From IMG/VR virus record IMGVR_UViG_3300005937_000013: 20,000 bases of DNA; one strand, written 5' to 3'. Under the pieces are notes generated by a model. It made no database searches and was not told the origin of the DNA. It saw only the letters and a program-made list of their open reading frames with translations. The position numbers were made by a program, and so were the translations under genes. Source of the DNA: an uncultured virus (IMG/VR IMGVR_UViG_3300005937_000013). Lineage: Duplodnaviria > Heunggongvirae > Uroviricota > Caudoviricetes. Shown here one piece after another: positions 1 to 20,000 of the stretch; position 1 is the first letter of the stretch, and each line of letters starts with the position of its first letter.

Positions 1-38
1 TGGAGCCCCATCCAGGGCGAGCAAGAGAGAGGAGCGAG

Positions 39-431
39 ATGTACCAACCGACTGACCCGACCTACCGGTGTCTCGTCCACGGTCTTCCTGAGGTCGACTA
101 CGACACCCGGTGGTCCGAGGGTCCCGAGCCGAGCGTGGCCGAGCTCACCACGGAGCTCGTCCACCACCTGTGGGCGAAGCTCTTCGGTGAGCGCTGCCCC
201 AACGACTGGTGCGGCCACTGCTACGACGAGTACATGGTCCGGCACCACCCCCTCGGCATCGAGGACGTCAACCTCGAGGAGCAACACCAGATCGCCATGA
301 TCGAGGAGTCCTGTACGTGCGACCAGAACCCCCAGCTCGCGCGTCAACGAGCAAGAGAGGAGGCGAGAGCATGGGAGAGCGACCGGGCCTGGACGGCAGT
401 CTGGGCGAGAGAGCAGGCGAGGGGATGGTGA
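39..431 (+). CDS. Hypothetical phage protein (Cys/His-rich)
   Basis: ATG 4 nt after AAGAGAGAGGAG (23-34); high-GC3 codon usage. Confidence 0.8.
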   Translation: MYQPTDPTYRCLVHGLPEVDYDTRWSEGPEPSVAELTTELVHHLWAKLFGERCPNDWCGHCYDEYMVRHHPLGIEDVNLEEQHQIAMIEESCTCDQNPQLARQRAREEARAWESDRAWTAVWAREQARGW

Positions 432-607
432 ACGCCGAGCTCGAGCGGGTGGGGATCATCACCCGCGGACGCCGGCTGGCACTCGAGCTGGCCGACATCC
501 TGGACGAGGAGGCCACTCGTGGCATCTCCGTCCAGCACACCTACACCGTCACCACGCTTCCGACCATGAGGCGGGTTCGCGTCACGGTGGAGCTGGTCGA
601 TGGCTGA
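425..607 (+). CDS. Small hypothetical protein
   Basis: ATG425/GTG428 overlaps upstream stop; 3' part of ORF 209..607. Confidence 0.65.
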   Translation: MVNAELERVGIITRGRRLALELADILDEEATRGISVQHTYTVTTLPTMRRVRVTVELVDG

Positions 608-833
608 GCCGATCGACCTGGACAACTGGCCGAGCGGCTGGTGTGCCATCCACGACACGGTGGAGGCCAACGAGACCCAGCTGGCGGAGGCAGACACGGT
701 CTGCTTCGAGTGCGGGCACGTGTATCCCACCGAGGATGACCTGCTCGCCGAGTGGGTCAACCAGTTCGGGCCGACCGAGCGGGTAGCAGCGGAGATCATG
801 TTCTGTCCGCTCTGCCTCCACGACTTCCTGTAA
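600..833 (+). CDS. Small zinc-binding protein (CxxH, CxxC, CxxC)
   Basis: CAIH, CFEC, CPLC motifs; GGAG upstream. Confidence 0.8.
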   Translation: MAEPIDLDNWPSGWCAIHDTVEANETQLAEADTVCFECGHVYPTEDDLLAEWVNQFGPTERVAAEIMFCPLCLHDFL

Positions 834-896
834 CCGACAACAAGCGAAGGAGAAGGAACCACGGAACCCAGCGACGACAGGACGCCGAACGAGGTC

Positions 897-1136
897 ATGG
901 CAGCCGCCCAGGCCAAGCTCCGGCGTCCCCAGTACGGCACCATGGACCGAGACGCGATCTGGCGGGAGGCGTCCAACGTCCTCGTCCAGCACTTCGGATC
1001 ACGGTTCGACGTCCACGTCAACGACGGCAACCACGCCGTGACCATCATCGACCGAGCTCCGGGCAACCCGGACGAGGTCGGTGGGTCCCGGTGCGTCACG
1101 ATCCAGCACAACCGACGGGGCACGACCCCGTTCTGA
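897..1136 (+). CDS. Hypothetical protein (possible in-frame ACG start at 861)
   Basis: ORF track; fills gap in + strand gene string. Confidence 0.7.
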   Translation: MAAAQAKLRRPQYGTMDRDAIWREASNVLVQHFGSRFDVHVNDGNHAVTIIDRAPGNPDEVGGSRCVTIQHNRRGTTPF

Positions 1137-1151
1137 CCGAGGAGACCACCG

Positions 1152-1313
1152 ATGAGCAAGCAGGTGACGCGCGTCACCGTCAAGGCGGGTGGCATCACTG
1201 CCACGAACACGGCGGACCATCCCGTGAGGCGAGGCGACAAGCTCGGCATCCGGATCGTCCGACACGATGACGGCCGGATCACGGTCGCCGTCTACAACCG
1301 GGAGTTGGCATGA
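1152..1313 (+). CDS. 53-aa hypothetical protein MSKQVTRVTV... (not in ORF track)
   Basis: AGGAG SD at 1140-1144; ATGA overlap with next gene. Confidence 0.75.
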   Translation: MSKQVTRVTVKAGGITATNTADHPVRRGDKLGIRIVRHDDGRITVAVYNRELA

Positions 1314-1597
1314 CCGACGATCGGTTCGAGTACCTCCCACCCAACGCCGACCCAGACGATCCCACACGCGAGCTCGTGTGGGAACACGACCAGGGGCCGG
1401 TCTACATGGTCCTCAACCTCACCGCCGAGGACATCCGGGGCATCCGCTTCGCCCTGGCTGCTCTCCGGTCGGGTGAGATCTTCGCGGGTGCCCGGGACTC
1501 CTTCGAGCTCGGGTTGCGGATCCAACACATCGACGAGTTTCACGCCTCGGCGATCGAGCCGCTACATCCCGACGAGATGGACGCGGAGGCCGAGTAG
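1310..1597 (+). CDS. Hypothetical protein
   Basis: ATGA coupling; codon usage. Confidence 0.8.
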   Translation: MTDDRFEYLPPNADPDDPTRELVWEHDQGPVYMVLNLTAEDIRGIRFALAALRSGEIFAGARDSFELGLRIQHIDEFHASAIEPLHPDEMDAEAE

Positions 1598-1602
1598 GAG
1601 AT

Positions 1603-1631
1603 TTGCACGGTATCCAGGTGTCCACTACCAT
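1603..1631 (+). promoter_or_regulatory. SigA/sigma70-type promoter TTGCAC-17 bp-TACCAT
   Basis: Near-consensus hexamers, 17-bp spacer, intergenic, upstream of motif copy 1665-1676. Confidence 0.7.
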
Positions 1632-1683
1632 GGGTGGTGGATGGACCACAAGGTCCGAACGACAAAGAGAGAGGAGCGAGACC

Positions 1684-2187
1684 GTGAGAACGGTAGAGCT
1701 AGACGAGCTGGACGGCTTCACCAGCCGCTTCATGCACGTGGTCGTCGCGCACGATCCCTTCATGGATCCGTACGTGGCCGAGGGTGGGATGATCCGCACC
1801 GTGTTCGCGTGGGGTCACCCGGTCCTCAAGGTGACCGGCCCCGGGGTCATCATGGATAAGGAGACCGGAGGCGAGCAGCGCCCCGCGTCGTGGCAGTGGC
1901 TCGGTCTGGACGACGCCATCGAGCCGGAGGATCTCACCCGGCAGCGGGAGGTCGTGTCCAACCTCCTGGTCGACCTCGGCATGGTCGGCCAGGACTACGA
2001 GGACGACTTCGAGAACCTCGCCGGTGCGCTCGGTAACTACGAACGTGCCGAGGGGACGAGCACTCCGCTCATGACCCACGAGGCCATCGCGTTCGACACG
2101 TTCATCGAGCACCTCGGTGAGCACGACCTGCCGGCGTGGGTGGACACCATGGTCCACCGCACCCCACTGACGGAGGAGGAGCGGTGA
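1684..2187 (+). CDS. Hypothetical protein
   Basis: GTG 7 nt after AAGAGAGAGGAG; in frame with ORF 1603..2187. Confidence 0.8.
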   Translation: MRTVELDELDGFTSRFMHVVVAHDPFMDPYVAEGGMIRTVFAWGHPVLKVTGPGVIMDKETGGEQRPASWQWLGLDDAIEPEDLTRQREVVSNLLVDLGMVGQDYEDDFENLAGALGNYERAEGTSTPLMTHEAIAFDTFIEHLGEHDLPAWVDTMVHRTPLTEEER

Positions 2188-2576
2188 GGGCCACGTACGA
2201 GGTCTGGGGCGAGCAGCACAGCGAGCCGGAAGAGCGGCCCTACCACCGGCGTGCCGGGGCAGGCGTGACCGTCTGGAGCCGCGAGCACGAGAGTCACTCC
2301 TGGACAACGCCGAGTGCCCGCATCGCCCAGCTCACCGCCGAGCTCATCAAGGAGTACCTCGGCCACGGGACAACGGCGACCCAGACGCCGCACACCATGC
2401 TGCACGACCTCCAGCAGCTCGTCACGACGGCCCAGCGGTACGCGATGGAGTGGGCCGTGGACGACCACCTGGCTGGCGGTGCAGCAGACCTCGAGCCGGA
2501 CGACGGTGACGAGGAGGACGAGAAGGTGTCCTGGACCGATCCCTGGACGGAGGACGAGGGCTACCGGCCCACGTAG
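2184..2576 (+). CDS. Hypothetical protein, acidic C-terminus
   Basis: GTGA overlap; GGAGG SD. Confidence 0.8.
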   Translation: MRATYEVWGEQHSEPEERPYHRRAGAGVTVWSREHESHSWTTPSARIAQLTAELIKEYLGHGTTATQTPHTMLHDLQQLVTTAQRYAMEWAVDDHLAGGAADLEPDDGDEEDEKVSWTDPWTEDEGYRPT

Positions 2577-2595
2577 ACAGAAGGAGAGCGGGCGG

Positions 2596-2748
2596 ATGTT
2601 GTTCACGGCGGGACTGCTCGCCCTGTACCTAGCCTTCGAGCTGGTAGGGTGGCTACGAGACCGACGCAAGATCGCGCAGTGTGGGGACTGCGAACAGACC
2701 GACGGGGAAGTTCCCCTCGGACAAGAGAGAGGAGAAACGGAGACATGA
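2596..2748 (+). CDS. Small membrane protein (50 aa, N-terminal TM, CxxC)
   Basis: AAGGAG SD; MLFTAGLLALYLAFELVGWL hydrophobic stretch; ATGA overlap. Confidence 0.65.
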   Translation: MLFTAGLLALYLAFELVGWLRDRRKIAQCGDCEQTDGEVPLGQERGETET

Positions 2749-3248
2749 ACCTCCGAAAGCTAGCAACCAGCGGGCTCGTGGTGGGCGTCCTTGCCCTGGC
2801 GGGTGCCGCGTGTGGTACGGATGACAGCGACGACTCGGCAGCGAGTGCCGACACGACCGAGCAGGAGTCCACGACGACCACCGAGATCGAGGACCCCACG
2901 TCCACGGTCGAGGACTGGAAGGCGTCCGAGGACGGGCTGCTCACCGCCGACTGGGCGTACTACTCGGTGGGTCAGATGGATGCGCTCGCCGCAGCCGCCG
3001 CTGAGTTCGACGTGAGCCAGGTCATGAGCGTCGCGCTGGACACCCAGCTCGAGTACGAGACCACCTACAAGGACGTTCCCGAGGCGTTCGCCAACGCCCC
3101 GGACGAGGTCCTGAGCGAGGAGGGCCAGGCCGGCTACGCCGGGGTCCTCGCCGCGATGGAGGCGTACTCAGTCGGCGACATCGAGACCGGCAACCAGCTG
3201 CTCACCGAGAGCACGCAACACATCAACGCCGCTGCCGCGCGGCTGTAG
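2745..3248 (+). CDS. Putative lipoprotein
   Basis: Signal peptide MNLRKLATSGLVVGVLALAGAA-C, Ser/Thr/Asp linker; motif copy 2723-2734 upstream. Confidence 0.85.
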   Translation: MNLRKLATSGLVVGVLALAGAACGTDDSDDSAASADTTEQESTTTTEIEDPTSTVEDWKASEDGLLTADWAYYSVGQMDALAAAAAEFDVSQVMSVALDTQLEYETTYKDVPEAFANAPDEVLSEEGQAGYAGVLAAMEAYSVGDIETGNQLLTESTQHINAAAARL

Positions 3249-3268
3249 TTCTCATCGGTCTCCCAGGC

Positions 3269-3297
3269 TAGCTCACCGCTTTGTGGTGTGCTAGCTT
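3269..3297 (+). promoter_or_regulatory. Conserved phage promoter TAGCTC-17-TAGCTT (TGn extended -10, dyad symmetric)
   Basis: Matches repeated element at 5452, 8502, 10608, 11773. Confidence 0.65.
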
Positions 3298-3355
3298 GGG
3301 GAGATTGCCCCCCAGACCCCTGGGCGGCAAAGGCGAAACAGAGAGGACAGGCGGT

Positions 3356-3697
3356 ATGTCAAGCAAGGTGCGGGTAGCGGCCGCGGCGGTGGCTGCTCTT
3401 GCAATCCTGGGACTGGCGGCGTGTGGAGACGACGATGACGACGTCACCACGCAACCGGCAGTTCCGGCAGCTCCAGCTCCGGCAGATGTCTCGGGAAGCG
3501 ATCAGCATCTCGAGAACCTGGCGGATGACGGCGCAGTCAACGCGTTCGAGGCAGGCAACCAGGCCGCCTCGGATCGACTGCAGGGTCAGGCCGACCAGAT
3601 CGCCGAGGCTCAGGCCAAGGCGAAGGCGGCCCAGGCTGCCGAGGATCTCGAGCGTCAGGCTCACCTCGACGGCCAGGCTCGCACGTACGGCCAGTAG
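3356..3697 (+). CDS. Putative lipoprotein
   Basis: MSSKVRVAAAAVAALAILGLAA-C lipobox followed by GDDDDD. Confidence 0.85.
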   Translation: MSSKVRVAAAAVAALAILGLAACGDDDDDVTTQPAVPAAPAPADVSGSDQHLENLADDGAVNAFEAGNQAASDRLQGQADQIAEAQAKAKAAQAAEDLERQAHLDGQARTYGQ

Positions 3698-3706
3698 CCC
3701 CACGAC

Positions 3707-3751
3707 CGTAGGGCACCGGCCTCTGACGCCCTTCGGGGCTGGTGCCCTGCG
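3707..3751 (+). terminator. GC-rich stem-loop, putative terminator
   Basis: CGTAGGGCACCGGCC pairs with GGCTGGTGCCCTGCG (2 G-U); 10 nt after stop; no U-tract. Confidence 0.55.
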
Positions 3752-3826
3752 CCGGCTATCTGTCATGCGTGTGTGTTGGGTGGCCCGCGCAGGGAGGTTC
3801 CCTGCGGAAAGGTGCAACTAACGCAC

Positions 3827-5365
3827 ATGAAACGGAAACTGGTAGGAGGAGCCGCGATCCTGTTGCTGATCGTGGGTGCCCTCTTTGCGTCGTCGTGGTC
3901 AGCCGGAGCGAACCTCCCTGGCAACGACTTCGAGGGCAACGACGGCAACATCGCGGTGAACACTCCAGGCAACGTCGACTGGCTGACGGTCGATGACCCG
4001 ACGGTGGGCGTGGACCTGCCGACGGGCCAGACTGACAACTCGTTCGGGCAGGGCTCGAAGGAGGCCAACGTCAACGTCACCGTGGTCACTGGCTCGATCC
4101 CCAACTCCAAGGCCGACCTGGCCAGGTTCGGGGTCGCGTCACAGACCATCGACGACCAGACGTACCTCCAGCTCTTCTGGACCCGCGCCAACCAGTCCGG
4201 CACGGTGAACTTCGACTTCGAGCTCAACAAGCTCCAGCAGCCGGATCTCACCACCGCTGGACCTAAGACGCTGGTCCGGTCACCGGGCGACCTGCTCATC
4301 AACTACGCGTTGCTGGGTGGGTCACAGTCGCCGACGTTGACGGTGTTCACCTGGAACGGCACCACCTGGGCGGACGAGACGGTGCTCGGATCCTCCGTGA
4401 GCGAGGGCGCGATCAGCACAGCGACGCTGACCGACCCTCTGATCGGTGGGTCTGTCCCCGCGTCCCGGTTCGGTGAGGCGAACATCAACCTCACCGCGGC
4501 TGGGCTCATCGACCCCGATGAGTGCGAGGGCTTCAGCTCCGCGTACGTGAAGTCGCGGGCCTCCGGGATCAACTCGGAGATCAAGGACTTCATCGCTCCT
4601 CAGCACGTGAACATCTCGAACTGTGGCACGATCGTGATCGAGAAGGTGACGGATCCCAGTCCTGACCCGACCGACACGGCGTTCGACTTCACCCTCACCG
4701 GTGGGGACTCGGCCCTGAACGAGGCGTTCTCGCTGAAGAACGGGGAGAACTTCACCGCGGCGGGTGTCCAGGCGAGCGACGGCTACGCCGCCGCCGAGAC
4801 GGTGCCGGCCAACTGGGAACTGACGTCGTTCACCTGTGACGACGGCTCCCCGGTGACCAACATCGACGTGTCCGTCGGCGAGACAGTGACGTGCACGGCA
4901 ACCAACACGCTCCAGCAAGGTGCGCTCGTGATCCACAAGGACCGCAAGCACGCTGCCGCTGAGGGCACTGACCCGGTGCCTCATCCTGGCGTGAGCTTCA
5001 CCGTGTCCGGCGTGGCCGACCCGGCCGTGACCGATGACAACGGTGTGGCCTGCGTCGACGGCCTCCTGCCTGGTGACTACACGGTCACTGAGCAGGTGCC
5101 CGCGGGGTACCACAGCGCCGATGCGGAGCAGCCCTACACGGTGGTGAACGGCACAACCTGTGCCACCGCCACCGCGTTGGAGTTCCACAACACACCGCTC
5201 ACCGACGTCACGGTGAGCGTGAACTCCCAGGTTGATGGTGGCACCGCGTCCACCATCGACTGCGGTGATGGCCCGGTTGCGACCGACGCCAACGGTGATG
5301 GTTCCCTCACCCTGCCTGACCTCGAGCCGGGCACCAAGGTGTGCGAGATCGTCATCGATCCATGA
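3827..5365 (+). CDS. Secreted/surface beta-rich protein with SpaA/prealbumin (Ig-like) domains
   Basis: Sec signal peptide; GTIVIEKVT, VTDDNGVACVDGLLPGDYTVTE motifs typical of SpaA/Cna-B-like folds; no LPXTG. Confidence 0.75.
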   Translation: MKRKLVGGAAILLLIVGALFASSWSAGANLPGNDFEGNDGNIAVNTPGNVDWLTVDDPTVGVDLPTGQTDNSFGQGSKEANVNVTVVTGSIPNSKADLARFGVASQTIDDQTYLQLFWTRANQSGTVNFDFELNKLQQPDLTTAGPKTLVRSPGDLLINYALLGGSQSPTLTVFTWNGTTWADETVLGSSVSEGAISTATLTDPLIGGSVPASRFGEANINLTAAGLIDPDECEGFSSAYVKSRASGINSEIKDFIAPQHVNISNCGTIVIEKVTDPSPDPTDTAFDFTLTGGDSALNEAFSLKNGENFTAAGVQASDGYAAAETVPANWELTSFTCDDGSPVTNIDVSVGETVTCTATNTLQQGALVIHKDRKHAAAEGTDPVPHPGVSFTVSGVADPAVTDDNGVACVDGLLPGDYTVTEQVPAGYHSADAEQPYTVVNGTTCATATALEFHNTPLTDVTVSVNSQVDGGTASTIDCGDGPVATDANGDGSLTLPDLEPGTKVCEIVIDP

Positions 5366-5409
5366 TGTGGCGGGTGGACGCCTAGCTGTCGAGGCGGACA
5401 CCTTCTACA

Positions 5410-5445
5410 GCCACGGGGAGGGGCCCCCCCGCCTCTCCCCGTGGC
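5410..5445 (+). terminator. Stem-loop, putative terminator
   Basis: Perfect 11-bp inverted repeat GCCACGGGGAG/CTCCCCGTGGC after the large gene. Confidence 0.6.
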
Positions 5446-5451
5446 ACCACC

Positions 5452-5480
5452 TAGCACACCGAGAAGGGGGGTGCTAGGCT
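5452..5480 (+). promoter_or_regulatory. Conserved phage promoter TAGCAC-17-TAGGCT
   Basis: TGn extended -10; perfect dyad CCTAGCAC/GTGCTAGG; motif copy 5498-5509 downstream. Confidence 0.7.
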
Positions 5481-5516
5481 GGGGGTAGGAAGCCAACAAG
5501 AGAGAGGAGCCAAGCG

Positions 5517-5690
5517 ATGCAAGGCTGGAAGCACGTCCGTCTTAGCCCGAGGGCTAGGGCACGACAACTGGTGGGTGCGCTCGTCAGCGACCTGAAGGAC
5601 GAGTGGCCTGGTGACGGGTGGGCACCTGTGCTCATCCGCGTCCAGAGGGACGGGGTCAACTACTCCGTGAGGGTGGTGAGAGACCGATGA
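5517..5690 (+). CDS. 57-aa hypothetical protein MQGWKHVRLS... (not in ORF track)
   Basis: ATG 7 nt after motif; ATGA overlap with next gene. Confidence 0.75.
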   Translation: MQGWKHVRLSPRARARQLVGALVSDLKDEWPGDGWAPVLIRVQRDGVNYSVRVVRDR

Positions 5691-6025
5691 CTGAGCGACG
5701 CAACAACGACAAGGTGGCTAACGTCCTCGAGGCGGCAGCGTACATGATGGCTGACTCTCCCGAGGTGGAGCACCGCGAGAAGGCGAGCAAGCTCTTCGAG
5801 GCCGCCAGGATCATCGGGGACTGCCCCCAGGACTACCTCTACCCGGAGCTTGTTCCTGACGACCACCTTCCCCTCGAGGACAAGATGGTCGCGTTCATGA
5901 GCGAGATCGCGAGGATGGCCGATGGTCTGGACGGGTGGACCAACGGTGTCCTCCACCGCAAGGTCCGAACCTACGAGGGTCACCCGTACCACGTCATCAT
6001 CACGGACCTCGATCTGGGGGCCTAG
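5687..6025 (+). CDS. Hypothetical protein
   Basis: ATGA coupling; codon usage. Confidence 0.75.
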   Translation: MTERRNNDKVANVLEAAAYMMADSPEVEHREKASKLFEAARIIGDCPQDYLYPELVPDDHLPLEDKMVAFMSEIARMADGLDGWTNGVLHRKVRTYEGHPYHVIITDLDLGA

Positions 6026-6182
6026 TTGCCGTTGCCGTCGTACATCCCGACGAACAAGTTTCTGATGGAACGGGCGTTGCGCAACCTGCGTCACGGACCA
6101 GGGGAGTGCCCCACGTGTGACCAACACCGAGCAGCGCTCGAGCAGGCGATCTATAACTGGGACCATCCTGGTCTCGCGTCAA

Positions 6183-6208
6183 GACAACCCAAGGAGAGAC
6201 ATCCGATG
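6183..6208 (+). repeat. 26-nt leader repeat, copy 1
   Basis: GACAACCCAAGGAGAGACATCCGATG; 25/26 identical to 14037-14062. Confidence 0.85.
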
Positions 6209-6808
6209 GCTACCACAGCCGAACAGGTCCAGACTGACACCGACACCCCACCCAGGCGGGGTACCATCGCCTGGTACGAGCAGGAGGTCCAGCGACTCAA
6301 CGTCGCGCTCGAGCAGGCAAGGGACGTCGACGAGGACAGGATCCAGAACCTCGAGATCGACCGTTCCGACCTCCGGGAGGAGCTGCGACAGGAGCAGGCA
6401 AGCCGGGAGGCCCAAGACACCCGCATCGCCCAGCTGGACGAGATGGTCACCCAGCTCACCGCGGCGGTGACCGACAAGCAGGCTGAGCTCGAGGCCCAGA
6501 ACCAGCGCATCGAGCGGTTCACCACGATGCTCCACGATGAGGCTGACTCGCGGGGGCTCTGTTCTGACTATGATCGCATCGTCGCGCGGGCTGGACTCAT
6601 TCCCCGGAACCAGCAGTGGACCGTCGAGGTCAGCGTCGAGTTCGACATGACCCAGACCGTCGAGGCACGGGGTGAGGACCGGGTGCGCGAGATGGTCAAC
6701 GATGATGAGTGGATCAGGAACATGATCATGCGGGCGTTCGATCCCTACAACCATGGCACCACCTACGAGGATCTCGAGACCGAGGTCAGCGTCTACATCG
6801 CCGAGTAA
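6206..6808 (+). CDS. Coiled-coil protein (frame also open upstream to 6026)
   Basis: AAGGAG SD before ATG6206; heptad-rich E/Q/L/R region. Confidence 0.8.
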   Translation: MATTAEQVQTDTDTPPRRGTIAWYEQEVQRLNVALEQARDVDEDRIQNLEIDRSDLREELRQEQASREAQDTRIAQLDEMVTQLTAAVTDKQAELEAQNQRIERFTTMLHDEADSRGLCSDYDRIVARAGLIPRNQQWTVEVSVEFDMTQTVEARGEDRVREMVNDDEWIRNMIMRAFDPYNHGTTYEDLETEVSVYIAE

Positions 6809-6817
6809 GGAGAACCG

Positions 6818-6985
6818 ATGACACTGAACGACTACATCGCGGAGCTGGAGACGATCCGCGACCAGAACCCCGAGGCGGAGGACGCCGAGGTCACCGACGA
6901 GAACAACAATCCGTTAGGTTCTCCCGAGTGGTTCCCGGCCTCGGGTGATGAACAGGCCGCTGTGGTGGTGTGTGCCCATGCCTGA
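6818..6985 (+). CDS. 55-aa acidic protein MTLNDYIAELE... (not in ORF track)
   Basis: AAGGAG SD; fills gap. Confidence 0.75.
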   Translation: MTLNDYIAELETIRDQNPEAEDAEVTDENNNPLGSPEWFPASGDEQAAVVVCAHA

Positions 6986-7238
6986 GACCCCGATCAAGCG
7001 CCCGCTCAACGGGGAGCGGGTGCGGATCCTCTACCAGCTGTGGGGGCTCCAGAAGAAGCCGCGCGAGATGGTGGCCGTGTACGTCGCGTTTGACCTGGAC
7101 CGGCGGGAACACGTCCTCTCGGGCCGGCCCAAGTTCGGAACTGCTGTGGTCCACGAGAGGAACGTGATCGCGATGTACCACACCGAGCGGGACATCATGC
7201 AACCCGAGATCTATCGAGGAGCGTTGCCAAGGCCATGA
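6978..7238 (+). CDS. Hypothetical protein
   Basis: Overlaps neighbours; codon usage. Confidence 0.7.
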   Translation: MPETPIKRPLNGERVRILYQLWGLQKKPREMVAVYVAFDLDRREHVLSGRPKFGTAVVHERNVIAMYHTERDIMQPEIYRGALPRP

Positions 7239-7444
7239 TCGAGTACGACGACACCCTCTACGGCAAGGTGGGTGACCGGGTGCGTCTCACCAGGGAGGCC
7301 GGCGACGAGTGGCACAGGCTACACGCCGGAGCCACGGGTACCATCACCTACGTCGACGGGGTGGCGACCAGACACGTCGAGTGGGATGACGGATCCAAGC
7401 TCGGGATCCTACCCGACATAGACCGATGGGAGGTCATCGGATGA
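7235..7444 (+). CDS. DUF4314-like small beta protein
   Basis: GDRVRL...GATGTITYVD...HVEWDDGSKLGILPDIDRW pattern. Confidence 0.75.
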   Translation: MIEYDDTLYGKVGDRVRLTREAGDEWHRLHAGATGTITYVDGVATRHVEWDDGSKLGILPDIDRWEVIG

Positions 7445-7704
7445 GCGAGCAGAACAACGAGAACGTCCAGCACGTCGCTGAGCGGCGCCAGACTGCCATC
7501 GACGTCGTCATGGCCCTGGCCCTACCGGAGTCGGTCCACGAGGCCAACGCGGTGAGACTGGTGGGTGGCATCCTGATGGAGCGGGCCCGGATGGTGGACA
7601 ACGGTGACGAGTACGGCATCCAGATCTGGTGGCCCGACGGGTGGGTGAGCGAGTTCGACATCGGAGAGACCAAGTGGCGGGTGACGATCGAGGAGGTCGG
7701 GTGA
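7441..7704 (+). CDS. Hypothetical protein
   Basis: GGAGG SD, ATGA overlap. Confidence 0.75.
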   Translation: MSEQNNENVQHVAERRQTAIDVVMALALPESVHEANAVRLVGGILMERARMVDNGDEYGIQIWWPDGWVSEFDIGETKWRVTIEEVG

Positions 7705-7991
7705 AGCAACGCATCGAGGAGCTCGGCTGGGAGCTGGGTCAGACCGTGGTCCTGGGTGACCGGACCAGAGGCCTGTTCTACGTGGTCGAGGACCGCGGAC
7801 CGATCGAGGTCATCGAGATCACCCCCGAGGTGTGGCAGGCGATCGTGACGCTTAGGATCGCCAAGGACGCGAAGGAGTGGGAGGACGATCCCGCCATGCT
7901 CGACCAGCTGGTGCCCTACGCGGAGATCCTGGCCAGGGCCGAGGGTCACAGGGACCACGGGCTCGTGCTCGAGCGGGAACTGCGGTTGTGA
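7701..7991 (+). CDS. Hypothetical protein
   Basis: GAGGAGG SD, GTGA overlap. Confidence 0.75.
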   Translation: MKQRIEELGWELGQTVVLGDRTRGLFYVVEDRGPIEVIEITPEVWQAIVTLRIAKDAKEWEDDPAMLDQLVPYAEILARAEGHRDHGLVLERELRL

Positions 7992-8179
7992 GGATCTTTG
8001 TCCGGGTGGTCTGTACCGACTCCTCCGTCGAGGATCTTGACCACATCTCGAACATCAACGTTCGGGAGACCGGCGAGCTGTGGTTGTTCGAGGCACCGGG
8101 ATCAAAGCCGAGACGGCTGTTTCTTCCCGGTGAGTGGGAGTGGTTCGAGGCGAGCATCCTACAACGGGAGGGCGTATGA
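7988..8179 (+). CDS. Small hypothetical protein
   Basis: GTGA overlap. Confidence 0.65.
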   Translation: MRIFVRVVCTDSSVEDLDHISNINVRETGELWLFEAPGSKPRRLFLPGEWEWFEASILQREGV

Positions 8180-8292
8180 GCCAGAGGATCGAGTGCCCGA
8201 TCTGCCACGAGACGTTTGACACGTGGGCTGACCTCGAGCTGCACGTGCCGTGCCCAGACGAGAGGATGGAGAACGATGACGAGGAGGAGTGA
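8176..8292 (+). CDS. 38-aa single zinc-finger microprotein (not in ORF track)
   Basis: MSQRIECPICHETFDTWADLELHVPC...; GGAGG SD; overlaps both neighbours. Confidence 0.7.
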   Translation: MSQRIECPICHETFDTWADLELHVPCPDERMENDDEEE

Positions 8293-8504
8293 TGACCTGG
8301 CCGCGCGTGAGCATCATCGACGCACCTGACGGGATGTGCGCTGCCCAGGTCGAGATGGAGGCCGGGAGAACCACAGCTGACCGGGGACGTGGTGGCCGTG
8401 CTAGGTACCACGCCATCGGCAGGCCCGCCAACACCGAGGTCCAGGCTCTCCGTCACCTGATCGAGGACCTGACGATCGCCATCACAGGCGAACAACCCAT
8501 CTAG
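8292..8504 (+). CDS. Small hypothetical protein
   Basis: TGATG coupling; stop TAG is the start of the next promoter. Confidence 0.7.
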   Translation: MTWPRVSIIDAPDGMCAAQVEMEAGRTTADRGRGGRARYHAIGRPANTEVQALRHLIEDLTIAITGEQPI

Positions 8505-8530
8505 CTCACCGCCACCCCACCTGCTAGGGT
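8502..8530 (+). promoter_or_regulatory. Conserved phage promoter TAGCTC-17-TAGGGT
   Basis: Repeated element; motif variant at 8541-8554. Confidence 0.7.
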
Positions 8531-8561
8531 GGGGTAGGCCAAGAGAGAGAGGAGCCGTTAG

Positions 8562-9041
8562 TTGGCCGACAACATGCCCGTGACGTGTCAGCTGTGTGGA
8601 GAGCCCTTCCCCGACAAGGACGCGATCTGGGACCACGAGTGTCCTGAGTGGGACCGGATACGAAGAACGGCGATGCCCACACTGGCTGCGTACCGAAACC
8701 TCATCCACTGGTATGAGAACGCGCCCGGACCAAGGTGGGCGAAGAGACTCATCATGTGGGGCGTGAGACAGGCAGTGCCCGAGCGTGAGGATCCTGAGCT
8801 GATTGACGCTCTCCTCAAGCTCCGGCCCAGACAGGTGTTTCGGATGGAGAGGAGACGCGCGAGATGGGGTCTCATCGACACCGGAGCAAGAGACGATCTC
8901 GACAAGGCAAGGCGCCAGTTCGAGATCGAGACCGAGCTAGAAGGGAGAGCCGATGACGACTGGCACGCCGCAAGGCGTACCGTGGATGGGAGACGGAGAC
9001 GAAAGCGACTCCGCAGCATCCAGGGCGGGCGGCAGGAGTAG
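8562..9041 (+). CDS. Zinc-finger-containing basic protein
   Basis: TTG 7 nt after motif; CQLC..F..HEC; Arg-rich tail. Confidence 0.75.
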   Translation: MADNMPVTCQLCGEPFPDKDAIWDHECPEWDRIRRTAMPTLAAYRNLIHWYENAPGPRWAKRLIMWGVRQAVPEREDPELIDALLKLRPRQVFRMERRRARWGLIDTGARDDLDKARRQFEIETELEGRADDDWHAARRTVDGRRRRKRLRSIQGGRQE

Positions 9042-9043
9042 CC

Positions 9044-9370
9044 ATGGCCGTTGAGTACCGCTACCAGGAGTGCCGCGAGTGGAACCACCTGTGGCACCGG
9101 GTCCCTGACACAATGGACTGGCACCCGAACCGGGTGTTCTACTTCAGACGGGTGAGCCAGTGCTCGGAGTGTCTGACCATCCGGATCCACCTGCTGGACG
9201 CCTACGGCTACCCGCAGGGGCTCTACTACAAGCACCCCCACGACTGGAAGTGGCCCGGTGACCACGCTCCCAGCAAGGCGGAGCTCCGCAAGATGACCAT
9301 CGACGCGAGTATGAAGGAGGCTCGTGATGCCCGGAGAACCCGAGCAAGAAAGACCGCAAAGAAGTCCTAA
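9044..9370 (+). CDS. Hypothetical zinc-binding protein, basic tail
   Basis: AGGAG SD; CREWNH and CSEC motifs. Confidence 0.8.
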   Translation: MAVEYRYQECREWNHLWHRVPDTMDWHPNRVFYFRRVSQCSECLTIRIHLLDAYGYPQGLYYKHPHDWKWPGDHAPSKAELRKMTIDASMKEARDARRTRARKTAKKS

Positions 9371-9719
9371 GCCGCCGGGCTCCATGCGTGAGGCGGGGAT
9401 CATCAACCGGTACCTCAAGGCGGTCGAGTCACAGCACGACCTCAGGGCCGGCGCGGCAAGCATCCAGACGCAGATCGACAGGATCAGTGACCGGCTTGCC
9501 CACAACACCCTCACCGGCGTCCAGCGGCTTGACCTCGTGGTCAGGCACCAGGTGCTCGTCCAGCAGCTCAGCGCCTACGATGCTGAGCTCGAGGAGGAGT
9601 TCGTCGCGATCGCGAAGGAGTGGGGCGAGAGGCGAGGTGCCACCTACGCCAGCTGGCGAACCATGGGTGTCTCACCCGACGTGCTCGAGCGAGCAGGAAT
9701 CAAGGAGAGCGGAACATGA
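9327..9719 (+). CDS. Helical protein resembling a conserved Acidimicrobiia hypothetical family
   Basis: AAGGAGG SD; RYLKAV...LEEEFVAIAKEWGERRGATYASWRTMGVSPDVLERAGI (family recalled, not searched). Confidence 0.7.
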   Translation: MPGEPEQERPQRSPKPPGSMREAGIINRYLKAVESQHDLRAGAASIQTQIDRISDRLAHNTLTGVQRLDLVVRHQVLVQQLSAYDAELEEEFVAIAKEWGERRGATYASWRTMGVSPDVLERAGIKESGT

Positions 9720-10075
9720 CTGACGACTTTGCCACCACTGAGGAGATCGACCAGGGCGTACCGGATCTACCCCGCCCACTGGTGTTCCTCGTGGAGGAGC
9801 AGATCTGTGTCGGCAACCTCCAGGACTACGCCAACGCCGAGAAGCAGGGCCACTACGCCGGGCTCGACGTCAAGGGACCGTGGCAGGTGTTCGTGAACTG
9901 GGAACGGAACATCCTCAACCGCGATACCGGCGAGCACTATGACGTGGGCATCCCCATCCTTCGGCGCCGTGAGCCCACCGTGCGGGGTCAGGACAACCTG
10001 GAGCTCGACTTCCGAACAGTGTGGATGGAGCTGGACGGGGAGACAGCTACGTACCAGCTCGACCTCCGTGCATGA
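9716..10075 (+). CDS. Hypothetical protein
   Basis: AAGGAG SD; ATGA overlap. Confidence 0.8.
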   Translation: MTDDFATTEEIDQGVPDLPRPLVFLVEEQICVGNLQDYANAEKQGHYAGLDVKGPWQVFVNWERNILNRDTGEHYDVGIPILRRREPTVRGQDNLELDFRTVWMELDGETATYQLDLRA

Positions 10076-10323
10076 CCCGGGCGTCAGATCCATACGAGCG
10101 TAAGATCGCCAAGGATACCGTCGTCTTTCCGTACTACGAGATCACCGAGCTCCTCGCCCTGATCGACGGGGCTAGGATTGCGGCTGAGCTCGAGGACCAT
10201 CCGCTGTTCCTCGACGACATCGACTGGCAGCTCATCGCGAAGACGAGGCGGCGGCTCGACAACCGGGCCAGGGTGGTCGAGAAGCGGGTAGAGCAACACC
10301 TAGCGAGGAAGCGAGATACATAG
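10072..10323 (+). CDS. Hypothetical protein
   Basis: ATGA overlap. Confidence 0.75.
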   Translation: MTRASDPYERKIAKDTVVFPYYEITELLALIDGARIAAELEDHPLFLDDIDWQLIAKTRRRLDNRARVVEKRVEQHLARKRDT

Positions 10324-10610
10324 TGCGATTTGACTGGGGTGACCGGTGGCGAGCGATGCGGACGCGGTGGCGTCAGGACGCCGAACAACGGAGACGATCA
10401 ATGGGTGAGAACGAACTGAGGTTGACGCAGTGCGTGTGCTACAGGGTGATGACCTGTCACTACTGCCACGAGCAGCTAGTAGAGGACGAGCTGAACGTGA
10501 GCGACGACCAGGCCTGGGCGGACTACGTTCTCCATGGTCCGGTCATCGACCTACACATCCTCGCCCACGCCTACTGTGCGGAGGGCCAGGACGAGGTGGA
10601 GAGGGCTTAG
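10323..10610 (+). CDS. Hypothetical Cys/His protein (start may be 10401)
   Basis: CHYC and HAYC motifs; GGAG before ATG10401. Confidence 0.65.
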   Translation: MRFDWGDRWRAMRTRWRQDAEQRRRSMGENELRLTQCVCYRVMTCHYCHEQLVEDELNVSDDQAWADYVLHGPVIDLHILAHAYCAEGQDEVERA

Positions 10611-10636
10611 CTCACCGCCCCACCACCTGCTACCAT
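10608..10636 (+). promoter_or_regulatory. Conserved phage promoter TAGCTC-17-TACCAT
   Basis: Repeated element; motif copy 10648-10659. Confidence 0.7.
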
Positions 10637-10667
10637 GAGTGTGAGCCAAGAGAGAGGAGCAAGCGAG

Positions 10668-10997
10668 ATGTCCATGAACGATCCTGCTGAGCTCGTTGAG
10701 TCTGAGCTCGGCCCCATCCTGTCCATCGTGCGGGACCGGCTCGTCACCGAGCAGCTGCCCATGTACCGGACCACCGCGGTTGACCCGGTGGCCGGCGAGA
10801 TGTGGTCAGTCGTCTTCGAGAGGACCGACCCCGAGATCGACTGGGAGGGTACGCTCACCCAGGAGGAGGCCGTCCGTCTCCTCCTGCACAAGGTCGGCCA
10901 CCTGACCGACCTCATCGACCAGCTGGGCCGTCTCGAGGCCCAGACCCACGCCCTGCTACACACGCTGGTGGGGCACGAGCACGGGAACGGTGAGTGA
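10668..10997 (+). CDS. Hypothetical protein
   Basis: ATG 8 nt after motif. Confidence 0.8.
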   Translation: MSMNDPAELVESELGPILSIVRDRLVTEQLPMYRTTAVDPVAGEMWSVVFERTDPEIDWEGTLTQEEAVRLLLHKVGHLTDLIDQLGRLEAQTHALLHTLVGHEHGNGE

Positions 10998-11143
10998 TGT
11001 TCCCCTGCCGAGTTCTGTGGTGGACCGTGATGCTGTACTGGGATGACATCGTGATCGTGTGGGTGTGTGAGCACGGCAACGCCCACATGCTCGACTTTGG
11101 TGTCGGGCAGGCAAGGGAGATCTTCCGTGGTGGGTCCACGTAA
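10997..11143 (+). CDS. 48-aa hypothetical protein (not in ORF track)
   Basis: TGATG coupling; fills gap. Confidence 0.45.
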   Translation: MFPCRVLWWTVMLYWDDIVIVWVCEHGNAHMLDFGVGQAREIFRGGST

Positions 11144-11375
11144 GGTTCGGATCGACGAGGAGGTCATCAACGGTGACATCACGGTCACCGAGGTGATCAT
11201 GCGGAAGTCGAACATGAAGCGCCCCGACCTGCTCTGGTACGAGCTCTGGGTCAAGATCAGGGGTCACCGAGAGGAGATCCGACTCGCGATCTTCATGCGT
11301 CCCAGCGACCTGAAGATCAACGCGAGAAGGATCAGCACCAACCACGACGTACCCATCCGGAGTTTCCTCCCGTGA
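11127..11375 (+). CDS. Hypothetical beta-rich protein
   Basis: GGGAG SD; 3' part of ORF 11067..11375. Confidence 0.7.
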   Translation: MVGPRKVRIDEEVINGDITVTEVIMRKSNMKRPDLLWYELWVKIRGHREEIRLAIFMRPSDLKINARRISTNHDVPIRSFLP

Positions 11376-11392
11376 GGGGCTGGTGCTACACT
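11364..11392 (+). promoter_or_regulatory. Putative promoter TTCCTC-17-TACACT (TGn extended -10) for the structured RNA
   Basis: Same spacing and position relative to motif variant 11402-11413 as the other promoters. Confidence 0.6.
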
Positions 11393-11414
11393 GGGTGCCA
11401 CAAGAGGGAGGAGC

Positions 11415-11531
11415 GAGTCGGTGTGAGCCTCCCGGGGTTGGTCGTATGTTCGTGTGAGCCACGAACGGCGCGGTCTGGAGTCTCCTCTCTCTTCCGTGCC
11501 GCGGCCAACTCCGGCAGCCTCATACCGACTC
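11415..11531 (+). ncRNA. Putative novel structured RNA: ~30-bp basal helix plus two hairpins, loop antisense to the repeated RBS motif
   Basis: Stems 11415-27/11519-31, 11432-44/11502-14, 11448-54/11460-66, 11467-73/11494-500; non-WC pairs in stems are G-U; loop contains CTCCTCTCTCTT (11482-11493). Confidence 0.7.
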
Positions 11532-11553
11532 ACCCAAGAGAGAGGAGAACCAC

Positions 11554-11775
11554 GTGACGTTTACCGTCATCGTATCCGAGCACAAGTACGAGGACATGAC
11601 CGACGACCAGATCGCCGAGTTCGGGCTTGTGGACTCCAACGCGAGCCCGTCGGGGTTTCTACGGATCAGCCACGTCGTAGGTCCCAAGAACCACCGGATC
11701 GGTCGGGTCGATCCCATGGAGAACTTCGGGACGATCTCGGGTGTTCGCATCACCTGGGTCGAGGAAGGTCACTAG
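11554..11775 (+). CDS. Small hypothetical protein
   Basis: GTG 6 nt after motif copy 11536-11547. Confidence 0.75.
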   Translation: MTFTVIVSEHKYEDMTDDQIAEFGLVDSNASPSGFLRISHVVGPKNHRIGRVDPMENFGTISGVRITWVEEGH

Positions 11776-11801
11776 CACTCCGTTCTGCCAGGTGGTAGGC
11801 T
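11773..11801 (+). promoter_or_regulatory. Conserved phage promoter TAGCAC-17-TAGGCT
   Basis: Repeated element; motif copy 11812-11823. Confidence 0.7.
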
Positions 11802-11831
11802 GGAGTCACACAAGAGAGAGGAGCGGTTGTA

Positions 11832-12593
11832 ATGCCCGACGAGAACAACGGGGTGGACGAGTCCATCCTCGAGAAGATCCAGAAGGTCCTGAACCTCGCC
11901 GAGAAGGCGGGAACCCAGGGCGAGGCCGAGGCAGCGTACGCGAGAGCCACGGCGCTCATGACCAAGTACGCGGTCGACCAGGTCATGCTCGATGCCCTGG
12001 GCGAGGGTGGCAAGAGAGACGAGATCACCGCGATGGCGATGCCCTACGGGTCCACCTACTGGCAGGCGACACGGTATGTTCTGATCGAGCTAGGGTTAGC
12101 CCTCGGTCTCCAGCCGGCAGTGAGTGACTACTACGACAGGAAGAACGGTCACCTGGACTGGTGGGGCTGGAAGTCCGAGCTCAAGACTGCCGAGCTGATG
12201 TGGGCGAGTCTCGAGATCCAGATGATGCAGGCGGCCGGCGTTCACATGCGGGTGGCATCCAGGGTCACTGACCGCGAGGAGCGGTTCAAGGAGAAGCGGT
12301 CGTTCATCATCGGCTTTGGCCAGGCGGTGGCCAGGCGAGTTCGTCAGGAACGCCTCGAGGCACGGATCAAGGAGAGCCAGGCACGGGGGAGCTCAGGTCT
12401 CCTGCCCGCCCTGGTGAGCCGGGACGACCAGTTCCGTGAGTTCATCGACCAGAGGTTCCGAAAGGGGAAGGATCTTCGACCCCCCAAGATCCACGAGGAC
12501 GGTTACCTTGGCGGCCAGCGGGCAGGCCAGACAGCGGACCTCAACGCACCGGGGGGACGTGTCGGTGGCCGACGAGAGGAGTTGGAACGGTGA
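11832..12593 (+). CDS. DUF2786-domain protein
   Basis: ILEKIQKVLNLAEKAGTQGEAEAAYARATALMTKY N-terminus; RSFIIGF and GQRAGQTADL C-terminal motifs. Confidence 0.85.
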   Translation: MPDENNGVDESILEKIQKVLNLAEKAGTQGEAEAAYARATALMTKYAVDQVMLDALGEGGKRDEITAMAMPYGSTYWQATRYVLIELGLALGLQPAVSDYYDRKNGHLDWWGWKSELKTAELMWASLEIQMMQAAGVHMRVASRVTDREERFKEKRSFIIGFGQAVARRVRQERLEARIKESQARGSSGLLPALVSRDDQFREFIDQRFRKGKDLRPPKIHEDGYLGGQRAGQTADLNAPGGRVGGRREELER

Positions 12594-12632
12594 CAACCAC
12601 CCGAGACATACCGTTGGGGGTAGTCTCCACCC

Positions 12633-12917
12633 ATGCCCTTGCCACCGTGGGTCGCAGACGTAGCGACGACCATCACCGACGTCAAGAACCTGGTCCTGCT
12701 CGAGGGGAGCATCAGGGGCGAGCAGGTGCTCATCCTCGCCAGGCTCAGCACGCTCGAGATCGAGGAGAGGATGGAGCTGAAGCTCGTGGCCCTCATCCTC
12801 GATGCCGACATGATGAAGGAGGTAGACATCGATCCCGAGGAGACAACCGTGTACTCACTGGAGGCACTTGTCGATGACAGAGACTCCGTGGTGGCGGCGG
12901 CTCCTCACCCCACCTGA
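12633..12917 (+). CDS. Hypothetical protein
   Basis: High-GC3 frame; start uncertain. Confidence 0.65.
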   Translation: MPLPPWVADVATTITDVKNLVLLEGSIRGEQVLILARLSTLEIEERMELKLVALILDADMMKEVDIDPEETTVYSLEALVDDRDSVVAAAPHPT

Positions 12918-13056
12918 GGCACGTGGCGCAGTGACGGATCCTAACGGTGACGAGCTGCGTACACAGGTCCCCCTGGAGGACGGCGGCTTGGCGGTTGCAC
13001 GGCCCTCCGGGGGGACCCCATCCCCCCGACATCTACAGAAACGGAGACAGAGGCGT

Positions 13057-13299
13057 ATGAATGAGGGAAGCGTGTTGATCAGCCTCGAGCTGCGAGCTGA
13101 TCCTGACGTGATGGCCCACATCGCGCACATCACGGAGGCCGCGCTGGCGGCGGACGCCACCATCACCGAGATCCGAAAGGCACCCACCGTGATGGGTGAG
13201 CTCGAGCGGGGCAACATGAAGGCGTTTGCCGAGGCCATCAAGAAGGACAACTCGGACGAGACTCCCGCTGTGGGTCGTCGTGGTCGTGGCAGTGGTTAG
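13057..13299 (+). CDS. Hypothetical protein (start may be 12931)
   Basis: GGAG/GAGG upstream of ATG13057. Confidence 0.65.
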   Translation: MNEGSVLISLELRADPDVMAHIAHITEAALAADATITEIRKAPTVMGELERGNMKAFAEAIKKDNSDETPAVGRRGRGSG

Positions 13300-13513
13300 C
13301 CAGGGGTGGGAGTACCGTGGTCCGCGTAGGTGGGTGGAGGGGATCCCGTTCGGGTCCTGGATGGAGTCCGGTGAGCACTACACCCAGCCCGTCGGATCCA
13401 AGCCCTTCCACGAGGACGACGTCATCCTCATCCCCGAGGACAAGTGTCACGAGACCACGCTGGAACACCTCCGACGGCTCCGGAGACGACTCCGGGAGGT
13501 CAAGCGAGGGTGA
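13292..13513 (+). CDS. Small hypothetical protein
   Basis: 3' part of ORF 13226..13513; codon usage. Confidence 0.6.
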   Translation: MVSQGWEYRGPRRWVEGIPFGSWMESGEHYTQPVGSKPFHEDDVILIPEDKCHETTLEHLRRLRRRLREVKRG

Positions 13514-13603
13514 CCAGCGGACCCTGCGGTTGTGGTGGTGGGTGACCGTGCTTACCATCGCAACCCGGGTCGATCTCTGGTTCCTACTTGGGTGGTGGCC
13601 CCT

Positions 13604-14035
13604 ATGAGAGACGGGTTCATGTTCGATCCCCAGAAACACGCGAAGCAGGAGGATCTCGACCGGGTCACCAAGGTCTTCACCGAGGTCTTGATGGAGCGGG
13701 TGCGACAGGCGGACAAGTTTGGTGCCGACGAGGATCATCCCAGTCTCGACCCCACGCTCACGTGGGGTCTGACCAAGGGCGAGATGAACACCGAGGTCAC
13801 CATCAGCCGAGCAGCCCAACGGTACGAGATCCCCACTGCTAAGCGGGCCCAGGATCTACGAAACCGAAGTAGCAAGGCTCACCTGTCCTGGCCCACCATC
13901 GTCGTGGAGGAGCTGGCAGAGTCAGTGGAGGCTGCCGTACGGTGGGGTGATGGTCCCCTGTTACGGGCGGAGATCATCCAGACGATAGCTACGTGTTTCG
14001 CCTGGGTGGAGAACATAGACCGCAGAAGCGGGTAA
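13604..14035 (+). CDS. MazG-like all-alpha NTP pyrophosphohydrolase
   Basis: ERVRQADKFG..HP, WPTIVVEELAESVEA, LRAEIIQTIATCFAWVENIDRR. Confidence 0.7.
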   Translation: MRDGFMFDPQKHAKQEDLDRVTKVFTEVLMERVRQADKFGADEDHPSLDPTLTWGLTKGEMNTEVTISRAAQRYEIPTAKRAQDLRNRSSKAHLSWPTIVVEELAESVEAAVRWGDGPLLRAEIIQTIATCFAWVENIDRRSG

Positions 14036-14036
14036 C

Positions 14037-14062
14037 GACAACCAAAGGAGAGACATCCGATG
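14037..14062 (+). repeat. 26-nt leader repeat, copy 2
   Basis: GACAACCAAAGGAGAGACATCCGATG. Confidence 0.85.
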
Positions 14063-14299
14063 CAGAAGATCCTCGTGATCGAGGTTCCAAGCGAACACGC
14101 TGCTGAGCGGCTGGAAGCCTCGGCAGCTGCTGCACTCCGCGACGCCCAGTCCATGGGCATCGTCACCAGCTGGTCGTGGCGGGACGAGGAGGCCACGGAC
14201 AACGGCCAGGCCAGGGAGATCCGTCCCCTGGTCGCCAACGCCGTTGACCGGGCCGCCGAGGCTCTCCACAACGCCGCCGAGGCACTCCGCGGGGAGTGA
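14060..14299 (+). CDS. Small hypothetical protein
   Basis: AAAGGAG SD within a 26-nt repeat. Confidence 0.75.
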   Translation: MQKILVIEVPSEHAAERLEASAAAALRDAQSMGIVTSWSWRDEEATDNGQAREIRPLVANAVDRAAEALHNAAEALRGE

Positions 14300-14580
14300 T
14301 GAGGTTTCGCCTTCTGGCGGGACTCGTGGCGGTGGGGGTCATCATCATGACCCTCACCGCCAGCGCGTCCTGCGACGAGAAGGGACTGGGGGACGCTCCT
14401 GTCGGGGAGCAACACGAGGTCGAACGACAGGTCTGGCTAGCGCCTGACCAGTTTCCCAACATCTCGGCGTGGTGCATCGGCAAGGATGGCATCTACGTCA
14501 GTACGCGGCCACACTACGAGGTGGTCCCCAACGATCCCAACTGTGCTGAGGGCGGGATCCTGAGAGGAAGCGGTGAGTGA
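14296..14580 (+). CDS. Small secreted protein or lipoprotein
   Basis: Signal peptide ending ASAS-C; two further Cys. Confidence 0.75.
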   Translation: MMRFRLLAGLVAVGVIIMTLTASASCDEKGLGDAPVGEQHEVERQVWLAPDQFPNISAWCIGKDGIYVSTRPHYEVVPNDPNCAEGGILRGSGE

Positions 14581-14926
14581 GGACAAGTCGCCGCTCCGGC
14601 TTGCGCGGGAGAGGGCTGGCCTCTCCCGCAAGGCCATAGCCGAGAAGCTCGGCACGACCGAGCATCACTACTGGCACTGCGAGATGCCGCCCTTCGACGG
14701 CCCAGCGGACGTTCTTCAGCGGGCCTGTGAGCTTCTAGGGGTGGCTACCTCACCCCAGGGGACCCCACGGAAGTCAGTGAGAGAGGCACCTAGGGAGCCT
14801 CAAACCTGGCGATGTCCCAAGTGTGGAGCCACCACCAAGCAACCAGCCTCCGCCAGTGAGGTCGGGCACTCCTGCTACAAGACGGGCAGTGCCCAGTACG
14901 TAAAGATGATCCTGGTGACCGAGTAG
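14573..14926 (+). CDS. XRE-family HTH protein with C-terminal zinc ribbon
   Basis: LRLARERAGLSRKAIAEKLGTT HTH; CPKC...HSC. Confidence 0.8.
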   Translation: MSEDKSPLRLARERAGLSRKAIAEKLGTTEHHYWHCEMPPFDGPADVLQRACELLGVATSPQGTPRKSVREAPREPQTWRCPKCGATTKQPASASEVGHSCYKTGSAQYVKMILVTE

Positions 14927-14969
14927 ACGGTCAGGCTAAGCTGGATGGGAACCAAGAGAGAGGAGCGAG

Positions 14970-15305
14970 ATGACTACATCATCGAGTCTTATTCGTGAGT
15001 ATGTGATAGAGCATCCTCGCCAGAAACTAACCATTCGTCAGATCTGGCGAGCACTACAGAACAATCCTGACAAGGTTCCGGTGACAGAAACACAAGTGAT
15101 GAATTGGTGTTCCGACCGGATGGCAACTCCTCGAGATATCGACGTTCCACTTCAACGGGTGGCTAAGGGAACATACCTTTACGATCCCGATGGACAACCT
15201 ACCAGCGGTGAACGTCGAGTATTCGAGGAGGTCGGGATGGACCGTGATGGACGAATTGTTCTCCAGTGTACCGATGGAGACTTCTACATCGCGAAGAAGA
15301 TCTAA
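14970..15305 (+). CDS. Hypothetical protein, possibly winged-helix; AT-richer codons
   Basis: ATG 4 nt after motif 14954-14965; LQRVAKGTYLY wing-like motif. Confidence 0.75.
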   Translation: MTTSSSLIREYVIEHPRQKLTIRQIWRALQNNPDKVPVTETQVMNWCSDRMATPRDIDVPLQRVAKGTYLYDPDGQPTSGERRVFEEVGMDRDGRIVLQCTDGDFYIAKKI

Positions 15306-15532
15306 TGCCCGCGGTAGTTTCCACCCTCACCGGGTTCAGCTACGAGGTCCAGTGCTCGATGCACCAGTGCCGGGTGTTCGGTCGGGTGACCGAGCTCGGT
15401 GCTGACCGCGGCAAGTGTCAAGACTCACGCAGCGACAGCTGCGCCTCGTGGTGGTACGTCGAGATCCACTACCGAGAGTTCCAGAAGCCAGGAGACGAAC
15501 ATGGGACAGATCACCCTCGACCCGCTGGGTGA
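15305..15532 (+). CDS. Small Cys-rich protein
   Basis: TAATG coupling; four Cys. Confidence 0.6.
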   Translation: MPAVVSTLTGFSYEVQCSMHQCRVFGRVTELGADRGKCQDSRSDSCASWWYVEIHYREFQKPGDEHGTDHPRPAG

Positions 15533-15818
15533 CAAGATCGCCACAGGCCGGTACGAGAAGGCGAAGGAGTACGCCCGCACCCTCTACCGGATCCACAACC
15601 TGCCCGTGGGGAGGGGACACCGTCGGTTCCGGATGGACCTGGTGCCCACGCACTACAACGACCTTGCCTCCCTCGCGACCCAGGAGTTCTGGGCGAAGGT
15701 CCGGGAGGCGACACCTAGGTACGCCAAGAAACCCGATGGGCTACCTAGCCAGGAGACGGTCGACGTCATCTGCGACCTCATCAGGTTTGTCGAAGAGTGC
15801 CGGCGTTCATCGGCGTGA
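15501..15818 (+). CDS. Hypothetical protein
   Basis: AGGAG SD. Confidence 0.75.
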   Translation: MGQITLDPLGDKIATGRYEKAKEYARTLYRIHNLPVGRGHRRFRMDLVPTHYNDLASLATQEFWAKVREATPRYAKKPDGLPSQETVDVICDLIRFVEECRRSSA

Positions 15819-16111
15819 GGTACTGGAAGGTGGGGGTCGACGAGCGGTGGGCTGTCCATGCACACTGTCGGAGCTCAGTCACCGACATCCAGCGGCACAT
15901 CGTGCGACTGTTTGGTGGCACCGACCTGGAGACGTCCGCGTACAGGAAGGCGCGAGAGAGGAAGGCGAAGCAGATCTGTGAGCTATGTCCGGTGAGGTTG
16001 TCCTGCCTCAACCACGCCCTCGCGTACAGGGAGACCGGGATCTGGGGCGGGACCGACGACAACGAGCGTAGGGAAATGCTCGGCATCCGCAAGAGAGGAG
16101 CAATCGTATGA
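15815..16111 (+). CDS. whiB: WhiB-family Fe-S transcription factor
   Basis: WAVHAHC...AKQICELCPVRLSC...GIWGG..NER: four Cys plus G(I/V)WGG. Confidence 0.9.
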   Translation: MRYWKVGVDERWAVHAHCRSSVTDIQRHIVRLFGGTDLETSAYRKARERKAKQICELCPVRLSCLNHALAYRETGIWGGTDDNERREMLGIRKRGAIV

Positions 16112-17145
16112 GAGTCGGACTGATAGCACCCCCGTGGTTACCGGTGCCTCCGCTGGGGTACGGAGGCACAGAGGCGGTGGTGGACTACCTCGCAAGGGAG
16201 CTCGACCGACGAGGGCACACGGTGGTCCTGTGTGCTCCCGGTGACTCCACCTGTCCGGTGGACATCTACTCGCCCATGGTGGAGTCGGTGGGGCTCAACG
16301 CCGACAGGTTCGTCAAGTGGGAGCTAGCCCACGTGATCGACAGCTACCAGTTCCTCGAGGAGTGGCAGCCGGACGTGATCCACGATCACACCCTGGCAGG
16401 ACCGCTCATCAGCCTCGGCTACGAGATGCCGGTGGTCACCACGAACCACAACACGTTCCGGTGGGAACACGAGATCACCTACCAGATGCTCGCGAACCAC
16501 GGTGTTCCCATCGTGGCGATCTCCCACCACCAGGCGAGCACCACCAGGGCACCCCTGGCGGGGGTGGTCTACAACGGGGTGGACACGTACGCGGTGGACC
16601 TGTGTGACGGGGGTGGTGGCTACGCCCTGTGCATCACCCGGTTCGACGACGAGAAGGGTGTGACGGAGGGCATCAGGGTCGCCCTGGAGGCAAGGATCGA
16701 CCTCAAGATCATCGCCAAGCCACCGTCACCGGGGCAGCGGATCTACTTCGAGGAGCAGGTGGACCCGTGGCTCAACCACCCCGCGATCGAGTGGGTGGGT
16801 GAGGTCACCGGCAAGCAGAGGGCCGAGCTCATCGGTGGAGCGTTCTGTCTCATCAACCCGATCAAGTGGGACGAGCCCTTCGGCATGGTGATGATCGACG
16901 CCCTCGCCCAGGGCACCCCCGTGGTGTCCATGGAGCGGGGCGCTGCCACCGAGATCGTGAGAGACGGTGAAACCGGCTACCTGTGCGACAGCCAGACGTC
17001 GATGGCGCTAGGGGTCGAGCTCTGCAAGCGTGGCGACATCCACCGTCCACGGTGCAGGGAGGACGCCATCCAGCGGTTCTCGGTCCAGCGGATGGTAACA
17101 AGTTATCTCGAGATCTACGAGGACGTGGTGAGGGGGAACTGGTGA
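16108..17145 (+). CDS. GT4-family (GT-B) glycosyltransferase
   Basis: IAPPWLPVPPLGYGGTE, EKG, WDEPFGMVMIDALAQGTPVV. Confidence 0.9.
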   Translation: MRVGLIAPPWLPVPPLGYGGTEAVVDYLARELDRRGHTVVLCAPGDSTCPVDIYSPMVESVGLNADRFVKWELAHVIDSYQFLEEWQPDVIHDHTLAGPLISLGYEMPVVTTNHNTFRWEHEITYQMLANHGVPIVAISHHQASTTRAPLAGVVYNGVDTYAVDLCDGGGGYALCITRFDDEKGVTEGIRVALEARIDLKIIAKPPSPGQRIYFEEQVDPWLNHPAIEWVGEVTGKQRAELIGGAFCLINPIKWDEPFGMVMIDALAQGTPVVSMERGAATEIVRDGETGYLCDSQTSMALGVELCKRGDIHRPRCREDAIQRFSVQRMVTSYLEIYEDVVRGNW

Positions 17146-17246
17146 TGAAGTGGATCGTGCTCGCGATCATCCTGATCGTGCTGTTCGTGGTAATCCCCAT
17201 ACTGGTCGGACGCAGGTTGCGTCGGGCACGAGAGGAGGGCTGGTGA
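17145..17246 (+). CDS. 33-aa single-TM membrane peptide
   Basis: MKWIVLAIILIVLFVVIPILVGRRLRR; TGATG coupling. Confidence 0.7.
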   Translation: MKWIVLAIILIVLFVVIPILVGRRLRRAREEGW

Positions 17247-17599
17247 CGCTACCAGCGAGGGTAGAGGTTGACCGTTCTGGGGTGGGGGTGGTGGTGCGGG
17301 TCATCGCCACGTATCCACCCAACCCCGCGATCAACGACGGGAACCCGACCGACGTCGTCATCTGGACCTACGCTCCGTGGAACGAGCCGGACCCGGGTGG
17401 CATCCCCGCCAAGGTGGGGAAGGTGCTGGTCGAGGAGATCATACGACAGGACCTGATCCTCGAGCACGTGGCTATGTCCAGCGCGGGTCGGAGGATCCTG
17501 ATGGAGCTACCGGAGGAGAACAATGGCGAGGATCTACACGCAGAAGACGAGGACCGAGAGGACGTGCGGGAAGTGCGGGGACACGATCCCGAAGGGTGA
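17243..17599 (+). CDS. Hypothetical protein
   Basis: GAGGAGG SD, GTGA overlap. Confidence 0.65.
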   Translation: MTLPARVEVDRSGVGVVVRVIATYPPNPAINDGNPTDVVIWTYAPWNEPDPGGIPAKVGKVLVEEIIRQDLILEHVAMSSAGRRILMELPEENNGEDLHAEDEDREDVREVRGHDPEG

Positions 17600-18065
17600 C
17601 CAGTACCGCTCCGCTGCCCCTGGCTTTCGGTCCAGGCCCCTCATCCGGTGTATGAAGCCGGAGTGCAGCTTCCGACAGAGCGAGCTGACCACGTCCAACA
17701 TGGCCTCAGCGTACGCCGGGATCGAGGCTGCCGAGGACCAGATCCCCGATGCCGAGGGGATCGACGACATCAAGTCCGCCCTGGAGGATGCCGTCAACGG
17801 TCTCCAGGAGTCCTACGACATGTACGACGAGGCCAACTCCAACTGGGCTGGCGGGGAGCGGGAGAACGAGGAGTGGGTCGAGAAGATGGACGAGATCCAG
17901 TCGGCCATCGACGAGATCGAGAACTGGGAACCCGACCAAACCCCTGAGGACGTGGACCCGGACGACTACGAGTCCGACGAGGACTACAAGGAGGATCTCG
18001 GGCGGATCCTCCAGGAGGAGAAGGACAACGCGATCGACTTCATCAACGGGTTGTCGCTCCCGTGA
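17523..18065 (+). CDS. Zinc-ribbon protein with highly acidic helical C-terminus
   Basis: GGAGGAG SD; CGKC...CMKPEC; D/E-rich second half. Confidence 0.85.
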   Translation: MARIYTQKTRTERTCGKCGDTIPKGDQYRSAAPGFRSRPLIRCMKPECSFRQSELTTSNMASAYAGIEAAEDQIPDAEGIDDIKSALEDAVNGLQESYDMYDEANSNWAGGERENEEWVEKMDEIQSAIDEIENWEPDQTPEDVDPDDYESDEDYKEDLGRILQEEKDNAIDFINGLSLP

Positions 18066-18223
18066 CCTGGGTCGTCCCGGACGTCCCCCATGACCAGCTG
18101 GTGGGGATGACTGAGCGCTGGTTCGAGCAGGGGTTCGCGGTACGGCAGCTCGCTCCTCAGTGGACCGACACCAACGGCTACACAAGGATCTGGACCGTGC
18201 TCCTCTGGAAGATGCCGTTCTGA
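18062..18223 (+). CDS. 53-aa hypothetical protein MTWVVPDVPH... (not in ORF track)
   Basis: GTGA and TGATG coupling at both ends. Confidence 0.6.
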   Translation: MTWVVPDVPHDQLVGMTERWFEQGFAVRQLAPQWTDTNGYTRIWTVLLWKMPF

Positions 18224-18354
18224 TGTGGCGACAATACTGTCTCTGTGGCTACACGGGCTACTACTGGCACAAGCATCTCGAGACGTCACTCCGCTGGGGT
18301 CATCCGAGAACTGATCACGTCTTTCTGGGAGCAATCTGGGAGACACCATTCTGA
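18223..18354 (+). CDS. 43-aa hypothetical protein
   Basis: TGATG coupling at both ends. Confidence 0.55.
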   Translation: MWRQYCLCGYTGYYWHKHLETSLRWGHPRTDHVFLGAIWETPF

Positions 18355-18674
18355 TGCCCGACTGGACCGACAACCCCGACTGGCAGAACTACGTTCGAAG
18401 GGTCAAGCGTGAGTTGGTACCCAAGATCGACGCGTCTGCGTACGTGATGTCACTGGTGCCCGAGGGTGAGCCTGACGTCAAGTTTGCTGTCGAGCTCGGT
18501 CTCTCGATCATGATGGACAAGCCGATCATCGCGGTGGTCACCCGCGGGGTGAAGGTACCTGACCACCTGGTCCGGGTCGCTGACGAGATCGTGGAGGGTG
18601 ACCTCAGCACCGAGGAGGGTCGACAGGCCATGGGTGAGGCGATACAGGCTACCATGAAGCGGCTGGAACGATGA
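18354..18674 (+). CDS. Nucleoside-deoxyribosyltransferase/TIR-like small alpha/beta protein
   Basis: IDASAYVMSL...FAVELGLSIMMDKPIIAV motif. Confidence 0.55.
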   Translation: MPDWTDNPDWQNYVRRVKRELVPKIDASAYVMSLVPEGEPDVKFAVELGLSIMMDKPIIAVVTRGVKVPDHLVRVADEIVEGDLSTEEGRQAMGEAIQATMKRLER

Positions 18675-18985
18675 ACCTCTGTCCGACGTGTGGTGAGGGG
18701 ATCGAGGGGGTGAGCAACCGCGAGGGAGTCACCGCGGAGGCCCTCGGGGTCATCTCGGTCAGGCCCCTAAGCCACGCCGAGATCCTCACCATCGCCTGGA
18801 TGAGGCCGGAACGGGTCCCCTGGACCGCCCGTCCCTGTGGTCACGAGGTGTGGATCACCAACGACCAGGGGGTTCTTAGGGTGGTGCCACCACCCACCGA
18901 CCCTGACGGATCAGGCCCTAGGTCAGCCCCAGAGCCCCTCGATAGGGGTCCTTGGGGTGGTGGGGCCACCCCCCAAGAGGACTGA
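18671..18985 (+). CDS. Hypothetical zinc-binding protein
   Basis: CPTC...PCGH; ATGA overlap. Confidence 0.7.
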   Translation: MNLCPTCGEGIEGVSNREGVTAEALGVISVRPLSHAEILTIAWMRPERVPWTARPCGHEVWITNDQGVLRVVPPPTDPDGSGPRSAPEPLDRGPWGGGATPQED

Positions 18986-19001
18986 GCGTCGCTGAGGCCC
19001 C

Positions 19002-20000
19002 CTATACACCGTAAGGGGCGGGTCCGTTGCGGCGCGTCCACCCCACCCAGCGCATGGTCCCTCCGTACGCCGGGACCCTTCCTCGCTCAAGTCCTCGCTC
19101 CTCGAGTGCCCGGTTGAACGTTCGGCGTCCCCAGGGCTTCTCGCCCGATGCCGACTCGTGTGCGACGTACGTCGTGTACATCTCGTCGGTTGTCAGTGAC
19201 TCCTCCTTGACGTCGGTCTTCTCGAGCGCGTCCTCAACAAACGCAGCTACGGGGTTGGAGTCACGGTCGTACGCCCGCATGATCTCGTCAAGCCAGGGCA
19301 TTCCCCCGAGCCCCTTCTCCTGCCAGAGATAGTTGCCGTTGACGAGCCACGCTCCTATCGCGATCTGCGCCTGGGGGTCATACTCGAGATAGTTCCTCAC
19401 GTCCTCGTTACGCGGCTCAAACCGGTGGATGAACGGGAGCATCTTCAGTCGATTCTGGGTGGCCTTGTCCGGCGAGGTGGGTACGAAGTTGGTGTGCATC
19501 ACGAGCTTGGCCTGGGGATGGTACGAGTAGGTTCCCTTGTACAGTGCCCGAGCACTCACGGAATCTCCACCCGAGAACGACTTGAGGAACCCGTCGTTGA
19601 ACTTAGCTCCTCGGGTCAGCTCACCGATCACGATCATGCGAGCACCACGGGCGTAGTTCTTGAGTTCGGCGAGGTTGACGTAGCCATGGCGTCCCCGCTC
19701 CACGGCCTCAGCGGGCCAGGAGGCGGCGTAACCGGCCTCGGTGGTGGTCCCCAACACCCGGTAGATGGGTTCCACGGCGGTGGACTTGCCGGTGTCGGTC
19801 TCTCCAAACGGGAGAAGGATCGCCTTATCCTTCGTGATACCGGTCAGGCAGCTTCCCATGAACGCCTGGAACGTCATCCGCATGTCATCGTCAGGGATGG
19901 CGCTGAGTAGAAACTCCTCCCAGATCGGGTCGCGTGCGTCACGGTGATACTCCACCGTGCATGAGCGGGTGATCAGGTCACCCGGGTCGGGTGAGCGAAG
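19002..20000 (-). CDS. Phage/plasmid P4/D5-family primase-helicase (SF3), 5' end beyond window
   Basis: Walker A GETDTGKST, Walker B MIVIGE, motif C MHTN, LKSFSGGDSVSARALY; frame open to window edge. Confidence 0.9.
   Translation of the reverse strand, partial: LRSPDPGDLITRSCTVEYHRDARDPIWEEFLLSAIPDDDMRMTFQAFMGSCLTGITKDKAILLPFGETDTGKSTAVEPIYRVLGTTTEAGYAASWPAEAVERGRHGYVNLAELKNYARGARMIVIGELTRGAKFNDGFLKSFSGGDSVSARALYKGTYSYHPQAKLVMHTNFVPTSPDKATQNRLKMLPFIHRFEPRNEDVRNYLEYDPQAQIAIGAWLVNGNYLWQEKGLGGMPWLDEIMRAYDRDSNPVAAFVEDALEKTDVKEESLTTDEMYTTYVAHESASGEKPWGRRTFNRALEERGLERGRVPAYGGTMRWVGWTRRNGPAPYGV

Follow-up and report, generated by a model that had tools for sequence, protein, structure and literature searches.

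A predicted structured intergenic RNA in an uncultured soil phage with a loop exactly antisense to the phage's leader motif: a possible anti-leader riboregulator

Introduction

The c4 antisense RNA of phages P1 and P7 and the CI RNA of satellite P4 (RF01695) lie on the same strand as their targets and upstream of them, their loops are complementary to downstream ribosome-binding regions, and they act in trans after excision from the leader, which in P1 and P4 is carried out by RNase P. Gram-positive sRNAs such as RsaE/RoxS and the actinobacterial 6C use C/U-rich loops to cover Shine-Dalgarno sequences, while in T7-like early mRNAs the RNase III sites are intergenic hairpins.

Cluster K1 mycobacteriophages carry one reversed start-associated sequence (SAS), which the available text of Pope et al. 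2011 (PMC3203893) leaves unexplained; the function of SAS has been open since 2011 and is called unknown in the available parts of papers from 2024-2025 (PMC11373665, PMC12699233). As far as their available text goes, an antisense RNA is proposed neither by Pope et al. 2011 (PMC3203893) nor by Freeman et al. 2024 (PMC11373665), that of a 2025 SAS survey (PMC12699233) uses none of the words antisense, hairpin and non-coding, and our literature search found no paper proposing an antisense RNA directed at SAS or at a similar leader shared among phage genes.

Here we describe an RNA element located in the window, meaning the whole 20-kb stretch of DNA that was analysed, which comes from an uncultured soil phage of actinobacteria. 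The original prediction held that no known family matches this element; this stands for Rfam, where nothing reached threshold, but it leaves out the SAS literature, where the nearest known context is found. Like the SAS system, the window has an over-conserved 12-13-nt motif with a Shine-Dalgarno core 3-10 nt before starts, found in one orientation in front of many non-structural genes and often behind upstream elements that bear promoters (predicted ones in the window), together with exactly one reversed copy. The motif itself differs from the Cluster K SAS, and no sequence or structural homology was found between the two systems. The predicted window RNA is a three-way junction on a 31-pair basal helix and precedes a gene that is small and non-structural; the K1 hairpin is located in the leader of the late operon.

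The resemblance to c4 and CI lies in an antisense loop upstream of a target on the same strand, the anti-motif at 11482-93 being 42 nt 5' of the motif at 11536-47; unlike them, the window RNA has no Rfam match and no tRNA-like fold for RNase P, and whereas c4 serves one operon through one or two target boxes private to it, the single loop described here fits the motif of at least ten leaders. With RsaE/RoxS and 6C the element shares an unpaired pyrimidine-rich loop on a GC-rich stem and, as partners (predicted ones in the window), G-rich ribosome-binding sites, for which extended complementarity is not required, but those RNAs belong to the host and use short, C-rich seeds on diverse targets, in contrast with a 12-nt seed exactly complementary to a phage-private motif, and 6C has no Rfam match in the window. 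The T7 RNase III sites are likewise long double-stranded intergenic hairpins in a polycistronic phage transcript (putatively so in the window), but they lack an antisense copy of a shared leader, and cleavage at the window element is only putative.

Results

Locus and flanking genes

The structured RNA sits in a 178-nt spacer separating two + strand genes, with the following features around it:

11067..11375, + strand: upstream gene of 102 aa, from the ORF list, codon-position GC 0.50/0.46/0.82, last codons containing UUCCUCCC
11364..11371, + strand: UUCCUCCC, pairing with GGGAGGAG of motif copy 1 in both MFE and centroid as a small 5' hairpin (11364-11413)
11384..11392, + strand: extended -10-like TGCTACACT, 9 nt 5' of motif copy 1, without the CTAGCNCNCCG block
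11402..11413, + strand: leader motif copy 1, AAGAGGGAGGAG, with 1 mismatch, loop pairing kept via one G-U
11421..11426, + strand: GTG TGA start-stop located in the basal helix (left arm), 7 nt after motif copy 1, which is normal leader spacing
11536..11547, + strand: leader motif copy 2, exact, the downstream gene's Shine-Dalgarno, 4 nt 3' of the helix and mostly unpaired
11554..11775, + strand: downstream gene of 73 aa, GTG start, codon-position GC 0.58/0.38/0.82

No PHROG or Pfam family matched the upstream or the downstream gene, and the IMG/VR protein search returned no relatives of the latter. The pairing between UUCCUCCC and GGGAGGAG is possible only in read-through transcripts begun upstream. 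The leader of motif copy 1 and that at 1665 form a repeat family, with 84% identity across 25 nt. Coding potential across the hairpin was considered in the form of a 61-aa ORF and rejected on its codon-position GC of 0.53/0.66/0.71, the genes in the window having GC2 of 0.36-0.51 and GC3 of 0.73-0.91; the hairpin region is non-coding. A repeat search found no second copy of the element within the 20-kb window.

Predicted fold

Folding of 11415-11531 reproduced the architecture originally proposed, namely two 7-bp hairpins on a basal helix of about 30 bp that contains two C-C mismatches:

11415..11531, + strand: structured RNA, a three-way junction on a 31-pair basal helix that contains two C-C mismatches, based on predicted fold, strand comparison and stability scan
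11448..11466, + strand: hairpin 1, 7 bp (11448-54/11460-66), loop UGAGC
11467..11500, + strand: hairpin 2, 7 bp (11467-73/11494-11500), 20-nt loop at 11474-11493

In the predicted fold 11415-11445 pairs with 11501-11531 on the + strand, with the C-C mismatches at 11428/11518 and 11431/11515, and this helix opens into the three-way junction bearing the two hairpins; pair probabilities across the fold are 0.93-1.0 for most pairs. The surrounding 190-nt region folds on the + strand at -103.1 kcal/mol, shuffles averaging -76.7 (z -6.04) and 0 of 200 matching this stability, while its minus strand reaches -87.8 kcal/mol (z -3.59) and is thus about 15 kcal/mol worse. A scan of both strands with a 130-nt window ranks the 11415-11531 site second in stability within the 20 kb. 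Another large structure was seen in the spacer 5366-5490 (z -4.4).

Non-Watson-Crick pairs inside the stems had been described as four in number and all G-U on the + strand; the second part holds, but five were found (11423-11523, 11436-11510, 11442-11504, 11445-11501 and 11470-11497), with no A-C pair among the roughly 49 pairs of the + strand fold. Were they neutral transitions in a palindromic DNA, a 5:0 split all one way would have p of about 0.03 by simple arithmetic. On these models 11415-11531 is a real structured RNA of the + strand.

Leader motif and its antisense copy

The leader motif, AAGAGAGAGGAG, has 8 exact + strand copies in the window, and in 8/8 an ATG or GTG start codon follows 4-10 nt 3' of the copy, in agreement with the earlier statement that it precedes at least 8 start codons. 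Allowing up to 2 mismatches there are 14 matches against 2.9 expected, and 0 of 200 shuffles reach 14. What is found is therefore an asymmetric pre-start motif of the SAS type, longer than a Shine-Dalgarno, in one orientation and far above chance (14 vs 2.9; 8/8 starts). The minus strand has one exact copy, which lies inside the 20-nt loop:

11482..11493, + strand: anti-motif CUCCUCUCUCUU, exact complement of the leader motif and its sole antisense copy at up to 2 mismatches within the window

The motif count bears out the earlier claim that this loop holds the only antisense copy in 20 kb, and by base composition and simple arithmetic about 0.0008 exact antisense 12-mers would be expected by chance per 20 kb. 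Also as first proposed, G-U pairing lets the loop accommodate the variants at 11402 and 8543. Four loop bases (11487-90) weakly self-pair with GGAG at 11477-80, which is why opening of the anti-motif is computed to cost about 6.5 kcal/mol. A further sequence, GTGTGAGCC, occurs exactly three times in 20 kb, at 10639 (between -10 and motif), 11421 and 11452.

Promoter-like sites and the end of the transcript

A promoter-like sequence had been placed just upstream of the element, and TGCTACACT at 11384-92 fits this as the phage's own type without the CTAGCNCNCCG block; its layout before motif copy 1 is that of 4 other promoter-like sites. The TGNTANNNT word is not enriched as such (12 found vs 7.4 expected), and 5 of its 7 + strand sites lie 9-17 nt 5' of a motif copy. 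The linked arrangement CTAGCNCNCCG-N10-TGNTANNNT, similar to the linked elements of ESAS, is present upstream at 5 sites, for which a promoter role is predicted; four of them precede a motif copy of at most 1 mismatch by 10-17 nt, and for the fifth (3289) the distance is 39 nt, to a copy with 2 mismatches. No terminator-like site was found on the + strand after the helix, where the sequence following 11531 is ACCCAAGAGAGAGGAG, and an intrinsic terminator is ruled out by the lack of a T-run. Given a promoter-like site without the CTAGCNCNCCG block and a helix without a terminator after it, a discrete small RNA is not clearly indicated.

Searches for relatives

At E ≤1 the whole window matched only Chlorobi-1 in Rfam 15 (14841-14910, 18.1 bits vs a threshold of 50), and at E ≤10 the region 11300-11620 matched only plant miRNA-precursor models (23.8 bits vs 168); ARAGORN found no tRNA or tmRNA and no tRNA-like element. 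Comparison with GenBank phages by blastn and tblastn gave no usable homologue, the best protein identities being below 31% (Microbacterium, Mycobacterium and Streptomyces phages), the IMG/VR protein search found no relative of the phage, JGI metagenomes yielded one 26%-identical fragment and no usable homologue, and in a set of 5.8 billion proteins the window's own protein was the sole match. Among the matches listed in the IMG/VR motif-word search there were single chance matches per contig except for one 202-kb contig, which had two matches, widely separated.

A pattern of both arm cores had 0 matches in IMG/VR and one among genomes representing 185,579 species (one genome each), in a MAG that proved unrelated by alignment, about 2 chance matches being expected. 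No natural variants were seen in two DNA runs, which yielded the source contig and, in the second run, two identical short pieces with 0 differences.

The Cluster K parallel

In Adephagia the reversed SAS is located within the 430-nt gap between gp92 and gp93, its core CCUCCUAUCC being the 10-nt loop of a hairpin in the predicted fold (58662-58712 of the Adephagia record). According to the available text of Freeman et al. 2024 (PMC11373665), late transcription begins in this gap in the published Adephagia RNA-seq. An alignment of 12 Cluster K leaders has compensatory changes in 13 of 34 hairpin pairs and 91.1% of its cells paired, vs 35-45% with the partners slid, values that 0 of 500 shuffles reach. 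In K1 phages, Adephagia among them, the reversed SAS thus forms the loop of a hairpin that covaries and belongs to a non-coding leader. Upstream of the Cluster K leader lies a conserved block, TTGRCG-N11-TAGACT, not classed as a canonical -35/-10 pair.

The motifs of the window phage and Cluster K differ outside GGAG (AAGAGAGA- vs GGGAUA-), and in both the window phage and Cluster K1 the loop fits its own phage's motif and not the 16S tail. A Cluster K covariance model (135 positions, 34 pairs) gave 43 weak matches in the window, the best at E 0.24 and none at 11415-11531; therefore the two RNAs are analogous, not homologous.

The parallel is not universal. An anti-SAS within 3 mismatches occurs in 7 of the 16 Cluster K leaders examined; the anti-SAS loop is absent from K3 phages, Yuna and Marshawn, and the hairpin itself from SirPhilip. 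The K5/K6 loops (n=4) pair with only 8 of 10 SAS bases; since the SAS of Unicorn (K6) is the standard one, its loop tracks no changed SAS, and in the 36 kb examined there was no motif complementary to it. In the Microbacterium cluster EF phage AnnaSerena there are 10 SAS copies, but allowing up to 2 mismatches gave no antisense one, and at 3 mismatches its antisense matches are at chance level (21 vs 17.3 expected). As the K3 phages, SirPhilip and AnnaSerena do without an anti-SAS, SAS-type motifs can work without an anti-SAS RNA.

Candidate targets and pairing energetics

Besides the two motif copies flanking the helix, the following leaders are candidate targets, given with their computed net pairing energies:

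23..34, + strand: exact motif, ATG 4 nt downstream, net -12.7 kcal/mol
1665..1676, + strand: exact motif, GTG 7 nt downstream, net -9.8 kcal/mol
2723..2734, + strand: exact motif, ATG 10 nt downstream, net -14.5 kcal/mol
5498..5509, + strand: exact motif behind promoter-like TGCTAGGCT, ATG 7 nt downstream, net -11.5 kcal/mol
8543..8554, + strand: 1-mismatch motif (G-U pairing) behind TGCTAGGGT, TTG 7 nt downstream, net -13.5 kcal/mol
10648..10659, + strand: exact motif behind TGCTACCAT, ATG 8 nt downstream, locally structured, net -5.3 kcal/mol
11812..11823, + strand: exact motif behind TGGTAGGCT, ATG 8 nt downstream, net -11.3 kcal/mol
14954..14965, + strand: exact motif, ATG 4 nt downstream, net -8.4 kcal/mol

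The leader at 11812 is followed by a DUF2786 gene (11832-12593). The loop-leader duplex is computed at about -20 kcal/mol, and net pairing in trans, with both partners opened, lies between about -8 and -14.5 kcal/mol in 8 of the 10 leaders; those at 10648 and 11402 are themselves structured and reach only -5.3 and -4.3 kcal/mol. For comparison, the motif would pair with the 16S 3' tail at -12.4 kcal/mol through 9 bp over motif positions 4-12.

Forcing the loop to pair in cis gives -65.5 kcal/mol with motif 2 and -58.8 with motif 1, vs -90.3 for the MFE, a penalty of 25-31 kcal/mol. The helix holds the loop about 37 bp away from the motif copies on either side, which are out of its reach for as long as the helix is intact. 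A cis anti-Shine-Dalgarno switch of the thermometer or riboswitch type was rejected on these energies (-65.5 vs -90.3 kcal/mol) and on the mostly unpaired state of the Shine-Dalgarno at 11536-47. Modelled geometry and energy favour action in trans, a reading that the analogy with Cluster K1 also supports.

Discussion

Taken as an anti-leader riboregulator acting in trans on the motif-bearing leaders, the element has an explanation that we consider plausible but unproven, with a probability of roughly 0.4, and whose steps, that is production of the RNA, pairing, repression as its direction, timing and processing, we infer from the models and from analogy. Transcription would start at the element's own extended -10-like promoter (11384-92) or arrive by read-through from upstream, and the RNA would fold co-transcriptionally into the very stable three-way structure, so that its 20-nt apical loop would display the 12-nt exact antisense of the leader/Shine-Dalgarno motif. 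The loop would then pair with the motif in the leaders of at least ten phage genes in the window, on RNA molecules other than its own, covering the ribosome-binding site, lowering translation and perhaps creating RNase III substrates, and a single RNA could thus co-regulate the whole motif-bearing gene set. The release of the RNA by RNase III and its use as a temporal switch by silencing, both put forward in the original prediction, may likewise apply.

An explanation that is unlikely, though it deserves serious weight, makes the element purely structural within a polycistronic mRNA, as an RNase III site, a 5'/3' stabiliser or a pause/terminator, the anti-motif being a leftover of cassette assembly with no pairing role. 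A 31-pair helix lies between two same-strand genes, the RNase III sites of T7 early mRNAs are intergenic hairpins, the spacer reuses cassette pieces (GTGTGAGCC at 10639, 11421 and 11452), the leader at 1665 is similar to motif copy 1 and its GTG, and a second large structure is present in the spacer 5366-5490. It is harder to reconcile this explanation with an exact antisense 12-mer expected only about 0.0008 times by chance, with its position in one large open loop, where an inverted duplication would have put it in a stem, or with the same design, covarying stem and conserved loop in an unrelated phage group, and the absence of a T-run after the helix also speaks against it.

That the element is instead a cis switch for the downstream 73-aa gene seems improbable. 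In this case a ribosome that loads at motif copy 1 and the GTG-TGA ahead of transcription of the right arm would keep the basal helix open, and either the loop would then pair with motif copy 2 or the ribosome would be handed across the helix base to the downstream start. Several features are consistent with this: the GTG lies at normal leader spacing from motif 1, within the left arm of the helix and with TGA directly after it, prefix folds leave about 80-110 nt to be transcribed between the left arm and its partner, and the anti-motif is 42 nt 5' of motif 2 in the same RNA. Once the helix has formed, however, the cis pairings are 25-31 kcal/mol worse, and motif 2 is open in the MFE, therefore no sequestration is seen. 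As given in the available text of the two papers, moreover, the K1 late transcript (PMC11373665) enters the left arm, a region without SAS according to Pope et al., and therefore the K1 analogue cannot act in cis.

Very improbable in our view is an element working at the DNA level, whether as a small mobile element of the inverted-repeat type that went into a leader, as an origin or cruciform, or, should the 12-mer be a site for protein binding on DNA, as an operator in reverse orientation. A long inverted repeat is indeed flanked by two 12-mer copies, and the motif stands just 3' of promoter-like sites, as do Cluster A stoperators in the available part of one report (PMC9262239), while RNA-based origins are known in mycobacteriophages from the available part of another (PMC7157519). 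Yet the five non-Watson-Crick pairs are all G-U on the + strand, the minus strand is 15 kcal/mol worse, the window has no second copy and the arm cores have 0 matches in IMG/VR and one unrelated match among the genomes of 185,579 species. A miniature inverted-repeat transposable element was rejected for lack of a second copy in the window and of a true arm-core match in IMG/VR or the 185,579 species, and a target-site duplication is unlikely because the flanking 12-mers belong to a genome-wide motif. Least credible of all is a decoy mimicking the 16S rRNA 3' tail to bind or divert a host or phage factor that recognises the anti-Shine-Dalgarno, without pairing with phage leaders. The loop does have CUCCU, like that tail, and motif positions 4-12 can pair with the tail (9 bp, -12.4 kcal/mol), but the loop complements the phage motif at all 12 positions, including those that depart from perfect 16S complementarity, and the Cluster K1 loop likewise follows SAS rather than the 16S tail.

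Returning to the anti-leader riboregulator, its design would be a variant of antisense control offering a testable explanation for SAS motifs, and a hairpin-displayed antisense copy occurs in two unrelated settings, a soil phage and the Cluster K1 late-operon leader. One may go further and suppose that anti-leader RNAs are a convergent phage timing device, made from a differently timed unit and silencing all tagged mRNAs, possibly with RNase III, which here would concern at least ten leaders; this generalisation is doubtful, though not far-fetched, and the late-operon leader of Cluster K1 could be such a differently timed unit, judging from the available text of Freeman et al. (PMC11373665). 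If true, it would explain why SAS is conserved far beyond the needs of ribosome binding. Confirmation would add a new layer of temporal control to phage development, exerted by one short RNA via a private ribosome-binding tag, and would offer synthetic biology a compact layout for actinobacterial gene circuits. Should the regulatory role be refuted, this otherwise orphan phage still provides a clean case of a large structured RNA between two genes.

Genomic setting

The window (63.6% G+C, with nearly all genes on the + strand) comes from a contig of approximately 70 kb that is present in two rhizosphere metagenome runs, and its proteins share less than 31% identity with those of the nearest GenBank phages. 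The following genes, obtained from protein family searches, mark it as a non-structural region of an actinobacterial phage:

11832-12593, DUF2786 protein
14573-14926, HTH protein
15797-16111, WhiB-family regulator
16108-17145, GT4 glycosyltransferase
19002-19955, minus strand, primase/helicase

The structured RNA lies in a spacer of 178 nt that separates a 102-aa gene (11067-11375) from one of 73 aa (11554-11775), for neither of which did protein family searches return any known family. The elements concerned are, from 5' to 3':

11384-11392, +, extended -10-like TGCTACACT, without the upstream CTAGC block
11402-11413, +, copy 1 of the repeated leader motif, with one A-to-G change
11415-11445 with 11501-11531, +, basal helix, with C-C mismatches at 11428/11518 and 11431/11515
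11421-11426, +, GTG followed directly by TGA, at the normal 7-nt spacing from motif copy 1 and within the left helix arm
Inner end of the basal helix, +, three-way junction with hairpins 1 and 2
11448-11454 with 11460-11466, +, hairpin 1
11467-11473 with 11494-11500, +, hairpin 2; its 20-nt loop (11474-11493) holds the exact antisense of the motif (11482-11493)
11536-11547, +, exact motif copy 2, four nt 3' of the structured RNA and followed by the GTG of the 73-aa gene

The first of these is the promoter-like sequence that the original prediction had placed just upstream. The GTG-TGA represents a minimal ORF or else what is left of a gene start. In transcripts reading through from upstream, UUCCUCCC (11364-11371) can, in the predicted fold, pair with the 3' half of motif copy 1.

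The leader motif

The 20-kb window contains eight exact + strand copies of the motif AAGAGAGAGGAG and a single minus-strand copy, in agreement with the claim that the motif precedes at least eight start codons and has a single antisense copy; at up to two mismatches, 14 matches were observed against 2.9 expected. All eight exact sense copies have an ATG or GTG 4-10 nt to their 3' side, and every one of these starts opens an ORF. The last nine bases of the actinobacterial 16S 3' tail can pair with motif positions 4-12 (one G-U, -12.4 kcal/mol), and the motif can therefore be read as an unusually long Shine-Dalgarno sequence plus three extra conserved bases. The complementarity between loop and motif is not of chance origin.

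A one-mismatch copy, AAGAGAGACGAG, at 12012-12023 lies within the DUF2786 gene, 9 nt 5' of an ATG, and could represent an internal start or simply a chance relic. The ORF at 14970-15305, behind the motif at 14954, has a third-position GC of 0.46, compared with 0.73-0.91 in other genes with correctly set starts, which may indicate recent gene acquisition or a wrong choice of frame.

A strand-specific structured RNA

Folding reproduced the basal helix with its two C-C mismatches, the three-way junction and the hairpins, all of which had been proposed from the sequence. The 190-nt region folds at -103.1 kcal/mol (z -6.04; none of 200 shuffles was as stable) and its reverse complement at only -87.8 kcal/mol, and in a 130-nt window scan of both strands the element ranked second in stability over the 20 kb. 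All G-U pairs were indeed found on the + strand, their number being five rather than the four previously counted, with no A-C pair; by our arithmetic such a one-way split has p ~0.03 if it arose by neutral transitions of a DNA palindrome, and it thus points to selection acting on a + strand RNA. The single ORF spanning the hairpin (61 aa) is without the codon-position GC signature typical of genes in the window. As judged from the predicted fold, this is a genuine structured RNA, specific to one strand and non-coding. It belongs to no family so far described; the Rfam search returned no match, as had been anticipated.

Pairing of the loop in cis and in trans

Approximately 37 stacked base pairs separate the loop from each flanking motif copy, so that these are out of its reach as long as the helix is formed. 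When the loop was made to pair with motif 2 or motif 1, the energy was -65.5 and -58.8 kcal/mol, respectively, as against -90.3 kcal/mol for the native fold, and prefix folds indicated that the native helix closes once its right arm has been made. In the native fold motif 2 stays open, and the ribosome site of the downstream gene is therefore not hidden by the structure. The duplex between loop and leader is worth approximately -20 kcal/mol. Four loop bases are weakly paired with a GGAG in the same loop, which puts the cost of opening it at 6.5 kcal/mol. Of the ten leaders tested, eight have a net intermolecular energy between -8.4 and -14.5 kcal/mol, and the other two, which are structured, give weaker values. 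In these models the complementarity, if used at all, would act in trans, or else once a ribosome had opened the helix at the start-stop.

The best-supported mechanism, to which we give a probability of about 0.4, is a trans-pairing anti-leader RNA that would cover the shared ribosome-binding tag, in a working mode like that of the antisense riboregulators P1 c4 and the C/U-loop sRNAs. The main rival, a structural processing or stability element whose loop goes unused, is less likely. Each loop matches its own phage's motif and not the 16S tail (12/12 in the window, 12/13 in the K1 phage considered below). A minor rival is that a ribosome at the GTG-TGA opens the helix and thereby enables the loop to pair. 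The element is not a widespread mobile repeat, there being no second copy in the window and no both-arm-core match in IMG/VR.

Searches of GenBank phages, IMG/VR, JGI metagenomes, one genome per species and a 5.8-billion-protein set gave no usable homologue; the both-arm-core pattern had one match among 185,579 species (one genome each), unrelated by alignment, and the second sequencing run contained only identical fragments of the phage DNA.

An anti-SAS hairpin in Cluster K phages

In Adephagia (Cluster K1), the start-associated sequence (SAS) has 16 sites on the + strand and one, with one mismatch, on the minus strand of the 39.6 kb examined. This reversed copy, of a kind that Pope et al. 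2011 left unexplained in K1 phages, lies between gp92 and gp93 in a non-coding gap of 430 nt (fold z -8.15), where the anti-SAS core CCUCCUAUCC forms the 10-nt loop of a hairpin of approximately 16 pairs (record 58662-58712). Conservation of the gap extends to 182 phage records, every one from a Mycobacterium phage, and 108 of them keep the hairpin apex at 80% identity or more. Sixteen leaders were fetched and 12 aligned, three K3 phages and Yuna being left out as their apex is replaced or deleted; RNAalifold gave 34 pairs, 13 with compensatory changes, and covariation was found in 7 of the 10 pairs of the hairpin's outer stem. With the structure fixed, 91.1% of cells were paired, compared with 35-45% when partners were slid, and double changes occurred in 13 pairs, compared with 2-5 in slid controls, values that none of 500 shuffles reached.

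The early lytic region of Adephagia comprises genes 44-88 (Freeman et al., PMC11373665), and 10 of the 16 listed SAS genes (47 to 84) fall within it. The K1 loop is located in the spacer from which the late message begins, and most probably belongs to the 5' leader of that message. SAS are confined to the right halves of Cluster K genomes (Pope et al. 2011, PMC3203893); the late transcript, as described, therefore has none, and if the loop acts on SAS it must do so in trans. Late-onset shut-off of SAS-tagged messages is our own inference, put forward neither by Pope et al. nor by Freeman et al.

Window 11415-11531 gave no match to a covariance model built from the Cluster K leader, so the two RNAs are unrelated, and the two motifs differ outside GGAG. 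An anti-SAS within three mismatches is present in 7 of the 16 Cluster K leaders; four K5/K6 leaders have pyrimidine-rich loops pairing with only 8 of 10 SAS bases, although the SAS of Unicorn is the standard one (17 + strand sites) despite its partial loop match. Other sequences occupy the apex in the three K3 phages, Yuna and Marshawn, the hairpin is absent from the SirPhilip leader, and AnnaSerena (Cluster EF) has 10 SAS with no antisense copy at up to two mismatches. An anti-SAS RNA is therefore not required for SAS motifs to function; if real, it is an added layer of control present in some lineages and absent from others. Our literature search found no proposal of an antisense RNA against SAS or a comparable shared phage leader; what is new is a single loop directed against a whole class of phage-private leaders, and its link to the unexplained SAS.

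In the AnnaSerena DNA examined, the 77-nt gap separating genes 19 and 20 contains an antisense match to the Cluster EF SAS with nine contiguous nt (11321-11333, three mismatches over 13 positions), which is at chance level overall. Directly 3' of gp92 in Adephagia (58447-58559), a terminator-like hairpin with a T-run is followed by four tandem CGCCGACGCC-like repeats and then by a conserved TTGRCG-N11-TAGACT block, beyond which lies the structured late leader. Hypothetical proteins are annotated across this leader in Curiosium (103), Validus (103), Fefferhead (96) and Pixie (97); it is non-coding in most GenBank records and shows RNA covariation, and these gene calls are probably spurious.

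Promoter-like sites and other structures

Five of the seven TGNTANNNT words on the + strand are situated 9-17 nt 5' of a motif copy, and most of these motif-linked sites have in common a CTAGCNCNCCG block 10 nt further 5'. A block of approximately 30 nt, CTAGC(T/A)C(A/T)CCG-N10-TG(C/G)TANNNT, is shared by five intergenic sites (3268-3297, 5451-5480, 8501-8530, 10607-10636 and 11772-11801); its ends, CTAGC and GCTAG, are inverted repeats, and it resembles a phage-specific promoter that contains its own operator, and can be compared with the SAS-linked upstream element (ESAS) of Cluster K. The site ahead of the hairpin (11384-11392) has only the -10 part of this block.

Exactly three copies of GTGTGAGCC occur in the window, one between a -10 and a motif (10639-10647) and two inside the structured RNA, in its left arm (11421-11429) and in hairpin 1 (11452-11460), which suggests either assembly of the spacer from pieces of promoter-leader cassettes or an independent role for the word as a site. 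Another intergenic structure of high stability, at 5366-5490 (191-nt fold -96.8 kcal/mol, z -4.4), contains a 15-bp GC hairpin (~5410-5445) without a T-run, and an inverted repeat 3' of it overlaps the promoter-like TGCTAGGCT. An independent Logan contig of the same phage starts within this structure, at about position 5403, which may be a genome end or an assembly break.
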